Positions 1 to 41,067 of a stretch of 41,067 nucleotides of DNA are shown here, in pieces. Made by a program: the position numbers and the translations under genes. How positions within the stretch are numbered: the stretch's first letter is position 1; the number at the start of each line of letters is the position of its first letter. Under the pieces are notes generated by a model. That model made no database searches, had not been told where the DNA came from, and worked only from the letters and a program-made list of their open reading frames with translations. The stretch lies in the IMG/VR virus record IMGVR_UViG_2541047898_000010; one strand, written 5' to 3'. The stretch comes from a virus (lineage: Duplodnaviria > Heunggongvirae > Uroviricota > Caudoviricetes).

Positions 1-1158
1 ATGCTCACCGTTAAGCAGATTGAAGCAGCAAAGCCGAAAGAAAAACCATACCGCCTTCTCGATGGTAATGGCCTGTACCTTTATGTTCCTGTATCCGGGA
101 AAAAGGTATGGCAGCTTCGCTACAAGATTGACGGTAAGGAGAAAATCATGACCGTCGGAAAATATCCGCTTATGACTTTGCAGGAGGCCAGGGATAAAGC
201 ATGGACTGCGAGGAAAGACATCTCGGTTGGCATCGATCCGGTAAAAGCGAAAAAAGCTTCGTCTAATAACAATTCCTTTGGTGCGATTTACAAGGAATGG
301 TACGAGCACAAGAAGCAAGTCTGGTCTGTAGGGTATGCGACTGAACTTGCCAAAATGTTTGATGACGACATTTTACCTATCATCGGCGGCCTTGAAATTC
401 AGGATATTGAGCCGATGCAACTGCTGGAAGTAATCCGCAGATTTGAAGATCGCGGTGCAATGGAGCGAGCCAACAAAGCCCGCAGAAGATGCGGCGAGGT
501 TTTCCGTTACGCTATTGTCACCGGAAGGGCTAAATATAACCCAGCACCTGACCTTGCTGACGCCATGAAGGGATACCGCAAGAAGAACTTCCCGTTTCTT
601 CCTGCAGACCAGATCCCGGCATTCAACAAAGCACTGGCAACATTTTCAGGAAGTATCGTATCGCTCATTGCGACCAAAGTTTTACGCTACACAGCACTCA
701 GAACAAAAGAGCTTCGTTCCATGCAATGGAAGAACGTCGATTTTGAAAACAGGATTATCACTATCGACGCCAGTGTGATGAAGGGCCGCAAGATACATGT
801 TGTTCCTATGTCAGACCAGGTGGTTGAACTTCTCACTACGTTAAGCTCCATCACCAAACCAGTATCAGAGTTTGTTTTTGCCGGGCGTAACGATAAGAAG
901 AAGCCAATCTGCGAGAACGCGGTATTGCTTGTGATCAAACAAATCGGCTATGAGGGCCTGGAAAGCGGTCACGGATTCAGGCATGAATTCAGCACGATTA
1001 TGAACGAGCACGAATGGCCTGCCGACGCCATTGAAGTGCAACTGGCACATGCCAATGGCGGATCTGTGCGCGGCATTTACAACCATGCTCAGTATCTCGA
1101 TAAGCGCAGAGAAATGATGCAGTGGTGGGCGGACTGGATTGATGAAAAGGTAGAGTGA
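1..1158 (+). CDS. int: Tyrosine integrase (P4 / IntS-like family)
   Basis: 385 aa; C-terminal catalytic pattern R...HxxR...Y (LRTKELRS, GHGFRHEF, VRGIYNHAQY); followed directly by gtrABC as in enterobacterial serotype-converting prophages. Confidence 0.9.
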   Translation: MLTVKQIEAAKPKEKPYRLLDGNGLYLYVPVSGKKVWQLRYKIDGKEKIMTVGKYPLMTLQEARDKAWTARKDISVGIDPVKAKKASSNNNSFGAIYKEWYEHKKQVWSVGYATELAKMFDDDILPIIGGLEIQDIEPMQLLEVIRRFEDRGAMERANKARRRCGEVFRYAIVTGRAKYNPAPDLADAMKGYRKKNFPFLPADQIPAFNKALATFSGSIVSLIATKVLRYTALRTKELRSMQWKNVDFENRIITIDASVMKGRKIHVVPMSDQVVELLTTLSSITKPVSEFVFAGRNDKKKPICENAVLLVIKQIGYEGLESGHGFRHEFSTIMNEHEWPADAIEVQLAHANGGSVRGIYNHAQYLDKRREMMQWWADWIDEKVE

Positions 1159-1309
1159 GCGACCTTAAACTATCGAATAGCACAAAGTCTTGCAATCCAG
1201 TGCAAAGCTTTGTGCGCCTCAGTTTTGTCTCATCAACCACAGCAAGTCATCGATCGATTGAGACTTGGATGATAGACTTCATGCCTTTGATTATTAGCTG
1301 ATAGAAGAA

Positions 1310-1672
1310 ATGTTAAAGCTATTTGCAAAGTACACCTCGATTGGTGTGCTGAACACACTTATACACTGGGTGGTTTTTGGTGTATGTATCTATGTCGCGC
1401 ATACAAACCAAGCTCTTGCAAACTTCGCAGGTTTCGTTGTGGCTGTGAGTTTTAGCTTCTTCGCGAATGCAAAATTCACATTCAAAGCATCGACTACAAC
1501 GATGCGCTACATGTTATATGTCGGGTTCATGGGAACACTGAGTGCAACTGTTGGATGGGCTGCTGATAGATGTTCACTTCCTCCAATTGTCACTCTTGTC
1601 ACCTTCTCCGCCATCAGCCTGGTGTGCGGTTTCGTCTATTCAAAGTTCATTGTCTTTAGGGATGCGAAATGA
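1310..1672 (+). CDS. gtrA: GtrA, bactoprenol-linked glucose translocase (flippase)
   Basis: 120 aa small polytopic membrane protein of GtrA type; ATGA overlap with the next gene at 1669-1672. Confidence 0.9.
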
Positions 1673-2580
1673 AGATATCTCTTGTAGTTCCTGTCTTCAA
1701 TGAAGAAGAAGCGATACCAATTTTTTATAAAACGGTACGTGAATTCGAAGAGTTGAAGCCATATGAAGTGGAAATTGTTTTCATAAATGACGGCAGTAAA
1801 GACGCTACGGAGTCAATTATTAATGCTCTGGCTGTTTCAGATCCTCTAGTGGTTCCGCTGTCATTTACACGAAACTTTGGTAAAGAACCCGCATTGTTTG
1901 CAGGGTTAGACCATGCAACCGGGGATGCTGTAATTCCAATTGATGTTGACCTGCAAGACCCGATTGAGGTTATTCCTCATCTTATTGAAAAGTGGCAGGC
2001 AGGTGCTGATATGGTGCTTGCTAAACGATCTGACCGATCAACGGATGGCAGACTGAAGAGGAAAACCGCCGAGTGGTTCTATAAGCTGCATAACAAAATC
2101 AGCAATCCGCAGATCGAGGAAAATGTTGGTGATTTCCGTCTGATGTCTCGTGAAGTCGTAGAGAACATTAAGCTCATGCCAGAACGCAACCTTTTCATGA
2201 AGGGTGTTTTGAGTTGGGTTGGTGGTCGCACTGATATCGTTGATTATGCCCGCGCAGAACGTGTTGCTGGCAGTACCAAGTTCAACGGATGGAAGTTGTG
2301 GAATCTTGCTCTTGAGGGAATTACGAGCTTCTCGACTTTTCCGCTACGTATGTGGACTTACATCGGCCTTCTCGTCGCTGGCTTAGCATTTACATATGGC
2401 GCATGGATGATTCTGGACACTCTGGCGTTTGGAAACCCGGTTAGAGGTTATCCATCCCTGCTAGTATCTATACTTTTCCTTGGTGGTATCCAACTCATTG
2501 GTATTGGTGTTCTTGGTGAGTACATTGGACGAATTTATATTGAAACAAAACAACGCCCAAAATACATTATCAAACGGTAA
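1669..2580 (+). CDS. gtrB: GtrB, bactoprenol glucosyltransferase (GT2 family)
   Basis: 303 aa; N-terminal GT2 domain ([23 protein letters not shown]) and C-terminal membrane helices. Confidence 0.9.
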
Positions 2581-2586
2581 GAATTA

Positions 2587-4053
2587 ATGAAAAGAAAACA
2601 ATATTTTTCTACAATACTGACATGCACAATGCTATTTGTTCTGCCTATAATAATCGCCAATGTTTACTATATAGATGATAATTATAGGTCTATAACTGGC
2701 GATGACGCGTGGCACATAGATGGCCGCCCTTTATCAGACTTATTAATGTACATCGTTAATGGGAATACTCATTTAACAGATACTTCCCCATTACCAACTT
2801 TCATTTCAATTATACTTTTATCAGTAAGTAGTTATTCATTCTCTAAAAGGTACATTGGTTTTAATCATGGTGTAATCCCATTTACTTTGATACCACTTTG
2901 TATTTTTGCCAGCCCATTTTTCATTGAGAATGTAGTTTATAAATTTGATGTGCTTCCAATGTGTGCATCTATTAGCTTATCTTATTTGTTTATAAATGTA
3001 AGTATAGCAAATAGATTTCTCAAGTTGCTGTGTCTATCTGTAATAGTCACATGCATATTATCTGCTTACCAAGCATCTATAAACTTTTTGCTATCACTAG
3101 TTCTATGTGAGTTCTTATCAAGATACAACAACAATGTAAAGAACTTATTTTCTTTTATTATTGAAACAATGGCGTCTCTTTGTATTGGTGCTTTTATTTA
3201 TTTAAAGATTATACTTCCTATTTTTCTTATAACACCTGAGTCCTCAGATCACCCAATGCTAGAGGCGCAAAATATTATTGGTGTTGCTTACAGCAATTCT
3301 CTGTATTACTTAAACTTAATATGGATATCAATACCTGAATCATGGCGATATATCTACTTGTTATTATTTGCTATGTCTATTATTTGCGCAATATGTATTG
3401 CAATAATCAAAAAGGAAAATGGAATTACTGGATTGATTCTATGCCTTATTGCTGGTCTATCGCCGATCATTTCCGTCTTGTGTTCATTTATAAGCCTATC
3501 AACCCTATCTTCGCCATTGCCATTCCCAAGAGTCATGATAGGATTCTCTGGTACATGCCTATTTATTGCAATGGTTATATTTGAGTTCACAAAATCTTTT
3601 AGGGCTAAGGTATTCTATATATTAGCAATACCAGTCTGGTTTTCTTTTGGTATGTACTATTCATATGGAAACGCTTTACGAGCAAGCAGCGATATTACTG
3701 ATGCTATATTTAACAATATAAAAGATGATGTATTTTCATTAACAAAGAAAGAAGACTCTGTAATATTATTCCACGGAGCAACACCAAAAAGCAAAGTGTT
3801 GTTAAACTCAATTAAGAATTACCCTATAATAGGTGGTTTGGTTCCAGATTACCTTACAAACTGGACTTTACCTTATACATATATGTCAAGAATAGGAATT
3901 TCCTATGTAAAAGATTATAGCGTCAATGCTGATGATATAATAAATAACAATAATTTTTGTTCTAATTCTGATAGAATAGAACGATATAATTATAATGTTC
4001 TATTTTTTGATGATATTTCAATAATAGATTTCAGTAAAGAACTTTGCAGGTAA
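2587..4053 (+). CDS. Serotype-specific O-antigen glucosyltransferase (Gtr type-specific, GtrC-like)
   Basis: 488 aa, strongly hydrophobic multi-pass protein, markedly AT-rich compared with neighbours, third gene of a gtrAB cassette. Confidence 0.7.
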   Translation: MKRKQYFSTILTCTMLFVLPIIIANVYYIDDNYRSITGDDAWHIDGRPLSDLLMYIVNGNTHLTDTSPLPTFISIILLSVSSYSFSKRYIGFNHGVIPFTLIPLCIFASPFFIENVVYKFDVLPMCASISLSYLFINVSIANRFLKLLCLSVIVTCILSAYQASINFLLSLVLCEFLSRYNNNVKNLFSFIIETMASLCIGAFIYLKIILPIFLITPESSDHPMLEAQNIIGVAYSNSLYYLNLIWISIPESWRYIYLLLFAMSIICAICIAIIKKENGITGLILCLIAGLSPIISVLCSFISLSTLSSPLPFPRVMIGFSGTCLFIAMVIFEFTKSFRAKVFYILAIPVWFSFGMYYSYGNALRASSDITDAIFNNIKDDVFSLTKKEDSVILFHGATPKSKVLLNSIKNYPIIGGLVPDYLTNWTLPYTYMSRIGISYVKDYSVNADDIINNNNFCSNSDRIERYNYNVLFFDDISIIDFSKELCR

Positions 4054-4055
4054 AA

Positions 4056-4085
4056 AAAGCCCTCTTTAGTGAGGGCTGTTTTTTC
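4056..4085. terminator. Bidirectional intrinsic terminator between convergent gtr cassette and tailspike gene
   Basis: A-run, stem agccctc (4058-4064) / gagggct (4071-4077), then T-run gtttttt. Confidence 0.6.
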
Positions 4086-5934
4086 ACTCAAATAAAGTTT
4101 CCATAATGTATGTGATGCTACCAGTAAATTTAGATGTGGTGCTAATGCTAGAGTCCTGGAGTGGGCTGGTTGCAGGAATTTGGTGATTGTAGAAGTCTAT
4201 AGATGTTGACCCTCTTTCTATAGCAATGGAACACATCCCCACACCAGGTTGTAGTCCTGTAGCAATGGATACAATTCCACTGGCGCGGTTTGACGAAGGG
4301 TAAGGTAAATCCCTGATTTTCATTGCTCCAGTCTGCCCGCTGAATCCATTTAATTCCAAAGAAAATTCGACTGTAACAAGGCCTCCGTCTTTCCTGAATT
4401 TTATATCCGCTGACGCACCTGAAATTCCAACCGTGCTCGTACCAAATGTTATTCTTGCCCCATCAAGAGAGCCTTTAGAGATGAATGGCTCAGGAACTAT
4501 GGACTCAGATGCACCTGTTGCACGATATAAATATTTGTTACCTGGGGTATTAACAATAACAGTAGATCCTGACGCCCATGGACCAGAGCCAATAACAGGC
4601 AACTCTCCACTCTCAAACAGACTGTTAGTAAACACCAAGTTGTTGCCAGGACCGTGTATAAACACGTCGTATTTATATGTTCCACCAGATCTAAAATTGT
4701 TAATTGTTATCCTGTTTTGTGTGCCGTTAATGGATATAAGTGGGCTTTGATCATTGGCGATAGGCAGACATCGGAAAGAATCTATGTTGATTGTGTTCTC
4801 ATTAAGGAATGCTAATGCAGAACCATAATCCAAAGTTTTAGCTCTTGCTTGTTCACAACCACAACCTAATAAATTGATATTAGAACACTTATCAAAAAAA
4901 TAAGCTGTACTTGTGGTTCCATCAGATGCGCATCCTATGAGATTAGAATAACTGACGTTTTCTAAACGAAAAGCCCCGGGAGTCGTATCACCATACTCGT
5001 CTGGTGAGGCGCACCAAACATTGGTATAGGTAGTAGATGTTCCACCATTCTGCCTTATCTGGCCCCATGTCGCGATGTTAGTTAGCGTTGTCAGCCAAAC
5101 ATCATTCATCAAAATAGCGGTCTTAGCATTCTTTACCCCTATCCGCTCAAGAGCATATGCTTGCCCTGCATTTATAGCCAGTCCACATTCTCCTCCAAGA
5201 TCATCAGCCTCTAGCGTAATATCTCTTAATGTCACCCTCTGTGGAAAAGTTTCATAAGATGGAGCCTCAGAATCAACATAAGCTACCGTATCAACAGTAA
5301 ACTCTGGTGCTGATGAGGATTGCCCAGGCTTTAATGTTACAGTTGCATTACCGGTTTTTTTAAATCTCTTTGTGGTTTGAATTTCTGTCCCAGATAGAAT
5401 GAACTGATAATCATGATCTCCATGGTAGGTTTTAAATGAGCTGAATTTAAATCCATCTATTGGGGTGTTCACGTTACCAATGATGTTAGGAAGTTTTTCT
5501 CCGAGAGTGTCACCCACATTGCTTTGGGTGCCGCTTTCTGGGTTTGTGTATCCAACCAGGTTTGCGCCAACTCCTGATCCTAACTCTTGTCTCAATTGGT
5601 CTGGATCATACTTCAGCACATTAGGGAAATAGAATTGCTGAGCACCATATGCATCATAAACAGCCATAGAATGGCCTTGCACGGTAACGAATTTGGCAAT
5701 CTGTCCGTTATATACCGGGTAACCAGCAGCGTTAATGATGATTGGTTGCGAAACAGGAACGTGAGAGCCGTCTTCGTTCTCCACATAAACCTGAATCTGG
5801 TTTTCAGTATTTACCGGATCAGTGTCAATTTTTCCGATATAAATCTTTCCATTAGCTACGGCTTTAAAAGAACGAGCCATAGTGAAGAGTTGCGAAGGCA
5901 TGCTTACTACAACATTGGCTGTAATGTCTGTCAT
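4084..5934 (-). CDS. Tailspike protein (P22/Sf6-type head-binding N-terminus, distinct receptor-binding domain)
   Basis: 616 aa; first ~110 aa ([11 protein letters not shown]...KIDTDPVN...VLKYDPDQ) match P22 tailspike N-terminal domain from memory; ATG at 5932-5934. Confidence 0.9.
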
Positions 5935-6066
5935 TTAATTTGCTCCAGATACAATGAATCGCCGCAGCGTGGCCACGGTTGGTATTTGTTGCATACCGAA
6001 ACGGTACGATTGTTGATTTGTACAGTAGGTTTTACGATGCCATTCCACCCATTTGGTGAGGCATTG
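5935..6066. promoter_or_regulatory. Divergent control region between tailspike and mnt with a perfect 10-bp palindrome CGTGGCCACG (5968-5977)
   Basis: Palindrome read directly; resembles in style the Mnt operator of P22; putative -35 TTGTTG / -10 TACGAT for mnt on plus strand. Confidence 0.4.
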
Positions 6067-6324
6067 ATGATGTACAGCAAATACGATGAGGCGCAGTTCC
6101 ACTTGAGGCTTACGCACGAGTTGCACGCCAAGATTAAACAGCGTGCAAAAATGAATAACAGGTCTATCAATTCCGAAATTGTGGCTACGATGGAAGAATC
6201 ACTCTCCAAACCACCACCTGTAAGCGGGTATCGTGATGAAGAAGAGAGGCTGGCCTCATTAATCTCGGAACGAGTAAAAGAAGTTGCGGCTGATATCCTT
6301 AGAAAAGAAAAAACCCGCGATTAA
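6067..6324 (+). CDS. mnt: Mnt-like ribbon-helix-helix repressor
   Basis: 85 aa from ATG at 6067 (C-terminal part of track ORF 5587..6324); FHLRL...NNRSINSEIV...PPVSGYRDEEERLA resembles P22 Mnt. Confidence 0.75.
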   Translation: MMYSKYDEAQFHLRLTHELHAKIKQRAKMNNRSINSEIVATMEESLSKPPPVSGYRDEEERLASLISERVKEVAADILRKEKTRD

Positions 6325-6333
6325 GCGGGTTTA
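6308..6333. terminator. Hairpin terminator between convergent mnt and antirepressor operon
   Basis: aaaaaa-cccgc-gattaa-gcggg-ttt; overlaps mnt stop codon. Confidence 0.5.
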
Positions 6334-6338
6334 GTTGG

Positions 6339-6560
6339 TTAGTTATCAAAAAGTCCGTACGTTTCTTCTTCTTCAGGTGTAAGGGGAAGAATCTCTACTC
6401 TATCTATAGATACCTTTTCAATGTACCCATGAGGTCTACTTAAAATTAAAGCTCTCTCATGCCACAGAACTCCAAGAATGTGATACCTTCCAGCATCACC
6501 TTTTACCCTAGCTCTTCCTTTGATTCTTGGCGGCATAATGCCATATTTTTTCTTTGCCAT
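6339..6560 (-). CDS. Hypothetical small protein, last gene of antirepressor operon
   Basis: 73 aa ORF; start overlaps stop of upstream gene at 6560. Confidence 0.45.
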   Translation of the reverse strand: MAKKKYGIMPPRIKGRARVKGDAGRYHILGVLWHERALILSRPHGYIEKVSIDRVEILPLTPEEEETYGLFDN

Positions 6561-7288
6561 TATGCAACATTACTCCCATGAATCAGGTGTTGTAGTGCTT
6601 TAACGCCTTCCGCATTGTAGCGGAATGCTTCCACCTGTTTGCTGGAATGCGCAGATTTATCCAGGAAGAACTTCCCGTACTGCTCAGTTTTGAGGTTGTT
6701 TGCGTTAGCAATGCGACCAATCTTGTTGGCCGTTACTCCAAGCTGCTCTGCAACCTCCCCTGCTGAGTAGTAATGCTCTTCTATTGCCGGAAGAGGTATT
6801 GCATTAAAACCAACGAGCGGGTTGATTATACTTGCTGCCGCTGTCTGCTTTGCCTCAGGCGCAAGATTTGGCATCAGATCGAACAGATTGGTAACAGCTT
6901 CAACCGTCATTTTCAATGTTCGCGCTTGACGATACTCAACAAGTCCACTCGCTGATTTACCGCTTTTAATGTGCGCTTCTTGCATGCTTTCAAGTTGGTC
7001 TACCAGTGAGCGGCGAACGGCTTTTGACTCGCGAGCGGCAACTCGCAATGCTTGCTTGATTGACATCTCAATGATAACCATCGAAGTTTTGTTCGCTTTT
7101 TGCACTACACTTTTTGTGTAGTGCTCTCCATCCAATTCATCTTCAATTTTCTCGATGAATTTGTTATTACGAACCTCCGGCTCACCGCACTGTCTACGAG
7201 CCTGATTTACCATCTCAAGCAGGCGCTGGCTGTCAATGGTTTTATCCGTGACAACGGATCCGATGTTTGCTACATTCTTAAAAGTCAT
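6560..7288 (-). CDS. Antirepressor-like protein (KilAC/ANT-type C-terminal region)
   Basis: Track ORF 6560..7375 begins with TTG; an internal ATG at 7286-7288 is preceded by AAGGAA; position downstream of arc-like gene. Confidence 0.55.
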   Translation of the reverse strand: MTFKNVANIGSVVTDKTIDSQRLLEMVNQARRQCGEPEVRNNKFIEKIEDELDGEHYTKSVVQKANKTSMVIIEMSIKQALRVAARESKAVRRSLVDQLESMQEAHIKSGKSASGLVEYRQARTLKMTVEAVTNLFDLMPNLAPEAKQTAAASIINPLVGFNAIPLPAIEEHYYSAGEVAEQLGVTANKIGRIANANNLKTEQYGKFFLDKSAHSSKQVEAFRYNAEGVKALQHLIHGSNVA

Positions 7289-7375
7289 TAGGCATTCCTT
7301 ATGTGGTAGTAAGGGTGTGACATAGGCCGCCAGCAGCACACTGGCGGTTTTCTTTTGCGCCGTCCTGTGCACCAA

Positions 7376-8002
7376 TCAATGAATCCATTCCTCGCCGCGC
7401 AGTTTTGCCAGCATTGGCTGAGCGTTCTTTACGACAAAATTGTTGGTATCAAGATTCTTCATTTCACGAAGAAGTGATTTCTTGGTTTCTTCTGACATGT
7501 AGCGAGTCTCATATGCAATATCGTAAATCCTTCCTGAAAGCTCAGAACCAATTTGCTTCATTCCTGGGTAGATGTGTTTGCACATTTGTTGACTCTTCTC
7601 CATCCACAATTGTAAGTAGCAGAGATTAACCAGCTCTTCGTCAGTGAACTGTTTTGCAATCGGTGAGCATTCTGCCTGCCGATCCAAAATATCCAGCACC
7701 CAGCGGCGGAACTCTTTGGCTACCGGAGTGCGAGCAAACATCGCGATTAGGTGGGCACCGCGTAGTGAGAAAACTCGCACTTTTTTGCGATAATTTCCTG
7801 AGGTACTCACTTCGAGTACCTGAGTCATCCCGGCGCTAAACTCATCGCTATACTTGTTATAAATCATTGTTACTGCACGGCTATTTGCATATTTAAGTGC
7901 AGATGCAATATTAGATGATGTAAACCAAACACCATGCATATCACGGGTGGGCACCAACTCAACTCCGTGGAAGTTGTAATCTGATTTTGCTACAATATTC
8001 AT
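7376..8002 (-). CDS. Bro-N domain antirepressor-like protein
   Basis: Track ORF 7376..8107 begins with TTG; ATG at 8000-8002 preceded by AGGAAA; N-terminus FHGVELVPTRDMHGVWFTSSNIASALKY resembles Bro-N / KilA-N fold. Confidence 0.6.
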   Translation of the reverse strand: MNIVAKSDYNFHGVELVPTRDMHGVWFTSSNIASALKYANSRAVTMIYNKYSDEFSAGMTQVLEVSTSGNYRKKVRVFSLRGAHLIAMFARTPVAKEFRRWVLDILDRQAECSPIAKQFTDEELVNLCYLQLWMEKSQQMCKHIYPGMKQIGSELSGRIYDIAYETRYMSEETKKSLLREMKNLDTNNFVVKNAQPMLAKLRGEEWIH

Positions 8003-8075
8003 GTTAGTTTCCTTGCATACGGTTACTGACATAGAGGCCCGGTTTGTGTTCGCGCACTGCCGGGCTTCACTATTT

Positions 8076-8249
8076 TTATTGGATGACAACATCGCCCTTT
8101 GCCTCAAGTTTCATTAATAACTCCATTCGATAAGCTATCTCTGCCTGAATTGACCTATGGCATCTTTTTGCTGATTCGCGGATATGTGAATCAACCTTTT
8201 CTGTAAAACGAACCTGACGCGGCTTGATGGAAGATATCTTTTCAGTCAT
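8076..8249 (-). CDS. arc: Arc-like ribbon-helix-helix regulator (not in the ORF track, 57 codons)
   Basis: Hand translation: MTEKISSIKPRQVRFTEKVDSHIRESAKRCHRSIQAEIAYRMELLMKLEAKGDVVIQ; ATG 8247-8249 preceded by AGGAG; pattern matches P22 Arc. Confidence 0.55.
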   Translation of the reverse strand: MTEKISSIKPRQVRFTEKVDSHIRESAKRCHRSIQAEIAYRMELLMKLEAKGDVVIQ

Positions 8250-8254
8250 TATGC

Positions 8255-8348
8255 ACTCCTGTTTTTGAAAAACTCATAATCTCACTTTTTGAGGTTTGAT
8301 TATTCACTCACACTCAGTATGAGTCAATGAATTTTTTATGGTGAACTA
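8255..8348. promoter_or_regulatory. Divergent promoter/operator region between arc-ant operon and the second repressor gene
   Basis: Minus-strand -35 TTGACT (plus 8322-8327) and -10 AATAAT (plus 8299-8304); inverted repeat ACTCA-gta-TGAGT (8313-8325); palindrome GTTTTTGAAAAAC (8261-8273). Confidence 0.4.
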
Positions 8349-8990
8349 ATGAATTTTGACGATCAATTCCCATCAAGAGTATCTCTGGCAAGACAGTCGA
8401 GGGGTATGACGCAGGCGCAGTTGTCAAAATTAGCTGGTGTTGTTCAACGTCAAATAGCTGCATACGAGGGTGGTGAGGCTAAACCACGGCTTCGTGTATT
8501 GCAGGCATTAGCCAACGCATTAGGCACTACGGCTGAGTGGTTAGCTCTGGGTGAAGGCCAGGGGCCGGGAACAAAAAACGTCATGCCTGACGTTCTGGTA
8601 AAGCAAATACCAATCCTCAAACTAGATGAAGTTATGCATTACCTAAACACAGGTGAACATTCATCGTCTAGATTTCATCCGGCAATATACAATGTTGGTG
8701 ACTCTGCATTTGCATTGACTATTGAAGGTGAAGCTATGACTACAAGTTCAGGTATTAGCTTTCCCAGAGGATCGGTTGTCACGTTCAGCCCTCTAGTAAA
8801 AGCTAAAAGCAAAGATTATGTAATAGCATCTTTGGATAAAGAGCAAATATTGAGCTTCAAACAGGTTTACATTGGTGAAATAGAGACAAACCTAGTATCC
8901 CTAAACCCAATGTATCCTAATATTCTTGTTAGAAATGAAGATGTTAGTATTTTGGCAACCGCAGTTTACCTTGAAATCCCGTTGCTTTGA
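8349..8990 (+). CDS. LexA/cI-like repressor (HTH_XRE + S24 peptidase-like domain), catalytic Ser apparently replaced by Ala
   Basis: 213 aa; N-terminal HTH (MTQAQLSKLAGVVQRQIAAYE); C-terminal region aligns with the 434 cI in this window (VEGDSMT vs IEGEAMT; FKKL vs FKQV). Confidence 0.8.
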   Translation: MNFDDQFPSRVSLARQSRGMTQAQLSKLAGVVQRQIAAYEGGEAKPRLRVLQALANALGTTAEWLALGEGQGPGTKNVMPDVLVKQIPILKLDEVMHYLNTGEHSSSRFHPAIYNVGDSAFALTIEGEAMTTSSGISFPRGSVVTFSPLVKAKSKDYVIASLDKEQILSFKQVYIGEIETNLVSLNPMYPNILVRNEDVSILATAVYLEIPLL

Positions 8991-9050
8991 TATCCTTTAG
9001 GAAGCGACACATTATCATCTGGTATCCTGCGTAAAACTAAGGAGGTTGGT

Positions 9051-21210: not shown

Positions 21211-22623
21211 TTACCAACCGGAGGATGAGGGAACGTATATTTCTGTTTCTTCGCGGACCAATGCCGGGCAATGCATACACATCATCAGCGCATCAGCCAG
21301 GTTAGGAGATGGAATACCGAGCTTCTGCTTCATTTCGACCTTAGTCATAAGCTCCAGCTTCCCGTTATTATTGAATTTGCGCTGAATCTGCGTCAGTTCT
21401 GCAAACAGCTTCTCCAGCATCTTCTCGCCTATCGCTTCTTTGTCGAAACTCAGCATGTCGTCGGGGTCTGCATACTCACCGTGGACAACCGCCCGATATG
21501 TCAGATACAGCCTGTCAGCCAGCGCGTAATAGAATTGCGCTCGCTTATTGCGGAACACATCGCCAATAGTGCGAACGTTGTCGCCCTGTACGACTTCATC
21601 AGCCCATGCTCCGGCCTGATATGGTGCATCTTCATCGAATGGCGATTCACTGCCCTTGAACATCGTGGCGGTGATTTTCTTGCCGGAGAACGCTTCCGTT
21701 GTCTGTCTGCGTAGCCCCGCACCGACGCCATCACCATCCCACAGGTAATGGTCAGCGCCGTCTTCAATCGCCAGCGAAGTAGCCCAGTCAGCACCCTCGT
21801 TGATGTCCATCAGCAGACCTTCGGCAATGCGCTTAACCACCGAACCGTGACGCGACGCGTAACCTTTAGCATCTGGCCCTGTATCTGACGGGTCATGTGC
21901 AGAAACAACCGCGCCTTTCGCTTTCCATCCGAGTTTCTTGTGCGCATCGGTTGCGGCTTCAAGCCATTCACGTTTGATGATTGCCATATCACTTGCGCTT
22001 ACTGGCTCACCAAGCCAGATGTGACGATACAGTGTCGGATTTCTGCGTTTACACTCTTCCATCTCCAGACGGAGAACTTCAGGAAAGTGCGGGTTGTCGG
22101 TGTAGTTCACCGTCAGCAGACAAATATCATCGGGAGGATTTACAACGAATCGCTGATAGGTATCGTCGAGGATGTTCTTCGGGTTAAAGCTCACCCATAT
22201 TTCAGAGAACGGCTTACGGATGGTTGGGATCAGGATATCCCACGATTCCTTTGTTACCGCTTCCGCTTCTTCCACCCAGCAGATATCAATGCCTTCGAGC
22301 GATTTAATCTTCGTCGGGTTGTTTTTGATGCCGTAGAACATGAATTCAGCATTCGTTCCGAGATGACGAATCATGGAACGCTGAATTTCAAACTCAGCCG
22401 AATACCCTTCACGCTCTATGGTGTCTTCAAGCAACCGGATTACCGAATCGCTGATACTGTTTTGCAGTTCACGAGCGCAGAGAATACGCACTGGCTGACG
22501 ACGCGCCGCTTCAACAAGCAGCCTAGCAATTGCCCATGATTTACCGCTACCTCGACCGCCTTTGGCGACTTTGTAGCGATGCGCCTCAATGAACGGTTCA
22601 AAGATAGGATTAATCGAGGTCAT
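21211..22623 (-). CDS. Terminase large subunit
   Basis: 470 aa; N-terminal Walker A (VAKGGRGSGKS); overlaps TerS by 4 nt. Confidence 0.9.
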   Translation of the reverse strand: MTSINPIFEPFIEAHRYKVAKGGRGSGKSWAIARLLVEAARRQPVRILCARELQNSISDSVIRLLEDTIEREGYSAEFEIQRSMIRHLGTNAEFMFYGIKNNPTKIKSLEGIDICWVEEAEAVTKESWDILIPTIRKPFSEIWVSFNPKNILDDTYQRFVVNPPDDICLLTVNYTDNPHFPEVLRLEMEECKRRNPTLYRHIWLGEPVSASDMAIIKREWLEAATDAHKKLGWKAKGAVVSAHDPSDTGPDAKGYASRHGSVVKRIAEGLLMDINEGADWATSLAIEDGADHYLWDGDGVGAGLRRQTTEAFSGKKITATMFKGSESPFDEDAPYQAGAWADEVVQGDNVRTIGDVFRNKRAQFYYALADRLYLTYRAVVHGEYADPDDMLSFDKEAIGEKMLEKLFAELTQIQRKFNNNGKLELMTKVEMKQKLGIPSPNLADALMMCMHCPALVREETEIYVPSSSGW

Positions 22624-23060
22624 TTTCCGAACAGAGTGCTCATCGGTGATGTTTCAATCTGAATTGCGCCGCCGTCTTTGCCTGTTAGCTCGTGATCAAC
22701 CTTGTCGCGCCATTTATCCTTCTGTCGGTTCTTAAGCCAGAAGATGGCGGCTGTTGTATCAGGCGGGTAATACTTCTCAAGCGGAGTTTCGACAATTCTG
22801 TTTTCAATAACACGAATATCGATGTCTGGAGCCACGAAGCCCATAGCGCGTTGATAAAGACGATCACTAACTTCTGCATCAGCGACGGCCTTACCCTTTT
22901 TTATGGACTCCGAAAACTTAGGATAATCAAGCTTCCACTTGTTAATAGTTGACTCACTGACTTCAAAGAAATCAGCAAGTTCTGCGTCTGTATAGCCCAG
23001 CAAGCACAGTTTGCGTGCCTGTTCGGCGTACGCCTCTTGATACTTTGTTGGGCGCGCCAT
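22620..23060 (-). CDS. Terminase small subunit
   Basis: 146 aa, immediately upstream of TerL; HTH-like N-terminus. Confidence 0.75.
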   Translation of the reverse strand: MARPTKYQEAYAEQARKLCLLGYTDAELADFFEVSESTINKWKLDYPKFSESIKKGKAVADAEVSDRLYQRAMGFVAPDIDIRVIENRIVETPLEKYYPPDTTAAIFWLKNRQKDKWRDKVDHELTGKDGGAIQIETSPMSTLFGK

Positions 23061-23062
23061 GT

Positions 23063-23305
23063 TTATGCTCCGGTAGTGAACAGGTCTAACGCTTCCTTCG
23101 ATTTACGCACCGCTTCGATAGTGCGGGTCGTGATATCTGAATTAGCGCCACCTGACTGGAAGTGAATTTTGAATAGCTCAAGCTTCAACTCGTCAGTGCC
23201 GATGAATTGAAATGCTTCTTCTGCGGCTGCGTTCTGGTTCATGACCAGTTTGTAAATCTCTAACTGGAATTTCTGTTCTTCAGTCATGGGAATAATCTCT
23301 GCCAT
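23063..23305 (-). CDS. Hypothetical protein upstream of terminase genes
   Basis: 80 aa ORF ending 2 nt before TerS start. Confidence 0.45.
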   Translation of the reverse strand: MAEIIPMTEEQKFQLEIYKLVMNQNAAAEEAFQFIGTDELKLELFKIHFQSGGANSDITTRTIEAVRKSKEALDLFTTGA

Positions 23306-23657
23306 TGTTGGCTCCGTTTATCCGTTAAAAGGGATATCAGTTAAGTTATCCCGTGCAGGGTATAAGCCATTGTCGAGACCACTCATTGAATGGTCTCTGC
23401 AATAACCGATGTCTTTCCATCAGTCCGCCACCACAAAGAATCTTTTTTGCCATAAGGCTGGAGGTTCATCTTTCAGTGGCTGCCAGTGTTATTTCCCCAC
23501 TTTCTGGCTTGGGTTGTTTCGCTGTACTGCCGCAACTGGTGGTGCACAGATTTAGTTAAATCTGTTCTCGCCTGAACTATCTTTTACATACCCGGATTGT
23601 GGGGATGTAAATCACGGTTTCATTATCAAGCCCACCCGTAGATGAGCTTTGGAATGG

Positions 23658-24176
23658 TCACTTTGGCAGTCCGGGGATCGATATTTGCGCCTGCTGCTCA
23701 AGCCTTTCGATTCTTGCTATGAGTTGCGGTTTTTTGATCCTGCCCCAGCGGTTCAGCAAGCGTCCTGACATACTGGCAACATCCTTTTCCTTCATGAACT
23801 CCAGCATTAACTCGTTGTGCTCTCTTTGGTATGAGTGAGCCATCTCCATCAGCCTGTCACGCATCCAATTAAATGCTTTGATAAACGCCTCTTTGATGGC
23901 GGCAGCTTTTTTGCCGGTAAACGACATGATGATGTACATCGCGCCGTCTTTGGAAATTTCATATTCAACATACTGATTACCCTTGTGTTCATAGGTAACC
24001 CGCGAAAAGTTGCTGGTTAGAAATTCATCCGAACAGTCTAGCTTTTCGATTTTCTGAATGATGTGGTGATGCTGCTTGTCGAAGTAAGCTGCTACCTTGC
24101 GGGAGGTTGTGATCACGCGATCACCAGAAACAACCACCATGTCCCGGAAATCGAGATTAGCCAATTGATGATTCAT
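23658..24176 (-). CDS. rha: Rha-family phage regulatory protein
   Basis: Track ORF starts at GTG 24212; internal ATG at 24174-24176; N-terminal Rha-type domain; in P22 rha lies after the lysis genes. Confidence 0.7.
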   Translation of the reverse strand: MNHQLANLDFRDMVVVSGDRVITTSRKVAAYFDKQHHHIIQKIEKLDCSDEFLTSNFSRVTYEHKGNQYVEYEISKDGAMYIIMSFTGKKAAAIKEAFIKAFNWMRDRLMEMAHSYQREHNELMLEFMKEKDVASMSGRLLNRWGRIKKPQLIARIERLEQQAQISIPGLPK

Positions 24177-24317
24177 AGCGTCTTTACCTTTTAGAAAGTG
24201 AGCCTGTCTCACAGAAAAGCCGCCCGAGAGAGGTCGCCACCTATAACGGCATTTCTCAGGCTCGCTTACTGAAAGGCTCTCGTTAATATGCGCGTGAGAT
24301 GCGCTGTGAAATTCAGA

Positions 24318-24343
24318 TATAAAAAGCCCCGCGAATGCGAGGC
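24318..24343 (-). terminator. Intrinsic terminator-like hairpin downstream of Rz
   Basis: Minus strand gcctcgcattcgcggggc followed by ttttta. Confidence 0.45.
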
Positions 24344-24517
24344 TAAATCCTGGTATTTGTAATGACTGGCTCTTATCTCAACGCAGCCCCTTACCGCGCG
24401 CCAGATGCTCAATATCAAGCATCAGCAATGAGATGTTTAATCTGGATTCACTCCAGAAGTGATCATCACCCTGTCTACAGAGCCAGATGTGAAGGATGAT
24501 GAGTAAAATTATCGCTA

Positions 24518-24955
24518 TCATCGAAGGCATTGCGTCCTGATGTACTCCTGCAGGTAGTTAACCTGCGCGGTTATCCTGTCGATTCCACTTCGGAGACGGT
24601 AATAATTGAGTTCAGCATCTGCTGTAAGTCTTGGGCTTTCTCCATCGCCCATGCTGCTGGCTCCGGTCGTTGACTTTGCACAGGTGGCGGCGACTTGCAG
24701 GCGCTTACGACCAGCAGAAACATCAGCACGGAGACTTTCGATAGTCGCGTTAGCATCAGCAAGCTCCTTTGTGTATCTGGCGTCGAGTTCTGCTACATCA
24801 CGTTGACGCTTCTGCATGTCAGCGATGATGGATGTGGCTTTATCGCGCTGTTCTTTATAGGTAATGGCGTTATCACGGTAATGATTAACAGCCCATGACA
24901 GACAGACGATGATGCAGATAACCAGAGCGGAGATAATCGCGGTGACTCTGCTCAT
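24518..24955 (-). CDS. Rz: Rz i-spanin
   Basis: 145 aa; N-terminal TM helix then coiled-coil periplasmic domain; follows endolysin. Confidence 0.85.
24571..24756 (-). CDS. Rz1: Rz1 o-spanin lipoprotein embedded in Rz
   Basis: +1 frame inside Rz; ATG at 24754-24756; lipobox-like LVVSAC; proline-rich. Confidence 0.75.
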
Positions 24956-25428
24956 ACCTCAATCTCTCTGACCGTTCCGCCAGCCTCTTTGAATTTTGCA
25001 ATCAGGCTGTCAGCCTTATGCTCGAACTGACCATAACCAGCGCCCGGCAGTGAAGCCCAGATATTGCTGCAACGGTCAATTGCCTGACGAATATCACCAC
25101 GATCAATCATCGGCAAAGCGCCACGCTCCTTAATCTGCTGCAATGCCACAGCGTCCTGGCTTTTCGGAGAGAAGTCTTTCAGGCCAAGCTGCTTACGGTA
25201 GGCATCCCACCAACGGGAAAGAAGCTGGTAACGTCCGGCGGCTGTTGATTTGAGTTTGGGGTTTAGCGTGACAAGTTTGCGAGGGTGATCGGAGTAATCA
25301 GTGAATAGCTCTCCGCCTACAATGACGTCATAACCATTATTTTTGGTTTTCTGACGTCCGTTATCAGTTCCCTCCGACCACGCCAGCATATCGAGGAACG
25401 CCTTACGTTGATTATTGATTTCCACCAT
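24952..25428 (-). CDS. R: Endolysin, lambda R-type lytic transglycosylase
   Basis: 158 aa; [24 protein letters not shown]... nearly identical to lambda R. Confidence 0.9.
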
Positions 25429-25735
25429 CTTCTACTCCGGCTTTTTTAGCAGCGAAGCGTTTGATAAGCGAACCAATCGAGTCAGTACCGATGTAGCCGA
25501 TGAACACGCTCGTTATATAAGCGAGATTGCTACTTAGTCCGGCGAAGTCGAGAAGGTCACGAATGAACCAGGCGATAATGGCGCACATCGTTGCGTCGAT
25601 TACTGTTTTTGTAAACGCACCGCCATTATATCTGCCGCGAAGGTACGCCATTGCAAACGCAAGGATTGCCCCGATGCCTTGTTCCTTTGCCGCGAGAATC
25701 GCGGCTAACAGGTCATGTTTTTCTGGCATCTTCAT
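25412..25735 (-). CDS. S: Holin / antiholin, lambda S-type
   Basis: 107 aa; [20 protein letters not shown]... with dual-start Met1/Met3. Confidence 0.9.
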
Positions 25736-26183
25736 GTCTTACCCCCAATAAGGGGATTTGCTCTATTTAATTAGGAATAAGGTCGATTACTGATAGAACA
25801 AATCCAGGCTACTGTGTTTAGTAATCAGATTTGTTCGTGACCGATATGCACGGGCAAAACGGCAGGAGGTTGTTAGCGCGACCTCCTGCCACCCGCTTTC
25901 ACGAAGATCATGTGTAGAAGGCAGCAGCGTAACTATCACTGATGAATTCAGGATAGCCAGTGGCTACGGCTCAGTTTGGGTTGTGGCGGCCGGAATCGAA
26001 CCGGCTTCCATCGGTGCGCTGCCGATTGCAGTACGCGCGGCGGTCAGCTACATGACTAGTATTTTCACTGTCGCCTATCTGCTAGCTCGCCATTGAGCTT
26101 CACCACAACGATAAGAGCACTGCGCGGCACCTTTCACCAATTCCGCGAGGTCTGCGGGTTCAATGCTCTTACCTGTTGCACAG

Positions 26184-26262
26184 ATATAAAAAATCCCGAA
26201 ACCGTTATGCAGGCTCTAACTATTACCTGCGAACTGTTTCGGGATTGCATTTTGCAGACCTC
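26184..26262 (-). terminator. tR'-like terminator of the short late leader RNA
   Basis: Minus strand atcccgaaac...gtttcgggat + TTTTTTAT, lambda-like. Confidence 0.6.
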
Positions 26263-26379
26263 TCAGCCTGCGATGGTTGGAGTTCCAGACGATACGTCGA
26301 AGTGACCAACTAGGCGGAATCGGTAGTAAGCGCCGCCTCTTTTTATCTCACTACCACAACGAGCGAATTAACCCATCGT

Positions 26380-26416
26380 TGGGTCAAATTTACCCAACTT
26401 TATTCAAAAAGTCAAT
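26380..26416 (-). promoter_or_regulatory. Late promoter PR'-like with qut region
   Basis: Minus strand TTGACT-17 nt-TAAATT (plus 26410-26415 and 26387-26392); matches lambda PR' from memory; just downstream of Q. Confidence 0.7.
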
Positions 26417-26457
26417 ATCATGCCGTTAATATGTTGCCATCCGTGGCAATCATGCTG

Positions 26458-27081
26458 CTAACGTGTGACCGCGTTCAAAATGTTGTCTGCGATTGACTCT
26501 TCCTTGTGGCATTGCACCACCAGAGCGTCATACAGCGGCTTAACAGTTCGTGACCAGGTGGGTTGGGTAAGGTTGGGGATTAGCATCGTTACAGCGCGAT
26601 ATGCGGCGCTTGCTGGCATCCTAGAATAGCCGACGCCTTTGCATCTTCCGCACTCTTTCTCGACAACTCTCCCCCACTGCTCTGTTTTGGCAATATCAAC
26701 GGCCCGGCCAGTACCGTGGCAATCTCTGCATCTTGCGCCCGGTGTCGCGGCACTACGGCAATAATCCGCATAAGCGAATGTTGCGAGCACTTGCAGTACC
26801 TTCGCCTTAGTATTTCCTTCGAGCTTTGCCACACCACGGTATTTCCCCGATACCTTGTGTGCAAATTGCATCAGATAGTTGATAGCCTTTTGTTTGTCGT
26901 TCTGGCTGAGTTCATGCTTACCGCAGAATGCAGCCATTCCGAATCCGGCTTGTGATTGCGCCATCCCCATGGCAGCCATCACATCAGTACCGGAAAGAGA
27001 GTCAGAAGCCGTGGCCCGTGGTGAGTCGCTCATCATCGGGCTTTTTGGCGAATGAAATTTAGCTACGCTTTCGAGTCTCAT
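26458..27081 (-). CDS. Q: Late antiterminator Q (lambda type)
   Basis: 207 aa; zinc-finger CRDCHGTG...CGRCKGVG; near identical to lambda Q. Confidence 0.9.
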   Translation of the reverse strand: MRLESVAKFHSPKSPMMSDSPRATASDSLSGTDVMAAMGMAQSQAGFGMAAFCGKHELSQNDKQKAINYLMQFAHKVSGKYRGVAKLEGNTKAKVLQVLATFAYADYCRSAATPGARCRDCHGTGRAVDIAKTEQWGRVVEKECGRCKGVGYSRMPASAAYRAVTMLIPNLTQPTWSRTVKPLYDALVVQCHKEESIADNILNAVTR

Positions 27082-27266
27082 CGTCTCCCCCTCTTGCCCT
27101 GTTTGACCATCAGGACGCCGTTAACTATTACGTGACGTTCGCCTTTGCTGTCTCGGTTGTACTTGAGCACCGTTCCTCTTGCGCAGGAAAGCATCCTCGC
27201 CACTTCGGTCTGATTGCCTCGTGTCTGGATAAGAAGCTCTGGTATCGTTTGAATTGTGGCGTTCAT
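27078..27266 (-). CDS. ninH: NinH-like protein
   Basis: 62 aa; GNQTEVARMLSCARGTVLKY HTH-like; ATGA overlap with Q. Confidence 0.6.
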   Translation of the reverse strand: MNATIQTIPELLIQTRGNQTEVARMLSCARGTVLKYNRDSKGERHVIVNGVLMVKQGKRGRR

Positions 27267-27625
27267 ACGTTCTCCAGTTCGGTGATTTTTATTCCAAGCC
27301 TTCCGCCTGGTACTTTCACGCCACGAATTACGCGAATGTCATCGAATTGCTCGTCGTCTTCCGCAAATCCGGCGTGGATAAGGGAGTCGAGTAAACCTTT
27401 CAGGATGTTGTCGAGGTCGCGGCGGCGGGAGTCTGGAACGTCTGCGATGACTTTGATACGGAGTCGTGATTTGGTGAAAATGTCTAACTTGAGTTGGCGG
27501 ATGATTTGCTGAACGTCTTTTCGGTATTTCTGGCCTTTATCGCTGATGTAGTATTGGCTTCCCCGTCTTCGCCAGTAGGTGTTCAGCGACGGCGGATATG
27601 GAAGCACAAACTGATATTCGTTCAT
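27263..27625 (-). CDS. rusA: RusA-family Holliday junction resolvase
   Basis: 120 aa; LPYPPSLNTYWRRRG...RRRDLDN motifs. Confidence 0.8.
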   Translation of the reverse strand: MNEYQFVLPYPPSLNTYWRRRGSQYYISDKGQKYRKDVQQIIRQLKLDIFTKSRLRIKVIADVPDSRRRDLDNILKGLLDSLIHAGFAEDDEQFDDIRVIRGVKVPGGRLGIKITELENV

Positions 27626-27912
27626 GGCTTAATCTTCCCCTCCTTCAGCAGTATCGACTGCGTCCTGATCACGCCTTCGAGGTGGTAAAGTCTGGCGTCT
27701 TTGTTGTCGATATTATGGGTGCGTCGGTCGATTTCATCGTGACACGCGCTACAAGCCCATGCGCCGATCAGGTCGTCAGGCTTCATTCCCGTTCCGCAAA
27801 TTCCAGCCATCCTGTAATGTGCCAGAACTGTAGTTTCAGGATTACCATTGCATATTCCGTAAATACGTACCTGGCATTCTCTGCCGCGTGCTTCTTTGCG
27901 TAGGTTAGCCAT
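27622..27912 (-). CDS. Cys-rich nin-region protein (DUF1364/YbcO-like)
   Basis: 96 aa with several Cys/His (CQVRIYGICNG...CSACHDEIDRRTH). Confidence 0.5.
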   Translation of the reverse strand: MANLRKEARGRECQVRIYGICNGNPETTVLAHYRMAGICGTGMKPDDLIGAWACSACHDEIDRRTHNIDNKDARLYHLEGVIRTQSILLKEGKIKP

Positions 27913-28181
27913 TATGGTTCACTCCAGTAATTCTCAATTGCAGCAGCCATTCTCTGCATCCACTCAGCCAGCTTTAACGCTGCTTCTCTTTCAGAACCAC
28001 ATTTAGGGAAATCCTTCATTTCCATGCTGGCCTTATATGTTCTGAATGCCAGGTCTCCGGTAATAACCAACTCCTGATCAAGCACCGAGCGTTTATTCCG
28101 GTGTTGAACGTAATAGACAGATTCAGTCCGCATTTCTTCTCTGTCTTTTTTGAAGGAAATAAGCTCAGAGAAATCACTCAT
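27912..28181 (-). CDS. Hypothetical nin-region protein
   Basis: 89 aa ORF, overlapping neighbours. Confidence 0.45.
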   Translation of the reverse strand: MSDFSELISFKKDREEMRTESVYYVQHRNKRSVLDQELVITGDLAFRTYKASMEMKDFPKCGSEREAALKLAEWMQRMAAAIENYWSEP

Positions 28182-28350
28182 CGTCTTCTTCCTCGTACAT
28201 TGAACTATTCGGATCGCTCATCAGTTCTGCGCAGCAATCGGCGCACACGTGAACTTCCAGCACATGCAGCTTCTGACCGCAGTTAGCGCACGTTAAAGCC
28301 CGCTCGACGCTTTCTTTCTGGTATTGAATGGATTGGGATGGGCTAAGCAT
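28174..28350 (-). CDS. ninF: NinF-like small zinc-ribbon protein (not in ORF track, 58 codons)
   Basis: Hand translation [58 protein letters not shown]; resembles lambda NinF. Confidence 0.55.
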   Translation of the reverse strand: MLSPSQSIQYQKESVERALTCANCGQKLHVLEVHVCADCCAELMSDPNSSMYEEEDDE

Positions 28351-28708
28351 TATTGGCGTCCTGCATCATGAGAAAGACAATCATGGCAGCGCGGAGTGGG
28401 TTTTCATCTTGAGTCATATGATATGGGGTACTATCACTGCCAACTTTTCTATGCGCTGCCTTCCATAATCCATTTTCTGGCGCTGGAATAATGCCAATTC
28501 TGTTCTCTACGATAATCGGCTCTGCGTCTGATGGGCTTTTACAGTAATCAACCGTTTTTATTGCATAACCAGTTTCGTCATCCCACTCAACACCAACGAT
28601 TGATGTTCCCAACTTTGCGATTTCGCAATCTTCGGGAGCAAATCCACAGCAAATTGCCACTCGCTTGTTAATTTCAAAATCACTTAACTGTGAATAATCC
28701 ATTGTCAT
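28343..28708 (-). CDS. Hypothetical nin-region protein
   Basis: Internal ATG 28706-28708 directly after ninE stop; 121 aa. Confidence 0.45.
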
Positions 28709-28881
28709 TTCCTCGCACGATGTCTTAGCCACCGGATATCCCACAGGTGAGCCGTGTAGTTGAAGGTTTTTACGTCAGATTCTTTTGGGATTGGCTTGCG
28801 TTTATTTCTGGAGCGTTTCGTTGGAAGGTATTTGCAGTTTTCGCAGATTATGTCGGTGATGCTTCGTCGCTGTCGCCTCAT
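28705..28881 (-). CDS. ninE: NinE-like protein
   Basis: 58 aa [25 protein letters not shown]...; ATGA overlap with methyltransferase stop. Confidence 0.55.
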
Positions 28882-29405
28882 GCAGCCCTCCTGACGCCCT
28901 GCCCGATCGCCATCAATGCCGCTTTGGATACGGTAGTAAACATCCGTCGAGGGCTGATGAACGGTCGCCAAATCAGCAGCATGGAGCCTTTGCTGCTTCC
29001 CTTCTTCTCCAGCCCTGTCGATGGTTCGATAAAATTAATCCGCCCATCAGTGATGATGCGAACTTCGTCAACGCTATCCAGAGCCTTGCTGAACCATCCG
29101 ACTGACATATCCTCTGGCACAAGCATCACTACCGTCTGTCGCTGTTGTATGCACTGCTCAGCGGCTTTTTCCACCCACGGCCTGATATTGCTATACGGTG
29201 GGTTATTCCAGATTGCACCGTGGCTTATCCACTCAGAATTTAGCGCGTCGTCGGCCTCAGTTAACCAGTGAGCGCACAGAGCATTTTTGTCGCTCGCTGC
29301 CGAATCCAGCCAGAATCCAAACTCAATATCCAGTGCATCAAAAAGCCAAAGCGGCGTTTGCCAGCAGTCCTTGTCGTGTGCTGGCGTATTTGATTTGATA
29401 GTCAT
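28878..29405 (-). CDS. DNA N6-adenine methyltransferase (phage Dam-like, NPPY motif)
   Basis: ATG 29403-29405 overlaps ninB stop (ATGA); [12 protein letters not shown]...IWNNPPYSN motif. Confidence 0.75.
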
Positions 29406-29842
29406 GCAGCCCGATCTCCCCATCGCGCTTTCCACTCCAGAGCCAGTCGCGCTTCGTCTGACCACTTAACGCCACGCTCTGTACCGAATGCCTGTATAAG
29501 CTCTAATAGCTCCGCAAATTCGCCTACACGCATCCTGCTGGTTGACTGGCCTATTACCACAAAGCCATTCCCGGCAAGGTTAGGAACAACATCCTGCTGC
29601 TTTAATGCTGCGGTAAACACACACTTCCAGCTTTCTGCATCCAGCCAGCGACCATGCCATTCAACCTGACGAGAGACGTCACCAAGGCAAGCCCAAAGCT
29701 TTCGATTCTGGTCTAAGCTGCGGTTGCGTTCCTGGATGGTCACTACGATTGGTTTGGTTGGGTCTGGAAGAATTTGCTGTATCGCGTGAATAGCGTTTTG
29801 CTGATGAATGGGGCTTCTTAGTTCAAACGTTAGTTTCCTCAT
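29402..29842 (-). CDS. ninB: NinB (Orf) recombination mediator
   Basis: 146 aa; near identical to lambda NinB. Confidence 0.85.
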   Translation of the reverse strand: MRKLTFELRSPIHQQNAIHAIQQILPDPTKPIVVTIQERNRSLDQNRKLWACLGDVSRQVEWHGRWLDAESWKCVFTAALKQQDVVPNLAGNGFVVIGQSTSRMRVGEFAELLELIQAFGTERGVKWSDEARLALEWKARWGDRAA

Positions 29843-30077
29843 TGCTCACCTTCTGCACGCATGGATTAATTAACGCCAAAATAGCTTCTGGTTTCTCAAT
29901 AACATCGAACCGCTCACCACTTGCCATTCTTACAATCGTAATCCCGGCCTCAAATAGGGTTTCGATGTTGTCAGAGTTAACGTACAAGGGCTCATATGCA
30001 CTTCTGGTGCTTTCTATCACGCCTGTGCTTGGTGGCTGATAGATGCTGCATTGCATGGTTAATTTTATAAATGGCAT
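29823..30077 (-). CDS. Hypothetical protein
   Basis: 84 aa; ATG 30075-30077 preceded by AAGGAG. Confidence 0.45.
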   Translation of the reverse strand: MPFIKLTMQCSIYQPPSTGVIESTRSAYEPLYVNSDNIETLFEAGITIVRMASGERFDVIEKPEAILALINPCVQKVSNEETNV

Positions 30078-30081
30078 ATAC

Positions 30082-30366
30082 TCACTCCTTCACTTTGACT
30101 CCAGCAGCGCGGATGGCGCTCTGCACCTCGCTTACATACAGATATGGGGTTCGCCCACTATGCATGGTAAAGCTTTCAGGAAGCTCAATCTCGATAGCTG
30201 CTCGCGATGCCTGCCATAAAGCCCACCACTCATTTAAGGAGTGACGAATATCCATGCTTGAAAATGCGAAGTACCTATCACCATTTCTTGCCTCGGTTAT
30301 CATCTCGAATGGTAATCTCAATTTTTTGGCAACGTATTCCTCAAACTTCTTTCTTGATTCGTCCAT
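30082..30366 (-). CDS. Hypothetical protein
   Basis: 94 aa ORF in operon context. Confidence 0.45.
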   Translation of the reverse strand: MDESRKKFEEYVAKKLRLPFEMITEARNGDRYFAFSSMDIRHSLNEWWALWQASRAAIEIELPESFTMHSGRTPYLYVSEVQSAIRAAGVKVKE

Positions 30367-30383
30367 CGGTACTTACCCTCAGT

Positions 30384-30590
30384 TCAACTCACAAAACGCC
30401 ACGCCATTTTTGCTACAGCGACAGGCATAACACCGATAATCACCCAGACAAATGCAGCGCCAAACAACGTATACCATGGATCTTTACCGTCATTCACAAG
30501 ACGAATGTAGCTATGCAGAACAATAAAAAACGTAAGAAGAATCCATCCAACGCCAACGCATTTGAGTGCGACGAGCATAAACTTAACCAC
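30384..30590 (-). CDS. Small two-helix membrane protein
   Basis: 68 aa, two hydrophobic segments. Confidence 0.4.
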   Translation of the reverse strand: MVKFMLVALKCVGVGWILLTFFIVLHSYIRLVNDGKDPWYTLFGAAFVWVIIGVMPVAVAKMAWRFVS

Positions 30591-30662
30591 GATTTACTCT
30601 CCCCCAAATAAAAAGGCCTGCGATTACCAGCAGGCCTGTTATTAGCTCAGTGATGTAGATGG

Positions 30663-32039
30663 TCATACGTCAGCCCCTTGTGCATATCGTCTGCCACGCG
30701 CAGCGGGTGCATTTGATGTTGTGCAAATCTGTCTGGCTTCATCCTGGTCACATGCAACAAAGTGTCCGTTGCAGAACCGCTGGTAAACCGTACCAAGCGA
30801 GCCAAAACGGTTTTTCGTCACGATGATTTCAGCAAATGGCGCGGCGCTACTGTTCTCGTCATATACCGCTTCCCGATAGAGCATGATGATTGAGTCTGCG
30901 TCCTGTTCAATGCTTCCTGAATCACGCAAATCTGCGTTTGTCGGGCGTTTGTTTGGTCGCTTCTCAACATCGCGCGAAAGCTGACTCAGGGAGATAACTG
31001 GCGTTTTCAGGTCTTTCGCCATCGCCTTAAGGCTTCCTGAGATGTGAGCAATTGCGAGGTCGTTGCGGTCTGCTTTCGGCTTCTCAATCAGGCCAAGATA
31101 ATCCGCCATGATGAGTGAGAGGTTTGGATTTTCCTGTTTGTGCCGCTCTGCGATTGAGCGAATTTCTTCTACCGATAACCGCGAGGCATCGACTACCCAT
31201 ACATCCAAATCTGCAAGCTGACTCATGCCGTTAGCAACACGCGCCCAGCCTTCGTCATCCATCGATGCAGGATTTCGCAGTACGCTAACCGACATCCTCC
31301 CGGCGTTGGCAATGCTTCGCTCTGCAATCTGCAATGCGCTCATTTCCATCGAGAAAATCAACACTCCGCGCCGGACGTCAGAACCAGGAATAACGCGGCT
31401 TGCCACGCCTTCGGCAATCTTCAGCGCCAGTTCGGTTTTCCCCATACCAGGACGAGCGGCGATTATCACCAGATCTTCCGCGTTCATCCCTCCGGTGATG
31501 GCATCAAGTTCTTCGATTCCGGTCTTCAGGGTATCGGACTCTTCTCCGTTCCTCAGACGCCTGTCAAGCGTGTCAGTGTAGTCAGTAATGATTTCCCCTA
31601 ACCGTACAGGTTTTACCTCGTCACGGGGCTTTCTGATGGCTGAAAGACGCTTTACAAGTTCATCCATCGCCTGACTCGATGCGTCGATGGTTCCGCTCTG
31701 AATTGGTTCACGCATTTCATCCATGATTTCCAGCACCAGACGGCGGTGATAGTTATCCGCGACCATTCCGGCATATCCCTTCAGGTTTGCGGCACTCGGG
31801 CAGTTTTTGCTGGTCATCAGGATTGACGTGAAATGCTCCTCTCCGCACGCCTCGGCAACCATCAGCGCGTCGATTAGGTTTCTGTTTCGCGCCTGCTTGC
31901 GGATAACCTCGAAGGCTTTCCGGTAGAGCGGAATTGAAAACGCTTCCGGCTCCAGCGTTGCCAGAACGTCGCTGGCGGTTGGTGTTAATCCACCAATCAG
32001 CAAGCCACCGATAACGCTCGCTTCGATATCCTGTCTCAT
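30663..32039 (-). CDS. Replicative DNA helicase (DnaB-like, P22 gene 12 type)
   Basis: 458 aa; Walker [13 protein letters not shown]; ATGA overlap with initiator gene. Confidence 0.85.
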
Positions 32040-32866
32040 GCAATCCCCCTGTCTGCAAACTTCCCTTCCCGTACTCCAGTTAACGAATCTTCCCTCAGCA
32101 GGTAATCAAAATCAGCTGTCCAGCCCGTGTCGTTGTCTCCGAAGTAAAACGGCTTGGCCTGATGCACAAACGCCCTGACATACGCTCTGAAACCGTCCAC
32201 GTTTGGCGTTTTCAGTTGCGGGATGATTTTCTTCAGGCGGCGTTTGCGTTTCTCGTTGACCGCAACAGCGTGTGGCAGTCTGTCACCGACTTCGGTGTTG
32301 TAGGCGTTCAGGAAGGATTCATAGTCGATTCGTTCTGCCTTGCGACGTTCAGGTTTAACCTGCCCATCGCCGCCCCCGTTAGGGGGTAAGGGGGTATTTG
32401 TATTTATTGTCTTTTGTATATTGTCTTTTGTGTTTGACTGATTCGGTAAATTGCTTTTTACCGATTTGGTGAAGGTTTGTTTTACCGAATTGGTAAATGT
32501 TTTACCGAATCCGTTAACTTTCGTTTTCCACTCGGAAATGTTTGTATTCATACCAACTTGACGCCCCACCTGAATGAGAACTCCCATTCTGATAAGCTCG
32601 TTTTTGGCGGTAGAGCATTTGGTTGGTGCCATGCCAGTGAGTTCAGCGAACTGTTCGTTTCCGATCCAATCTATTTTTTTGTTGTAACCGTATGTCTTGC
32701 GCCACACAGCCATAACAATCAGTAACTGATGTAGAGTAAGTCCAGAAAGCATGGCGGCTTCTAACAGTGTGTTTGCAGTCCGAGTGTAGCCATCTTCGAG
32801 TTCTGCCACGCGATGCTCCACGACCTCCAGTTGAGGCCTGTAATCAGCTAACTTAACGACGCCCAT
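32036..32866 (-). CDS. Replication initiator (lambda O / P22 gene 18 type) containing ori iterons
   Basis: 276 aa; N-terminal O-like domain; internal repetitive coding segment corresponds to DNA iterons; ATG 32864-32866 with AGGAG. Confidence 0.75.
32395..32520. repeat. Origin of replication: AT-rich tract plus iterons (TTTACCGAAT family, direct and inverted; ATTGTCTTTTGT x2)
   Basis: Repeats read directly: attgtcttttgt at 32406 and 32420; ttttaccgat/ttttaccgaat at about 32454, 32478, 32498; inverted copy at 32441. Confidence 0.6.
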
Positions 32867-33014
32867 GTTTCACTCCTGCTTTGGCTAGTCTGTAAACACC
32901 AACAAGGCGCTCTGCGAACGCCCTGTTATTTGCTGCGGCTACCACTAATCCCTCAGGTGAATCAGGGTGTCGAATCTCTTCTTTTTCCTGGTATTTCTTA
33001 CGACGTTTTGTCAT
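32853..33014 (-). CDS. Possible small basic protein between cII and initiator gene (53 codons, not in track)
   Basis: ATG 33012-33014 preceded by AGGAG; MTKRRKKYQEKEEIRHPDSPEG...; overlaps start of initiator gene. Confidence 0.3.
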   Translation of the reverse strand: MTKRRKKYQEKEEIRHPDSPEGLVVAAANNRAFAERLVGVYRLAKAGVKHGRR

Positions 33015-33046
33015 AATTACTCCTGTGGATTGATCCAGTAATGACC

Positions 33047-33340
33047 TCAGAATTCCATCTGGATTTGTTCAGAACGCTCGGTTGCCGCCGGGCGTTTTTT
33101 ATTGGTGAGAATCGAAGCAACTTGTCGTGCCAATCGAGCCATGTCGTCGTCGACGACACCCCATTCAAGAACAGCAAGCAGCATTGAGAACTTTGGAATC
33201 CAATCCCTCTTCCACCTGCTGATCTGCGACTTATCAACTCCCACAGCTTCCGCTGTCTTCTCAGTTCCAAGCATTGCGATTTTGTTAAGCAACGCACTCT
33301 CGATTCTTAGAGCCTCGTTGCGTTTGTTTGCACGAACCAT
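33047..33340 (-). CDS. cII: CII transcriptional activator (lambda type)
   Basis: 97 aa from ATG 33338-33340 (MVRANKRNEALRIESALLNKIAMLGTEKTAEAVGVDKSQISRWKRDWIPKF...), near identical to lambda CII. Confidence 0.9.
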   Translation of the reverse strand: MVRANKRNEALRIESALLNKIAMLGTEKTAEAVGVDKSQISRWKRDWIPKFSMLLAVLEWGVVDDDMARLARQVASILTNKKRPAATERSEQIQMEF

Positions 33341-33419
33341 ATGTAAGTATTTCCTTAGATAACAATTGATTGAATGTATGCAAATAAATGCATACACCAT
33401 AGGTGTGGTTTAATTTGAT

Positions 33420-33451
33420 GCCCTTTTTCAGGGCTGGGATGTGTAAGAGCG
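33420..33451 (-). promoter_or_regulatory. nutR (boxB hairpin GCCCTGAAAAAGGGC and boxA-like CGCTCTTA)
   Basis: Plus strand gccctttttcagggc at 33420-33434 and taagagcg at 33444-33451, between cro and cII. Confidence 0.7.
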
Positions 33452-33459
33452 GGAATGTC

Positions 33460-34812
<1,353 letters not shown>

Positions 34813-34862
34813 TCCCCACCTCAATCTCAGTAACCCAAAAACAAACTATTTTCCGTTTAAAA

Positions 34863-34930
34863 ACAATGGAGTTTGTTTTTTGCACCTCCATTTACAATAT
34901 TTCTTGTTTACAACATACAATCTTTCTTGT
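34863..34930. promoter_or_regulatory. OL operator region (three ACAA-N6-TTGT sites) with PL
   Basis: acaatggagtttgt 34863-34876, acaatatttcttgt 34894-34907, acaatctttcttgt 34917-34930. Confidence 0.75.
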
Positions 34931-34974
34931 AATTTTAAGCCATCAGCAGGACGCACTAACCACCATGAAGGTGA

Positions 34975-35005
34975 CGCTCTTAAAAATTAAGCCCTGAAGA
35001 AGGGC
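34975..35005 (+). promoter_or_regulatory. nutL (boxA CGCTCTTA, boxB GCCCTGAAGAAGGGC)
   Basis: Exact lambda-like boxA/boxB read at 34975-34982 and 34991-35005, upstream of N. Confidence 0.8.
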
Positions 35006-35115
35006 AGCATTCAAAGCAGAAAGCTTTGAGTAGCGCGAAATGCAGCTGCAAGACAGCAACCGTGGAGATAAGCATCACGGCGCGTTACTCAAAGCTAACT
35101 GACAGGAGAATCCAG

Positions 35116-35442
35116 ATGGATGCACAAACACGCCGCCGCGAACGTCGCGCAGAGAAACAGGCTCAATGGAAAGCAGCAAATCCCCTGTTGGTTGGGGTAA
35201 GCGCAAAACCAGTTAACCGCCCCATTCTCTCGCTGAATCGCAAACCGAAATCACGAGTAGAAAGCGCACTGAATCCGATAGACCTTACGGTGCTGGCTGA
35301 ATACCACGAACAGATTGAAAGCAACCTGCAACGTATTGAGCGAAAGAATAAGCGCACATGGTACAGAAAGCCACGCAGTGAAATGGGTGTGACTTGTGTT
35401 GGTCGCCAGAAAATGAAATTAGGCAGCAAACCACTTATTTGA
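35116..35442 (+). CDS. N: Antiterminator N (lambda type)
   Basis: 108 aa from ATG 35116 with AGGAG: MDAQTRRRERRAEKQAQWKAANPLLVGVSAKPVNRPILSLNRKPKSRVESALNPIDLTVLAEYH... Confidence 0.85.
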   Translation: MDAQTRRRERRAEKQAQWKAANPLLVGVSAKPVNRPILSLNRKPKSRVESALNPIDLTVLAEYHEQIESNLQRIERKNKRTWYRKPRSEMGVTCVGRQKMKLGSKPLI

Positions 35443-35450
35443 GGTGAGAT

Positions 35451-35537
35451 ATGGAAGAAGAATTTGAAGAGTTCGAAGAGCATCCTCAGGATGTGATGGA
35501 ACAATACCAGGACTATCCGTATGACTACGACTATTGA
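35451..35537 (+). CDS. Possible 28-codon acidic peptide
   Basis: MEEEFEEFEEHPQDVMEQYQDYPYDYDY; ATG preceded by GAGGTG; overlaps ral start. Confidence 0.3.
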   Translation: MEEEFEEFEEHPQDVMEQYQDYPYDYDY

Positions 35538-35721
35538 TAAGAATCAATGGTGTGGACAATTCAAGCGATGCAATGGATGCAAGCTGCAATCGGAATGCAT
35601 GGTTAAGCCTGAAGAAATGCTTCCTGTAATGGAGGATGGGAAATATGTCGATAAATGGGCAATACGAACTACGGCAATGATTGCCAGAGAAATTGGTAAA
35701 CAGAACAACAAGGCTTCCTGA
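35521..35721 (+). CDS. ral: Ral restriction-alleviation protein
   Basis: 66 aa MTTTIDKNQWCGQFKRCNGCKLQSECMVKPEEM... resembles lambda Ral. Confidence 0.7.
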   Translation: MTTTIDKNQWCGQFKRCNGCKLQSECMVKPEEMLPVMEDGKYVDKWAIRTTAMIAREIGKQNNKAS

Positions 35722-35760
35722 TGGTAGCCTTTATTTTTGTCATAAATAACAGAGGCTAAC

Positions 35761-36057
35761 ATGGAATTTAAAGGTACTGAAGGTAAGTGGGAGATAATGA
35801 TGGATGGCGATGAGATTAAAATCATCCAGGCTGACTCACTTGAAAATGGCGCAGGCTGGCGTTCGTATATTGCAATCTGTGAGGAAGTTCAATGCATTGA
35901 AGATGCCAATCTAATAGCGGCAGCACCTGACCTTCTCGAAGCACTTCAGTTATTACTTAAGCAAACCAAAAATAGAACAACGACAACATATCCAGAATGG
36001 TATGGAGCTGTTAATAAAGGTCTTGCAGCAATCAGAAAAGCTCTTGGTGAAGAATGA
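35761..36057 (+). CDS. Hypothetical protein
   Basis: 98 aa; ATG preceded by AGAGG. Confidence 0.45.
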   Translation: MEFKGTEGKWEIMMDGDEIKIIQADSLENGAGWRSYIAICEEVQCIEDANLIAAAPDLLEALQLLLKQTKNRTTTTYPEWYGAVNKGLAAIRKALGEE

Positions 36058-36215
36058 TGAATAAGAAATACATTGTTGAAGTTATAGAGCGAGGAACAAA
36101 AGAAGTAATTAAACATTTCGAATTTGATAATTATAGAAAAGCTGACCGCGTAGAAGAAGGATTGTTGCGACAAAGTAATCTCGAAAAATTTGATGTTGTC
36201 ATGCGATGCGAATAA
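36057..36215 (+). CDS. Possible small protein (52 codons, AT-rich)
   Basis: ATG overlaps preceding stop (ATGA): MNKKYIVEVIERGTKEVIKHFEFDNYRKADRVEEGLLRQSNLEKFDVVMRCE. Confidence 0.3.
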   Translation: MNKKYIVEVIERGTKEVIKHFEFDNYRKADRVEEGLLRQSNLEKFDVVMRCE

Positions 36216-36308
36216 GCGCCTATAGCAGATTTACGAGTCTGCTATGTGAGCAATGTCGCTCGTAACTAAACAGGAGCCGACTTGTTCTGATTATTGGAAA
36301 TCTTCTTT

Positions 36309-36333
36309 GCCCTCCAGTGTGAGGGCTTTTTTA
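36309..36333 (+). terminator. Intrinsic terminator in the PL operon
   Basis: gccctc-cagtgt-gagggc followed by tttttt; a second weaker hairpin at about 36341-36365. Confidence 0.5.
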
Positions 36334-36398
36334 TATGCATACCAATAACGCTTCACTTGAGGCGTTTTCGTTATGCAATCAAATATAAGGAGTTACCC

Positions 36399-36533
36399 AT
36401 GATGCACTTTCAGCTCGCGGGTAGCGGCGTCATGTCCGCTTTCTACCCGCACGAATCTGAATTATCACGCCGAGTTAAACAATTAATCAGAGCAGCAAAG
36501 AAACAACTGGAGGCGTTATGCGCAATGAAATAG
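36399..36533 (+). CDS. cIII: CIII-like protein (FtsH inhibitor, CII stabiliser)
   Basis: 44 aa; ATG preceded by TAAGGAG; ...ESELSRRVKQLIRAAKKQLEAL resembles cIII central helix. Confidence 0.65.
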   Translation: MMHFQLAGSGVMSAFYPHESELSRRVKQLIRAAKKQLEALCAMK

Positions 36534-36670
36534 CCATTAATCACCAGATGCTTCGTGCTGCACAGAACAAAGCAGTAATAGCCAGATTTATTGGTGATTC
36601 AAAAATGTGGCTTGAAGCAAATAAAGCGATGAAATCAGCTATCAACCTTCCGTGGTATCGCAGGAAATGA
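36518..36670 (+). CDS. kil: Kil-like protein
   Basis: 50 codons from ATG 36518 (GGAGG upstream), overlapping cIII end: MRNEIAINHQMLRAAQNKAVIARFIGDSKMWLEANKAMKSAINLPWYRRK. Confidence 0.5.
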   Translation: MRNEIAINHQMLRAAQNKAVIARFIGDSKMWLEANKAMKSAINLPWYRRK

Positions 36671-36745
36671 GTTTTACAGATAACTGGTCAGACGAAGAAT
36701 TCATTCGTCAGATGAAAGAATTAATCGGTAACGAAGGAGATATTC

Positions 36746-36916
36746 ATGTCACTTGCAACCACAGTGAAGGAGAGCAAGTTACAGAGACGCATGTACACGC
36801 AGAAAGCTCTCTGGTATCGCCATAATGGCGACCGCGAAGGAATGCGGGTATGCCTTAATTTGTCCCGAGTCGAAGTATTAAATCAGCGTTATTTCCTTGG
36901 GCCGTGTCCATTCTGA
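36746..36916 (+). CDS. Hypothetical small protein before erf (56 codons)
   Basis: ATG 36746 preceded by AAGGAGA; MSLATTVKESKLQRRMYTQKALWYRHNGDREGMRVCLNLSRVEVLNQRYFLGPCPF. Confidence 0.4.
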   Translation: MSLATTVKESKLQRRMYTQKALWYRHNGDREGMRVCLNLSRVEVLNQRYFLGPCPF

Positions 36917-36926
36917 GAACAATCAT

Positions 36927-37532
36927 ATGAGCAAAGAATTTTACGCAAGACTGGCAGCTATTCAGGAGAATCTGAACGCGCCAAAGAATCAGTACAACTC
37001 ATTCGGTAAATATAAATACAGAAGCTGCGAAGATATTCTTGAAGGCGTTAAGCCGTTACTGAATGGTCTGTTTTTATCAATCAGCGATGAAGTTGTGTTG
37101 ATTGGTGATCGGTATTACGTGAAAGCCACGGCAACTATTACCGATGGCGAAAACAGCCATACGGCAACCGCTCTTGCACGAGAGGAAGAAAGCAAGAAAG
37201 GAATGGATTCTGCACAAGTTACGGGAGCTACAAGCTCTTATGCACGCAAGTATTGCCTCAATGGTTTGTTCGGCATTGATGATGCGAAAGATGCAGATAC
37301 AGACGAGCATAAACATCAGCAGAACGCAGCAGCAAAGCAATCAAAACCATCACCTACACCTGAACAGGTTCTAAAAGCATTCACTGACGCAGCAATGCAG
37401 AAAAACACCGTAGAAGAGCTTAAACAGGCGTTCGCCAAAGCGTGGAAGATGCTCGAAGGCACACCTGAGCAGCACAAAGCGCAGGACGTTTACAACATCA
37501 GACGAGACGAATTAGAAGGAGCTGCTGCTTAA
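36927..37532 (+). CDS. erf: Erf single-strand annealing recombinase
   Basis: 201 aa from ATG 36927: MSKEFYARLAAIQENLNAPKNQYNSFGKYKYRSCEDILEGVKPLL... resembles P22 Erf. Confidence 0.85.
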   Translation: MSKEFYARLAAIQENLNAPKNQYNSFGKYKYRSCEDILEGVKPLLNGLFLSISDEVVLIGDRYYVKATATITDGENSHTATALAREEESKKGMDSAQVTGATSSYARKYCLNGLFGIDDAKDADTDEHKHQQNAAAKQSKPSPTPEQVLKAFTDAAMQKNTVEELKQAFAKAWKMLEGTPEQHKAQDVYNIRRDELEGAAA

Positions 37533-37915
37533 TGGCACATTCGATTACTGTAAGACTAAACAAGCCCGCAAGAGAGTTTCAGGCCGGGGAAAATATCGGA
37601 TTCAACATCCGTGCTGGCGTTCAGTATTACGATCGCCAGACAAAAAAGAAAGAATGGACAAACTACAGCGCCGTTGTATTTGCCAAGCCGGGAGCGCAAG
37701 CGGATTACTACCGTAGTGTTCTTGTTGAAGGTGGCATTGTAGAAATTACCGGAGAAAACATCATGGTTGATGTTTATCAGGGGCAAAATGGTCAATCAAT
37801 CACTCTTGAATTACTGAATGCAAAGATTGGATTTGCAACTTCAGGAAACAGCCAACAGCAACAAAGTAGCAATCATCAAAATCATCCTGAATACGACGAT
37901 TCAATTCCCTTCTAG
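37532..37915 (+). CDS. SSB-like ssDNA-binding protein with acidic C-terminal DDSIPF tip
   Basis: 127 aa; C-terminus EYDDSIPF resembles the conserved bacterial SSB tip (DDDIPF). Confidence 0.55.
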   Translation: MAHSITVRLNKPAREFQAGENIGFNIRAGVQYYDRQTKKKEWTNYSAVVFAKPGAQADYYRSVLVEGGIVEITGENIMVDVYQGQNGQSITLELLNAKIGFATSGNSQQQQSSNHQNHPEYDDSIPF

Positions 37916-37938
37916 ATTAGCAAAATAAGGATTCCATT

Positions 37939-38232
37939 ATGCCAGCGCCTTTGTATGGTGCGGATGACCCGCGCCGCTGTTCCGGCAATTCCGTATCGGA
38001 GGTGCTGGATAAATTCAGAAAAAACTACGATCGAATAATGTCTCTACCGCAGGAAACGAAAGAGGAAAAGGAATTTCGCCACTGTATATGGCTTGCAGAG
38101 AAAGAAGAACGCGAGCGAATTTACCAGACATCAATCCGACCATTCCGCAAAGCCACATATACCCACTTCCCTGAAATTGACCCGCGCCTGCGTAATTACC
38201 GCTCACGCTATGGCGCTATCAGTAATGACTGA
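37939..38232 (+). CDS. abc2: Abc2-like anti-RecBCD protein
   Basis: 97 aa [56 protein letters not shown]... resembles P22 Abc2. Confidence 0.65.
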
Positions 38233-38242
38233 GGAATTTACC

Positions 38243-38407
38243 ATGAGAGGACTTGCATACAATCCCGGCATTCTTCCGGCAGAAATGATTATTCGCCAAC
38301 GCGTAAAGCCAATGCCATCGAGAGAGGAATTGCTTAAGAGAAATTCTTTTCCGTCAGTGAATCAAAACAAATATCTGAATGCGATGTTGCGGAGTGGGAA
38401 GAAATGA
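38243..38407 (+). CDS. Hypothetical small protein
   Basis: ATG 38243 preceded by GAGGAA; 54 aa. Confidence 0.35.
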
Positions 38408-38853
38408 AACAAATGTCACTAATTGAGATGGATGGTTTTCTGAAAGGTAAATGCATCCCACGAGATTTAAAGGTTAACGAAACAAACGCTGAATATCTGG
38501 TGCGTAAGTTCGGTGAGCTTGAATCAAAACTGGAAACGGCGTTGCGGGAGTGTCGTTCTGCTGGAATCACGATTGATAACCTTGAGGCTAAATGCGCGAA
38601 GATGGCTGCAGAAAATACCTCGCTTAAGCAATCTGAGAAGGAATTTAATGACTTTTGTCGTGAGGAGTTTAGCGAATGGGAAGATGATGTTACTGAAACC
38701 CCAGCCACCGATGCTTTTCTGGCTGAAGTACGGGCGCAGGGCGTGGAGATGGCTATGGAGCATATGCGGTCGAGCGGTTCGTTAACATTTGGAGATTGCT
38801 ACATATCACTTAACGAGTTCGCCGCCCAGCTTCGCAAAGGAGGCAACCAGTGA
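38404..38853 (+). CDS. Hypothetical protein
   Basis: 149 aa; ATGA overlap with upstream gene. Confidence 0.45.
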
Positions 38854-39293
38854 GCAAGATTGACTATCAGGCACTGCGTGACAAGGCAGAGAAAGCAACG
38901 TGTGGCGTGTGGTCGCTCGAATATGGAGAGGAGAGATTTGATGCTGGTGATGCGCTAATTCATCGTGAAGTTGTTGGATATCTTCCCATTTGCAGAATTG
39001 AAGGAGCGCATCCTGAAAGCGGTTTCGATGAAGATTTCCAAATGGAACAGCAGGCCAATGCTGAATTCATCGCCGCAGCCAATCCAGCTACCGTCTTGGC
39101 GCTGCTGGGCGAGCTGGAAACAGCAAAAAAGCGCATAGCAGAACTGGAAGAGCGGGAAATACTGCTCCCGGAACGTAGCAGCATGCTTCATCGAACAGAT
39201 TTTCACGATGATTACCAAACGGTAATGGCATACAAAGTTTCTGAAGTCATCGATGCAATCCGCGCTACTGGCATTCGCATCAAAGGAGAGTGA
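38850..39293 (+). CDS. Ead/Ea22-like protein
   Basis: 147 aa; ...NPATVLALLGELETAKKRIAELE... typical of Ea22-like proteins. Confidence 0.5.
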   Translation: MSKIDYQALRDKAEKATCGVWSLEYGEERFDAGDALIHREVVGYLPICRIEGAHPESGFDEDFQMEQQANAEFIAAANPATVLALLGELETAKKRIAELEEREILLPERSSMLHRTDFHDDYQTVMAYKVSEVIDAIRATGIRIKGE

Positions 39294-39294
39294 G

Positions 39295-39486
39295 ATGAAC
39301 GGGCAAATATCAATTGTTCGACCGGGAGCATGTGACGATCGCGAGATACGACTGATTATTCGTCTGGCGATGGGGAAAACAATAACAGCTCTCATTACTC
39401 CAGAAAATCTCGCATTAGCGTTAACAGGAAAGTCAGACCTGCCAGTAGAGCTAAAGCTGCGAAATGTTGAGATTAAGGTGAAATAG
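39295..39486 (+). CDS. Hypothetical small protein
   Basis: ATG 39295 preceded by AAAGGAGAG; 63 aa. Confidence 0.4.
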   Translation: MNGQISIVRPGACDDREIRLIIRLAMGKTITALITPENLALALTGKSDLPVELKLRNVEIKVK

Positions 39487-39488
39487 CT

Positions 39489-40157
39489 ATGACCACTATT
39501 ACCAAAGAACGTATCGAATTATTCATTAAAAATCCGCTTGATAACGGACTTACTCGTGGCGAACAAATGGAACTGGCACGAATTGCACTGGCATCACTGG
39601 AACGCGAACTGATTCGCCACGAGCATGCCAAATGGTCTGACTCCACATTTGGCTGCGTTGGCCCCATTGGTCCGCTGAAACATCTCTCAAAAGAGGCACT
39701 GGAAGCCGCAGCCGAACCAGACGATCTTAGCGAGTGGGCTGATATGCAGTTTCTGTTGTGGGATGCACAGCGCCGTGCTGGCATCAGCGATGCTGAAATT
39801 ACCGCTGCTATGGAAGATAAATTGAAGATCAACATGGAGCGCCAGTGGCCTGAGCCAAAAGATGGTGAGCCTCGCTTGCACATTAAAGAACCCGGCAACT
39901 ATCCGGTAACTCCGGATGGTTGGATAAGCTGTAGTGAGCGAATGCCAGAAATGGGAGAGCGACAATGCTATGTGTTAGCAGCTGACTTTAAAAACAACTA
40001 CCCACCAAACATCCCCAACACTCAGGTCGGCGTATATGGCGACTGGTTTAATGATGGCAATCCAACTTGGGATGACGGTGATGGCGAAGACCTGTATCTC
40101 AAAGAGGTAACCCACTGGATGCCTCTACCAGAACCGCCTCGATTAAAGGAGCTATAA
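39489..40157 (+). CDS. DUF551-type protein (Eaa-like)
   Basis: 222 aa; C-terminal VTHWMPLPEPP signature. Confidence 0.55.
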   Translation: MTTITKERIELFIKNPLDNGLTRGEQMELARIALASLERELIRHEHAKWSDSTFGCVGPIGPLKHLSKEALEAAAEPDDLSEWADMQFLLWDAQRRAGISDAEITAAMEDKLKINMERQWPEPKDGEPRLHIKEPGNYPVTPDGWISCSERMPEMGERQCYVLAADFKNNYPPNIPNTQVGVYGDWFNDGNPTWDDGDGEDLYLKEVTHWMPLPEPPRLKEL

Positions 40158-40271
40158 TAGTGAACTATTATATCTATTTGTATTAAAAGAGTTTTTATAA
40201 AATAAATCTTCCAAAGCATGTAAAAACACTGTTAATCTTAACGTGTGTGAAACGTGAAGAGAGGTGTTGAA

Positions 40272-40553
40272 ATGAGCATTCATGATTTGTGTGAAGATCA
40301 AGAGCAATGGGCTATGCAGACCCTTATGGGATCAGGAGTTCTTGCAAGGTGCAGAATCCATAACGATGTAATTTTAGACAGCGGAAATGATGCTTCTTCT
40401 GCTTATAAATTAGGAACTTACCTATATCAAAAAGATAATAGCTGCAACTTATTCAATACTCTTACTGAAGCCCGCGACGCAATAAAGGATGCATATGAAT
40501 CGTATTGTGGGATTGATGATTGCCCACAATGCTCAAAATACATTGACGATTAA
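40272..40553 (+). CDS. AT-rich moron protein with C-terminal CPQC motif
   Basis: ATG 40272 preceded by GAAGAGAGG; AT-rich upstream leader; terminator downstream. Confidence 0.45.
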   Translation: MSIHDLCEDQEQWAMQTLMGSGVLARCRIHNDVILDSGNDASSAYKLGTYLYQKDNSCNLFNTLTEARDAIKDAYESYCGIDDCPQCSKYIDD

Positions 40554-40573
40554 TAATATGAACAAGTAACTAT

Positions 40574-40599
40574 CCTCGCACTCGCGGGGATTTCTTTTA
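40574..40599 (+). terminator. Intrinsic terminator after moron gene
   Basis: cctcgcactcgcgggg followed by atttctttt. Confidence 0.5.
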
Positions 40600-40641
40600 T
40601 CTGAACTCGCTACGGCGGGTTTTGTTTTATGGAGATGATAA

Positions 40642-40809
40642 ATGCACTTTCGAGTCACAGGTGAATGGAATGGAGAGCCATTCAACAGAGTTATCGAAGC
40701 AGAGAACATCAATGACTGCTATGACCACTGGATGCTATGGGCGCAGATAGCACATGCAGACATAACCAATATTCGAATTGAAGAACTGAAAGAACACCAA
40801 GCCGCCTGA
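40642..40809 (+). CDS. Possible small protein upstream of xis (55 codons)
   Basis: ATG preceded by GGAG: MHFRVTGEWNGEPFNRVIEAENINDCYDHWMLWAQIAHADITNIRIEELKEHQAA. Confidence 0.35.
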   Translation: MHFRVTGEWNGEPFNRVIEAENINDCYDHWMLWAQIAHADITNIRIEELKEHQAA

Positions 40810-40822
40810 TGGCGGTTTTTTA
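40798..40822 (+). terminator. Intrinsic terminator
   Basis: gccgcc-tgat-ggcgg followed by ttttttta. Confidence 0.5.
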
Positions 40823-40866
40823 TTACCTGATTTGCAGGTTCGATTCCCTATTCGGAGATAGCACTC

Positions 40867-41067
40867 ATGCAACACGAACTACAGCCTGATTCACTGGTTG
40901 ATTTGAAATTCATCATGGCCGATACTGGCTTCGGTAAAACCTTCATCTATGACCGGATTAAGTCCGGCGACCTGCCAAAAGCCAAAGTTATCCACGGGCG
41001 AGCAAGATGGTTATATCGTGACCATTGTGAATTCAAAAATAAGCTCTTAAGCCGCGCCAATGGGTAA
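40867..41067 (+). CDS. xis: Excisionase / recombination directionality factor (AlpA/TorI-like)
   Basis: 66 aa MQHELQPDSLVDLKFIMADTGFGKTFIYDRIKSGDLPKAKVIHGRARWLYRDH...; last gene, on same strand as int. Confidence 0.8.
   Translation: MQHELQPDSLVDLKFIMADTGFGKTFIYDRIKSGDLPKAKVIHGRARWLYRDHCEFKNKLLSRANG

Follow-up and report, generated by a model that had tools for sequence, protein, structure and literature searches.

For the serotype-converting phages of Shigella flexneri, a three-step mechanism via undecaprenyl phosphate-linked glucose (Und-P-glucose) is established, and the operons of SfV, SfII, SfX and SfI consist of gtrA, gtrB and a type-specific gtr gene in third position. The gtrC genes are described as serotype-specific, while gtrA and gtrB are generic. 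In P22, the order is int, gtrA, gtrB, gtrC, terminator and the convergent tailspike gene 9, and the P22-like coliphage HF4s (E. coli 4s, O22-like O-antigen) features the same int-gtrA-gtrB-gtrC-spike layout. Experiments showed that HF4s lysogens no longer adsorb HF4s, i.e., that seroconversion abolishes the adsorption of the converting phage itself, and that GtrC of BTP1 prevents superinfection and shields the O-antigen against the spike of this phage. Further P22-like phages, Sf6 (oac and endorhamnosidase) and CUS-3 (neuO and endosialidase), possess the same IntS-type integrase as the locus described here and use the same slot between int and the convergent spike gene. Their slot gene likewise modifies a surface polysaccharide but encodes an O-acetyltransferase instead of a Gtr operon, and their spike modules are unrelated to the one reported below. 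The oac product of Sf6 modifies the receptor of the adjacent O-antigen endorhamnosidase and the neuO product of CUS-3 that of the K1 endosialidase.

The cassette and tailspike investigated here span positions 1310-5934 of the window, which means the whole stretch of 41,067 nt that was analysed (Caudoviricetes virus, IMG/VR record IMGVR_UViG_2541047898_000010). The rest of the window represents a complete P22-like gene set running from int via the virion genes to xis. Three intact genes, gtrA, gtrB and gtrC, occupy positions 1310-4053 on the plus strand, and an intact tailspike ORF of 616 aa (4084-5934, minus strand) converges on them, gene order and orientation being identical to those of P22 (Table 1). 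With a 4-nt overlap (ATGA) between gtrA and gtrB and a gap of 6 nt between gtrB and gtrC, the gtr genes form one tightly packed operon. As all four ORFs are long, show strong domain hits and have full-length homologues, they are not chance features. The region is probably the module by which a P22-like E. coli prophage brings about lysogenic conversion (serotype conversion), and it adjoins the prophage's own polysaccharide-specific tailspike gene. The three-gene operon most likely adds glucose to the cell-surface O-antigen, and the O-antigen modified in this way is most likely the one bound by the tailspike.

Table 1. Features of the gtr cassette and the convergent tailspike gene, given as positions of the window.
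Feature	Position	Strand	Remarks
3' end of IntS-type integrase gene	1075..1158	+	left border of the block common to sister prophages
int-gtrA intergenic region	1159..1309	+	terminator-like hairpin of int at 1200-1217; presumed gtr promoter/leader; one GATC at 1252
gtrA	1310..1672	+	120 aa, small membrane protein, presumed Und-P-glucose flippase
gtrB	1669..2580	+	303 aa, GT2 bactoprenol glucosyltransferase
gtrC	2587..4053	+	488 aa, type-specific transferase, GT-C fold, 31% GC
bidirectional intrinsic terminator	4058..4077	.	serves both gtrC and the tailspike gene
tailspike residues 1-113	5596..5934	-	P22-type head-binding (virion adaptor) domain, PF09008
tailspike residues 116-200	5335..5589	-	conserved N-terminal sub-domain of the receptor-binding module
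tailspike residues 201-616 and stop codon	4084..5334	-	variable, predicted parallel beta-helix and C-terminal beta-sandwich; presumed glycan binding/cleavage

The integrase is of the Sf6/IntS type (98.7% amino-acid identity to the Sf6 integrase), and attP is located on the other side of int, whereas in P22 it lies between int and gtrA. The intergenic region between int and gtrA is conserved in the sister prophages L001 and L004. A search upstream of gtrA revealed no sigma-70 consensus promoter and, accordingly, expression of the operon in the lysogen is an assumption. Moreover, the P22-type Dam/OxyR phase-variation signature is absent: in P22, four paired GATC, 13 nt apart within each pair, precede gtrA, in contrast to the single GATC present here. 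This switch occurs in P22 and many Salmonella gtr operons but does not characterise the family as a whole, and the BTP1 gtr operon was likewise reported as not phase-variable.

An earlier note on this DNA had described gtrA and gtrB as conserved and the third gene as an AT-rich, polytopic, type-specific Gtr transferase, and both statements are borne out. GtrA matches PF04138 (1.9e-13) and phrog_2224 (2.2e-70), with identities of 91% to SfV, 79% to P22 and 97.5% to HF4s. GtrB matches the GT2 family PF00535 (2.6e-31) and phrog_841 (3.3e-166), is 92% identical to its SfV and 89% to its P22 counterpart and ends in two hydrophobic segments (residues 231-249 and 264-282). Hence, as is characteristic of Gtr operons, a GtrA-family gene stands first and is followed by a GT2-type gtrB whose product carries C-terminal membrane anchors. 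The third gene, divergent, AT-rich and polytopic as expected at this position, has a GC content of 0.312, whereas gtrA/gtrB have 0.44 and the window as a whole 0.463; the value is close to that of gtrC of P22 (0.318) and gtrV of SfV (0.333). Its product is assigned to phrog_4829 and matches PF14264 (Glucos_trans_II, 6.6e-24), the Pfam family named after GtrII, over positions 3-317 of the 317-position profile, and the fold of its multi-helix membrane core matches polyprenyl-phosphate-sugar-dependent transferases. The gene is thus neither a pseudogene nor a non-transferase but encodes an intact GtrII-family transferase of the GT-C fold. Directly after TM1 (residues 2-24) follow D30 and D31, which 25 homologues with identities of 21-46% share without exception; the loop bearing these residues presumably faces the periplasm, where the C-terminal soluble domain (approximately residues 390-488) would also be situated. 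GtrC of P22 belongs to the same Pfam and PHROG families, yet the two proteins share only 28% identity, while GtrV of SfV gave no BLAST hit. No characterised close relative of GtrC was found, the best phage match in tblastn reaching 28%, and the PDB sequence search yielded no match.

A hairpin takes up the 30 bp that separate gtrC from the tailspike gene, and its GC-rich stem of 7 bp is flanked by an A-tract (A7) and, on the opposite side, a T-tract (T6). The folding energies of the two strands amount to -16.9 and -18.0 kcal/mol (z-scores of -3.5 and -4.9, none of 200 shuffled sequences being as stable). The annotations of P22 and Sf6 show a terminator at the corresponding position.

The tailspike itself had been described as a P22-like head-binding N-terminus joined to a different C-terminal domain, which agrees with the results obtained here. 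Residues 1-113 match PF09008 (Head_binding, 1.2e-66), and among solved structures in the PDB, Sf6 gp14 (7sg7, 4e-64) and the P22 tailspike (2.6e-50) are matched over residues 1-118 only, with identities of 89% and 74% in this part. Beyond residue 118, no similarity to the spikes of P22, Sf6 or HF4s nor to any solved spike was detectable. Likewise, sequence homology to the receptor-binding module families of P22 gp9, Sf6 gp14 and HK620 was not found, and the family profile of the module matched PDB chains only via N-terminal adaptors. The receptor-binding module forms a separate family, phrog_21710, whose function is not annotated and which is matched by 85 of 1.84 billion cluster representatives (50% identity) at E <= 0.001. 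Residues 116-200 hold motifs conserved throughout the family, one of 13 residues and TVDTVAYV. None of the phage matches is characterised, the closest amounting to 43% (tblastn). The Gamaleyavirus phages E20 and vB_Eco_F22 possess C-terminal fibre/spike modules which are 43% identical over the whole 500-aa module and contain the same motifs, but they are virulent N4-like phages with other N-terminal adaptors and no gtr partner, and a literature search for receptor data on vB_Eco_F22 revealed only passing mentions. The database comparison thus provided no characterised relative for either GtrC or the spike module, in line with the earlier statement that the specificity of both is not deducible from sequence.

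The same gtrC (99.6-99.8% identity) and the same spike (96.6-98.7%), hereafter the type-A pair, are jointly present in five further distinct prophage sequences of E. coli (L001/L002, L003, L017/L018, L019 and L020), and among the carriers found, type-A gtrC is always accompanied by the type-A spike. The ejection proteins of these carriers are only 26-72% identical to those of the window and represent at least four types of virion backbone. The block of 97.4% DNA identity common to the window and L001 is limited to window positions 1075-6201; the homology to L001 begins at window position 1075 and that to L004 and L010 at 1098, although in these prophages int is not next to gtrA. Among 5,426 complete genomes of E. 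coli, megablast with gtrC and the spike module as query found no match to gtrC or the spike C-terminus, the sole match being one of 85% to spike codons ~112-308 in LR-21-1. Above 28% (GtrC) or 43% (spike module) protein identity, the type-A pair is absent from 50,697 deposited phage records; scans of IMG/VR with the GtrC and spike proteins revealed no relatives, and NCBIfam contains no model matching GtrA, GtrC or the spike.

LR-21-1 has int-gtrAB (95% DNA identity) and spike residues 1-200 in common with the window but carries a type-B spike and a 413-aa glucosyltransferase (phrog_19534) instead of the type-A pair. This type-B pair recurs at 99% in L004, at another chromosomal site. L003 and L004, in turn, show 100% identity over 8.6 kb and then differ in a tract that starts at approximately codon 200 of the spike gene and includes the third gtr gene. 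The type-A spike of the window and the type-B spikes of L004 and L024 show 100% identity over residues 116-200 and 50-80% over residues 201-616, and the former stretch thus appears to act as the crossover zone for module exchange. As these near-isogenic prophages differ only in spike residues ~200-616 and the third gtr gene, both were exchanged as one unit, and there is good reason to assume that gtrC and the spike module are generally inherited and replaced as a single specificity unit of ~2.7 kb (window ~2587-5334). Considerably more tentative is the idea that type-A gtrC and the spike module, the latter from a small family uncharacterised in structure and enzymology, together form a self-contained, portable specificity cassette whose crossover points are fixed, one being the gtrB/gtrC junction and the other lying within spike residues 116-200.

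The co-inheritance of two adjacent genes can also stem from physical linkage alone. In that case, gtrABC would be a moron altering the O-antigen for the benefit of the host (immune evasion or defence against other phages), and the spike gene a functionally unrelated neighbour, the two being adjacent for no other reason than their common location at the attachment/integrase end of P22-like genomes. Many unrelated cargoes are indeed found between int and the spike gene, including oac, neuO and, in other coliphages, genes for an acetylase, an esterase or hypothetical proteins, and the conversion by HF4s also blocks the unrelated phage DT57C. Furthermore, of the nearest GtrC relatives, the one from Enterobacter (44%) has a PF18668 spike of an unrelated kind as its neighbour, and no phage genes accompany the other (45%), which is chromosomal. 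Accordingly, the phylogenies of GtrC and spike are not globally congruent, and the GtrC type is not universally tied to this spike family. Nevertheless, the cargo of the characterised slot occupants modifies the receptor of the adjacent spike, for HF4s and BTP1 by experiment, the replaced tracts end near functional borders, one being the gtrB/gtrC junction and the other the end of the conserved spike sub-domain, and the type-A and type-B pairs are both intact across different backbones and integration sites. Mere neighbourhood is therefore an unlikely explanation. The proposal of the earlier note that the phage modifies the glycan read by its own spike gains support from the strict co-inheritance and co-replacement of the pair and from the HF4s and BTP1 experiments, although it is not provable from sequence.

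A different question is which polysaccharide the spike reads. AF2 yielded a confident model for residues ~235-610, with repeated short strands between 235 and 480 (pLDDT 70-93), and the module models as a right-handed parallel beta-helix like those of polysaccharide-degrading tailspikes. Residues 1-232 are modelled poorly in the full-length spike, probably due to an alignment mixing several N-terminal adaptors, and global TM-scores are therefore low. The acidic residues D215, E361 and D423 are invariant in the module family and D338 nearly so, which hints at a putative endoglycosidase or another activity on the O-antigen. Foldseek matches in the PDB comprise the tailspikes of Det7, AS12, Sf6 and CBA120 (E-values of 3.5e-8 to 1e-3) but, with similar scores, also Klebsiella capsule depolymerases (K1, K2, K21) and the phi92 colanidase, so that the O-antigen is a putative receptor. 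The spike could accordingly target a capsular or other exopolysaccharide, with the Gtr operon modifying a molecule different from the receptor. CUS-3 exemplifies a P22-like coliphage with a capsule-specific spike, and related modules are also found on N4-like, T7-like and other virulent phages whose receptors are uncharacterised. Still, the Gtr systems described in the literature consulted act on O-units, and if the spike read another polymer, its close pairing with gtrC would be difficult to account for, which renders a separate receptor distinctly improbable. Group 4 capsules of E. coli are built of O-units and, thus, this explanation partly merges into that of an O-antigen-reading spike. 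That the cassette is a decaying, no longer converting remnant like yfdGHI of the K-12 prophage CPS-53 is hardly credible: the argW-intS-gtrA-gtrB arrangement fits the gene names yfdG/yfdH in LR-21-1 and no promoter was detected, but none of the three genes is truncated, the start and stop codons of neighbouring genes overlap or lie close together, GtrC has retained 99.6-99.8% identity in independent prophages along with the invariant residues of its family, and the P22-like gene set of the window is otherwise complete.

For the preferred reading, a conversion module matched to its own tailspike, a mechanism of four steps can be proposed, of which the first three rest on homology to Shigella and Salmonella Gtr systems and the fourth on comparative evidence and the experiments with HF4s, BTP1 and P22. 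In the lysogen, GtrB would move glucose from UDP-glucose to undecaprenyl phosphate at the cytoplasmic face of the inner membrane, GtrA would flip the Und-P-glucose to the periplasmic face, and GtrC, a GT-C enzyme with a DD motif in the first loop after TM1, would put the glucose on one particular sugar of the O-unit. The glucosylated O-antigen would then no longer be a ligand or substrate for the beta-helix tailspike of the phage. The adsorption of sister phages would be blocked, resulting in superinfection exclusion, and the O-antigen of the lysogen would also be spared from spikes set free on induction. The generic parts, gtrA, gtrB and the head-binding domain of the spike, may act as recombination flanks, and the need for the modifier to fit the glycan read by the spike would explain why gtrC and the variable spike part (~201-616) adjoin each other, separated by a single terminator.

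Prophage Gtr operons create O-antigen variants and thereby alter serotyping, vaccine targets and phage susceptibility, and the adjacent tailspikes offer ready-made O-antigen-specific binders and enzymes. If the carriers of type A and type B each map to one O-serogroup, this would point to two E. coli O-antigens with glucosylated variants, which may be undescribed, and each pair would represent a matched enzyme and blocking modification. The type-A pair is rare and has no characterised relative, and thus adds one more specificity to the catalogue. Moreover, the comparisons of L003 with L004 and of the window with LR-21-1 provide a clean natural example of how a spike module and the modifier matching it are replaced together in a single step. 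Compared to known systems, the SfV gtr operon adjoins tail-fibre genes, whereas that of the window adjoins a tailspike gene, and the receptor-binding module of the P22 spike is unrelated in sequence. HF4s shares 92% DNA identity in int, gtrA and gtrB, but its GtrC (410 aa) and the module of its 791-aa spike show no similarity to their counterparts in the window; its specificity therefore differs, and HF4s was rejected as a proxy for the specificity of the locus. Nevertheless, the arrangement is the canonical architecture of P22, epsilon34 and HF4s. The specificity pair is new, while the principle is familiar from P22, epsilon34 and Sf6 onwards and, in E. coli, was demonstrated with HF4s, and the current understanding of such systems thus remains unchanged.

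The sequence represents a P22-like (Lederbergvirus-like) prophage, trimmed so that it opens with int and closes with xis. The final bases match those with which the excisionase genes of Sf6 and HF4s end, and the integrase shares 98.7% identity with its Sf6 counterpart. In Sf6 and CUS-3, attP sits between xis and int, and the chromosome of E. coli LR-21-1 (L024, NZ_AP027487.1) features the corresponding integrated order of yfdC, tRNA-Arg, intS, gtrA, gtrB, third gene and spike. The layout proposed in an earlier note made from the sequence alone, a gtr operon facing a convergent tailspike gene, was borne out in every detail by the ORF listing, Pfam and PHROGs (see table). According to the ORF listing, gtrA and gtrB overlap by 4 nt, and 6 nt separate gtrB from the third gene, gtrC. 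The 30 bp that separate gtrC from the spike gene consist of a single GC-rich hairpin between A7 and T6, which folds at -16.9 and -18.0 kcal/mol on the two strands, with 0 of 200 shuffles being as stable. Since it is stable on both strands, this hairpin is predicted to be a bidirectional terminator common to both genes; in P22 and Sf6, a terminator is annotated at the same place.

Features of the gtr and tailspike region (window coordinates unless another locus is named)
Feature	Position	Strand	Basis
Integrase, IntS-type	1-1158	+	ORF listing
gtrA	1310-1672	+	ORF listing; Pfam GtrA_DPMS_TM; PHROGs GtrA-like
gtrB	1669-2580	+	ORF listing; Pfam Glycos_transf_2; PHROGs GtrB-like
Third gene (gtrC)	2587-4053	+	Pfam Glucos_trans_II, full-length, 6.6e-24; PHROGs GtrC-like
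Tailspike, 616-codon ORF	4084-5934	-	Pfam Head_binding, residues 1-113, 1.2e-66; module = phrog_21710, function unknown in PHROGs
int 3' remnant	1075-1158; L001 8487-8570; L004 ~12533-12593		

GtrA and GtrB are conserved as had been supposed, with GtrA sharing 91% identity with its SfV and 79% with its P22 counterpart, and GtrB 92% and 89%. Due to this closeness, the donor pathway is, by homology, almost certainly that of Und-P-glucose, the mechanism of which is summarised in PMC2629481. The third gene was likewise correctly described as very AT-rich, featuring a GC content of 31.2% compared to 44% in gtrA/gtrB and 46.3% in the window, which is usual for type-specific gtr genes (P22 gtrC 31.8%, SfV gtrV 33.3%). 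Its product shares 28% identity with P22 GtrC. In a database of 5.8 billion proteins, the relatives number 28 at E <= 1e-5, with one cluster of ~100% identity (E. coli, 21 member sequences) and the next-nearest at 45 and 44%. The closest of the divergent relatives (45%) is encoded in a chromosomal gtrB-gtrC pair (L005 7079-9458 / L006 2166-4545) with no gtrA called, phage genes absent nearby and housekeeping genes on the flanks. Across 25 aligned homologues sharing 21-46% identity, D30, D31, G38, W42, G46, R47, P48, D65, P68, D121, Y161, Q162, R315 and G397 are invariant. The same alignment was fed into a confident AlphaFold model (pLDDT 91, pTM 0.90), which predicts a membrane core of helices and, after it, a mixed alpha/beta domain spanning ~390-488. 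The catalytic acidic motif of GT-C enzymes is usually located directly after the first transmembrane helix, and D30/D31 form a DD pair immediately past this helix. Because of this position, along with the invariant residues and the confident predicted fold, a pseudogene or a non-transferase is ruled out. The 172-aa phrog_20490, annotated as 'unknown function', matches GtrC residues 317-488 (window 3535-4053) at 2e-101; it seems to represent only a piece of this type of gtrC, making a re-annotation possible.

The tailspike keeps the P22-like head-binding N-terminus ascribed to it, as residues 1-118 are 89% identical to Sf6 gp14 (4e-64) and 74% identical to the P22 spike, in addition to the Pfam domain. 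The claim of a different C-terminal domain held as well: beyond residue 118, the PDB sequence search gave no match to any solved chain, and a profile of the receptor-binding module family matched PDB entries only via the members' differing N-terminal adaptors. Close relatives of this 501-residue module (116-616) occur solely in E. coli prophage spikes (96-100%, 67% and 39% identity). Relatives at 63-64% are the spikes P0035 and P0036, which feature no head-binding domain, and those at ~38-43% carry other adaptors (PF18668 Tail_spike_N, T7 tail-fibre N-terminus) and include the 1,038-aa tail fibre found in E20 and vB_Eco_F22, which are N4-like phages. The family is small: of 1.84 billion cluster representatives scanned exhaustively with HMMER, 85 matched at E <= 1e-3 and, under the stricter cut-off of E <= 1e-30, 25. 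In the AlphaFold model, residues 1-232 are unreliable and ~235-610 are good (pLDDT about 70-93), the latter being predicted to form a parallel beta-helix and a C-terminal beta-sandwich. Foldseek neighbours of the model are the Det7, AS12, Sf6 and CBA120 tailspikes as well as Klebsiella capsule depolymerases (E 3.5e-8 to 1e-3, about 10% identity). Based on this placement, the protein is predicted to be a polysaccharide-directed spike with a swapped module; its modelled fold would be compatible with O-antigen or capsule, between which fold alone does not discriminate. The acidic residues D215, E361 and D423 are invariant across the module family and D338 nearly so, and these four can be put forward as candidate catalytic residues.

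The pairing of spike and gtrC formed the testable core of the earlier interpretation, and both co-recurrence and co-replacement were found. The spike of the window is termed type A, and every other type-A spike retrieved was accompanied by the same gtrC (L001/L002, L003, L017/L018, L019, L020), with spikes being 96.6-98.7% and gtrC 99.6-99.8% identical to the window. Carriers of the type-A pair are GCA_036681565.1, GCA_022547625.1, GCA_045012255.1, SRR26560783, ERR1622609 and ERR4220797; those of the type-B pair described below are GCF_036494765.1 (LR-21-1) and ERR1789875. The neighbouring DNA-ejection proteins share 26-39% (gp16) and 48-72% (gp20) identity with those of the window and represent at least four types, and the prophages occupy different chromosomal sites (by torT, by dacD, or argW with IntS). 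In the prophage L001, a DNA block of 97.4% identity to the window is confined to window 1075-6201, and virion genes outside of it are 74-91% identical or unalignable. The near-isogenic prophages L003 and L004 are 100% identical across 8.6 kb that take in virion genes, mnt and the first ~200 codons of the spike, and 34-74% identical from about codon 200 through the third gtr gene, which in L004 encodes an unrelated 413-aa glucosyltransferase (phrog_19534; type B). For the window, the near-isogenic counterpart is LR-21-1: int-gtrA-gtrB shows 95% DNA identity stopping 12 nt into gtrC, spike residues 1-200 are about 100% identical, and the spike body and third gene of LR-21-1 are of type B. This type-B pair shares 99% identity with that of L004 and lies at a different site. 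Moreover, the P0043 spike (39% module identity) is paired with another GtrII-family gtrC, 30% identical to that of the window. Taken together, the L003/L004, window/LR-21-1 and recurrence comparisons point to an exchange unit of spike residues ~201-616, terminator and gtrC (window ~2587-5334), which would be flanked by gtrB and the conserved spike sub-domain 116-200.

Selection for matched specificity leads one to expect such joint swapping of spike body and gtrC. The same outcome would also follow from simple linkage, and the match of GtrC and spike is not global, as the spike adjoining the 44% GtrC relative in Enterobacter is unrelated and no phage genes accompany the chromosomal 45% relative. 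Because linkage gives the same pattern, the joint swapping lends support to selection for matched specificity and is not a proof of it.

Further observations concern individual loci. The P0037 spike (L021 7001-8581), ending at a contig edge, has a type-B-like beta-helix and type-A-like last ~45 residues, a mosaic which suggests recombination within the module too. In LR-21-1, an IS1A insertion truncates a DNA-transfer gene (9299-10613), and this type-B sister prophage would accordingly be defective, yet its gtr operon and spike gene are intact. At the tailspike position of L001 (11467-13470; GCA_036681565.1, NCBI), no gene is listed; a 616-aa gene is called there in the Logan contig L002, whose blastn result against the window is identical to that of L001. 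The missing gene is probably an annotation or table gap and not a pseudogene.

The last 60-84 bp of the IntS int are kept upstream of gtrA in prophages by torT or dacD that carry no integrase gene on this side. The remnant could be a scar left when the cassette was once transferred out of a phage of the IntS type; another possibility is that a conserved int 3' end overlaps with the site at which those phages attach. The region 1159-1309 contains a single GATC (at 1252), compared to four in two 13-nt-spaced pairs upstream of P22 gtrA, a spacing which matches the Dam/OxyR phase-variation switch. With only one GATC present, a P22-style switch is unlikely in this phage; the gtr operon of BTP1 is reported not to be phase-variable (PMC4413052). 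At 1190, the same region features a sequence close to the CII-type TTGC-N6-TTGC motif (TTGCAATCCAGTGC), and a hairpin resembling a terminator of int lies at 1200-1217; no consensus sigma-70 promoter was found in the region.

Beyond the spike, three consecutive minus-strand ORFs occupy 6339-8107, namely 73-aa and 271-aa ORFs without Pfam match and a 243-aa Bro-N/P22_AR_C antirepressor, with an Arc/Mnt-like gene (6067-6324, +) on the other side. Due to these extra ORFs, the immI region is considered expanded relative to P22. A 213-aa CI/LexA-like repressor ORF (HTH_3 and Peptidase_S24; 8349-8990, +) sits on the immI side, with an Arc-like gene (8076-8249, -) as one neighbour and the gp16-like gene as the other, a position of a cleavable repressor that is unusual for a P22-like phage. 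The ORF that takes the place of the ejection protein gene gp16 (9568-11409, -) gave no Pfam match and shares 26-39% identity with gp16 of sister prophages carrying the same gtrC/spike cassette.

The spike/gtr pairing is real, was read correctly from the sequence and is an ordinary case of a long-known architecture. New in detail are a gtrC type and a spike module family member, both without earlier characterisation, and the clean comparative demonstration of gtrC and spike module being swapped together. By homology and precedent, it is most likely that GtrB would produce Und-P-glucose, GtrA would flip it, and GtrC would attach the glucose to a defined O-unit sugar on the periplasmic side; the modified O-antigen would then evade binding or cleavage by the phage's own spike. 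P22 features gene for gene the same order (int, gtrA, gtrB, gtrC, terminator, convergent gene 9). As a general rule, the epsilon34 genome paper (PMC2629481) describes gtrA/gtrB as generic and gtrC as serotype-specific. Coliphage HF4s shows the same layout, and its lysogens gain lateral O-unit glycosylation and stop adsorbing HF4s (bioRxiv 10.1101/2021.06.09.447823). For BTP1 of Salmonella, gtrC is both required and sufficient for blocking infection by this phage; it also shields the lysogen O-antigen against a shortening for which the BTP1 tailspike gene is needed (PMC4413052). The corresponding slot of Sf6 and of CUS-3 is taken by oac beside an O-antigen endorhamnosidase and by neuO beside a K1 endosialidase, respectively.

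Follow-up and report, generated by a model that had tools for sequence, protein, structure and literature searches.

The mnt homologue of this phage lies directly beside the tailspike gene, and this raises the questions of where in the shared control region its product might bind, and what it could control from there. The window, by which we mean the whole 41,067-nucleotide stretch of virus DNA that was analysed (IMG/VR record IMGVR_UViG_2541047898_000010), is a P22-like (Lederbergvirus) genome. Its tailspike gene, a homologue of P22 gene 9, occupies positions 4084-5934 on the minus strand (Pfam Head_binding, E=1.2e-66), and the mnt homologue occupies 6067-6324 on the plus strand, preceded by a ribosome binding site (GGTGAGG, 6055-6061) and coding for an 85-residue protein with a ribbon-helix-helix domain and a C-terminal oligomerisation region. 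The two genes are divergent and separated by a 132-bp spacer (5935-6066). On its other side mnt is convergent with a minus-strand arc-like/antirepressor operon, the antirepressor cassette (6339-8249), which is composed of a gene for a 73-aa protein (6339-6560), a KilA-like gene (6560-7288), a Bro-N/P22_AR_C antirepressor gene (7376-8002), and an arc-like ribbon-helix-helix gene (8076-8249). A plus-strand gene coding for a repressor with helix-turn-helix and Peptidase_S24 domains (HTH-S24; 8349-8990) is divergent from this operon, and is followed by sieA (9051-9545). A bidirectional intrinsic terminator at 6311-6332 (AAACCCGC-ttaatc-GCGGGTTT, followed by a T run) is common to mnt and the convergent ant operon, and overlaps the mnt stop codon. 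Comparison of positions 5500-8700 with Rfam gave zero families above threshold and a single sub-threshold match, to SymR at 8000-8071.

An earlier sequence-only reading of this DNA described the same layout, and the open reading frame calls and the sequence agree with it as to the position of mnt, the 132-bp spacer, the presence of a palindrome at 5968-5977, and a gene order other than that of P22; it was also right that mnt stands apart from the arc/ant operon, which converges on it from the other side. The same reading went on to propose a rearranged immI region with the palindrome as a likeness of the Mnt operator, in which Mnt regulates its own gene and/or an early promoter that reads into the tailspike gene, and it is here that our analysis departs from it. 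We consider it probable that the spacer is a mosaic junction between two modules, a gene-9 leader in which a palindrome has arisen by chance, and a remnant of immI that comprises Omnt, Pmnt and mnt, with the tailspike expressed from the late transcript.

The protein itself is clearly related to Mnt. The product of the open reading frame matches Pfam family Arc (PF03869) with E=3.8e-14 and 52.7 bits against a cutoff of 20.4, which identifies the N-terminal ribbon-helix-helix domain, and it is 45% identical to P22 Mnt over residues 7-79 (tblastn). The best match among solved structures is the Mnt repressor (1MNT, E=1.6e-15), with residues 7-79 of the query aligned to residues 3-75 of the chain, such that the match spans both the DNA-binding portion and the C-terminal region, the latter being the part that separates Mnt from Arc.

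When the spacer is aligned with P22 Omnt/Pant, the operator is placed at 5992-6008 and not at the palindrome. Positions 5992-6066 are homologous to the annotated Omnt/Pmnt region of P22, and global alignments of 5990-6069 with the control regions of P22, ST64T, 720R6 and Brookers score above all of 1000 shuffles in each case. The P22 operator, AGGTCCACCGTGGACCT, aligns with the 17-bp sequence CATACCGAAACGGTACG (5992-6008), a positional homologue of P22 Omnt with an inverted-repeat core (TACCG-AAA-CGGTA, 5994-6006). The centre of this candidate operator is 10 bp from the -35 hexamer of Pmnt, a spacing identical to that in P22, and it is approximately 25-27 bp nearer to mnt and Pmnt than the palindrome is. 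The putative Pmnt consists of TTGTTG (6010-6015) and TACGAT (6033-6038) on the plus strand, separated by 17 bp, and aligns with P22 Pmnt (TTGAGA-17-TATCAT); a -10 of the form TAnnAT is kept in all of the alleles compared. Only seven of its 12 positions match the consensus, which explains why it is missing from the list of promoters produced by our scan, and it is from the alignment alone that we infer it to be a promoter here.

A second line of evidence comes from co-variation between the operator half-site and the beta-strand residues of Mnt, with the half-site at a fixed position relative to mnt. In P22, the Mnt strand reads HFNFR and the half-site GGTCCAC; in ST64T and 720R6 these are QFNLR and AGACCAC; and in the window, as in JEP4, VSe13 and Sf101, they are QFHLR and ATACCGA. 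Together with the homology to the P22 control region, this leads us to infer that Mnt binds at 5992-6008. A plausible role for such binding is autoregulation of mnt, which would thus be exerted through a site other than the palindrome.

Sequence conservation in relatives follows the same pattern. We retrieved 119 IMG/VR loci using a 19-nt pattern inside the Pmnt region, a procedure that inflates the apparent conservation there because the pattern lies within the region being compared, and that misses any canonical mnt-arc-ant arrangement with an intact Pant -35. The columns of the operator and promoter show almost no variation across 31 unique window-type spacers, and the operator 15-mer reads ATACCGAAA(C/T)GGTAC in 24 with single changes in the other seven; the candidate operator is thus conserved in relatives, except for the C/T alternation at position 6002. 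The window contains one full copy of the operator (5993-6007). Among the matches listed for the 15-mer ATACCGAAAYGGTAC in genome contigs, nearly all are chance occurrences in unrelated phyla. In four loci that contain ant, TACCGAGATGGTA also matches at some 1.1 kb upstream of gene 9, and we set these matches aside as coding sequence of an arc-like gene (NTEMV) and not operators. The iterons of the replication origin resemble the operator core as well, and about one match with at most one mismatch is expected by chance per 41 kb.

The proposal of an early promoter reading into the tailspike gene finds little in the spacer to sustain it. A consensus scan lists no minus-strand sigma-70-like promoter in the spacer, and the hexamers that align with the strong leftward promoter of P22, Pant (TTGACA-17-TATATT), have decayed to ATGGCA-17-CAAATC in the window. 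The corresponding sequences are TCGGCA-17-TATATC in ST64T and TCGGCA-17-TGCATC in 720R6, and in none of the three are the A at position 2 and the T at position 6 of the -10 retained together. A plus-strand site, CTGTCA-16-TACAAT (5928-5955), would put the operator downstream of its start site, although we judge this to be a chance match, since TACAAT is peculiar to the window, with TACAAG in most relatives, and since there is overlap with the start codon and ribosome binding site of the tailspike gene. With the Pant hexamers decayed, the tailspike is most likely expressed from the late-operon transcript only, the transcript from which it is expressed in P22 as well (PMC2629481). Nonetheless, there may be a weak or non-canonical leftward promoter into the tailspike gene.

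These considerations bear directly on the alternative that survives best, in which Mnt bound at 5992-6008 would gate transcription entering the tailspike gene, either from a weak remnant of Pant or from read-through polymerases, and would so tune or silence the tailspike in lysogens or during early infection. In support of this, all three types of mnt|9 junction that we read have the operator 50-70 nt upstream of the start codon of the tailspike gene, and the Mnt-operator pair is strongly conserved even though 69 of the 84 loci with enough flanking sequence have no homologue of the antirepressor cassette of the window. In P22, moreover, the level of tailspike is believed to respond to Pant transcripts and to the ant moron, and Mnt and Arc may take part in these effects (PMC2629481). 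The state of the Pant-aligned hexamers and the negative minus-strand scan, however, count against such gating. A bound repressor is also not expected to stop antiterminated late transcription. We therefore regard gating of the tailspike as doubtful. The broader proposition, that the orphan Mnt-operator pair is a self-contained module maintained by selection, either to gate transcription into the tailspike through 5992-6008 or for a different role that does not involve a linked antirepressor, is also unlikely, if slightly less so.

Selection on mnt nevertheless has to be accounted for, and our preferred reading of two modules with late expression of the tailspike includes it. In the lineage of the window and Sf101, the mnt open reading frame is uninterrupted in 112 of the 116 loci that could be evaluated, and pN/pS over its first 45 codons is 0.085 at a pS of 0.40. 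Divergence in the non-coding stretch between the operator and the start codon is 0.083 per site compared with 0.232 at the adjacent third codon positions, a comparison in which 19 of the 78 non-coding columns are set by the retrieval pattern, and the non-coding value becomes approximately 0.11 when those columns are left out; the operator and promoter are thus some 2-3 times better conserved than the neighbouring third codon positions. In all 84 loci with enough flank, mnt adjoins the tailspike gene. This pattern shows strong purifying selection, as judged from sequence comparison, on the Mnt protein, its operator and its promoter in a lineage whose members mostly have no ant cassette. It is very improbable, then, that mnt is a functionless and decaying relic of a lost immI region. 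Such a reading could draw on the loss of arc and ant from the side of mnt that faces the operator, on the decay of Pant, and on the fact that the possibility has been raised for the mnt homologue of phage L (PMC8022706), but it is contradicted by the intact reading frames, by the low pN/pS, by the conserved stretch from operator to start codon, and by the co-variation of the operator dyad with the recognition residues.

The other part of the spacer, nearest the tailspike gene, has a different history. Positions 5935-5978 form a conserved gene-9 leader on the minus strand, with a Shine-Dalgarno sequence (GGAG, 5943-5946), and an identical or near-identical sequence is present 5' of gene 9 in P22, CUS-3 and many relatives. 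To follow it we used a sample of 80 IMG/VR loci, chosen as those with a tailspike N-terminal domain closest to that of the window. The N-terminal 330 nt of the tailspike gene are 86-95% identical to these relatives, and identity over nt 330-900 is about 25-36% in a position-by-position comparison of unaligned sequences, such that conservation of the tailspike appears limited to the N-terminal head-binding domain. In P22, CUS-3, ST64T, 720R6 and all 80 of the IMG/VR loci, the leader immediately precedes the tailspike start codon. It aligns with the spacer between the P22 ant terminator and gene 9, catttaatttgctccagatgcaaggaattgccgcagcatggctacggtga, and not with the P22 mnt-arc spacer. Immediately upstream of the leader the relatives split, with the ant terminator in 36 of the 80 loci, an operator of the window/Sf101 type in 24, an operator of the ST64T type in 10, and other sequence in the remaining 10. 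Where the leader module meets the mnt control module (5979-5991), the spacer has its least conserved columns, and the alignments place the mosaic breakpoint at about these positions.

Within the leader, the tailspike-sense RNA can form a hairpin with a 7-bp stem and a 3-nt loop (CCGUGGC-CAC-GCUGCGG, 5962-5978), for which the conserved core in relatives is CCGUAGC-CAU-GCUGCGG. In a set of 25 distinct leaders, standard pairs account for 97.1% of the stem cells on the tailspike-sense strand, with a mean hairpin energy of -9.6 kcal/mol, and for 81% on the opposite strand, with a mean of -7.0 kcal/mol. The predicted minimum free energy fold of the leader is built around this hairpin, although the z-score for the whole leader is only -1.3. 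The changes in the stem are mostly one-sided and preserve pairing through G-U, one change is two-sided and compensatory, and values as high as those observed arise in 30 of 500 shuffles. It is plausible, with weak support from these comparisons, that the hairpin is an RNA element of the tailspike leader.

The perfect 10-bp palindrome CGTGGCCACG (5968-5977), which occurs once in the window, falls within this hairpin. It is a variant of the leader consensus CATGGCTACG that differs by two SNPs, one in the stem, where an A-U pair becomes G-U with pairing kept, and the other in the loop. Palindromes of this kind are not rare; the window has 31 perfect 10-bp palindromes in total, 0.09 are expected in the spacer, and 11% of spacer shuffles hold one, so that its presence is not beyond chance expectation (probability ~0.1). 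A repeat search with a seed of 6 reported neither this dyad nor that of the candidate operator, as the arms are only 5 nt long, and the dyads were instead counted by script. The likeness of the palindrome to the P22 operator, AGGTCCACGGTGGACCT, consists of a common CCACGGT heptamer, and by eye there is agreement at 10 of 17 positions.

The distribution of the palindrome is also not that of a site used by Mnt. At its position, the 31 unique window-type spacers have CATGGCTACG in 19 cases, CAGAGCTGCG in five and CGTGGCTACG in three, and CGTGGCCACG only in the window itself. The exact palindrome is found at six other loci among the 80 sampled relatives, all with the ant terminator upstream of the leader and without an adjacent mnt; it is absent from all 24 of the loci in that sample that have a window/Sf101-type operator beside the tailspike, and was not found in any other mnt-adjacent relative sampled. 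Overall, it is present in seven of the 102 leader occurrences counted, with six of the seven in the ant-terminator context, and in five of those six the leader allele is exactly that of the window over the 47 nt before the start codon. Because the six other carriers are all of the ant-terminator type, we conclude that the palindrome goes with the tailspike leader rather than with mnt, and we read it as the chance outcome of two substitutions in the leader hairpin, with no link to Mnt. It lies in an element that relatives conserve irrespective of mnt, which is an outcome that the sequence-only reading had itself named in advance as counting against its proposal.

That the palindrome nonetheless serves Mnt as the operator in a rearranged immI, controlling a promoter into the tailspike gene, is very improbable and the least probable of the readings considered, since a perfect palindrome inside the mnt-tailspike spacer and a heptamer in common with the P22 operator are outweighed by the variants seen at this position in relatives, by the carriage of the leader downstream of ant in P22 and CUS-3, by a centre some 27 bp further from Pmnt than the P22 operator position, by the difference in recognition residues between the Mnt of the window and that of P22, by the ease with which such a dyad arises, and by the failure of the scan to find a minus-strand promoter.

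The remaining element of the locus, the antirepressor cassette, appears to be a separate insertion with its own control. The ant control region and the HTH-S24 gene together span 8250-8990, with the gene on the plus strand, and a promoter-like sequence on the minus strand (TTGACT-17-AATAAT, 8327->8299) is overlapped by a palindrome of its own, ACTCAGTATGAGT (8312-8324). The HTH-S24 protein is 28% identical to the immC repressor encoded at 33779-34411. We found nothing resembling the Mnt operator in the ant control region (8250-8348), which is near-identical to that of JEP4 and differs from it at two adjacent positions. A divergent HTH-S24 gene, a separate palindrome, and no copy of the Mnt operator nearby are consistent with ant being under the control of a repressor other than Mnt, in accord with what the earlier reading had supposed.

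The arrangement of mnt beside the tailspike gene is common and was already described in 2008. The interval between genes 16 and 9 has been named the "ant moron", with ten types in sixteen genomes, and those of ST64T, ST104 and Para1 contain mnt and one unknown gene only (Villafane et al. 2008, PMC2629481). We find the layout in 34 of the 80 sampled relatives, and also in phages JEP4, VSe13, Sf101, IME10, ST64T, L, vB_EcoP-720R6, and Proteus phage Brookers. The full 571-bp segment is present in 58 complete E. coli genomes (at least 80% coverage), with 96.0-98.4% identity among the 40 matches listed, and is annotated in E. coli as "Arc family DNA-binding protein | phage tailspike protein".

The relationship to the immI region of P22 (mnt/Omnt/Pmnt-Pant/arc/ant/sar) is one of shared parts in a different order. 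The window has in common with P22 the full-length homology of Mnt, a 17-bp dyad operator, the distance to a weak Pmnt, and the tailspike leader, as well as SieA of the same moron, at 93% identity. In P22, however, the order is mnt <- -> arc, ant, 9, whereas in the window it is the tailspike, and not arc-ant, that lies on the operator side, and the ant cassette, which has its own HTH-S24 repressor, converges on mnt from the opposite side. The operators differ as well (TACCG-N3-CGGTA compared with GTCCAC-N-GTGGAC in P22), as do the recognition residues, which are Q/H/R here and H/N/R in P22. The hallmark of the P22 system, an operator that overlaps the start of a strong divergent Pant for arc-ant, is not seen in the window.

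Phages ST64T, ST104 and L are closer in layout, with mnt divergent from and adjoining the tailspike gene, an operator that abuts the leader, and no arc or ant on that side. We confirmed this for ST64T, in which mnt adjoins gene 9 divergently and the operator abuts the same leader, although its Mnt allele is 44% identical, its operator reads AAGACCACGGTGGTCTT, and its moron has neither sieA nor an antirepressor cassette, both of which are present in the window. JEP4 (MT740315) shares the organization of the window, with the spacer, mnt (annotated 'regulatory protein mnt'), and the genes for the 73-aa protein, the KilA-like protein, the antirepressor, the arc-like protein and a C2-like repressor in the same order, and with 97.6% identity over 5922-6600; it has CATGGCTACG at the position of the palindrome, however, and a replacement of the tailspike module begins 13 nt into gene 9. 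The prophage of E. coli AH19B041 likewise has the antirepressor cassette, which is annotated there too, but a truncated second mnt-like gene replaces the C2-like repressor. The leader is also shared with CUS-3, in which it is annotated 'bsq1; boundary sequence', and with the P22 t_ant-gene 9 spacer; the palindrome position reads GAAGCATGGCTACGGTGA in the former and GCAGCATGGCTACGGTGA in the latter, non-palindromic in both, and in both the leader is preceded by the ant terminator rather than by a Mnt operator. Two further comparators were set aside: the mnt genes of CUS-3 are different alleles (30% and 45% identity) and do not supply the cognate operator, and in Klebsiella phage phiKp_30 the similarity is confined to the 3' half of mnt and the context is unrelated.

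Our preferred account of the spacer as a junction of a gene-9 leader with an immI remnant can be set out as a working mechanism. The first module (5935-5978) is the 5' leader of the tailspike, contributing the ribosome binding site and the small hairpin on the tailspike-sense RNA. The second (5992-6324) would be what remains of the immI control region after loss of arc-ant, namely the operator, a weak Pmnt, mnt and the terminator. By homology with P22, the 17-bp dyad CATACCGAAACGGTACG, immediately 5' of the Pmnt -35, is predicted to be the binding site of Mnt tetramers; the counterpart site in P22 blocks the strong leftward Pant, a promoter whose hexamers have decayed here. The late-operon transcript would read through the bidirectional terminator, antisense through mnt, and into the tailspike gene, and the antirepressor cassette would be governed by its own divergent HTH-S24 repressor and the arc-like protein. 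Mnt would be left with control of its own level and, possibly, with an action in trans on incoming relatives that have the same operator. This second role is a conjecture, as we found no phage with an operator of this type in front of an ant gene among the relatives sampled.

The value of these results is mainly corrective, in that the palindrome is not to be pursued as an operator and CATACCGAAACGGTACG (5992-6008) is the site for tests of Mnt binding. Many P22-like phages keep mnt in the absence of arc-ant, and the question of what it does in such a setting has been posed for phage L, in which an mnt without arc-ant adjoins gene 9 and "could have acquired another function or be a remnant" (Zaworski et al. 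2021, PMC8022706). Since mnt is under selection together with its operator, a remnant is unlikely in the lineage of the window. The role of Mnt, if settled, would shed light on the reuse to which secondary immunity modules are put once their antirepressor has been lost.

The ant cassette of the window (an arc-like RHH gene at 8076-8249, the antirepressor gene at 7376-8002 and further genes down to 6339, all on the minus strand) faces a second gene for an HTH and Peptidase_S24 repressor of 213 aa, which lies within 8250-8990 and is divergent from the arc-like/antirepressor operon. The protein is 28% identical to the immC repressor (33779-34411). A palindrome, ACTCAGTATGAGT (8312-8324), overlaps the -35 element of a promoter-like site reading from 8327 to 8299, and this arrangement, together with the divergent S24 repressor gene, suggests that the protein may be an SOS-cleavable repressor dedicated to ant. 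Phage JEP4 has nearly the same ant-cassette control region, and the two part only at a pair of neighbouring positions.

A plus-strand stem-loop (8033-8075; GGCCCGG and CCGGGC separated by 17 nt and followed by a T-rich run) falls in the spacer that separates ant from the arc-like gene. It is antisense to the ant ribosome-binding site, and the equivalent position in P22 is occupied by the sar antisense RNA. A search of 5500-8700 against Rfam gave SymR as its sole result, at 8000-8071 with a sub-threshold 21.8 bits (E=0.57).

Four TTACCGAATTGGTAAA-like repeats, spaced about 20-24 bp apart, lie at 32436-32515 within the O-like replication gene (32036-32866, minus strand); these are presumably the iterons of the origin. 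The core that they share, TACCGAATTGGTA, is two changes away from the core of the Mnt operator and one change away from the Sf101-type operator. The likeness is probably a coincidence, since about one such match would be expected by chance.

At the other side of the tailspike gene (gene 9), a GtrII-family glucosyltransferase gene (2587-4053, plus strand; Pfam Glucos_trans_II, E=6.6e-24) is convergent with it; this is the O-antigen conversion module that is usual downstream of gene 9. Of a P22-type tailspike gene, JEP4 (L001 3822-4012) retains the leader and the opening 13 nt, but its annotated tailspike begins 190 bp further on, past an AT-rich segment; the JEP4 recombination joint lies at the extreme start of gene 9. 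P22 itself, in the stretch from the ant terminator to gene 9 (L005 2590-2720), has two direct copies of GC(A/G)TGGCTACGGTGAATTTT flanking a segment of about 105 bp that includes a GACCTACA/TGTAGGTC hairpin. In one IMG/VR relative the junction with its mnt operator falls at the distal copy. This would fit a role of the motif as a recombination boundary.

An ant-containing relative (L157 225-275) has a different perfect 17-bp dyad, GGTATAACGGTTATACC, ahead of its arc-like gene; this is another operator type within the same moron. In a close relative, the E. coli AH19B041 prophage (L130 8524-8670), a second mnt-like gene, truncated, takes the place divergent from arc-ant where the window has the C2-like repressor (8349-8990), and a 21-bp dyad, ATGACATCA-CCA-TGATGTCAT, lies upstream of it. 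The regulator of the ant cassette is evidently exchangeable.

Follow-up and report, generated by a model that had tools for sequence, protein, structure and literature searches.

The region between the gene-16 homologue (9568-11409, minus strand) and the tailspike gene (4084-5934, minus strand) of this complete P22-like genome is probably a mosaic form of immI, the secondary immunity region (or "ant moron"), of a P22-like phage of E. coli; it is a known P22-type system reshuffled and not a system of a new kind. In P22, immI is the textbook case of layered control, with two repressors and an antisense RNA. In the window -- the whole stretch of 41,067 bases that was analysed -- the minus strand carries an operon in the order RHH57-ant1-ant2-orf73, headed by an Arc-family gene: RHH57 (57 aa, 8076-8249), ant1 (208 aa, 7376-8002), ant2 (242 aa, 6560-7288) and orf73 (73 aa, 6339-6560). 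The original prediction had both the order and the coordinates of all four reading frames right, and the 57-codon frame yields the peptide quoted there; it was described as unlisted because the list of open reading frames stopped at 60 aa. All four are also annotated by RefSeq in an E. coli prophage that is 99.8% identical. Across a 99-bp control region (8250-8348), which holds elements on both strands, the operon faces a plus-strand gene for a 213-aa immI repressor (8349-8990), and sieA (9051-9545) adjoins the ant region.

The product of ant1, which had been described as a Bro-N-type protein, does match Pfam Bro-N (1.9e-10; 41.6 bits against a cut-off of 25.6) and has the C-terminal domain of P22 Ant in common with it (P22_AR_C, 2.8e-14), along with a match to phrog_245, "anti-repressor Ant" (2e-53). 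Its relationship to P22 Ant lies in that C-terminal domain only, with 29% identity over 69 residues (P22 Ant residues 206-274), and Bro-N stands where P22 Ant has P22_AR_N. The claim of a second antirepressor-like protein, encoded by ant2, holds as far as fold and domain sharing go, but not for the Pfam ANT/KilAC domain (PF03374), which was found neither in the window protein nor in 19 relatives; no curated ANT model matched. Its architecture appears to consist of a KilA-N/APSES-like N-terminal domain, a helical linker and a MerR/excisionase-like winged-HTH C-terminal domain. The N-terminal domain recurs elsewhere fused to a true ANT domain, and the structural model, of moderate confidence, best matches phage proteins annotated as KilA/KilAC or antirepressor, so that ant2 may be termed an antirepressor-type regulatory protein at that level only. 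The ATG of orf73 overlaps the ant2 stop (TAATG), and the two genes are translationally coupled; orf73 matches phrog_4977 over its full length (5e-54), with no match in Pfam, NCBIfam, PADLOC or PDB, and is conserved yet optional, being absent from locus L004 and several viral loci.

The same domains could belong to DNA-binding regulators, or to proteins of the Bro-N/KilA-N/Rha class that act in host takeover or against defence systems, with the cassette then being a tightly controlled moron. Both proteins are composed of DNA-binding-type folds (Bro-N in one, the APSES-like domain and MerR-like winged HTH in the other), ant2 lacks a Pfam ANT match, the likeness of ant1 to P22 Ant is confined to some 70 residues at 29% identity, the JEP4 annotation names the counterparts of ant1 and ant2 Rha and KilA, and the "antirepressor" labels carried by Bro-N, KilA-N and Rha proteins are mostly bare annotation. 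On the other side, the cassette fills the immI slot, is exchanged with mnt-arc and retains a sar homologue; in Klebsiella, the protein encoded behind this control cassette is of the P22_AR_N type, P22_AR_N being the N-terminal domain of P22 Ant; and the best structural matches of ant2 are annotated antirepressor or KilAC. Such a role is considered unlikely, and an antirepressor-type role is preferred for both genes.

Each ant start is spanned, on the plus strand, by a candidate antisense RNA gene; neither was part of the first reading of the sequence. The one at ant1, sar1 (7988-8077), is predicted to start near 8003, behind an extended -10 box (TGcTACAAT, 7988-7996), and comprises a 5' stem-loop and a terminator stem (8034-8042 with 8060-8068) followed by a T-run that ends at the RHH57 stop codon; it is complementary to the ribosome-binding site (RBS) and start codon of ant1. 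It aligns with P22 sar, the sequence of which is available from RNA-seq (PMC13397905), and with relatives, the -10 box being conserved, and its predicted fold of two stem-loops has a z-score of -5.69, as against -5.54 for P22 sar. In the alignment, pairing in the terminator stem amounts to 96.8%, double changes occur in 6 of its 11 pairs, and none of 500 shuffles reached its covariation score. From its sequence, sar1 is a homologue of P22 sar and a candidate antisense RNA gene. The second candidate, sar2 (7268-7356), came from the promoter and terminator scans: it combines an extended -10 box (TGcTACATT, 7268-7276) with an intrinsic terminator (7324-7350, then TTTTCTTTT), its start is predicted near 7283, and it is complementary to the RBS and start codon of ant2. 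The frame TGnTAnAnT is kept in ten distinct versions of this element, and its 8-bp stem is 100% paired with double changes at three pairs, again with a covariation score that 0 of 500 shuffles reached; the single-sequence fold is unremarkable (z only -2.0).

One possibility is that the intergenic hairpins function on the sense side, as processing sites, attenuators or stabilisers of the ant mRNA, and that no antisense RNAs are made, given that hairpins form on either strand, that covariation alone names no strand and that the single-sequence z-score of sar2 is weak. However, the G-U pairs occur only on the antisense strand (12 cells for sar1 and 5 for sar2), and all 17 would become C-A mismatches in a sense RNA; likewise, the stems carry T-runs only on the plus strand. 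Even ant genes whose N-terminal domains are unrelated keep the extended -10 box, always equally far from the start codon, and for the homologous element of P22 an antisense RNA is documented. A purely sense function is thus regarded as improbable, and two cis-antisense RNA genes remain the preferred reading. A search of Rfam at a permissive threshold gave no match to the sar or C4 families. A symR match at 8000-8071 (plus strand, E 0.61), overlapping sar1, fell far under the Rfam threshold and was discarded, as was a pairing of sar2 with the RHH57 mRNA, suggested by a likeness between the translation-initiation regions of RHH57 and ant2 (repeat D4, 79% over 24 nt) that many chance repeats equalled and that is absent in the Pantoea locus. 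In the immI region of P1 and P7, the c4 antisense RNA controls icd-ant and limits antirepressor synthesis; in P1 it is a processing product of the same transcript and works in trans. A small antisense RNA limiting antirepressor synthesis would be common to both systems, but there is no sequence relation between them and no Rfam C4 match, and the candidate RNAs described here are cis-antisense with promoters of their own.

The near-consensus promoter predicted upstream of the operon is confirmed as the best site of the promoter scan: P_ant, on the minus strand, with TTGACT (8327-8322) and AATAAT (8304-8299) separated by 17 bases and 10 of the 12 positions matching, in a geometry that is retained in diverged loci. 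A candidate weak promoter for the repressor, P_rep, is found on the plus strand (TTGATT, 8296-8301; 16 bases; TATGAG, 8318-8323). Each hexamer of one overlaps the opposite hexamer of the other, which is the overlap geometry of Pant and Pmnt in P22. The role of P_rep, like the operator roles proposed for the control region, is inferred. The inverted repeat ACTCA-gta-TGAGT that had been said to overlap the promoter is indeed present at 8312-8324, over the -35 box, but a 5-3-5 palindrome of this sort is by itself within chance expectation; strict conservation is lacking, one arm being broken (CGAGT) in the close relatives L028 and L031. The TGAGT/ACTCA cores (8272-8276, 8306-8310, 8312-8316 and 8320-8324) form the palindromes ACTCA-N3-TGAGT (8312-8324) and ACTCA-N9-TGAGT (8306-8324), and the four TGAGT occurrences in the 99-bp intergenic region compare with about 0.19 expected from the window-wide density (78 in 41,067 bases). 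Four types of this intergenic region (W, K, Y and P) have in common a ATGAGTTTT element downstream of the -10 box, along with type-specific palindromes at the -35 box; the recognition helices of the 213-aa repressor and of RHH57 are nearly invariant, yet the promoter-proximal palindromes vary between locus types, which counts against the switch proposed below.

As had been proposed, the operon is paired with a repressor different from Mnt. The divergent 213-aa protein has an N-terminal helix-turn-helix of the 434/Cro type (Pfam HTH_3, 9.3e-13) and a C-terminal LexA/CI-like domain (Peptidase_S24, 1.3e-12) that also matches the C-terminal domain of lambda CI at 1e-7. Its Lys general base, opposite lambda CI Lys192, is kept, while Ala129 (in GEAM, codon GCT) lies opposite the Ser149 of lambda CI, a change of the catalytic residue that the first reading had missed; the nucleophile motif G-(D/N/E)-S-M is thus not present, and the Ala is fixed in 26 of 26 W-type loci. 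Ala replaces Ser in five of six repressor clusters at 72% identity or more, and distant relatives retain Ser. No Ala-Gly or Cys-Gly scissile bond was found in the linker, including the position where the immC repressor has MVRAG. With the catalytic Ser replaced by Ala and no Ala-Gly site, the 213-aa repressor is, to judge by its sequence, probably not RecA-cleavable.

The retained S24 fold and catalytic Lys, together with the GDSM or GESM of more distant relatives, might be taken to mean that the 213-aa protein is an SOS sensor whose self-cleavage upon DNA damage frees the antirepressors, in a relay like that of the LexA-controlled antirepressors of the Gifsy phages or 186 Tum. This is very improbable: every W-type copy has Ala in place of the Ser nucleophile, the linker has neither Ala-Gly nor Cys-Gly, there is no LexA box at P_ant (none was found in 8250-8348 with CTGT-N8-ACAG and at most one mismatch), and the 434-type primary repressor (immC, 33779-34411) holds a complete Ala-Gly, Ser and Lys set, so that no relay would be needed. 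A LexA-box near-match at 6010-6025 is within chance expectation. The LexA-controlled systems (Gifsy-1/3, Fels-2 and 186 Tum; PMC3121763) are similar in that a protein of LexA-family fold silences antirepressor genes, but they differ from this one, which has no LexA box, a phage-encoded and probably uncleavable silencing repressor, and a primary repressor that is itself predicted to be cleavable. The arrangement also resembles lambda and 434 CI-Cro, where a CI-like repressor with HTH and S24 fold is divergent from a small DNA-binding protein heading the opposing operon and the promoters are tightly packed; here, however, the small protein is ribbon-helix-helix and not an HTH Cro, the repressor is without the catalytic Ser and Ala-Gly site, and the operon encodes antirepressor-type proteins instead of lytic functions.

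The small head gene, with an AGGAG 7 nt 5' of its ATG, is represented by 30 protein clusters (at least 81% identity) from Salmonella, Klebsiella, Serratia, Hafnia and Yersinia. When the window is compared with a Klebsiella copy, 30 of the 41 nucleotide differences are at third codon positions, and the differing codons comprise 25 synonymous and 7 non-synonymous ones; these sequence comparisons indicate that RHH57 is a real gene under purifying selection, its divergence between genera being mostly synonymous. It matches phrog_10182 at 2e-37. Against Pfam Arc (PF03869) the window copy reaches 16.0 bits, under the cut-off of 20.4, which an orthologue at 81% identity clears (21.2 bits), and in an exhaustive profile search the remote relatives P0175, P0176 and P0178 score 29.1, 30.9 and 87.5 bits. 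After broadening, the family aligns with Arc/Mnt in hhalign at 95.5% probability (E 1.3e-8), and PDB profile matches are to AmrZ (1.1e-5), pArc (1.7e-4) and Arc (0.014). In the alignment, the segment HRSIQAEI falls opposite HRSMNSEI in AmrZ and GRSVNSEI in Arc, following the turn-motif pattern (G/H)-R-S-x-x-x-E-I, and in sibling prophages an "Arc family" gene of equal length occupies this slot. By these profile comparisons RHH57 belongs to the Arc ribbon-helix-helix family. The predicted ribbon-helix-helix protein is thereby upheld at the level of family, but not in the AlphaFold2 monomer, a single helix over residues 16-50 with no strand or turn, made from an alignment of 24 sequences at 81% identity or more. 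The model is treated as uninformative and not as a refutation, because the alignment is shallow, the fold is that of an obligate dimer and the Arc profile evidence is strong. With this model and with the missing ANT/KilAC match of ant2, both outcomes that the original prediction had named as refuting it were touched upon. That RHH57 is instead a ParD-like antitoxin of a toxin-antitoxin pair and no promoter regulator, as its best single-sequence Pfam match (ParD_like, 8e-4, under its cut-off) might suggest, is hardly credible, since no toxin-like gene was found next to it, the ParD-like proteins are ribbon-helix-helix too, the matches of the family profile are to Arc, AmrZ and pArc, and its slot holds arc in sibling prophages.

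At the tailspike end lies a further gene that had been missed in the first reading: mnt1 (6070-6324, plus strand), encoding an 84-aa ribbon-helix-helix homologue of Mnt (Pfam Arc, 3.6e-14) with 44% identity to P22 Mnt and 98-99% to the tailspike-proximal gene of sibling prophages. It does not stand divergent to P_ant but 1.9 kb away, where it converges on the ant operon and diverges from the tailspike gene. Terminator scan and sequence place a bidirectional intrinsic terminator between it and orf73 (6311-6332; AAACCCGC-ttaa-TCGCGGGTTT, then a T-run). The palindrome TGGTTCTAGAACCA of the arc/mnt2 type, found in sibling prophages, is absent from the whole window, and mnt1 is therefore without an obvious site of that kind. 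Another operator candidate, CGTGGCCACG (5968-5977), is the only perfect palindrome of its kind in the window, and a TACAAT -10 box stands beside it; both were rejected, being unconserved in four close relatives. The presence of mnt1 may give the control logic a further layer.

The similarities to P22 immI are extensive: the slot between gene 16 and the tailspike gene, with sieA next door; a small Arc-family ribbon-helix-helix gene heading the ant operon; overlapping divergent promoters; the P22_AR_C domain in the antirepressor; and a homologous candidate sar across the ant RBS. The differences are that the divergent maintenance repressor here is HTH/S24-like and not Mnt, that the Mnt homologue is at the opposite end and convergent with the operon, that the N-terminal domain of Ant is Bro-N in place of P22_AR_N, and that the operon contains, besides the 73-aa gene, a second antirepressor-type gene accompanied by a candidate sar-like RNA of its own. 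According to the available part of Villafane et al., 2008 (PMC2629481), many gene sets occur between gene 16 and the tailspike gene, sixteen genomes showing ten types of them, and some ant morons are without arc and hence differently controlled. The ant morons of epsilon34, CUS-3, HS-1, UTI-1 and APEC-1 occupy the same highly variable slot in that part of the text, which describes neither a cassette of CI-like repressor and ribbon-helix-helix gene nor a second antisense RNA; the present region may nevertheless coincide with one of the types reported there. Literature searches for a description of the RHH57 plus HTH/S24 cassette found none.

The segment 5935-8082, with mnt1, orf73, ant2, ant1 and sar1, is joined in sibling prophages to a canonical arc plus mnt cassette, another point missed in the first reading. 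Conversely, a P22_AR_N-type ant follows the RHH57 plus HTH/S24 cassette in Klebsiella, as do Bro-N plus KilA-N/ANT tandems in Yersinia and Pantoea; the cassette thus travels with antirepressor-type genes whatever their type.

In the switch proposed for this region, the strong P_ant would drive RHH57-ant1-ant2-orf73 toward the tailspike gene. In a prophage the 213-aa HTH/S24-like repressor would bind the TGAGT-rich operator region over P_ant and keep the operon off, which is the task of Mnt in P22; with the weak P_rep fully overlapped by P_ant, repression of P_ant should also free P_rep. The S24 domain would probably serve for dimerisation only and, without a nucleophilic Ser and an Ala-Gly bond, the switch would not be triggered by RecA. 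On infection of a cell lacking the 213-aa repressor, P_ant would fire, and RHH57, the first product, would as an Arc-family dimer shut it down again in the manner of Arc. The two antisense RNAs are predicted to start just inside ant1 and ant2 and to end at terminators in the upstream intergenic spacers, and each would pair with the RBS of its own ant gene and limit translation, as P22 sar does. Ant1 and Ant2 would then bind CI-type repressors and inactivate them; the phage's own 434-type repressor, a target already suggested in the original prediction and here located in the genome, and the repressors of resident heteroimmune prophages are the candidates.

A wider and more tentative reading, which is less likely than not to hold, is that the HTH/pseudo-protease repressor and the Arc-like ribbon-helix-helix protein form a self-contained, portable and bistable ant-control cassette that is swapped with mnt-arc before antirepressor genes of any type, in phages of differing morphotypes; that each ant gene has its own cis-antisense small RNA, the promoter of which is imprinted in its first codons (a shared I/V/L-Ala motif at residues 3-7); and that tandem Ants hit different repressors, one phage inducing several resident prophages.

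For phage regulation the gain is incremental and not a new principle. The layers of immI are separate, exchangeable modules, with the same ant/sar module behind two unrelated cassettes, mnt-arc and CI-like plus ribbon-helix-helix, and the antisense layer is apparently repeated for the second antirepressor-type gene. The 213-aa repressor appears to be a natural pseudo-protease, a protein of CI/LexA fold minus its nucleophile, retained only for DNA binding and dimerisation. Should each Ant inactivate a different repressor, such prophages could cause cross-induction where E. coli is polylysogenic.

The window comprises the complete genome of a P22-like phage (Lederbergvirus), with an integrase gene at 1-1158, a minus-strand tailspike gene at 4084-5934 and minus-strand ejection-protein genes from 9568. 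The interval between integrase and tailspike contains the gtrABC O-antigen modification genes in P22-like phages; here three plus-strand ORFs of 120, 303 and 488 AA were observed at 1310-4053. The primary (immC) repressor, encoded at 33,779-34,411 on the plus strand, matches the 434 repressor over residues 1-69 (133 bits) and has the complete cleavage set in its C-domain -- MVRAG, GDSM and FKKL, supplying Ala-Gly, Ser and Lys -- so that the phage is of the imm434 type at immC. The ant operon is located where P22 has its immI region, flanked by gene 16 and the tailspike gene. This slot was named the "ant moron" by Villafane et al. (PMC2629481), who distinguish ten types by gene content among sixteen genomes, some of them having ant genes without arc. 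The nearest sequenced phage is Escherichia phage JEP4, with 96% identity over 92% of 6000-9100; at least 80% of the region is carried by 18 of 5,426 complete E. coli genomes, and this immI variant was found in one of 50,697 phage records. It is present in public genomes yet uncharacterised.

The original prediction of an arc-ant-ant-like operon was correct in its observations and right in outline in its interpretation: this is an immI variant encoding an Arc-family protein and two antirepressor-type proteins. As judged from sequence, mnt-arc is replaced by a putative pseudo-protease CI-like repressor and a divergent Arc-family protein, and the two antirepressor-type genes each seem to be under the control of a separate sar-type antisense RNA; these RNAs were not part of that prediction. 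The positions given for the four minus-strand genes -- the 57-codon gene, here RHH57 (8076-8249), ant1 (7376-8002), ant2 (6560-7288) and orf73 (6339-6560) -- are exact, and the same four are annotated by RefSeq in a 99.8% identical prophage.

RHH57, proposed from hand translation, is a real gene, as indicated by an AGGAG Shine-Dalgarno sequence, conservation across enterobacterial genera (30 protein clusters, 81-93% identity) and mainly synonymous divergence: 30 of the 41 nucleotide differences from the Klebsiella gene fall at third positions, and of the codon changes 25 are synonymous and 7 non-synonymous. The claim that its product is a ribbon-helix-helix (RHH) protein has good family profile support, though not from structure modelling. 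The window copy, as a single sequence, scores weakly, at 16 bits on Pfam Arc (cut-off 20.4) and 19.8 on ParD_like (cut-off 23), while a Yersinia ortholog, 81% identical, lies above the Arc cut-off. An exhaustive profile search over 1.84 billion representatives yielded eight remote relatives, three of which score 29-87 bits on Pfam Arc. The broadened family matches the Arc/Mnt alignment with 95.5% probability (E 1.3e-8), and its profile matches the solved RHH proteins AmrZ (1.1e-5), pArc (1.7e-4) and Arc (0.014); its turn motif HRSIQAEI resembles HRSMNSEI of AmrZ. The equivalent position in sibling prophages is taken by a 57-AA gene labelled "Arc family" by NCBI. The AlphaFold monomer model is a single long helix lacking the predicted RHH fold, which we read as a prediction failure because the alignment is shallow and an obligate dimer was run as a monomer.

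The divergent gene at 8349-8990 encodes the 213-AA immI repressor, with HTH_3 and Peptidase_S24 domains, bearing out the suggestion that the operon is paired with a repressor other than Mnt. Opposite the nucleophile Ser149 of lambda CI it has Ala129, encoded by GCT (LTIEGEAMT vs LEVEGNSMT), while the Lys is kept; Ala occupies this position in all 26 close loci and in five of six clusters at 72% identity or more, whereas distant relatives (42-49% identity; loci L006, L007 and L008 and alignment A5) keep the catalytic Ser as GDSM or GESM. Several distant relatives also have C-terminal extensions of 50-70 residues. Since the nucleophile is replaced and the protein has no Ala-Gly bond, it is probably non-cleavable, and probably acts as a DNA-binding dimer in Mnt's maintenance role. 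Downstream lies a plus-strand homolog of the superinfection exclusion gene sieA (9051-9545; phrog_7745, 7e-109), which may or may not be co-transcribed with it; a promoter-like site, TTGATA-17-CATTAT (8987-9015), is seen in the 60-bp gap.

In the 99-bp spacer (8250-8348), the near-consensus operon promoter, P_ant (TTGACT-17-AATAAT, 8327-8299, minus strand), is the top site of the promoter scan, and its geometry is retained in diverged loci. The predicted inverted repeat ACTCA-gta-TGAGT is present at 8312-8324, but by itself it does not exceed chance, and the relatives L028 and L031 have a disrupted arm. The spacer contains four copies of TGAGT where about 0.19 would be expected, and an outer frame, ACTCA-N9-TGAGT (8306-8324), is retained in every close variant. 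A weak plus-strand promoter candidate, TTGATT(8296-8301)-16-TATGAG(8318-8323), has both its hexamers overlapping those of P_ant, the same geometry as P22 Pant/Pmnt. No LexA box was found at P_ant.

The Bro-N assignment for ant1 was upheld (1.9e-10); a P22_AR_C domain follows (2.8e-14), 29% identical to residues 206-274 of P22 Ant, whose own N-domain is instead P22_AR_N. The ant1 coding sequence contains an 8-bp inverted repeat with perfectly matching arms, AGGTACTC-gaagt-GAGTACCT (7806-7826), surrounded by additional ACTCA/TGAGT cores; TGAGT is matched three times in 7805-7844, and the plus-strand RNA folds with z -3.0. The repeat may serve as an internal operator, reflect an RNA structure or be coincidental. 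Orf73 is conserved yet optional in relatives, and domain, family and structure searches found no function for it.

The candidate antisense RNA gene sar1 has an extended -10 box, TGcTACAAT (7988-7996, plus strand), just inside ant1, followed by a two-stem-loop RNA whose hairpin and T-run end at the RHH57 stop codon. It aligns with the Psar/sar region of P22, where sar itself is experimentally established (PMC2629481, PMC13397905), and folds similarly (z -5.69 vs -5.54). Among 14 distinct versions, including P22, its terminator stem is 96.8% paired, with compensatory double changes in 6 of 11 pairs; the covariation score was matched by none of 500 shuffles, and slid controls were far lower. Sar2 has the same design inside ant2, with TGcTACATT at 7268-7276 (plus strand) and a plus-strand terminator from the terminator scan at 7324-7350, then TTTTCTTTT. 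In ten distinct versions its TGnTAnAnT frame is invariant and its stem 100% paired, with double changes in three pairs and a covariation score again matched by 0/500 shuffles. In both elements the G-U pairs and T-runs occur only on the plus strand; selection therefore acts on the antisense transcripts, whose transcription we infer. The -10 boxes (TGnTAnAnT, on the opposite strand) lie within codons 3-6 of ant genes encoding unrelated N-terminal domains, which accounts for the x-I/V/L-Ala motif common to their first 5-7 codons (MNIVA, MSIA, MKSIA, MTxLNLA; 7268-7288, 7988-8002, loci L006-L040); this looks like a nucleotide-level constraint visible in protein.

Convergent with the operon, and divergent from the tailspike gene, is mnt1 (6070-6324, plus strand), encoding an 84-AA RHH protein (Pfam Arc 3.6e-14) with 44% identity to P22 Mnt. 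Palindrome and relative comparisons found no conserved operator for it; the perfect palindrome CGTGGCCACG (5968-5977) was ruled out, not being conserved in relatives. Possible roles of Mnt1 are autoregulation, an influence on tailspike read-through or an effect on incoming phages. Between mnt1 and orf73 lies an intrinsic terminator (6311-6332) that is bidirectional, each strand carrying a T-run; late-operon transcription must cross it to reach the tailspike gene.

The segment 5935-8082, which spans mnt1, orf73, ant2 and ant1 together with the spacer preceding ant1, recurs at 94-97% identity in other E. coli prophages, joined to canonical arc and divergent mnt; similarity stops within the last codons of arc/RHH57, and mnt1 accompanies the ant module with either upstream control cassette. 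The RHH57-HTH/S24 cassette, always with its spacer of about 99 bp, is found upstream of a P22_AR_N-type ant in Klebsiella prophages that belong to a different morphotype; in Yersinia and Pantoea it lies ahead of Bro-N/P22_AR_C then KilA-N/ANT or N-domain/ANT tandems. Being found ahead of such different ant types, it travels with antirepressor-type genes, and this company is the strongest argument that it would control them. The locus is a variant of the known, notoriously mosaic P22 immI system.

Follow-up and report, generated by a model that had tools for sequence, protein, structure and literature searches.

A lambda cI-like protein lacking the nucleophilic serine and the scissile Ala-Gly is the probable maintenance repressor of an antirepressor cassette in a P22-like phage genome

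A lambda cI-like protein of 213 amino acids, encoded in the P22-like phage genome analysed here (the window, 41,067 nucleotides), probably serves as maintenance repressor in an antirepressor cassette that is self-contained, where it would act as an SOS-insensitive functional analogue of Mnt. As far as can be judged from the sequence, self-cleavage of this protein would be excluded on two counts, because the nucleophilic serine is replaced by Ala129 and the scissile Ala-Gly by Val95-Met96. The repressor gene is part of a cassette of its own, which lies inserted between mnt and sieA. The cassette is a variation on a known theme and not a new kind of system, and the family of cassettes to which it belongs is widespread and uncharacterised. 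The features of the cassette are collected in Table 1.

Table 1. Features of the antirepressor cassette and of its repressor gene, ordered along the window
Feature	Coordinates	Strand	Basis or remark
Terminator-like hairpin and T-run at the end of the leftward operon, just past the convergent mnt	6311..6332	-	
73-aa ORF of unknown function, last in the leftward operon	6339..6560	-	phrog_4977, 5.5e-54; annotated in JEP4
Antirepressor 2	6560..7288	-	phrog_1726 'anti-repressor', 5e-101
Antirepressor 1, Bro-N + P22_AR_C	7376..8002	-	Pfam: P22_AR_C 4.6e-14, Bro-N 2.2e-10
Arc/CopG-type ribbon-helix-helix protein, 57 aa, first gene of the leftward operon	8076..8249	-	Pfam, PHROG, PDB
Control region separating the divergent Arc-like and repressor genes	8250..8348	.	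99 bp
Heptamer ACTCATA, inverted partner of TATGAGT (8318-8324)	8272..8278	.	39 bp between the arms
Sigma-70-like promoter TTGACT-17-AATAAT toward the Arc-like/antirepressor operon	8299..8327	-	10/12 matches
Perfect palindrome ACTCAGTATGAGT, candidate operator, over the -35 and spacer of the leftward promoter	8312..8324	.	Exact match
Repressor gene, HTH_3 + S24-like (non-catalytic)	8349..8990, including stop codon	+	ATG start, 213 aa
HTH_3 DNA-binding domain, aa 14-65	8388..8543	+	Pfam, E 9e-13
Val95-Met96 at the scissile Ala-Gly position of LexA, cI and UmuD	8631..8636	+	MAFFT
S24-like C-terminal domain, aa 108-206	8670..8966	+	Pfam Peptidase_S24, E 1.3e-12
Ala129, codon GCT, at the nucleophile position (lambda S149, LexA S119)	8733..8735	+	Alignments
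Lys171 codon, at the general-base position (lambda K192, LexA K156)	8859..8861	+	Alignments

Lambda cI is the best match of the 213-aa protein by sequence and by fold. The Peptidase_S24 domain (PF00717) scores 47.9 bits against a Pfam cutoff of 23.3, and the whole protein matches phrog_4, 'transcriptional repressor', with an E-value of 7.5e-30. Searches of the PDB aligned the C-terminal domain of lambda cI to the protein (phmmer, E 1e-7) and placed residues 8-69 on residues 3-63 of the 434 repressor N-domain (E 4e-6), so that Gln33, at which the recognition helix begins, is aligned with Gln28 of the 434 repressor. An AlphaFold2 model of the protein has a mean pLDDT of 86.5. Its top Foldseek match is lambda cI (3bdn, E 2e-11), and the C-terminal domain of lambda cI (1f39) fits the model with a TMt of 0.84 and an rmsd of 1.8 Å. 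A preliminary description, made from the sequence alone, had read this gene as encoding a second HTH + S24-like protein besides a 434-type cI at 33779-34411, and both identifications hold. The 434-type cI is the immC repressor of the genome (434 repressor N-domain, E 9e-38), and its Ala-Gly, Ser and Lys are all intact.

The residues on which cleavage depends can be assigned with some precision. Ala129 falls in the nucleophile column in three independent alignments. In the phmmer alignment with lambda cI, EGNSMT stands over EGEAMT and TFKKL over SFKQV, and a MAFFT alignment of the repressor, lambda cI, E. coli LexA and the 434-type cI of the window gives the same columns. The sequences which we take to be those of lambda cI and LexA reproduce the canonical numbering of both proteins (A111-G112, S149 and K192 in cI; A84-G85, S119 and K156 in LexA). 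Since the mutated Ala of 2hnf, a K192A form of lambda cI, aligns with Lys171, this lysine occupies the general-base position. The preliminary description had aligned the two repressors of the window by eye and concluded that the serine had become alanine while the lysine was kept. That alignment was correct: phmmer, MAFFT and the 2hnf correspondence agree with it, and the S24 profile and the structure prediction that it had proposed as a check (Pfam PF00717, AlphaFold2 and Foldseek) back the residue correspondence. At the cleavage site itself, neither Ala-Gly nor Cys-Gly occurs anywhere in the linker (aa 66-107), and the AlphaFold2 model has a helix over aa 92-101, spanning the position of the lost site. 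The missing Ala-Gly would strengthen the earlier prediction that the protein does not undergo RecA-stimulated self-cleavage. The preliminary description did not mention the loss of this pair.

Ala129 is neither a sequencing error nor a strain-specific mutation. An identical protein (100%, tblastn) is encoded in 24 IMG/VR loci and by phage JEP4. The alanine is also present in a Salmonella cluster of 62 member sequences that are 99% identical to the repressor, and of 5426 complete E. coli genomes 28 contain the gene, with a nucleotide identity of 95-99.9%, counted by the match of the gene and not by residue 129. In one relative, L002, the nucleophile codon is TCT (Ser), a single base away from the GCT of the 8349-8990 gene.

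Loss of the cleavage apparatus is found across the family of this repressor. Ala-Gly is retained by only two close relatives and is missing in nearly all members. Across separate clades the serine has been replaced by Ala, Gly or Thr and the lysine by Arg, Met or Val, and there have been at least five independent losses of one or other of these residues. In many relatives Ser and Lys persist in the absence of Ala-Gly, and the relatives form a series from proteins in which Ala-Gly, Ser and Lys are all kept to proteins in which all three are gone. The replacement of Ser by Ala is no singular event; it is one stage of a decay that affects the self-cleavage apparatus throughout the family. The C-terminal domain of the repressor is nevertheless still under purifying selection. 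In both domains pN is well below pS, and in the C-terminal domain pN is 0.17-0.23 against a pS of 0.75-0.86; raw pN and pS were compared in place of a proper dN/dS because synonymous sites are saturated (pS 0.65-0.96), which makes this a crude estimate.

The repressor cassette lies between mnt and sieA in the 'ant moron' of the P22-like genome, where the tailspike gene (gene 9) occupies positions 4084-5934 and P22 homology (sieA, gene 16) begins at about 9020. Besides the repressor gene and a control region of 99 bp, it comprises an Arc-like gene, two genes for antirepressors and one small ORF. The repressor gene takes up the position that belongs to Mnt in P22. As had been described, the repressor is divergent from an arc-ant-ant operon: the 57-aa ribbon-helix-helix (RHH) gene and the two antirepressor genes lie on the minus strand. 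The 57-aa protein has weak Pfam matches (ParD_like 8e-4, Arc 0.011) and matches phrog_10182 (2e-37), and a profile of its family finds pArc (1e-4), AmrZ (1.9e-4), Arc (4e-3) and Mnt (0.014) in the PDB. Antirepressor 1, whose start was set at the ATG at 8002 that is preceded by AGGAAA, matches phrog_245, 'anti-repressor Ant' (2e-53). Antirepressor 2 bears a KilA annotation in JEP4, and a Pfam search of this protein gave no domain above threshold. A Mnt homologue (1mnt, E 1.5e-15) is encoded at 6070-6324, convergent with the end of the leftward operon. Because this true Mnt homologue is present, the 213-aa repressor is not a simple replacement of mnt.

The same cassette layout is found in lambda-like tail clusters, beside a tailspike and beside an integrase. 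A divergent ORF of about 57 aa accompanies the repressor gene in 41 of 45 distinct IMG/VR relatives. The gap between the two genes, counted after placing the start of the Arc-like gene, is 86-101 bp in most relatives and 99 bp in the window, and across relatives with 33-81% protein identity both the length and the motifs of the control region are retained. Among 85 ORFs beyond the 57-aa gene, the domains are Bro-N (33), P22_AR_C (15), P22_AR_N (11), ANT, ORF6N and Rha (8 each) and KilA-N (3). Two further traits mark the family, and both are present in the window. The recognition helix, xRQIAAYEGG, hardly varies, and a -35 box with the sequence GTCAA lies some 25-30 bp ahead of the start codon. 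A search of the literature found no characterised member of such an HTH-S24/57-aa RHH/antirepressor cassette; the nearest, in PMC2629481, is an unanalysed drawing of the HS-1 ant moron.

The control region contains a promoter that faces the antirepressor operon. In a consensus scan of positions 5900-9600, TTGACT-17-AATAAT was the best promoter match, and its -35 GTCAA is kept in most family loci. On the plus strand of the control region, the same type of scan gave the repressor gene no convincing sigma-70 promoter, and candidates picked there by eye are poor (TGCACT-17-CATAAT and TTGATT-16-TATGAG). With at most one mismatch allowed, no LexA box (CTGT-N8-ACAG) is present in 8250-8348, and the total for the window is at chance level. 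LexA control of the antirepressor operon, as in the Gifsy, 186 and N15 model, was therefore rejected.

Assignment of the repressor's operator to the palindrome ACTCAGTATGAGT, of which there is only one exact match in the window, is provisional and is based on sequence patterns. The 13-bp palindrome is clear only in the clade of the window and in L002 and L008, where it is partly conserved. L004 and L005 have the same recognition helix as the 213-aa repressor, yet they have the right half-site only. This half-site, TGAGT, includes a base that covaries with the protein. Residue 33, which is aligned with Gln28 of the 434 repressor, covaries with the base that lies 3 nt 5' of the GTCAA in the -35 box: TGTGTCAA is found in 9 of 10 loci with Arg at residue 33 and in 0 of 38 with another residue (Fisher 6e-9, with shared ancestry ignored), and two sister-clade contrasts repeat the switch. 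The covariation is a directly testable specificity rule. When 48 control regions were stacked, the ACTCA and GTCAA boxes were conserved, and palindromes elsewhere were specific to subfamilies; a repeat search with default seeds found no one clean palindromic operator common to the whole family. ACTCA is conserved across the family at the place of the heptamer, and ACTCATA is possibly a second repressor site or a site of the Arc-like protein.

A dedicated, SOS-insensitive repressor of the antirepressor module was one of the roles put forward in the preliminary description, and it is the best-supported one. The pairing of the two genes in 41 of 45 relatives, the strong promoter facing the operon, the absence of a LexA box and the covariation of residue 33 with a -35 base all point to it. 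According to this explanation, the repressor would be incapable of self-cleavage whether activated RecA is present or absent. Its C-terminal domain, presumed to serve dimerisation or oligomerisation only, would hold together the DNA-binding domains, which would bind at or beside the -35 of the leftward promoter (8327-8299). The likely operator would include ACTCAGTATGAGT (8312-8324), perhaps jointly with ACTCATA (8272-8278). In a lysogen the Arc-like/antirepressor operon would be held shut whatever the SOS state, and induction by DNA damage would be left to the intact, cleavable 434-type cI. In an infected cell without the repressor, antirepressors would be made briefly and could inactivate resident cI-type repressors; afterwards, the Arc-like protein and newly made repressor would close the operon. 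This would follow the logic of immI in P22, Mnt's job being done by a pseudo-protease of cI shape.

P22 immI and the variable ant moron have been described in PMC8022706 and PMC2629481. Like immI, the cassette occupies the slot between gene 16/sieA and the tailspike gene 9, and antirepressor 1 has the P22_AR_C domain in common with it. In both (PMC2629481 for P22), a known or probable maintenance repressor is divergent from an operon that opens with an Arc-type RHH protein and encodes an antirepressor. The probable maintenance repressor here, however, is a 213-aa HTH + S24 fold whereas Mnt is an 82-aa RHH tetramer; two antirepressors of different domain make-up and a 73-aa ORF are present; and the genuine Mnt homologue is displaced to the far side of the cassette. 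The repressor shares its two-domain architecture, fold and general-base Lys with lambda cI, 434 cI and P22 C2 (MEROPS S24), but it has Ala for Ser and Val-Met for Ala-Gly, its gene lies in a late-region moron and not in immC, and its partner is an RHH protein instead of Cro. LexA S119A (1jhh), LexA G85D (1jhf) and lambda cI K192A (2hnf) carry the same kind of cleavage-blocking substitution. These are laboratory alleles of normally cleaving proteins, whereas the change in the 213-aa repressor is fixed in nature, is accompanied by loss of the cleavage site and recurs in the family.

Non-self-cleaving repressors with an antirepressor module outside the immunity region are also known from Gifsy (GfoR/GtgR), coliphage 186, N15 and Fels-1 (FsoA); in Fels-1 the antirepressor is controlled by a phage repressor and not by LexA (PMC3121763). 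The Gifsy repressors are about 136 aa long and have no C-terminal domain, whereas the 213-aa repressor keeps the full S24 fold. The Gifsy antirepressor genes are LexA-repressed, in contrast to the cassette of the window, which has no LexA box, and the 213-aa repressor would control the antirepressors rather than be their target.

The chromosome of E. coli HS contains the same cassette at 98.8% nucleotide identity. There it lies between the genes for DNA transfer and the tailspike gene, and an IS3 interrupts antirepressor gene 2. The prophage that carries it is taken to be HS-1 of Villafane et al. 2008 because the ant-moron figure in PMC2629481 draws an IS3. That paper states that control of ant in the HS-1 ant moron must differ from that in P22, and it reports that arc is apparently lacking; its available part identifies neither the HTH-S24 protein with its dead active site nor the Arc-like 57-aa gene.

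The repressor may instead be switchable by a signal other than RecA-stimulated self-cleavage, with the dead S24 domain as a docking surface and the cassette inducible rather than constitutively silenced. We regard this reading as a tentative one and rather unlikely. Possible partners are one of the cassette's own antirepressors, the antirepressor of another phage, a protease of the host and a small ligand. There is good documentation of antirepressors that inactivate repressors which cannot be cleaved, and antirepressors are able to target repressors other than their cognate ones (PMC3121763). Constraint acts on the C-terminal domain despite the lost catalysis, with the GxxM motif and Lys kept, but dimerisation explains this conservation equally well. 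The C-terminal extension of about 50-70 aa in more distant relatives could be a sensor or interaction module; the protein of the window, however, does not have it.

It is highly improbable that the repressor is still cleaved at a non-canonical bond, by itself or in trans, through Thr131, Thr132, Ser133 or Ser134 together with Lys171. The retained Lys171, the many relatives with Ser and Lys but without Ala-Gly, and one member of the window's clade (P0003) that has Ser where its neighbours have Ala are consistent with such cleavage, and in the relatives that keep Ser and Lys a catalytic or sensing role at some non-canonical site is possible. The nucleophilic Ser, however, occupies a fixed GxSM turn, LexA S119A serves to trap uncleaved protein in structures 1jhh and 1jhc, and the toggling between Ser and Ala in a clade uniformly without Ala-Gly resembles drift at a residue released from selection.

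Decay of the cassette into a remnant, with the repressor gene becoming a functionless pseudogene, is just as improbable. Ant morons change rapidly, and degraded genes are frequent in them (PMC2629481), and the IS3 in the E. coli HS copy would fit such a course. Against this, the ORF is intact across the 24 IMG/VR loci, JEP4 and the 28 E. coli genomes, pN is well below pS in both domains, and the length and motifs of the control region are kept across relatives that are only 33-81% identical. The decoy role that the preliminary description had also offered found no support and is the least probable of all: in principle, S24 proteins can bind RecA even when they cannot be cleaved, and this protein's C-terminal domain shows a general likeness to that of lambda cI, so that an uncleaved protein might bind activated RecA or mix with the 434-type cI and damp or delay SOS induction of the prophage, but the cleavage-site region, which in LexA and cI is part of the RecA-filament docking surface, is replaced here and predicted to be helical, mixed dimers are unlikely because the two repressors of the window are only 26% identical, and the strict linkage to the Arc-like/antirepressor operon across very different phage backbones argues for a local regulatory role and not for modulation of a particular cI.

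Antirepressor modules decide whether a prophage is woken by an incoming phage and whether a lysogen is immune to relatives. With the 213-aa protein as maintenance repressor, the cassette would represent a second, unstudied wiring of such a module, in which the role of the small Mnt passes to a cI-shaped protein without an SOS trigger. The relatives, as a natural series, provide a ready-made system for asking why the S24 domain is kept once proteolysis is gone. The labels 'LexA family', 'repressor C2' and 'S24 peptidase' that annotations give to such genes do not imply SOS inducibility. More speculatively, and with a good deal less confidence, these cassettes may be portable 'second-immunity' units, located in the ant morons of P22-like phages, in lambda-like tail clusters and at the ends of prophages, in which a recruited cI-type repressor has had its self-cleavage repeatedly dismantled and its dead S24 domain, beyond dimerisation, serves as a sensor or docking surface for a non-SOS cue, such as the antirepressor of a superinfecting phage. 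If this is true, the cassettes would constitute a layer of phage-phage cross-talk that is independent of DNA damage.

The gene downstream of the control region has exactly the limits assigned to it in the preliminary description, with an ATG start and a product of 213 aa, here called the HTH-S24 protein. By Pfam, HTH_3 spans aa 14-65 (E 9e-13), and aa 108-206 match Peptidase_S24 (E 1.3e-12; 47.9 bits, curated cutoff 23.3). In PDB sequence searches, the top match was the lambda cI C-terminal domain (E 1e-7), and the HTH part matched the 434 repressor N-domain (E 4e-6). These alignments place EGEAMT under lambda EGNSMT and SFKQV under TFKKL. The lysine correspondence is fixed by 2hnf (lambda cI K192A), whose mutant Ala aligns with the Lys of the HTH-S24 protein. 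MAFFT, run on the protein together with lambda cI, E. coli LexA and the window's cI, gave the same columns; the lambda cI and LexA sequences used match canonical numbering (lambda A111-G112, S149, K192; LexA A84-G85, S119, K156). An AlphaFold2 model built with 23 relatives (mean pLDDT 86.5) has lambda cI as its top Foldseek match (3bdn, E 2e-11; 1f39, TMt 0.84, rmsd 1.8 A), followed by LexA and UmuD'. Therefore, Ala129 (GCT) occupies the nucleophile position and Lys171 the general-base position, and the by-eye reading of a replaced serine beside a kept lysine is borne out by profile alignment and structure prediction. That reading overlooked a second loss. The scissile Ala-Gly of LexA, lambda cI and the window's cI is replaced by Val95-Met96, the linker holds neither Ala-Gly nor Cys-Gly, and a short helix is predicted around this site at aa 92-101. 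The protein shares the fold of self-cleaving S24 proteins but fails two of their three sequence determinants (Ser and Ala-Gly), retaining Lys, and very probably does not cleave itself.

Ala129 is genuine and fixed. An identical protein is encoded at 24 IMG/VR loci and in phage JEP4 (tblastn), where it is annotated as 'repressor protein C2', and a Salmonella cluster of 62 member sequences, 99% identical, also has Ala at the nucleophile. Of 5426 complete E. coli genomes, 28 contain the gene (95-99.9% nucleotide identity), and there its only name is 'helix-turn-helix domain-containing protein'. In JEP4 (MT740315; L001 5131-5700) it is annotated from an internal Met as 190 aa, cutting off the first HTH helix; for E. 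coli HS, RefSeq gives the whole ORF of 213 aa.

The cleavage apparatus has decayed repeatedly across the family. Among 133 representatives, the nucleophile was read as Ser (110), Ala (21), Gly (2), Thr (2) or Asp (2), and the general base as Lys (107), Arg (29) or Val (1). Only 35 carry the scissile Ala-Gly, nearly all of them distant, ordinary cI-like proteins; among close cassette-type relatives it is found only in P0016 and P0045. On a neighbour-joining tree the nucleophile has gone at no fewer than five points: in the window clade, in P0027/L049/L051, in P0043, in L060/P0047 (Gly, where Lys has become Val) and in a large clade that combines Ala, Thr or Gly with Arg. In the window clade P0005 and P0004, both with Ala, come first, followed by P0003 with Ser and lastly by P0002 and the window with Ala; the Ser and Ala codons are one base apart (TCT versus GCT). 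This toggling in a clade uniformly without Ala-Gly looks like drift at a site freed from catalytic selection. Distant members (P0012-P0021, L042-L066; alignment columns about 265-340) have a C-terminal extension of ~50-70 aa with a conserved, coiled-coil-like ERL..LE.KLD.L-type pattern, absent from the window protein. The profile search also returned proteins of 640-2332 aa with 7-16 tandem HTH-only matches (P0023, P0025, P0039, P0044, P0049, P0055); these Cro/cI-type arrays have no relation to the HTH-S24 finding.

The S24-like C-terminal domain is still constrained (pN 0.17-0.23 versus pS 0.75-0.86; HTH domain pN 0.05-0.11), an estimate that is rough because synonymous sites are saturated. 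A dead but constrained domain could serve as a dock for another protein or ligand, making the repressor switchable, which we consider unlikely. It is very improbable, beside these values, that the cassette gene is a functionless remnant, and just as improbable that a nearby hydroxyl residue supports residual cleavage in a protein with neither Ser nor Ala-Gly.

The window genome is P22-like (Lederbergvirus-type), and the region is what Villafane et al. call the 'ant moron'; PMC2629481 portrays it as in rapid flux, with ten types among sixteen genomes, and PMC8022706 treats it too. P22 nucleotide homology picks up again at about 9020, and the cassette (about 6330-9020) is an insertion separating mnt from sieA. 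In P22, mnt holds the slot and orientation facing the arc-ant operon, whereas here the HTH-S24 gene holds both.

Features of the antirepressor region and of the main immunity repressor
Feature	Coordinates	Strand	Evidence or detail
Tailspike gene 9	4084-5934	-	
True Mnt homologue	6070-6324	+	P22 Mnt 1mnt, E 1.5e-15
Terminator-like hairpin	6311-6332	-	
73-aa ORF	6339-6560	-	
Antirepressor	6560-7288	-	phrog_1726, E 5e-101
Bro-N + P22_AR_C antirepressor	7376-8002	-	phrog_245, E 2e-53
57-aa ORF	8076-8249	-	
Heptamer ACTCATA	8272-8278		
Leftward sigma-70-like promoter TTGACT-17-AATAAT	8327-8299	-	10/12
Palindrome ACTCAGTATGAGT	8312-8324		sole exact occurrence in window
Heptamer TATGAGT	8318-8324		
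HTH-S24 gene	8349-8990	+	
Val95-Met96 codons	8631-8636	+	
Ala129 codon	8733-8735	+	
Lys171 codon	8859-8861	+	
Promoter-like site TTGATA-17-CATTAT	8987-9015	+	9/12
sieA	9051-9545	+	
Gene 16	9568-11409	-	
434-type cI	33779-34411		434 N-domain, E 9e-38

The divergent arc-ant-ant operon of the preliminary description is present, as a 57-aa Arc-like gene and two antirepressor genes. Single-sequence Pfam matches of the 57-aa ORF are weak (ParD_like 8e-4, Arc 0.011), but a profile of 31 family members matches pArc (1e-4), AmrZ (1.9e-4), CopG (4e-3), Arc (4e-3) and Mnt (0.014) in the PDB; the aligned stretch runs from the beta-strand through helix A to RS.(N/Q).E, where helix B begins. The ORF is Arc-like. 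The window's cI, the main immunity repressor, keeps Ala-Gly, Ser and Lys. The Mnt homologue adjoins the tailspike gene and is convergent with the cassette's end, with no arc or ant facing it; its beta-strand reads QFHLRL versus HFNFRM in P22 Mnt. Comparable orphan mnt genes are reported in phages L and ST64T (PMC8022706). Directly after the HTH-S24 stop codon lies a promoter-like site, and no terminator was detected between this gene and sieA, so transcription of sieA may start at its own promoter and also reach it from the repressor gene.

About 90 distinct relatives were returned by the searches. Wherever DNA was available the layout is uniform: the HTH-S24 gene, a control region of ~99 bp, a divergent 57-aa gene and one to three antirepressor-type genes. 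It recurs in another tailspike-bearing phage (L004), within lambda-like tail-gene clusters (L002, L007, L008) and beside an integrase in Salmonella (L005). Of 45 distinct IMG/VR relatives, 41 are accompanied by a divergent ORF of ~57 aa; with the Arc-like start assigned, the gap in most of them is 86-101 bp. The 85 ORFs beyond it include Bro-N (33), P22_AR_C (15), P22_AR_N (11), ANT (8), ORF6N (8), Rha (8) and KilA-N (3). Given this conserved layout, the HTH-S24 protein is dedicated to a portable antirepressor cassette. The preliminary description had offered a decoy as an alternative. A role as decoy for RecA or cI is the least probable reading: the cleavage-site region is altered, the protein is only 26% identical to the window's cI, and in unrelated phage backbones its gene stays strictly linked to the antirepressor operon.

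In the lambda-like siphoviruses the cassette (L002 2121-9355; L007 1487-8413; L008 1-8562) lies in the tape-measure/minor-tail interval, or past a K-like gene ahead of I- or J-like genes, and therefore acts as a portable moron landing in late operons of unrelated virion types. E. coli HS carries it between DNA-transfer and tailspike genes (L080 1737-3538; NC_009800 about 327868-329669), with an IS3-family transposase truncating the second antirepressor gene to a pseudogene. We take this prophage to be HS-1, since an IS3 is drawn in the ant-moron figure of PMC2629481. That 2008 paper drew the HS-1 ant moron and remarked that, as arc is lacking, the antirepressor must be controlled otherwise than in P22; our literature searches found no later analysis of it.

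The best sigma-70 match in 5900-9600 faces the Arc-like gene. A perfect palindrome overlaps its -35 and spacer, and inverted heptamers bracket the promoter core. The control region holds no LexA box, and the sigma-70 scan gave no convincing promoter for the HTH-S24 gene itself. Across the window and 47 loci, the start-codon gap is 97-101 bp in most relatives and 86-90 bp in the most distant, and sequence between the conserved boxes varies freely. In most relatives the GTCAA of the -35 lies equally far from the start of the repressor gene. The recognition helix, xRQIAAYEGG, is nearly invariant except for its first residue, whose aligned counterpart in 434 repressor is Gln28, which contacts a base in the 434 complex. 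This first residue and the base 3 nt 5' of GTCAA covary: Arg occurs with TGTGTCAA at 9 of 10 loci, and Gln, His, Pro, Ser, Thr or Ala at 0 of 38 (Fisher 6e-9, uncorrected for ancestry), with independent switches in two sister-clade contrasts (L048/L055 versus L050/L053/L056; L052 versus L060). The covariation is indirect but specific evidence for DNA contact by the HTH at the -35 of the antirepressor promoter, the place expected for a repressor. The palindrome, a candidate operator, has a degenerate left half in L004 and L005, which share the window's recognition helix. Near the leftward -10, subfamily palindromes (AGGAT-N7-ATCCT in L042/L048; ATATGAAT-T-ATTCATAT in L033) may be operators of the variable Arc-like proteins.

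On balance we favour, as reasonably probable, an SOS-insensitive, Mnt-like keeper of the antirepressor operon. The dead S24 domain would dimerise the protein, which would occupy the leftward -35 and hold the operon off in the lysogen whatever the SOS state; the intact 434-type cI would be the route of induction by DNA damage. When the phage infects a naive cell or a heteroimmune lysogen, the operon would fire briefly before being shut by the Arc-like protein and newly made repressor. This would be P22 immI logic, with a cI-shaped pseudo-protease standing in for Mnt. The proposed function is Mnt-like, yet the protein lies outside the Mnt/Arc family, and it shares the architecture of cI but is no immC repressor. 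Prophage repressors that do not cleave, and antirepressor modules located at separate sites, are already known from Gifsy, 186, N15 and Fels-1 FsoA (PMC3121763). Those systems have repressors without a C-terminal domain, or antirepressors under LexA, whereas the window protein keeps a full-length S24 fold. What is new is such a fold, its active site naturally dismantled, as the proposed keeper of an antirepressor cassette; it does not constitute a new category. The cassette is of wider interest for its portability, for a control region of conserved length and for the graded series that its natural relatives form in catalytic decay.

Follow-up and report, generated by a model that had tools for sequence, protein, structure and literature searches.

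Near-identical hairpins in two operons of a P22-like phage: putative intrinsic terminators at the joints of lambdoid mosaics

Several described systems resemble the elements reported here. The lambda sites tL1-tL3 and tR1-tR' are internal terminators of operons that are antiterminated by N or Q. In HK620 and Sf6, Clark et al. in 2001 and Casjens et al. in 2004 reportedly described "boundary sequences", to which the linker idea of modular evolution is akin. The moron, reportedly introduced by Juhala et al. in 2000, is a gene that sits as an insert between phage genes and brings a promoter and a terminator of its own. REP/BIME and Correia-type elements are small palindromic units that are found in many contexts and can act as terminators or stabilisers. 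Short conserved flanking sequences are an established route to lambdoid mosaicism, and boundary sequences have been cited as proposed foci of homologous exchange (Martinsohn et al., 2008, PMC2327257); relaxed homologous recombination by Rad52-like recombinases, an Erf among them, has been shown by experiment to shape lambdoid mosaics (PMC2327257, PMC3945230), and roughly half of the mosaic borders have been attributed to illegitimate events (PMC2327257). Morons have also been treated by Cumby et al. (2012, PMC3594210), and processive antitermination is known to bypass ordinary short-stem terminators (PMC10325885). In the lambda exo-xis region, three terminators, t3, t4 and t5, have been predicted with Erpin and RNAmotif (Bloch et al., 2014, PMC4195576, Table 4).

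The stretch of DNA analyzed here (the window; 41,067 bases) is a complete or nearly complete genome of a P22-like (Lederbergvirus) temperate phage whose closest relatives are the Escherichia phages Gally, CurroJimenez and HK620 and the Shigella phage Sf6. The sequence as given opens with the integrase gene (1-1158) and closes with a xis-like gene (40867..41067, plus strand), and the two are neighbors across the window ends. Rightward and late genes are on the minus strand: a Q-family late antiterminator (26458..27081; PF03589, E = 1.3e-57), holin, lysozyme, the Rz spanin gene that ends the lysis cassette (24518..24955; PF03245, E = 1.3e-36), a conserved 50-aa ORF of the Sf6 gene 65/epsilon34 gp67 type (24378..24530; phrog_11822) that overlaps the end of Rz, a rha-type regulator/antirepressor gene (23658..24212; PF09669, phrog_518), and then terminase and the virion genes. 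The leftward early operon occupies the plus strand: a repressor gene (33779..34411), an N-like antiterminator gene (35026..35442; PF11438, phrog_271), an Erf-family single-strand annealing recombinase (36897..37532; PF04404, phrog_155), SSB, Abc2, an Ea22-like gene, an ea8.5-family gene (40254..40553; Pfam PF20735), a 55-aa ORF of the lambda "p35" type (40642..40809; phrog_676) and xis. One of the two hairpins considered here, site 1, lies on the minus strand in the 3' UTR of the 50-aa ORF, and the position of the Q-family gene puts it inside the Q-dependent late operon. The other, site 2, lies on the plus strand just past the ea8.5-family gene, and the position of the N-like gene puts it toward the far end of the N-dependent pL operon.

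What sets these two sites apart? The core CCTCGCAYTCGCGGGG occurs exactly twice in the window, at 24327-24342 on the minus strand (with an ATTC loop) and at 40574-40589 on the plus strand (with an ACTC loop); with up to 2 mismatches allowed, a dinucleotide shuffle gives 0.02 expected matches, and two or more matches were found in 0 of 100 shuffles. An earlier note on this DNA, made from the sequence alone, had called the two hairpins near-identical and terminator-like, and both descriptions stand: each copy is an 8-bp stem with a 4-nt loop and a U-tract behind it, oriented with its own operon. Site 1 (24325..24344, minus) reads AGCCTCGC-ATTC-GCGGGGCT, followed by a U-tract and tail, TTTT-ATATCTGAA (24312..24324), with which the 35-nt stretch that it has in common with site 2 ends; its RNA, AGCCUCGC-AUUC-GCGGGGCU+UUUUAUAU, is predicted to fold with -16.5 kcal/mol (z = -4.2, fold versus shuffles). 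Site 2 (40572..40591, plus) reads ATCCTCGC-ACTC-GCGGGGAT, with TTCTTTTA-TCTGAA as U-tract and tail (40592..40605), and the unit ends in ATCTGAA; its RNA, AUCCUCGC-ACUC-GCGGGGAU+UUCUUUUAU, is predicted to fold with -12.1 kcal/mol (z = -4.8, likewise against shuffles). The stems hold 6 or 5 G-C pairs and differ by two changes that compensate each other, pair 2 being G-C at site 1 and U-A at site 2. The U-tracts UUUUUAUAU and UUUCUUUUAU follow directly 3' of the stems, and there is no T-run on the opposite strands. Both sites are intergenic and co-oriented with the gene before them, site 1 lying 33 nt past the stop of the 50-aa ORF and site 2 lying 18 nt past that of the ea8.5-family gene, and they rank among the best terminator-like sites of the window. 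Rfam 15 gave no match at the gathering threshold anywhere in the window.

Site 2 has a direct counterpart in lambda. In the lambda genome (NC_001416), the same hairpin occupies 29338-29353, with ea8.5 on one side and the small ORF lambdap35 on the other, and the two versions differ only in flanking bases and in one base of the U-tract: site 2 is the predicted t3. The second hairpin and the ribosome-binding site that follow t3 are also the same in both genomes. In the window, this tandem hairpin is GAACTCGC-TACG-GCGGGTTT with TGTTTTA and then a GGAG ribosome-binding site (40603..40634, plus), equal to lambda t4; a third terminator-like hairpin, AAGCCGCC-TGAT-GGCGGTTT with a T-run, lies just before xis (40799..40818, plus) and is the equivalent of t5. 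The gene order ea8.5 - t3 - t4 - small ORF - t5 - xis - int is thus common to lambda and the window, and site 2 and the two hairpins after it have the same sequences, in the same order, as t3-t5 of Bloch et al. (PMC4195576). That study covers lambda and phi24B in silico; it draws no link from t3 to a late-operon hairpin and does not remark on t3 and t4 as a conserved cassette between unrelated genes. Here, site 2 and the t4 hairpin form such a cassette, conserved over ~75 nt and followed by the 55-aa ORF, and the record of Salmonella phage MG40 annotates the t4-type hairpin as "terminator". A search of the literature for transcript ends measured at the lambda ea8.5-xis terminators turned up none, and the earlier terminator calls for both sites are all in silico. 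Two other identifications were rejected: site 2 is not lambda tL3, which adjoins the 3' end of exo and does not lie at 29.34 kb, and the conserved TAACAAT before site 2 is not the stop of the upstream gene, since the real stops (window, lambda, Sf6) lie 18-33 nt further upstream. The moron after which the earlier note had placed site 2 gives way to a gene of the pL operon that, judged by its sequence, is a member of the ea8.5 family, syntenic with lambda, and no demonstrable moron; indeed, no promoter-like site of the kind that belongs to a moron was found upstream of the ea8.5-like gene or of the 50-aa ORF.

Site 1 has been noticed in a relative: the homologous hairpin of epsilon34 (EU570103) is annotated as a "Rho-independent terminator", the terminator sites of epsilon34 having been assigned from position and similarity to P22 (PMC2629481). 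Site 1 had been described as following Rz; it does lie in the late operon past Rz, but the gene that it directly follows is the 50-aa ORF. The modules around both sites vary, the rha-type gene being one of at least five alternatives downstream of site 1 in relatives and the ea8.5-family gene one of at least ten alternatives upstream of site 2. How constant are the hairpins themselves? Both positions were re-sampled with anchors outside the hairpin (122 t3 loci and 121 site-1 loci), which avoids the bias of a search by the core. At the t3 position, ~80% of the loci have t3 or close variants, 11% have another sequence and 8% have none; in the 11%, the TTTCTTTT-ATCTGAA-t4 tail is unchanged, and what stands ahead of it is mostly a different hairpin. 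The site 1 hairpin is present in 81% of its 121 loci, and the other 19% have a different hairpin (AAGCC...GGCTT) with a poor U-tract. In the commonest allele (~32 of the 121), CATTACAAA is followed by 40 nt including the hairpin, by CATTACAAA again and by a second hairpin; the alleles that lack the site 1 hairpin have a single CATTACAAA that runs into the second hairpin, in a diverged form, and different downstream genes. The function of site 1 is therefore dispensable or replaceable, given its absence from 19% of the loci and the poor U-tract of the hairpin that replaces it.

The reading that we consider likely is that both elements are intrinsic terminators in antiterminated operons, that flanks reassort around the units, and that the two copies are most likely one recombined unit and not an autonomous mobile element. 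By analogy with established lambda and P22 biology, unmodified polymerase would halt at the hairpins, and polymerase modified by N or Q would read through. The distal genes (xis and int beyond site 2; rha and the virion genes beyond site 1) would then be expressed only from the antiterminated transcript and would be shielded from stray transcription, such as that in a lysogen: xis and int would be guarded by three successive hairpins, and one would stand between the lysis cassette and rha with the virion genes. Each terminator is a short conserved non-coding unit at the boundary of a gene block, with a length of ~35-45 nt for site 1 and of ~75 nt for site 2 together with t4, and is for this reason common to phages whose neighboring genes are unrelated. 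The flanks have reassorted around it many times, probably mainly by homologous or homeologous exchange within the unit, at a low frequency for which 35-75 nt would offer enough identity, through phage annealing proteins or RecA, with occasional illegitimate joins directly beside the terminator; in this phage, Erf is the candidate enzyme for exchange at short conserved units. The two copies in the window would have arisen when one unit recombined into a second operon.

A search for the motif in other phage genomes, which the earlier note had recommended, not only leads to lambda t3 but also reveals that both units are widespread. Of the annotated phage records, 316 contain the site-2 cassette (lambda, 434, Stx1/Stx2, P22-like and Salmonella phages), as do 2,221 of the 5,426 complete E. 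coli genomes; the site-1 stretch is found in 40 phage records and in 1,784 of the same 5,426 genomes, only 415 of which have both window flanks. The matches in these E. coli genomes lie at ~3,200 and ~2,000 places, respectively. The units are thus present in 33-41% of complete E. coli genomes, at 1-5 places per genome (median 1), and the contexts that were sampled are phage genes. As had been proposed, both hairpins mark module boundaries: they sit exactly where homology between related phages breaks. The breakpoints of site 1 against other phages cluster at ~24304, 24319 and 24356, and those of site 2 lie at 40562-40572; among 120 loci mapped to the window, the ends around site 2 are sharply clustered, at -7/-12 on the left and at +14, +28, +50-55 and +235 on the right.

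Around these joints, flanks are exchanged on both sides. The 125 exact-core instances have 35 upstream and 31 downstream flank families, which are combinatorial in the lambda-type unit; in the site-1 type, a single upstream family meets five or more downstream modules, some of which also have other upstream partners. Both units are therefore boundary sequences in the sense of a short conserved sequence with unrelated sequence on either side. Variants inside the site-2 cassette also occur in varied combinations: 65 complete instances of the t3-t4 cassette contain all four gametes for 5' flank x 3' flank, T-tract x t4, loop x t4 and t4 x 3' flank, and the T-tract variant is linked to the adjacent 5' flank. 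Combinatorial flanks and four gametes are the pattern that exchange at or inside the unit predicts, although recurrent transitions (loop C/T, t4 A/G) or illegitimate joins next to the unit could also produce it. This hairpin is in good company: other terminators, which had not been used to collect loci, also lie between unrelated flanks (GCCTGCTGGTAATCGCAGGC, 4 x 4; CCCGGCCTCAGCGCCGGG, 7 x 3), so being a joint is a general property of terminators in this gene pool and is not special to the hairpin studied here.

If the joints coincide with the units, did the crossovers take place inside them? In an account of the Hendrix type, joints arise at random by illegitimate recombination, those at gene boundaries survive, and the terminator rides with one of its flanks instead of serving as the site of exchange. 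We regard this as a serious contender that nonetheless falls short of an even chance. It fits the junctions that lie immediately outside the hairpin and U-tract (+14, -2, -7), the different hairpins found before the same tail, the other terminators that are joints too, and the published share of illegitimate borders (PMC2327257). It also fits the filled allele with the duplicated CATTACAAA, in which ATTGC is joined to CATTACAAA with little or no homology; at least this one joint looks illegitimate. Units of 35-75 nt are, besides, near the lower limit for efficient homologous exchange. What random joining does not readily produce is the same unit with many partners on both sides and identical junction positions; nor does it account simply for internal polymorphisms that reassort with a distance-dependent linkage, a pattern that is more easily had from repeated exchange in shared sequence.

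Exchange within each unit leaves a separate question: do the two copies in the window descend from one sequence? A local alignment of the sites with 100-nt flanks has 35 columns, 30 identical, with 1 gap. The shared stretch starts 2 nt before the core, passes through the U-tract and ends at the common ATCTGAA; its 5' edge is abrupt, and the 5' flanks of the two sites have no similarity (886 of 2000 shuffles score equally). The alignment that had been suggested as a check thus extends beyond the GC stem, but it finds nothing in the 5' flank and a 3' tail that is unexceptional. The tail (T-run and ATCTGAA) was dropped as strong proof of homology: its shuffle p is 0.02, yet in a fairer control an equally good match is reached by 7-12% of 633 tails from unrelated terminators, and there is no clear excess of ATCTG behind U-tracts. 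The cores are more telling. Among the 19 terminator-like hairpins of the window, no pair but sites 1 and 2 has cores that differ by 2 mismatches or fewer; the other 170 pairs do not come near. In a 2.56-Mb pool of related phage DNA with ~500 distinct hairpin cores, at most 0.12 close pairs are expected per window when all close pairs are counted, and at most 0.024 near-identical pairs when allelic pairs of one site are removed, which gives p ~0.02 for the core identity of the two sites. The excess over chance is smaller than in the raw 16-mer statistic because both elements are constrained to be a hairpin followed by Ts.

Independent terminators could also have arrived at the same efficient stem-loop by chance or selection, with no common origin and no spread. 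At the scale of databases, such convergence evidently occurs: ~20 of the first 120 exact-core matches in IMG/VR lie in loci that have no DNA in common with lambdoid phages, at 40-61% GC and with a T-run after the 16-mer, and in Pseudomonas phage Littlefix 26 of 26 bases are identical. A stem of 6 bp with a 4-nt loop holds only ~20 bits of information, and the bare core is not diagnostic at database scale; the exact-core scan was accordingly set aside as evidence of spread, its matches in unrelated phages being best read as convergence. The commonplace tail match points the same way. For the pair in the window, convergence is nevertheless unlikely, if well short of negligible, set against the rarity of such pairs in a 41-kb genome. 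Common descent of the two copies, likely but unproven, is favored because both units circulate in one recombining gene pool, because the shared stretch stops at ATCTGAA, which is an independent unit boundary in Stx2a phages, where an unrelated gene comes next, so that the unit has this end in three independent 3' contexts, and because stem and tail travel together in a further variant (L157) that has the same stem, a different loop and nearly the same tail, between yet other genes. The recombinational spread that the earlier note had proposed is thus borne out by the flanks, which reassort, but is only likely as descent of the two copies from one family.

The evolution of the stems bears on what the hairpins do. 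In the anchor-sampled homologous variants, 95.4% of stem cells are paired, against 39-58% in slid controls; pair 2 switches between U-A and G-C from one site type to the other, and a U.G wobble is replaced only by C-G or U-A. The covariation is modest because the element is short and conserved. What is conserved is a hairpin and then a U-tract, a property that fits an intrinsic terminator, and both sites have the features by which such terminators are recognized: a GC-rich stem, a 3' U-tract, an intergenic, co-oriented position, and pairing kept in evolution. Could the hairpins instead act mainly in RNA processing or stability (as 3' stabilisers or sib-like RNase III sites) or as protein-binding sites? 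During the lytic cycle, polymerase would be antiterminated and the hairpins would persist inside the mRNA, which makes a stabiliser plausible, and site 1 can be dispensed with in some phages. However, the U-tract sits directly after the stem and is retained when the hairpin is replaced, which points specifically to intrinsic termination; typical RNase III substrates have longer stems; and no Rfam family matches. We therefore consider such a main role improbable.

The "mobile cassette" of the earlier note fares worse. A unit of ~37-49 nt (hairpin, U-tract and ATCTGAA-type tail) might be a portable terminator that reaches new intergenic positions by active copying, either through insertion with a short target duplication or as a hot spot for an annealing recombinase. 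Active copying would explain why one genome has the unit in two operons, why a 49-nt indel lies between copies of CATTACAAA and why the contexts are so many, but it is very improbable: the signature that resembles a target duplication, the indel between CATTACAAA repeats, is found in only one allele class, and no exact empty counterpart of the filled allele turned up in the 121 anchored loci or in ~30 sampled full-coverage E. coli matches, all of which are the filled allele, in two pieces that span 134-136 nt. Transposon-like insertion with target duplication was rejected on the lack of this exact empty allele. Since (AGT)CATTACAAA also begins the downstream module where other genes precede that module, the simplest reading is that a genome with hairpin 1 and another with hairpin 2 underwent an unequal and essentially non-homologous crossover, which duplicated the short sequence common to them, CATTACAAA. 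Nor does the hairpin seem to travel with a rha/antirepressor module: the gene right after the Stx2a unit is antirepressor-like, but in tblastn it shows no homology to the Rha of the window. Least probable of all is an autonomous or passively mobilized miniature element of the REP/MITE kind that inserts between genes with a short target duplication and carries the terminator along; for all that the commonest site-1 allele brackets 40 nt that include the hairpin with a 9-bp direct repeat, CATTACAAA, that ~19% of the site-1 loci have a single CATTACAAA and no hairpin, and that the unit is found in dozens of contexts, we reject it, because CATTACAAA is the natural edge of both neighboring modules, the two copies of the window and the lambda-type copies have no direct repeat, there are only 1-5 copies per E. 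coli genome, neither an associated transposase nor a matching Rfam family was seen, and the "empty" alleles carry the diverged second hairpin. The spread of the units is explained by the exchange of the phage modules that flank them.

How, then, do these units compare with the described systems? Like the boundary sequences of HK620 and Sf6, they are short conserved stretches at the borders of gene blocks with differing adjacent genes; unlike those of Sf6, the conserved unit is here the terminator itself, and the same hairpin is found in two operons. They are not the Sf6 sequences under another name: of the Sf6 elements near the sites (AF547987; bsq2, bsq3, bsq7), bsq7 lies inside Rz and bsq2 over xis/pI, and neither overlaps the hairpins. 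With morons they share the position of the terminator, at the 3' end of an accessory gene that varies, and the presence/absence variation of neighboring accessory genes, but here the terminator persists through changes of the genes on either side and is not tied to one moron. As in the case of the internal lambda terminators, the stems are short, the operons encode a processive antiterminator, and the distal genes would depend on antitermination; however, sites 1 and 2 lie outside the lambda set that has been characterized experimentally. In contrast to REP/BIME and Correia-type elements, the units are not present in high copy number on the chromosome, show neither a consistent target duplication nor a cognate transposase, and do not resemble those elements in sequence. 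As far as we have found, the recurrence of lambda t3 in a P22-like late operon and the use of t3 and t4 together as a widely shared linker are new.

These findings leave current concepts unchanged: the two units are a clear new example of a known pattern, that of lambdoid boundary sequences and terminators, and not a new kind of element; only if the portable unit were real after all would it represent an unrecognized class of miniature mobile regulatory cassette in temperate phages. Their value lies in part in being a test case for mosaicism, in which homologous exchange at short linkers can be set against illegitimate joins that are filtered by selection, since the linker is short, has a plausible function and scorable internal polymorphisms, and is carried by at least a third of the complete E. 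coli genomes. Both units could also be labeled as terminators in hundreds of phage and prophage records. Finally, the strong conservation of t3, t4 and t5 across lambda-like, Stx and P22-like phages argues that these predicted terminators may serve as functional insulators before xis and int.

Where other phages carry the tail and second hairpin that go with the lambda predicted terminators t3 and t4, the hairpin at the t3 position is not always the same one. At four sampled loci (L144, L135, L123 and L128), the t3 position is occupied by an unrelated hairpin, for example GAACCCGC-CGAG-TGCGGGTT, or by none at all, before the common TTTCTTTT-ATCTGAA-t4 tail. Because differing or absent hairpins precede an identical tail, a joint can separate a hairpin from the U-tract that belongs to it.

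The minus-strand hairpin that follows Rz and a 50-aa ORF is site 1 (core 24327-24342). At the site-1 position, other phages (L220, L218, L247, L094 and others) have a further boundary hairpin, AAGCC...GGCTT with TGATAATG after it, which either takes the place of the site-1 terminator or comes after it; it exists in two versions that differ in a compensatory manner (AGCCACTC/GAGTGGCT vs AGCCTATC/GGTGGGCT), and several alternative downstream modules also lie behind it. The site-1 hairpin and U-tract, AGCCTCGCATTCGCGGGGCTTTTTAT, are matched at 26 of 26 bases in Littlefix (MG775260, 63466-63491; locus L012), an unrelated 75-kb Pseudomonas phage; this identity, striking as it is, is read as convergence. 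In two Stx2a-converting phages (LC645411 and LC616035; loci L284 and L285), TAACAAT, the conserved sequence before the t3 hairpin, occurs again at the start of the coding sequence of the antirepressor-like gene that lies downstream, within its first codons (ATGATTAACAAT), and thus forms a 7-nt direct repeat on both sides of the unit; the recurrence could be due to chance.

Elsewhere in the window, a bidirectional terminator-like hairpin, AGCCCTC...GAGGGCT (4058-4077, both strands), with T-runs on either strand, separates the convergent ORFs 2587-4053 (plus) and 4084-5934 (minus). The record seems to be circularly permuted, with the opening point between xis and int, since its first base begins the integrase ATG (gene 1-1158) and its last base ends the xis stop codon (gene 40867-41067). 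In Sf6 and HK620 the two genes are separated by a small ORF and attP, an arrangement not seen at the window's xis/int junction. Iteron-like repeats, TTTTACCGA(A/T)T, lie at 32434-32527 in three to four copies spaced by 20-24 nt, accompanied by inverted copies; direct and inverted copies together build a dyad with an 18-bp stem (32457-32497). The array, which falls within a 276-aa ORF (32036-32866, minus) immediately upstream of a helicase-sized ORF, is probably a replication origin inside an O-like initiator gene.

Between site 1 and rha (23658-24212, minus), and abutting the terminator tail, is TTCACA-N16-TATTAA (around 24278-24306, minus), with a GCGC...GCGC dyad between the two hexamers; a CGCGC-N6-GCGCG dyad is kept at the equivalent place in other alleles, of the epsilon34 type and others. 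This candidate element may be an operator-controlled rha promoter. If so, rha would be a separately regulated, terminator-insulated unit.

Follow-up and report, generated by a model that had tools for sequence, protein, structure and literature searches.

A diverged phage SSB of the SSB-1b family, encoded directly after erf, probably docks proteins through a host-like acidic tip

The open reading frame (ORF) that directly follows erf in a 41,067-nucleotide stretch of Caudoviricetes DNA (IMG/VR record IMGVR_UViG_2541047898_000010; hereafter, the window) probably encodes a diverged phage single-stranded DNA (ssDNA)-binding protein (SSB) of the SSB-1b family, which would coat the ssDNA that arises during recombination and dock other proteins through a C-terminal tip resembling that of the host SSB; we put the probability of this reading as a whole at about three in four. 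The family has already been named in the literature, and its kind—a phage SSB with an acidic tail in a recombination module—is known: a survey of 325 lambdoid phages reported that the predicted structure of HK97 gp40 resembles bacterial SSBs at an identity of 15% or less (Genome Res 2025, PMC12315714) and named the protein SSB-1b from its AF3 fold only (PMC12315714). [quoted passage not shown] What is new here is the conservation of the tip, the mapping of the aromatic residues, the conserved translational coupling, and a census of the recombinase cores that share one C-terminal domain (CTD). The coordinates of the features discussed are collected in Table 1.

Table 1. Features of the recombination module in the window
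Feature	Position	Strand	Remarks
erf, Rad52-like single-strand annealing protein	36927..37532	+	201 aa from ATG; PF04404 E=2.4e-44 over residues 15-153
Erf C-terminal domain, about residues 146-201	37362..37529	+	Predicted three-helix bundle; candidate SSB-tip receptor
Shine-Dalgarno AAGGAG for the SSB-1b gene, within the last erf codons	37516..37521	+	10 nt upstream of ATG
TAATG stop/start overlap, erf/SSB-1b	37530..37534	+	erf TAA 37530-37532, ATG 37532-37534; one shared base
SSB-1b (HK97 gp40 family) ORF	37532..37915	+	ATG start; 127 aa plus stop
OB-fold core (predicted), residues 1-103	37532..37840	+	Putative ssDNA-stacking residues Y32, W42, F50, Y82
Linker, residues 104-118; short, disordered, Q/N/S/H-rich	37841..37885	+	pLDDT <50 for residues 107-127 (AlphaFold2)
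Acidic C-terminal tip PEYDDSIPF, residues 119-127	37886..37912	+	Mimics host SSB-Ct MDFDDDIPF
abc2, anti-RecBCD, third gene of the recombination module	37939..38232	+	PF11043 E=6.1e-64; phrog_656; 93.8% identical to P22 Abc2

A preliminary description of this DNA had singled out a 127-aa product after erf that ends in ...HPEYDDSIPF and had likened this end to the tip of bacterial SSBs. The translation of the ORF shows exactly that ending, ...SSNHQNHPEYDDSIPF* (also given as ...NHQNHPEYDDSIPF), and the likeness holds: against MDFDDDIPF, the last nine residues of E. coli SSB (sequence of PDB 1EQQ/4MZ9 chain A, 178/178 residues, ending PPMDFDDDIPF), the phage tip has five identities (D, D, I, P, and F) and two conservative exchanges (E/D and Y/F). 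An ending of the form [DE][DE]x[IVLMP]P[FWY] occurs in 1 of the 224 stop-to-stop ORFs of at least 60 aa in the six frames of the window, and this rarity, together with the family-wide conservation of the tip over an unconserved linker, argues against a chance match. One departure from the host lies at tip position -4, which is Ser in the SSB-1b proteins of the enteric clade and Asp in the host SSB. Since a single substitution in the tail can switch the compatibility of an annealase with its SSB (bioRxiv 10.1101/2020.04.14.041095), the SSB-1b tip is possibly not equivalent to that of the host, and the Ser at -4 could weaken its binding to host partners.

The conservation of the tip is best seen at the level of the family. 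Searched exhaustively with an HMM, 1.84 billion cluster representatives yielded 213 SSB-1b members at E<=0.001, with no sign among them of the very large canonical SSB family; because the members are so few, we regard SSB-1b as a small separate family outside the sequence space of PF00436. Its members share a conserved core of ~100 aa, followed by a low-complexity Q/P/N tail of 24 to 116 aa that is free in both sequence and length, and 107 of the 151 full-length members close this tail with an xPF ending whose logo reads [F/W/Y]-D-D-[S/D/E]-I-P-F. The exact enterobacterial host tip, PPMDFDDDIPF, is present in members from Leminorella, Yersinia, and Edwardsiella phage GF-2. Between members whose cores are only 28 to 50% identical, the tip is kept and the linker varies freely. 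Seven conserved last residues after a free-running linker are the signature of a functional docking peptide, and this pattern of sequence conservation indicates that the tip is probably under purifying selection.

Some members end differently. One subclade (P0091, P0095, P0097, P0103, P0106-P0108, P0117, and P0118) ends in ...NFNQPQR or ...GFPQHQG with no acidic xPF tip, having either lost the docking peptide or taken another motif into use. In P0126, P0154, and P0156, the DxIPF motif does not end the protein; a conserved extension of ~15 residues follows it (...IPFAPIGLQ...), an arrangement that should preclude the recognition of a free carboxylate by SSB-Ct pockets. The SSB-1b of a metagenomic phage (L089) ends in ...LPDDDWV in place of xPF. 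In phage HF4s (MT833387; L001 3636-4031), the gene is broken up into two ORFs, a 94-aa "ssb protein" and one of 36 aa, and this looks like a frameshift or a sequencing error that severs the linker and tip from the OB core; frameshifted or truncated copies of the family include HF4s, P0027, P0047, and P0086.

A direct assignment of the ORF to the canonical SSBs by sequence was tried with Pfam, NCBIfam, and PDB phmmer/hmmsearch and was rejected, all results being sub-threshold: the Pfam search returned nothing at E<1, PF00436 included; TIGR00621 (ssb) gave 15 bits, below its cutoff of 53.95; and the best phmmer match in the PDB, although an SSB, had an E value of 0.058. Among phage families, phrog_44 ("single strand DNA binding protein") matches the ORF at E=2.1e-27. 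Because the curated sequence models were sub-threshold, profile-profile comparison and structure prediction were needed. A comparison of the SSB-1b family profile with E. coli SSB by hhalign gave a probability of 91.5% and paired Y32, W42, F50, and Y82 of SSB-1b with W40, W54, F60, and W88, which we take, from the 1EYG complex, to be the four side chains that E. coli SSB stacks on ssDNA. The family alignment shows no variation at Y32 and F50, a conservation of 90% or more at W42, and always Y or F at position 82 among the sequences listed. The same comparison aligned the invariant Thr43 of SSB-1b with the tetramer-interface His55 of E. coli SSB. Binding of ssDNA and the oligomeric state of SSB-1b are among the properties that we infer, as are the individual partner interactions of its tip discussed below.

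The preliminary description had proposed an OB-fold prediction as a check, which we ran with AlphaFold2 on a 45-sequence SSB-1b family alignment obtained from a homologue search. Residues 1-105 were modelled with a pLDDT of >90 and residues 107-127 with a pLDDT of <50, and the topology—three strands, a helix at residues 55-63, and further strands—is that of an OB barrel, whose best fold matches in the PDB are bacterial and mitochondrial SSBs and PriB. SSB-1b is predicted with high confidence to have an OB fold of the SSB/PriB type, and the earlier suggestion of a phage SSB-like protein is supported by this predicted fold, by the four aromatic positions, by the core-linker-tip architecture, and by the erf context. 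Compared with E. coli Ssb, the window protein has in common an OB fold whose strands 3 and 4 are separated by a helix, the aromatic residues, a disordered low-complexity linker, and a D-x-I-P-F end; it differs in size (127 aa with a linker of about 15 aa, compared to 178 aa with a linker of about 55 aa) and in having Ser and Thr in place of the Asp at tip position -4 and of His55. Its sequence identity to bacterial SSBs is 10 to 17%, and its scores are under the thresholds of both PF00436 and TIGR00621.

Close relatives of the protein are widespread. By tblastn, the window SSB-1b matches an ORF of phage Sf101 at 100% identity, one of HK022 at 99.2%, and HK97 gp40 at 93.7% (127/127 residues), most of these homologues being annotated as "hypothetical protein." HK97 gp40 belongs to the same family and occupies the same slot between the strand-annealing gene and abc2; the protein itself is no different. 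The gene is found in 579 of 5,426 complete E. coli genomes (about 11%), where RefSeq/PGAP likewise labels it "hypothetical protein," and it is intact at an identity of at least 90% in 572 of the 5,426. A firm SSB annotation would correct thousands of records that now carry this label.

The gene lies in an early-left module with the order kil, two small ORFs at the Arf position, erf, ssb, and abc2; HK97 has the same order of strand-annealing gene, SSB-1b, and abc2. Modules that combine an anti-RecBCD protein, an SSB, and a single-strand annealing protein without a nuclease have been termed "HK75-type" (PMC12315714), and Erf-ssb modules are the commonest arrangement in Firmicutes phages (PMC8093625). 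The window Erf matches phrog_155 (E=5.7e-58), could alternatively start at a TTG at 36897 to give 211 aa, and is 75% identical to P22 Erf, with the divergence mainly towards the C-terminal end of the alignment. In each of the 80 close IMG/VR loci (80/80), erf, ssb, and abc2 are found together; the SSB-1b copies in this related-locus search are 97 to 100% identical, and diversity was taken from a contig search and a GTDB scan. The TAATG overlap indicates that translation of SSB-1b is coupled to that of erf, and GGAG is kept at the matching place in most related loci. The same one-base TAATG overlap is found in 11 related Enterobacterales loci and in HK97, whether the upstream core is Erf, Sak4-like, or Rad52-like, and a one-base stop/start overlap also joins P22 erf to abc1. 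The upstream recombinase is Erf in Chimaeribacter, Serratia, Rahnella, Cedecea, a Vibrio phage, and GF-2; AAA_24/Sak4-like in Leminorella and Serratia; and Rad52_Rad22 in two Yersinia species. In several marine metagenome-assembled genomes and one metagenomic phage, we recognized no recombinase adjoining the SSB-1b gene.

What these recombinases share is their C terminus. Residues 136-201 of the window Erf were modelled by AF2 as three helices with a pLDDT of 85.9, and an HMM of this CTD, built from Erf-attached copies only and producing no false matches in a background of 1,681 ORFs, also matches the C termini of AAA_24/Sak4-like (E of about 1e-13) and Rad52_Rad22 (3e-10 and 2e-5) recombinases that precede SSB-1b genes, as well as P22 Erf and a Rad52-type protein that both precede Abc1. 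The same ~55-aa domain is attached to three unrelated cores—ERF, AAA_24/Sak4-like, and Rad52_Rad22 (L085 3138-4001, L172 1029-1892, L174 2246-3001, L175 2249-3001, and L100 1794-2501)—and the recombinase gene bearing it always directly precedes the next gene, SSB-1b or Abc1, with an overlap of one base. Among the 69 Abc1 loci of P22-like Salmonella prophages, 66 combine a P22-type CTD with no match to the Erf N-terminal domain; in the one Abc1 locus inspected (L100), the core is Rad52_Rad22. Shuffling of recombinase CTDs has been noted in general terms before (PMC8093625), and it is on that work that the likeness of the Erf CTD to the Red-beta CTD rests (PMC8093625); in our own hhalign comparison, with a small Erf CTD profile, similarity to the Red-beta CTD was not detected (probability 1.3%).

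We considered whether the CTD type follows the downstream gene. The window type is found in 80 of 80 SSB-1b loci and the P22 type in 69 of 71 Abc1 loci, a linkage confounded by the close kinship among the 80 and the 71 loci and by the fact that the two features lie next to each other. The idea was rejected on a wider sample: the P22 CTD is 40% identical to the window CTD, and many CTDs linked to SSB-1b are themselves at 35 to 46%. CTD and OB distances do not covary (Mantel r=0.15, p=0.23). Nor does the tip subtype (DDSIPF, DDDIPF, or xPPF) track the CTD subtype, since L172 and L176 have near-identical Sak4-type CTDs and tips ending in PPF and IPF, respectively. Because Abc1 genes, too, are preceded by this CTD, it is an adaptor of a general kind and not specific to SSB-1b. 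Conversely, seven family members have no recognizable Erf-type CTD within 3 to 4 kb, and six of the seven keep an acidic xPF tip, which favours a ligand beyond the cognate recombinase.

In the mechanism that we propose, SSB-1b would act in the Erf/Abc2 recombination pathway by coating the ssDNA that Abc2-modified RecBCD uncovers at the ends of phage DNA or that is exposed at replication forks. The tip would remain free on its flexible linker as a landing peptide and would recruit Erf through its C-terminal three-helix (Red-beta-CTD-like) domain; through its mimicry of the host tip, it might in addition engage host proteins that recognize the SSB C terminus, or compete for them. Plausible ligands of the tip are the Erf CTD, host SSB partners, or both, and these classes are not mutually exclusive. 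That SSB-1b engages host SSB-interacting enzymes, as the preliminary description suggested, is plausible from the sequence of the tip and competes with recruitment of Erf itself; the published precedents for such tips, on phage or host SSBs of recombination modules, speak no less strongly for the recombinase of the phage itself as the ligand.

The best functional analogue is the pair of SSB and Sak4 in phage HK620, where the SSB has been shown to stimulate the neighbouring recombinase in a tip-dependent manner (Hutinet et al. 2018, PMC5928155). The last six residues of HK620 SSB (NDYPPF) are needed for Sak4 to bind SSB-coated ssDNA and are required for the stimulation of Sak4 annealing and recombineering (PMC5928155). 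This SSB (HkaK, DUF669, "SSB-2") occupies the same slot between recombinase and abc2 and has an acidic tail that ends in PPF where SSB-1b has IPF. It differs in being a 195-aa protein of the DUF669 family (PMC5928155), and HK620 Sak4 (226 aa) lacks the ~55-aa CTD that is present on the Sak4-like proteins preceding SSB-1b genes; homology between the two SSBs was tried and rejected (BLASTP E=72, no detectable similarity). In the lambda Red system, an annealase with a small helical CTD reads the last 7 to 9 residues of SSB, which offers a model for Erf reading the SSB-1b tip. The CTD of Red-beta binds the ~9 C-terminal residues of host SSB, an interaction that is required in vivo (PMC11611040; bioRxiv 10.1101/2020.04.14.041095). 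The difference is that the SSB there is the host's, lambda having no phage SSB. P22 Abc1, in turn, shares with SSB-1b the slot between erf and abc2 and the one-base overlap with erf; as a homologue of SSB-1b it was rejected, no alignment being found at E<=100.

Could the host-like tip be the whole point of the protein? On this account, many copies of the tip would titrate or redirect ExoI, RecJ, RecQ, RecO, PriA, and chi, with the result that phage ssDNA intermediates are protected or host repair and replication are disturbed. The closeness of the mimicry to the host SSB-Ct, the retention of the tip in six of the seven members lacking a CTD-bearing recombinase within 3 to 4 kb, and the neighbouring abc2, whose product itself hijacks a host enzyme, would all fit such a decoy, yet the conserved aromatic residues at DNA-stacking positions favour genuine ssDNA binding over a pure decoy, and the tight translational coupling to three kinds of recombinase favours a role in recombination; we regard the decoy as unlikely. 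A docking SSB might instead serve replication, coating the lagging-strand template while its tip contacts the host replisome or PriA, with the adjacency to erf an accident of mosaicism. Host SSB tips contact chi and PriA (reviewed in Shereda et al. 2008, cited in PMC11611040), and many phages carry replication SSB genes. Against this, the gene sits in the PL recombination module and not in the O/P replication module, and its start overlaps the stop codon of a recombinase in many lineages. SSB genes, moreover, are placed inside Rec modules across the 325 lambdoid phages surveyed (PMC12315714), and we consider a dedicated replication SSB improbable.

A further account keeps the OB fold and drops the function: the protein could be a PriB-like adaptor, an inhibitor, or a decaying remnant that retains IPF by SSB ancestry only. 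PriB and other OB domains score near the SSBs in fold searches, the curated SSB models are below threshold, and there are the frameshifted and truncated copies mentioned above. A remnant, however, would hardly conserve its tip at 28 to 50% core identity while the linker varies, or stay intact in 572 of 5,426 complete E. coli genomes (at >=90% identity), and this account strikes us as very improbable.

The reading of SSB-1b as a recombination SSB with a docking tip can be extended, tentatively, to a plug-and-socket arrangement, in which the SSB-1b tip and the portable ~55-aa CTD would allow any CTD-bearing annealase core to be loaded through a phage or host SSB tip; the phage SSB would recruit its own recombinase and compete with host SSB for repair and replication enzymes, and the Ser at -4 would tune the choice of partners. 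We hold this extension to be possible though doubtful. The tip and the shared CTD would offer a direct route to how Erf is targeted to ssDNA, the Erf CTD having long been without an assigned partner. Compatibility between annealase and SSB tip limits the portability of recombineering systems (bioRxiv 10.1101/2020.04.14.041095), and Erf and SSB-1b modules are candidates for portable ones, the pair amounting to 328 aa in all, a very compact cassette.

Several further observations concern the neighbourhood of the module. The interval between kil and erf, at the position of arf in P22, holds two overlapping ORFs in different frames (36652-36825 and 36746-36916, plus strand; 57 and 56 aa), which match the "recombinase" PHROGs phrog_2123 (9e-42) and phrog_1723 (9e-36). 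Downstream of the recombination module, in the ea region, a 222-aa protein (39489-40157, plus strand) carries a dATP/dGTP pyrophosphohydrolase domain (PF04447, E=5e-42) and, at its C terminus, a DUF551 domain (PF04448, E=3e-20). Two related loci are decayed prophage copies in which the SSB-1b gene is intact: in L080 (2300-4000), an IS-like transposase ORF (322 aa) splits erf between the core and the C-terminal domain, and in L012 (3400-4001), the erf core is deleted and the C-terminal domain alone remains, fused beside a cI-like repressor region. The Leminorella prophage with the Sak4-like and SSB-1b pair (L085) also encodes a homologue of DNA polymerase III theta (7013-7243; PF06440). In the metagenomic phage L089, Erf has an unrelated C terminus, and a homologue of RdgC, a recombination-associated DNA-binding protein, is encoded two genes downstream of the Erf and SSB-1b pair (3906-4835; PF04381).

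Follow-up and report, generated by a model that had tools for sequence, protein, structure and literature searches.

An AT-rich ea8.5-family gene near the xis end of a lambdoid Escherichia coli prophage

Introduction

Close to the right end of the DNA analyzed here, a stretch of 41,067 nucleotides that we call the window, lies a small AT-rich gene that differs in composition from the genes around it. The initial annotation proposed that this gene is a moron, that is, an accessory gene expressed independently from a promoter in its own leader and closed by a terminator of its own. Familiar examples of morons in lambdoid phages are lambda bor and lom and the morons of HK97 (Juhala et al. 2000; Hendrix et al. 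2000). The locus thus raises the question of whether the gene is a self-contained unit of this kind or a member of a phage operon, and what its product might do.

Results

The ORF product is a known Ea8.5-family protein

The gene looks much as the initial annotation described it. An AT-rich leader of 114 nt, a 93-codon ORF with a good ribosome-binding site, a CPQC motif near the C-terminus (residues 84-87) and a strong hairpin followed by a T-tract were all found at the locus (Table 1). The contrast in composition with the flanking genes is also real: GC content is 27% in the leader and 38% in the ORF, compared to 49% in the upstream gene and 45% in orf55 and xis, and the base composition of both leader and ORF is foreign relative to the neighbors.

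Table 1. Features of the window around ea8.5 and in the pL operon, with the positions of nin-region homologs.
Feature	Position	Strand	Details
cI-type repressor	33779-34411	+	
nutL boxB	34991-35005	+	GCCCTGAAGAAGGGC; exact lambda sequence
N gene	35026-35442	+	Pfam N36, E = 3e-26
Erf	36897-37532	+	
Abc2	37939-38232	+	
Ead/Ea22-like gene	38850-39293	+	
dATP/dGTP pyrophosphohydrolase + DUF551 fusion	39489-40157	+	PF04447 E = 5e-42; PF04448 E = 3e-20
Left part of cassette	40141-40271	+	last 5 sense codons and stop of upstream gene, then 114-nt untranslated leader (40158-40271)
AT-rich palindrome	40150-40175	.	AGCTATAATAGT-GA-ACTATTATATCT; spans stop codon of upstream DUF551 gene
Shine-Dalgarno AGAGGTG	40260-40266	+	5 nt ahead of ATG; read off the sequence
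ea8.5-family gene	40272-40553	+	93 aa, stop codon included; ATG 40272, TAA 40551-40553
Hairpin and T-tract, equal to lambda predicted t3	40572-40601	+	stem 40572-40591, 8 pairs, 4-nt loop, then TTCTTTTATC
Second terminator-like hairpin and T-tract, equal to lambda predicted t4	40603-40632	+	hairpin 40603-40622; -11.0 kcal/mol, z = -2.9
lambda orf55 homolog, 55 aa	40642-40809	+	phrog_676 E = 9e-40
Third terminator-like hairpin and T-tract, equal to lambda predicted t5	40799-40828	+	hairpin 40799-40818; -13.0 kcal/mol, z = -3.6
Excisionase, TorI/HK620 HkaC type	40867-41067	+	phrog_66 E = 3e-8; TAA stop at window end
nin-region ea8.5 gene, L016	5001-5282		
nin-region ea8.5 gene, L017	5001-5282		
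nin-region ea8.5 gene, L020	2501-2782		
nin-region ea8.5 gene, L021	2501-2782		
nin-region ea8.5 gene, L007	4001-4279		

A check of remote homology, which had been suggested for the ORF, led to a family that is already known. The product matches Pfam PF20735 (Lambda_ea8_5, “Bacteriophage lambda ea8.5-related domain”) over profile positions 1-90 of 90 with 58.7 bits (E = 9e-16; the gathering score is 27), and it matches phrog_6325 over its full length (E = 6e-57). It shares 40.9% identity with lambda Ea8.5, which is also 93 aa long, and an identical protein, WP_000022062.1, is named “Ea8.5 family phage-derived protein” by recent PGAP annotation. All 93 residues are, moreover, 100% identical to residues 9-101 of the chain in PDB entry 2M7A. 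Together with the two profile matches, this identity to a solved protein establishes that the ORF is genuine beyond chance. Entry 2M7A is the product of ORF ECO111_1119 of E. coli O111:H- str. 11128, a lambda Ea8.5 homolog with a homeodomain/zinc-finger hybrid fold. The NMR structure of the ECO111_1119 protein (2M7A) was reportedly described by Kwan et al. in Biochemistry in 2013 (volume 52, page 3612).

Relatives beyond near-identical sequences became visible only when 1.84 billion representatives were searched exhaustively with HMMER, as a word-indexed protein search returned near-identical sequences alone. At E < 1e-3 the exhaustive search yielded 89 clusters of the family, almost all of them 85-100 aa long. 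In an alignment of 68 of these representatives the sole invariant columns were C27, H30, C84 and C87, and the Cys-x2-His ... Cys-x2-Cys zinc-ligand pattern of the family is present in the ORF product. Because C84 and C87 are among these invariant ligands, the CPQC motif supplies the last two residues of the Cys-His-Cys-Cys zinc site of the family. The ORF product is thus a small, probably zinc-binding Ea8.5-family protein with a homeodomain-like helical fold; identity to 2M7A over 93 residues implies the same fold and the same site. Structural neighbors outside the family were generic helical bundles.

This allele of ea8.5 was not found among 50,697 phage records by distant DNA search or tblastn; the only allele recovered from those records was lambda's own, in 21 of them. 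Among complete E. coli genomes, roughly 90 have the allele of the window, with E. coli O111:H- 11128 and AR_0058 as examples of lysogens. A scan of genome contigs for the family gave one spurious match of 19 residues and nothing else. Searches of NCBIfam and PADLOC gave no match for Ea8.5, for orf55, for the DUF551 fusion or for a 158-aa ORF that follows cI.

The gene belongs to a densely packed pL operon

The DNA of the window comes from a lambdoid E. coli prophage. The ea8.5 gene is on the same strand as nutL boxB and N, about 5.3 kb downstream of them, and from 36897 to 40157 no gap between genes exceeds 23 nt. Since the gene shares the strand of nutL and N and lies inside a tightly packed pL operon, read-through transcription is the default expectation. 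This arrangement places ea8.5 in the exo-xis stretch of a pL operon that is antiterminated by N, and the proposal that it is expressed independently of its surroundings is not supported. Read-through has been published for lambda ea8.5, whose mRNA is seen following infection or induction, within the exo-xis region transcribed from pL (PMC4195576). Within this otherwise tightly packed operon the 114-nt AT-rich gap ahead of ea8.5 is unusual.

The excisionase gene had been described as a direct neighbor of ea8.5. It is not, because the lambda orf55 homolog stands between the two. At the DNA level, xis is 99% identical to its xis/TorI counterparts in HK633 and Sf6.

Several other features of the operon are worth recording. 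In the gene upstream of ea8.5 (39489-40157), a MazZ-like pyrophosphohydrolase domain (PF04447) is joined to DUF551; relatives have DUF551 fused to Ead/Ea22-like or Lar-like N-termini, which suggests that DUF551 is a portable C-terminal domain. At 39268-39296, a run of 29 nt amid unrelated sequence matches the last part of lambda ea22, at its 3' end, with 100% identity and looks like a mosaic boundary. Two tandem terminator-like hairpins (36309-36366) lie between the genes 3' of N and erf and are probably the counterpart of the lambda tL2 cluster. Finally, the 158-codon ORF noted above (34336-34812) comes right after the cI-type repressor and before pL/nutL, and searches of Pfam, NCBIfam and PADLOC gave no match for it. 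In a related prophage, a protein with a BstA C-terminal domain is encoded at that position, so the ORF may be a prophage-expressed exclusion gene.

The downstream hairpin is shared with phages that have no ea8.5

The hairpin that follows ea8.5 has a folding energy of -12.1 kcal/mol (z = -4.06), a value matched by 0 of 200 shuffled sequences. It is one of five terminator-like sites in 1.7 kb, where 1.3 would be expected. The three hairpins listed in Table 1 are equal in sequence to the predicted lambda terminators t3, t4 and t5 (Table 4 of PMC4195576), and the segment 40507-40824 has 90% DNA identity to lambda.

The distribution of these sequences is quite different from that of the gene. When 40100-40660 was compared by megablast with the 50,697 phage records, 312 matches were obtained, each covering only about 40562-40660 (t3, t4 and the start of orf55); none of the 312 reached the leader or the ea8.5 ORF. 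Among complete E. coli genomes, 3346 of 5426 match part of 39894-40830, typically 40567-40825, and 83 hold at least 80% of it. The t3-t4-orf55-t5 block (40567-40830) is common to lambda, Sf6, mEp213, Stx phages and thousands of E. coli prophages. On the right, t5 (40824-40829) marks the limit of homology with prophages that have other xis/int modules.

Because the same sequence stands 3' of unrelated genes in phages that have no ea8.5, the t3 hairpin appears to be an element of the lambdoid backbone and not private to ea8.5. The initial annotation had regarded it as the gene's own terminator; that view is not supported, as lambda t3 is kept 3' of unrelated genes in Sf6, mEp213 and most E. coli prophages that have the block.

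The leader scores no better than shuffled sequence in promoter searches

Promoter prediction had been proposed as a check on the claim that the leader contains a promoter. A sigma-70 consensus scan of 39400-41067 found no promoters, compared to 3.2 expected. The best weight-matrix match in the leader was TTAAAG-17-TATTAT, with the -10 at 40166-40171. Its score of 8.5 bits was also reached by 45% of the dinucleotide-shuffled versions of that 142-nt region; for comparison, the likely pR and the likely pL of the window scored 13.1 and 10.5. Prediction therefore gives the claim no support. The leader appears to give no promoter signal past its AT-richness, although a weak promoter could be present, and in a 114-nt AT-rich gap it is conceivable because AT-rich DNA often holds one.

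Two further candidates in the leader were rejected. An RNA element was discarded as folding of the leader RNA gave no structure (z = 0.05) and an Rfam search of the leader returned only chance matches below threshold, with no family. A promoter conserved across homologous leaders was discarded as well, as their alignment contains no shared -35/-10 pair.

The leader does begin within a palindrome (Table 1), in which 11 of the 12 arm positions pair (P about 0.002 from 500 dinucleotide shuffles of a 50-nt region) and each arm contains a -10-like hexamer. At the equivalent positions in homologous leaders, the palindromes of L016 and L020-L022 are at chance level, and conservation of the palindrome was rejected, since it is significant in the window alone. 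It could be a protein-binding site, or it could have arisen by chance in AT-rich DNA.

Leader and gene are exchanged as a cassette

Comparison with related phages and prophages delimits the DNA specific to ea8.5. It extends from 40141, right after a shared CCGCCTC (40134-40140), to about 40566, before a shared TAAC(A/T)ATCCTCGC, and divergence from prophages with an ASCH allele starts directly past CCGCCTC. The same slot is occupied by a Lar-like gene 5' of t3 in Sf6, by an ST104-ORF7-like gene in mEp213 and, in E. coli AHB4, by an ASCH-domain gene that overlaps the DUF551 gene's end. Just an 11-codon ASCH remnant is left in E. coli M6, where the DUF551 gene thus abuts t3-orf55, and HK633 has a single unrelated gene in place of both ea8.5 and orf55. 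From these alignments, leader and ORF (40141-40566) form an exchangeable cassette, one of several alternative cargoes at the slot, whose history looks like one of replacement rather than simple insertion. The ea8.5-orf55 block is found joined to three integration modules, of the ybhC/lambda, sbcB and dsdC/TorI types.

Two other rearrangements were seen in these comparisons. In E. coli M6 (L024, 1700-1790), the ASCH gene was deleted between two copies of AAAGGTGAATA, a case of cargo loss mediated by a short repeat. In Sf6 and HK633 the orf55 position has also been swapped.

These data leave the description of the gene as a moron partly standing. It is a real accessory gene of foreign composition in an exchangeable position, but its candidate promoter is at chance level and its terminator is part of the backbone, so that the cassette is swappable without support for its being a transcription unit of its own.

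Homologs in nin regions repeat the layout

Members of the Ea8.5 family are early accessory genes found either in the slot before xis or in the nin region before ninB. Six homologs with 34-38% identity (L007, L016, L017, L020-L022) lie just 5' of NinB, in the rightward operon's nin region. Three of them come directly after a DUF551 gene, as does ea8.5 in the window, so that the DUF551-Ea8.5 pair is seen in each of the two early operons.

An AT-rich leader (GC 0.32-0.37) precedes the gene in five of the nin homologs, all but L007; it is 113-147 nt long in four of these, and for L022 the ORF call of the script gives a length of up to 242 nt. The same five have another strong terminator, GGCCTCTTCGGAGGCC followed by a T-run, 6-8 nt past the stop codon. 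L007 has no such terminator, while all other enterobacterial members examined have one directly 3' of the gene. High-GC homologs have no AT-rich leader. An extended -10-like sequence, TGGTACATTC, occurs about 45 nt before the start codon at about 2455-2465 of L020 and at the same aligned place in L021 and L022; it is confined to these three and missing from the leader in the window.

This recurrence of leader, gene and terminator is the best argument for the cassette idea, and it would fit autonomous expression too. The nin region is, however, likewise N-antiterminated, and the terminators there are part of the backbone.

Discussion

The reading that we consider likely, with a probability of roughly 0.78 for the explanation as a whole, takes the ORF as ea8.5 of an E. 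coli prophage of the lambdoid group, located in the pL operon and driven by pL and N, with t3-t5 as backbone terminators and the product as a putative modulator of the lysis-lysogeny decision. By analogy with lambda ea8.5, transcription would come from pL after induction or infection. N-modified RNA polymerase would read through the terminators, and t3, t4 and t5 would stop polymerase that lacks the modification before it enters xis/int. The unstructured A/U-rich leader and the good Shine-Dalgarno sequence may serve independent initiation of translation. By the same analogy, the Ea8.5 protein may be a non-essential modulator of lysis and lysogeny that binds a regulatory protein or DNA.

The proposal of a modulator is made because of four observations on lambda. 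According to PMC7093339 (citing Los 2008) and PMC3824215, plasmid-borne lambda ea8.5 strongly represses the cII-dependent promoter paQ and weakly represses pI. The whole exo-xis region impairs lysogenization (PMC3824215), and Ea8.5 was non-essential in a CRISPRi screen (PMC10695390). Its yeast two-hybrid partners are Int, Q, Ren, itself and tail-fiber proteins, and these interactions were judged promiscuous (PMC3224144). From the lambda literature, a role in modulating either the host or the phage is plausible for the protein studied here.

An alternative is that a promoter in the leader drives ea8.5 in the repressed prophage, that transcription stops at t3/t4, and that the protein serves the lysogen, for example in host modulation. 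Several observations fit this idea: the locus does differ in composition from its surroundings, the cassette can be swapped and is missing from prophages that are homologous elsewhere, a strong terminator is directly 3', and the nin homologs repeat the layout with a different terminator sequence. The TATTAT at 40166-40171 is, in addition, in the right arm of the significant palindrome, a possible operator, and the Ea8.5 of the DE3 prophage has been reported to be up-regulated in BL21(DE3) under oxidative stress (PMC7791884). The DE3 signal could, however, stem from spontaneous induction, and the lambda homolog is a classical pL early gene. The scans of the leader found nothing above chance, homologous leaders keep no -35/-10 pair in common, the extended -10-like sequence of L020-L022 is missing here, and the terminator is shared with phages that have no ea8.5. 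We therefore regard this alternative as unlikely. A more elaborate version, for which we see somewhat less chance, would have a weak leader promoter under the control of the palindrome, so that the lysogen makes Ea8.5 from a true moron whose transcript stops at t3/t4 and the family is a mobile, self-expressed cassette acting on the host, e.g. against a defense system or on the cell cycle.

Least likely of all is that Ea8.5, instead of regulating the phage decision, counters host defense or takes over host functions, for example by inhibiting a protein of host immunity or of the cell cycle. In favor of this, it is a small, variable and non-essential protein made early, its accessory neighbors include Abc2 (anti-RecBCD) and the MazZ-like dATP/dGTP pyrophosphohydrolase, and exo-xis expression has been reported to block host replication and synchronize the cell cycle, with a two-hybrid interaction with MinE (PMC8614690; PMC3824215). 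Against it, the cell-cycle effect is reported for the region and not for ea8.5 itself, confidence in the two-hybrid data is low, and the searches of NCBIfam and of PADLOC, which covers defense systems and not anti-defense proteins, gave no match. Nothing was found in support of the anti-defense role that had been suggested for the gene.

The small AT-rich gene is a real, known prophage accessory gene and not a new self-contained element; its family is in Pfam and is named by PGAP, and the exact protein has an NMR structure. The main use of these results is a correction of the annotation. As the terminator and the surrounding operon are part of the conserved lambdoid backbone, we recommend the annotation ea8.5, t3/t4, orf55 and t5 of the exo-xis region. 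What Ea8.5 does is a modest question in lambda biology, for which the position before xis or ninB, the terminator directly 3' and the frequent DUF551 gene 5' are aids to the design of experiments.

Comparison with known systems

The ORF product resembles morons of lambdoid phages in the foreign composition of its gene, the exchangeable place between backbone genes and the intrinsic terminator 3'. Unlike morons, it comes with no detected promoter and with a terminator that is part of the backbone, and its gene lies within an antiterminated early operon while morons lie in the late or structural region.

Among proteins of known structure, that of ECO111_1119 (2M7A) does not differ from the ORF product at any position; the genomic neighbors may differ, as the cassette is joined to several xis/int modules. 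Pseudomonas putida KT2440 PP_3909 (PDB 2M7B), from another host clade, is about 20% identical.

Another close comparison is with lambda ea8.5 (J02459, 29374-29655). The leader in the window is unrelated to that of lambda, being 114 nt long with a GC content of 0.27 compared to 191 nt and 0.39; the upstream neighbor is a pyrophosphohydrolase-DUF551 fusion where lambda has Ea22 itself; and xis is of the TorI type. On the other hand, both proteins are 93 aa long with the same C-x2-H ... C-x2-C ligands, and both genes are similarly low in GC (0.38 here, 0.39 in lambda). Both also occupy the same pL operon, in a slot 3' of an ead/ea22-type gene and directly 5' of t3-t4-orf55-t5-xis.

What the first reader, a model, noticed from the sequence alone, without database searches (positions are those of the whole stretch)
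40832..40847. tRNA T-arm-like 16-mer upstream of xis; no att core identifiable in the window
The sequence TTGCAGGTTCGATTCC (40832-40847) contains the canonical T-loop motif GGTTCGATTCC and resembles, from memory, part of a tRNA-Arg (argW-like) gene, a known target of this integrase family. However the following bases do not continue as a tRNA 3' end, and the window starts exactly at int and ends exactly at xis, so attL/attR or attP lie outside or are not recognisable. This could be an arm-type or secondary recognition element, a remnant of an att site, or coincidence.
Basis: partly seen in the sequence, partly recalled or inferred. Interest (0 to 1): 0.4.

Follow-up and report, generated by a model that had tools for sequence, protein, structure and literature searches.

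The report
argW T-arm relic upstream of torI
The 16 bases are a real, phage-borne copy of part of the host tRNA-Arg (argW) gene sitting in front of the excisionase gene of a well-studied prophage integration module, but they are not the site where the prophage recombines, which lies just beyond the end of the window.

Summary
TTGCAGGTTCGATTCC (40832-40847) is an exact copy of E. coli argW nt 46-61 (5' T-stem, T-loop and two bases of the 3' stem). It is unique in the window and far beyond chance.

The window is a P22-like prophage carrying the KplE1/CPS-53-HK620-Sf6 argW recombination module, clipped from the intS ATG to the torI (xis) stop. The published crossover core, CTGCAGGGGACACCAT (argW 61-75 plus T), starts 74 nt past the window end. 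A 135-bp attR that begins inside the 3' end of torI suffices for excision in vitro, so the 16-mer is not the att core.

GenBank already annotates this sequence in two conflicting ways: 'attR core' in CUS-3, and part of a CII-dependent 'pI' promoter in HK620 and Sf6. Neither fits this window, which has TTAC-N5-TTGC although the phage's own pRE-like box is a canonical TTGC-N6-TTGC.

New here: ten diverged enterobacterial lineages (TorI 70-100% identical) keep GGTTCGATT invariant about 30 nt before the xis ATG, while only 6 of 33 synonymous torI sites are invariant. About ten other lineages lack it. Best reading: an old captured tRNA T-arm at the module's left edge, dispensable for recombination, with its T-loop centre probably retained as a cis-acting site in the torI leader. 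That function is inferred. The module and the sequence are already known. Interest is low to moderate.

The parts
1..1158 (+). intS integrase gene (P4-like tyrosine recombinase with an arm-binding domain). It forms the left end of the prophage, next to attL/argW, which lies outside the window.
   Evidence: 96-97% nt identity to annotated intS in E. coli genomes. Protein relatives carry PF13356/PF22022/PF00589. In K-12, intS starts 161 nt after argW.
40642..40809 (+). 55-aa ORF homologous to the lambda ORF immediately upstream of xis. Its TGA stop lies in the terminator loop.
   Evidence: ORF list. About 96% identity to lambda, HK630, mEp043 and others over window 40567-40829. Lambda locus L113.
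40799..40824 (+). Intrinsic terminator: stem-loop at 40799-40818, then a T-run.
   Evidence: Terminator scan. Stable hairpin in the RNA fold. At least three different terminators precede the same conserved leader in other prophages.
40822..40831 (+). Linker ATTACCTGAT. ATTGC in most relatives is homologous to the first half-site of the lambda pI CII box. In this window it reads TTAC.
   Evidence: Lambda has ...ggcggttttttCTTGCgtgtaaTTGCggagac...ATG(xis). The variants ATTGCC, ATTACC and CTTGCC occur among 86 copies.
40832..40847 (+). The finding itself: TTGCAGGTTCGATTCC, equal to argW nt 46-61 (variable-loop TT, 5' T-stem GCAGG, T-loop TTCGATT, first CC of the 3' T-stem). It is phage-borne and not the crossover site.
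   Evidence: Present in the HK620 and Sf6 genome records. Annotated 'attR core' in CUS-3 and as part of 'pI' in HK620 and Sf6.
40837..40845 (+). GGTTCGATT, the T-loop centre. It is invariant in ten diverged lineages and lies 29-30 nt before the xis ATG (36 nt in Serratia).
   Evidence: Synonymous third positions of torI are invariant in only 6 of 33 codons in the same lineages.
40850..40858 (+). ATTCG (a TorI-pentamer-like second motif, 12 nt after GTTCG) overlapping the Shine-Dalgarno GGAGA at 40854-40858.
   Evidence: Sequence. The equivalent is GTTCG in L093 and L101 and GTCCG in L100, but it is absent in L094-L096 and L098.
40867..41067 (+). torI (xis), the recombination directionality factor of the module, 66 aa.
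   Evidence: 100% identical to annotated TorI.
41044..41067 (+). Start of the experimentally sufficient attR. Primer attR-IHF2 (CTCTTAAGCCGCGCCAATGG) matches 41044-41063. GGGTAA at 41062-41067 is the first of two GGGTAAA arm-type-like repeats. The rest of attR and the core lie beyond the window end.
   Evidence: Primer sequence in PMC3509656. Coordinates checked. The repeats are conserved in all lineages.

Best explanation
Shown: the 16-mer is a phage-borne copy of nt 46-61 of the tRNA-Arg(CCU) gene argW. It lies at the left edge of the KplE1/HK620/Sf6-type recombination module, in the leader of torI, in the order [T-arm copy]-torI-P arm-core-P' arm-intS. Integration and excision cross over in the 16-nt core CTGCAGGGGACACCAT, which begins 293 nt downstream of the 16-mer and 74 nt past the window end. 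The 16-mer is not needed for excision in vitro.

Inferred (origin): the 16-mer descends from an old capture of a tRNA-Arg(CCU) T-arm that predates the divergence of the enterobacterial variants of this module. Relatives keep different extents of tRNA positions 46-64 and carry either the GCAGG or the ACAGG allele of the T-stem. It is a second T-loop copy, because in most lineages the attP side next to the core still reads TTCGATGT.

Inferred (function): the T-loop centre GGTTCGATT has been kept unchanged at a fixed distance from the xis start while everything around it diverged. It therefore most likely works as a sequence-specific cis-acting site in the torI leader. My best guess is a binding site for one of the module's own proteins. 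IntS presumably has to contact the adjacent T-loop DNA next to the core in attB. TorI recognises GTTCG-type pentamers. Either protein could modulate torI expression, in parallel with the documented IntS and TorI repression of the intS promoter. The site is dispensable, since about half of the sampled lineages lack it.
For: - **Identity.** Exact 16/16 match to argW 46-61.
- **Core elsewhere.** In a locus 100% identical over window 40560-41067, CTGCAGGGGACACCAT follows torI after 73 nt. The same holds in K-12, where the piece is annotated pawZ. The core sequence is published in PMC2951348. The 135-bp attR that works in vitro starts at window 41044 (PMC3509656).
- **Phage-borne.** HK620 and Sf6 complete-genome records read 16-mer, then xis, then attP core, then int.
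- **Edge of the module.** At least three unrelated terminators join the same leader, and homology to lambda stops 2 nt before the 16-mer.
- **Ancient element.** It is present in ten lineages with TorI 70-100% identical, with 5' stems GCAGG, ACAGG, CCAGG, ATAGG and GCCGG and with varying 3' extents (CCTG in Serratia and Pantoea BAV, CCCTGT in Edwardsiella and P. stewartii). Both T-stem alleles exist in real tRNA-Arg(CCU) genes.
- **Constraint.** GGTTCGATT is invariant in 10 of 10 lineages, against 6 of 33 invariant synonymous sites. The naive P is about 2e-7, or about 1e-5 after allowing for position. No common polymorphism falls in the 16-mer among 86 E. coli-type copies, although the flanks have some.
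- **Regulatory precedent.** TorI pentamers are GTTCG, GATCG and GTCCG, and both TorI and IntS repress PintS (PMC2951348). PtorI is described there as uncharacterised.
Against: - About ten lineages lack the element: Klebsiella x2, Cronobacter, Mixta, Rahnella, Dryocola, three Pantoea and Arsenophonus. Tatumella has only a degenerate version. All keep an intact xis and core.
- The ten lineages used for the conservation test were chosen because they contain the motif, which inflates the statistic.
- Every bona fide TorI site examined has a pyrimidine after GTTCG (E. coli attL, and the P' arms of L115, L121 and L131). The element has A at that position.
- The second pentamer is missing in four lineages.
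- There is no direct evidence that IntS or TorI binds here.
- Within E. coli, five singleton variants hit the 16-mer.
- The path by which the capture happened cannot be reconstructed. No genome shows a contiguous 'phage flank-16-mer-core' form.
Confidence: 0.6

Rival explanations
1. Neutral fossil. The 16-mer is a leftover of an old tRNA capture or att rearrangement with no present function. It is carried along only because it sits inside a tightly linked, frequently exchanged module.
For: About half of the sampled lineages do without it. It is not needed for in vitro excision (PMC3509656). There is no consensus RNA structure and no promoter by scan. Singleton variants occur in E. coli copies. 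Stem positions drift freely.
Against: GGTTCGATT is invariant in ten lineages whose synonymous sites are 82% variable, and it lies at a fixed distance from the ATG. The distribution is bimodal: perfect or replaced, with only one partly decayed copy (Tatumella). Neutral decay would give more intermediate copies.
Confidence: 0.27
2. Part of a CII-activated 'pI' promoter, as annotated in HK620 and Sf6. CII binds TTGC-N5-TTGC, whose second TTGC is the first 4 nt of the 16-mer. Transcription then starts near the torI ATG, so that int is expressed without xis during lysogenisation.
For: GenBank annotations of HK620 ('promoter: phage integration', 'cII protein' binding) and Sf6 ('pI'). The position corresponds to lambda pI, directly after the same terminator, and the first half-site is homologous. 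An Arsenophonus TorI homologue is preceded by a lambda-like TTGCGTGTAATTG.
Against: The window reads TTAC-N5-TTGC. About a quarter of the 86 copies have TTAC. The spacing is N5, whereas this phage's own pRE-like box (33318-33331, TTGCGTTTGTTTGC) has N6, as lambda's does. The TTGC is tRNA-derived, not a CII half-site: Hafnia has TTAC-AGG with no box upstream, matching the other tRNA allele. Lineages with other upstream contexts keep GGTTCGATT but have no TTGC repeats. A promoter spacer should not be sequence-constrained. No -10 lies at a workable spacing, and intS has its own mapped promoter (PMC2951348).
Confidence: 0.08
3. True or alternative att core, as annotated for CUS-3 ('attL core'/'attR core'). 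The prophage would recombine between the 16-mer in argW and the 16-mer upstream of torI.
For: The 16-mer is an exact direct repeat of the argW copy at attL. The CUS-3 record is bounded by it. P4-family integrases often cross over in the T-loop (general knowledge).
Against: The published core is CTGCAGGGGACACCAT, and Kapi1 shows a 17-bp duplication of the same sequence (PMC2951348, PMC8787464). The in vitro attR excludes the 16-mer (PMC3509656). The HK620 and Sf6 genome records contain torI beyond the 16-mer. Crossover here would break argW and leave xis behind. None of 5,426 complete E. coli genomes has an argW-16-mer-torI junction, and none has a contiguous flank-16-mer-core. Relatives carry 5' stems that do not match their own core allele.
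Confidence: 0.03
4. Recombination linker ('boundary sequence'). The short conserved block serves as a homology patch that lets lambdoid phages, or a phage and the resident argW copy, exchange the integration module.
For: It lies exactly at a mosaic joint. Sf6 annotates the region as bsq2. These phages encode anti-RecBCD and recombination functions.
Against: 9-16 nt is very short for homologous exchange. The joints seen in E. coli lie upstream, in the T-run/ATTGCCTGAT, not in the 16-mer. The idea explains persistence only by lineage-level selection.
Confidence: 0.02

Closest known systems
KplE1 (CPS-53) / HK620 / Sf6 / Kapi1 argW recombination module (intS, torI, attL, attR; Panis, Mejean and Ansaldi)
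   Same: The integrase is the same (96-97% nt). TorI is 100% identical. The layout is the same, with attP between xis and int, so int and xis end up at opposite prophage ends. The leader is the same, including the 16-mer, in K-12, HK620 and Sf6.
   Different: Nothing essential. This copy is a complete 41-kb P22-like prophage rather than the 10-kb KplE1 remnant, and it reads TTAC instead of TTGC just upstream of the 16-mer. The papers I could read do not discuss the 16-mer.
Lambda pI (CII-dependent int promoter overlapping the start of xis) and its HK620/Sf6 'pI' annotation
   Same: The genomic position is the same: directly after the homologous 55-aa ORF and terminator, and directly before xis. 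The first TTGC half-site is homologous.
   Different: The lambda box is TTGC-N6-TTGC. Here the second half is replaced by the tRNA T-arm, the spacing is N5, and in this window the first half is TTAC. int is separated from xis by attP and has its own promoter.
CUS-3 'attL core / attR core' annotation (CP000711)
   Same: It is the very same 16 nt, recognised as a direct repeat of argW.
   Different: That annotation treats the 16-mer as the recombination core and leaves torI outside the phage. This conflicts with the mapped core, the in vitro attR and the HK620 and Sf6 genome records.
tRNA-gene fragments left at prophage ends (for example pawZ at KplE1 attR, ptwF at CP4-6)
   Same: A short piece of the target tRNA gene is duplicated at the far end of a prophage.
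   Different: pawZ is the crossover core (argW 61-75). The 16-mer is the adjoining upstream piece (46-61). It lies inside the phage genome, 293 nt from the core, and takes no part in strand exchange.
TorI operator sites I1-I5 in attL (GTTCG/GATCG/GTCCG pentamers)
   Same: The 16-mer contains GGTTCG, identical to the centre of site I4 (TGGTTCGC). A second pentamer-like motif follows 12 nt later.
   Different: All known sites have a pyrimidine after the pentamer and occur in cooperative arrays at about 10-bp phasing. The element has A at that position and at most two motifs. Binding is untested.

Membership tests
KplE1/HK620/Sf6-type argW recombination module | IntS-type integrase at one prophage end | tested here: met
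   Window 1-1158 is 96-97% identical to annotated intS. Protein relatives carry Arm-DNA-bind_3 and Phage_integrase domains.
KplE1/HK620/Sf6-type argW recombination module | TorI-type RDF at the other prophage end, in the same orientation, so that attP lies between xis and int in the circular form | tested here: met
   torI at 40867-41067 is 100% identical. The HK620, Sf6 and Cedecea (L131) loci show xis, then core, then int.
KplE1/HK620/Sf6-type argW recombination module | 16-nt core CTGCAGGGGACACCAT (3' end of argW) at both junctions | tested here: inconclusive
   The core is not inside the window. In the locus identical over 40560-41067, and in K-12, it follows torI after 73 nt. In K-12 it ends argW upstream of intS. 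The flanks of this particular window could not be read.
att crossover core | Lies within the DNA sufficient for recombination | tested here: not met
   The 135-bp attR used for in vitro excision starts at window 41044, which is 197 nt after the 16-mer (PMC3509656).
att crossover core | The excised phage genome is joined at this sequence, so nothing phage-encoded lies beyond it | tested here: not met
   The HK620 and Sf6 genomes carry torI and the annotated attP core beyond the 16-mer. None of 5,426 genomes has the predicted scar.
IntS arm-type binding site | Conserved TAAA within GGGTAAA-like repeats | tested here: not met
   The motif is given in PMC2951348. The 16-mer has no TAAA. GGGTAAA repeats lie at the torI stop instead.
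Lambda-type CII-activated promoter (pI, pRE, paQ) | TTGC-N6-TTGC straddling the -35 region | tested here: not met
   The window has TTAC-N5-TTGC at 40823-40835. A canonical box is present elsewhere in the same phage, at 33318-33331. Lambda pI is shown.
TorI binding site | GTTCG/GATCG/GTCCG pentamer followed by a pyrimidine, in phased arrays | tested here: inconclusive
   The pentamer is present at 40838-40842, but it is followed by A. All 14 sites read in E. coli, L115, L121 and L131 have C or T there. Binding itself is not testable with these tools.
tRNA gene or pseudogene | Cloverleaf, or at least an acceptor plus T-arm, recognisable by tRNA models | tested here: not met
   ARAGORN finds none. 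Rfam gives no tRNA hit at E<=10. Only 16 nt match argW.

The most novel reading that the evidence does not exclude
The T-loop of the target tRNA gene has been exapted as a regulatory operator. The conserved GGTTCGATT in the torI leader would be an attB-like half-site (or TorI site), bound by the module's own integrase or RDF to gate excisionase expression. That would add an Int-to-Xis (or Xis auto-) feedback loop to the 'KplE1 paradigm'. It would also imply that the DNA specificity of these recombination proteins and the tRNA T-loop co-evolved.
Probability: 0.2. Interest if true: 0.5.

Novelty: already known. Interest (0 to 1): 0.25.

Why it matters
The main value is for annotation. The same 16 nt are labelled 'attR core' in one GenBank phage record and 'pI promoter/CII site' in two others, and prophage-boundary tools that look for tRNA direct repeats will be misled by them. 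Trimming at this repeat cuts off the excisionase gene and the real attR.

Two smaller points of biology follow. First, the control of torI expression is the stated open point of the KplE1 excision model: its promoter is 'non-characterized' in PMC2951348. The invariant T-loop block 30 nt before the torI start is a concrete, cheap-to-test candidate element. Second, the element is a datable fossil of tRNA capture. It occurs in two tRNA-Arg(CCU) T-stem alleles across hosts and could help trace how this integration module moved between enterobacterial genera.

Tried and rejected
- **Split-tRNA idea** (16-mer plus core as one 31-nt argW 3' segment interrupted by torI). Weakened. In most non-E. coli lineages the attP side next to the core still carries its own T-loop remnant, TTCGATGT. 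In Edwardsiella, P. stewartii, Hafnia and Cedecea the upstream element has the ACAGG allele while the core has the TGC (GCAGG) allele. The element is therefore a second copy.
- **The leading TTGC comes from the lambda CII box, joined by microhomology.** Rejected. Hafnia has TTAC-AGG... with no CII-like context, which equals the other tRNA allele at positions 46-61.
- **RNA structure in the torI leader.** RNAalifold on eight lineages gave -3 kcal/mol with no covariation. The single-sequence fold is dominated by the terminator.
- **Sigma-70 promoter.** None by scan. Manual inspection found no -10 at a usable spacing.
- **Searches for natural recombinants.** The argW-16-mer-torI junction and the contiguous flank-16-mer-core form (two searches returned only two-piece joins across torI) were found in none of 5,426 genomes.
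- **Rfam.** Only a sub-threshold STnc130 hit on the opposite strand, driven by the terminator.
- **IntS homologue search**, run to reach attL and argW of the distant lineages. It listed only relatives at >=82% identity and did not help. tRNA alleles were obtained instead from a viral contigs pattern scan.
- **Papers not held.** The CUS-3 papers (PMC1951898, PMC555961) were not held. The JBC 2007 and Virology 2010 KplE1 papers and the HK620 and Sf6 genome papers were not looked up. The basis of the CUS-3, HK620 and Sf6 annotations could therefore not be read.
- **Literature string search.** No held paper contains the 16-mer string.

Full report
**1. Observation**

The sequence TTGCAGGTTCGATTCC is at 40832-40847 on the + strand. 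It is the only exact copy in the window, and 1.9e-5 copies are expected by chance on both strands. ARAGORN finds no tRNA gene in the window, and Rfam gives no tRNA hit around the site.

The 16-mer lies between an intrinsic terminator (stem 40799-18, then a T-run) and the Shine-Dalgarno and ATG of a 66-aa ORF at 40867-41067. The window begins at the ATG of an integrase gene (1-1158) and ends at the stop codon of that ORF.

**2. What the locus is**

- The last 508 nt are 100% identical to a stretch of E. coli LR-21-1, where the ORF is annotated torI and is followed by dsdC.
- The first 1400 nt are 96-97% identical to annotated intS-yfdG (gtrA).
- TorI is 100% identical in 80 IMG/VR prophages and in HK620 hkaC and Sf6 gene 18.

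The window is therefore a P22-like prophage carrying the KplE1 (CPS-53)/HK620/Sf6-type recombination module, which integrates in argW. It has been clipped from the first gene (intS) to the last (torI). In this module attP lies between xis and int, so the two genes end up at opposite ends of the prophage (PMC2951348, PMC8787464).

**3. Where the real att core is**

The published core is the 16-nt CTGCAGGGGACACCAT (PMC2951348). Kapi1 shows the same sequence as a 17-bp duplication (PMC8787464).

In the locus identical to the window end, this core begins 74 nt after the torI stop. The same is true in K-12, where the tRNA piece is annotated as the pseudogene pawZ. At the other end, K-12 argW (75 nt) ends in this core and is followed 161 nt later by intS. 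The core is absent from the window.

The in vitro excision assay of the Ansaldi group uses a 135-bp attR. Its left primer, CTCTTAAGCCGCGCCAATGG, is window 41044-41063 (PMC3509656). The functional attR therefore starts 197 nt downstream of the 16-mer.

The window does contain the first bases of that attR. GGGTAA at 41062-41067 is the first of two GGGTAAA repeats resembling IntS arm-type sites (TAAA motif, PMC2951348). It overlaps the torI stop codon and is conserved in all relatives.

**4. Relation of the 16-mer to argW**

The 16-mer equals argW nt 46-61: TT, the 5' T-stem GCAGG, the T-loop TTCGATT, and CC of the 3' stem. The core equals nt 61-75 plus T. In this phage the two pieces adjoin in the tRNA gene, sharing C61, but lie 293 nt apart with torI and the P arm between them.

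The 16-mer is part of the phage genome, not host DNA. The HK620 and Sf6 complete-genome records both read terminator, ATTGCCTGAT, 16-mer, xis, attP core, int.

**5. How it has been annotated before**

- CUS-3 (CP000711) starts and ends with these 16 nt, labelled 'attL core' and 'attR core'. This leaves torI outside the phage.
- HK620 labels the region 'promoter: phage integration', with a 'cII protein' binding site TTGCctgatTTGC whose second TTGC is the first 4 nt of the 16-mer.
- Sf6 copies this as 'pI; possible integrase expression promoter', at the start of boundary sequence bsq2.
- Panis et al. draw PtorI as a 'non-characterized' promoter.
- No held paper contains the 16-mer string.

**6. 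Test of the att-core reading**

Five observations count against it:
- the mapped core lies elsewhere;
- the sufficient attR excludes the 16-mer;
- the HK620 and Sf6 genomes retain torI beyond it;
- crossover at the 16-mer would destroy argW and strand the excisionase gene;
- none of 5,426 complete E. coli genomes contains the predicted argW-16-mer-torI scar or a contiguous phage-flank-16-mer-core form. The apparent full-length hits are two-piece joins across torI.

**7. Test of the pI/CII reading**

Lambda has the same 55-aa ORF and terminator, followed by CTTGC-gtgtaa-TTGC-ggagac...ATG(xis). That is the canonical pI CII box with N6 spacing. Homology between the window and lambda ends at the first half-site.

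Here the spacing is N5. In this window, in K-12 and in about a quarter of 86 copies, the first half-site reads TTAC. The phage's own pRE-like box at 33318-33331 is a perfect TTGCGTTTGTTTGC.

The TTGC of the 16-mer is tRNA-derived. Hafnia has TTAC-AGGTTCGATTCC with no box upstream, which matches the other natural tRNA-Arg(CCU) allele. The promoter scan finds nothing. An Arsenophonus TorI homologue does carry a lambda-like box, so pI-type control of this xis family exists elsewhere. It is not supported for this element.

**8. Comparative anatomy**

Loci encoding TorI relatives came from one genome per species and from seven further contigs.

Ten lineages keep GGTTCGATT(C/T)C, 29-30 nt before the xis ATG (36 nt in Serratia): E. 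coli type, Enterobacter, a MAG, Serratia fonticola, Citrobacter, Pantoea sp. BAV, Edwardsiella, P. stewartii, Hafnia and Cedecea (TorI 70-100% identical).

Their 5' stem bases differ:
- GCAGG only in the E. coli type;
- ACAGG in four lineages;
- CCAGG in three;
- ATAGG and GCCGG in one each.

Their 3' extents also differ: CCTG in Serratia and Pantoea BAV, and CCCTGT in Edwardsiella and P. stewartii, where a full T-arm hairpin remains. Both GCAGG/CCTGC and ACAGG/CCTGT T-arms occur in real tRNA-Arg(CCU) genes.

About ten other lineages lack the element or have replaced the leader: two Klebsiella, Cronobacter, Mixta, Rahnella, Dryocola, three Pantoea and Arsenophonus. Tatumella has a degenerate version.

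In most non-E. coli lineages the attP side next to the core still reads TTCGATGT-N-TGCAGG, a T-loop remnant. The upstream element is therefore a second T-loop copy rather than simply the missing half of a split tRNA segment.

**9. Is it constrained?**

In the ten lineages, third positions of codons with an invariant amino acid are invariant in 6 of 33 cases (18%), whereas all nine columns of GGTTCGATT are invariant. The naive probability is about 2e-7, or about 1e-5 after allowing for about 45 possible positions.

The caveat is that the lineages were recognised by the motif itself. Even so, the distribution is bimodal (ten perfect, one decayed, the rest replaced) rather than graded.

Among 86 E. 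coli-type copies the 16-mer shows only five singleton changes, while the flanks carry common polymorphisms. There is no conserved RNA structure.

**10. Mechanism**

Shown: the element is a tRNA-derived, phage-borne segment at the left edge of the module. It is not the crossover site and is not required for excision in vitro.

Inferred: the T-loop centre is retained as a sequence-specific cis-acting site in the torI leader. There are two candidate readers.
- TorI. Its five attL sites are 8-mers centred on GTTCG, GATCG or GTCCG (PMC2951348; sequences). The element contains GGTTCG, and 12 nt later ATTCG (GTTCG or GTCCG in three relatives), overlapping the Shine-Dalgarno. However, every bona fide site read has a pyrimidine after the pentamer, and the element has A.
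- The IntS core-binding domain. It presumably has to contact the same T-loop sequence next to the core in attB.

Either protein would parallel the documented IntS and TorI repression of PintS. I give 'some cis-acting function' about 0.6. Within that, binding by IntS or TorI gets about 0.3-0.35 overall. A neutral fossil gets about 0.27, pI about 0.08 and an att core about 0.03.

**11. Novelty and verdict**

The module, the true core and the presence of this sequence are already known and annotated, although inconsistently. What this analysis adds is:
- a resolution of the conflicting annotations;
- the finding that the element is an ancient second T-arm copy with an invariant T-loop centre in ten lineages;
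- a testable regulatory hypothesis.

This is ordinary as an att-site question and mildly interesting as a lead on torI control.

Noticed in passing
window 41062-41067 and beyond (L001 3503-3530): Two GGGTAAA repeats resembling IntS arm-type sites. The first overlaps the last codons and stop of torI (AAT GGG TAA). This overlap and the C-terminal ...G* are conserved in nearly all TorI homologues, so the gene end appears constrained by the att P arm.
   Followed up: partly
window 25978-26010, minus strand (noncoding gap 25752-26092): A second T-arm-like hairpin, GCCGGTTCGATTCCGGC, followed by CGCCACAACC. It gives a sub-threshold match to the 3' end of the tmRNA model (16 bits, E 1e-4 in a 371-nt search). 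The surrounding 370 nt are conserved noncoding DNA in many lambdoid and P22-like phages, and CUS-3 labels the region 'bsq3; boundary sequence'.
   Followed up: partly
window 33318-33331 (+): TTGCGTTTGTTTGC, a canonical TTGC-N6-TTGC CII box (by my recollection the lambda pRE box itself), in the region of a cII-like ORF on the opposite strand and pointing towards the repressor-like ORF at 33779-34411.
   Followed up: partly
window 1192-1205 (-): TTGCACTGGATTGC, a TTGC-N6-TTGC match in the intS-gtrA spacer, directed antisense to intS. It is within chance expectation (5 found, 3.6 expected).
   Followed up: no
window 40790-40917 (-): Weak full-length match to the Rfam sRNA STnc130 (24 bits against a gathering score of 55), antisense to the torI start and the 16-mer. 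It is mostly carried by the bidirectional terminator hairpin.
   Followed up: partly
L001 3560-3590 (outside the window, between torI and the core); all lineages: Conserved inverted repeat, CCCCTGC...(about 18 nt)...GCAGGGG, spanning the P-arm side and the start of the core. These are possibly IntS core-type sites.
   Followed up: no
L093-L098, immediately left of the attR core: Non-E. coli versions of the module keep TTCGATGT-N-TGCAGGGGAC next to the core, a diverged T-loop contiguous with it. The E. coli type has GTAGATGTC there.
   Followed up: partly
L103 (Arsenophonus nasoniae), about 2460-2500: A TorI homologue is preceded by TTGCGTGAGATTTGCGTGTAATTG. This nearly repeats the lambda pI CII box (TTGCGTGTAATTGC) instead of carrying the T-arm element.
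   Followed up: no
CP000711 (CUS-3) 1-16 and 40192-40207; L004, L006: The CUS-3 GenBank record is bounded by the 16-mer, labelled as attL and attR cores. It therefore omits torI and the true attR, which is probably a boundary mis-call.
   Followed up: partly
L100-L102 (Edwardsiella, Pantoea stewartii), about 2470-2490: Here the element is a complete T-arm hairpin, ACAGG-TTCGATT-CC(C)TGT. It matches the T-stem allele of Proteus-type tRNA-Arg(CCU) (L107, L114, L123), although the attR core of the same loci carries the TGC (GCAGG-type) allele.
   Followed up: partly
window 1310 onward (+): A gtrA-like ORF ([20 protein letters not shown]...) starts 151 nt after intS, so O-antigen glucosylation genes sit next to the integrase as in K-12 yfdGHI.
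   Followed up: no
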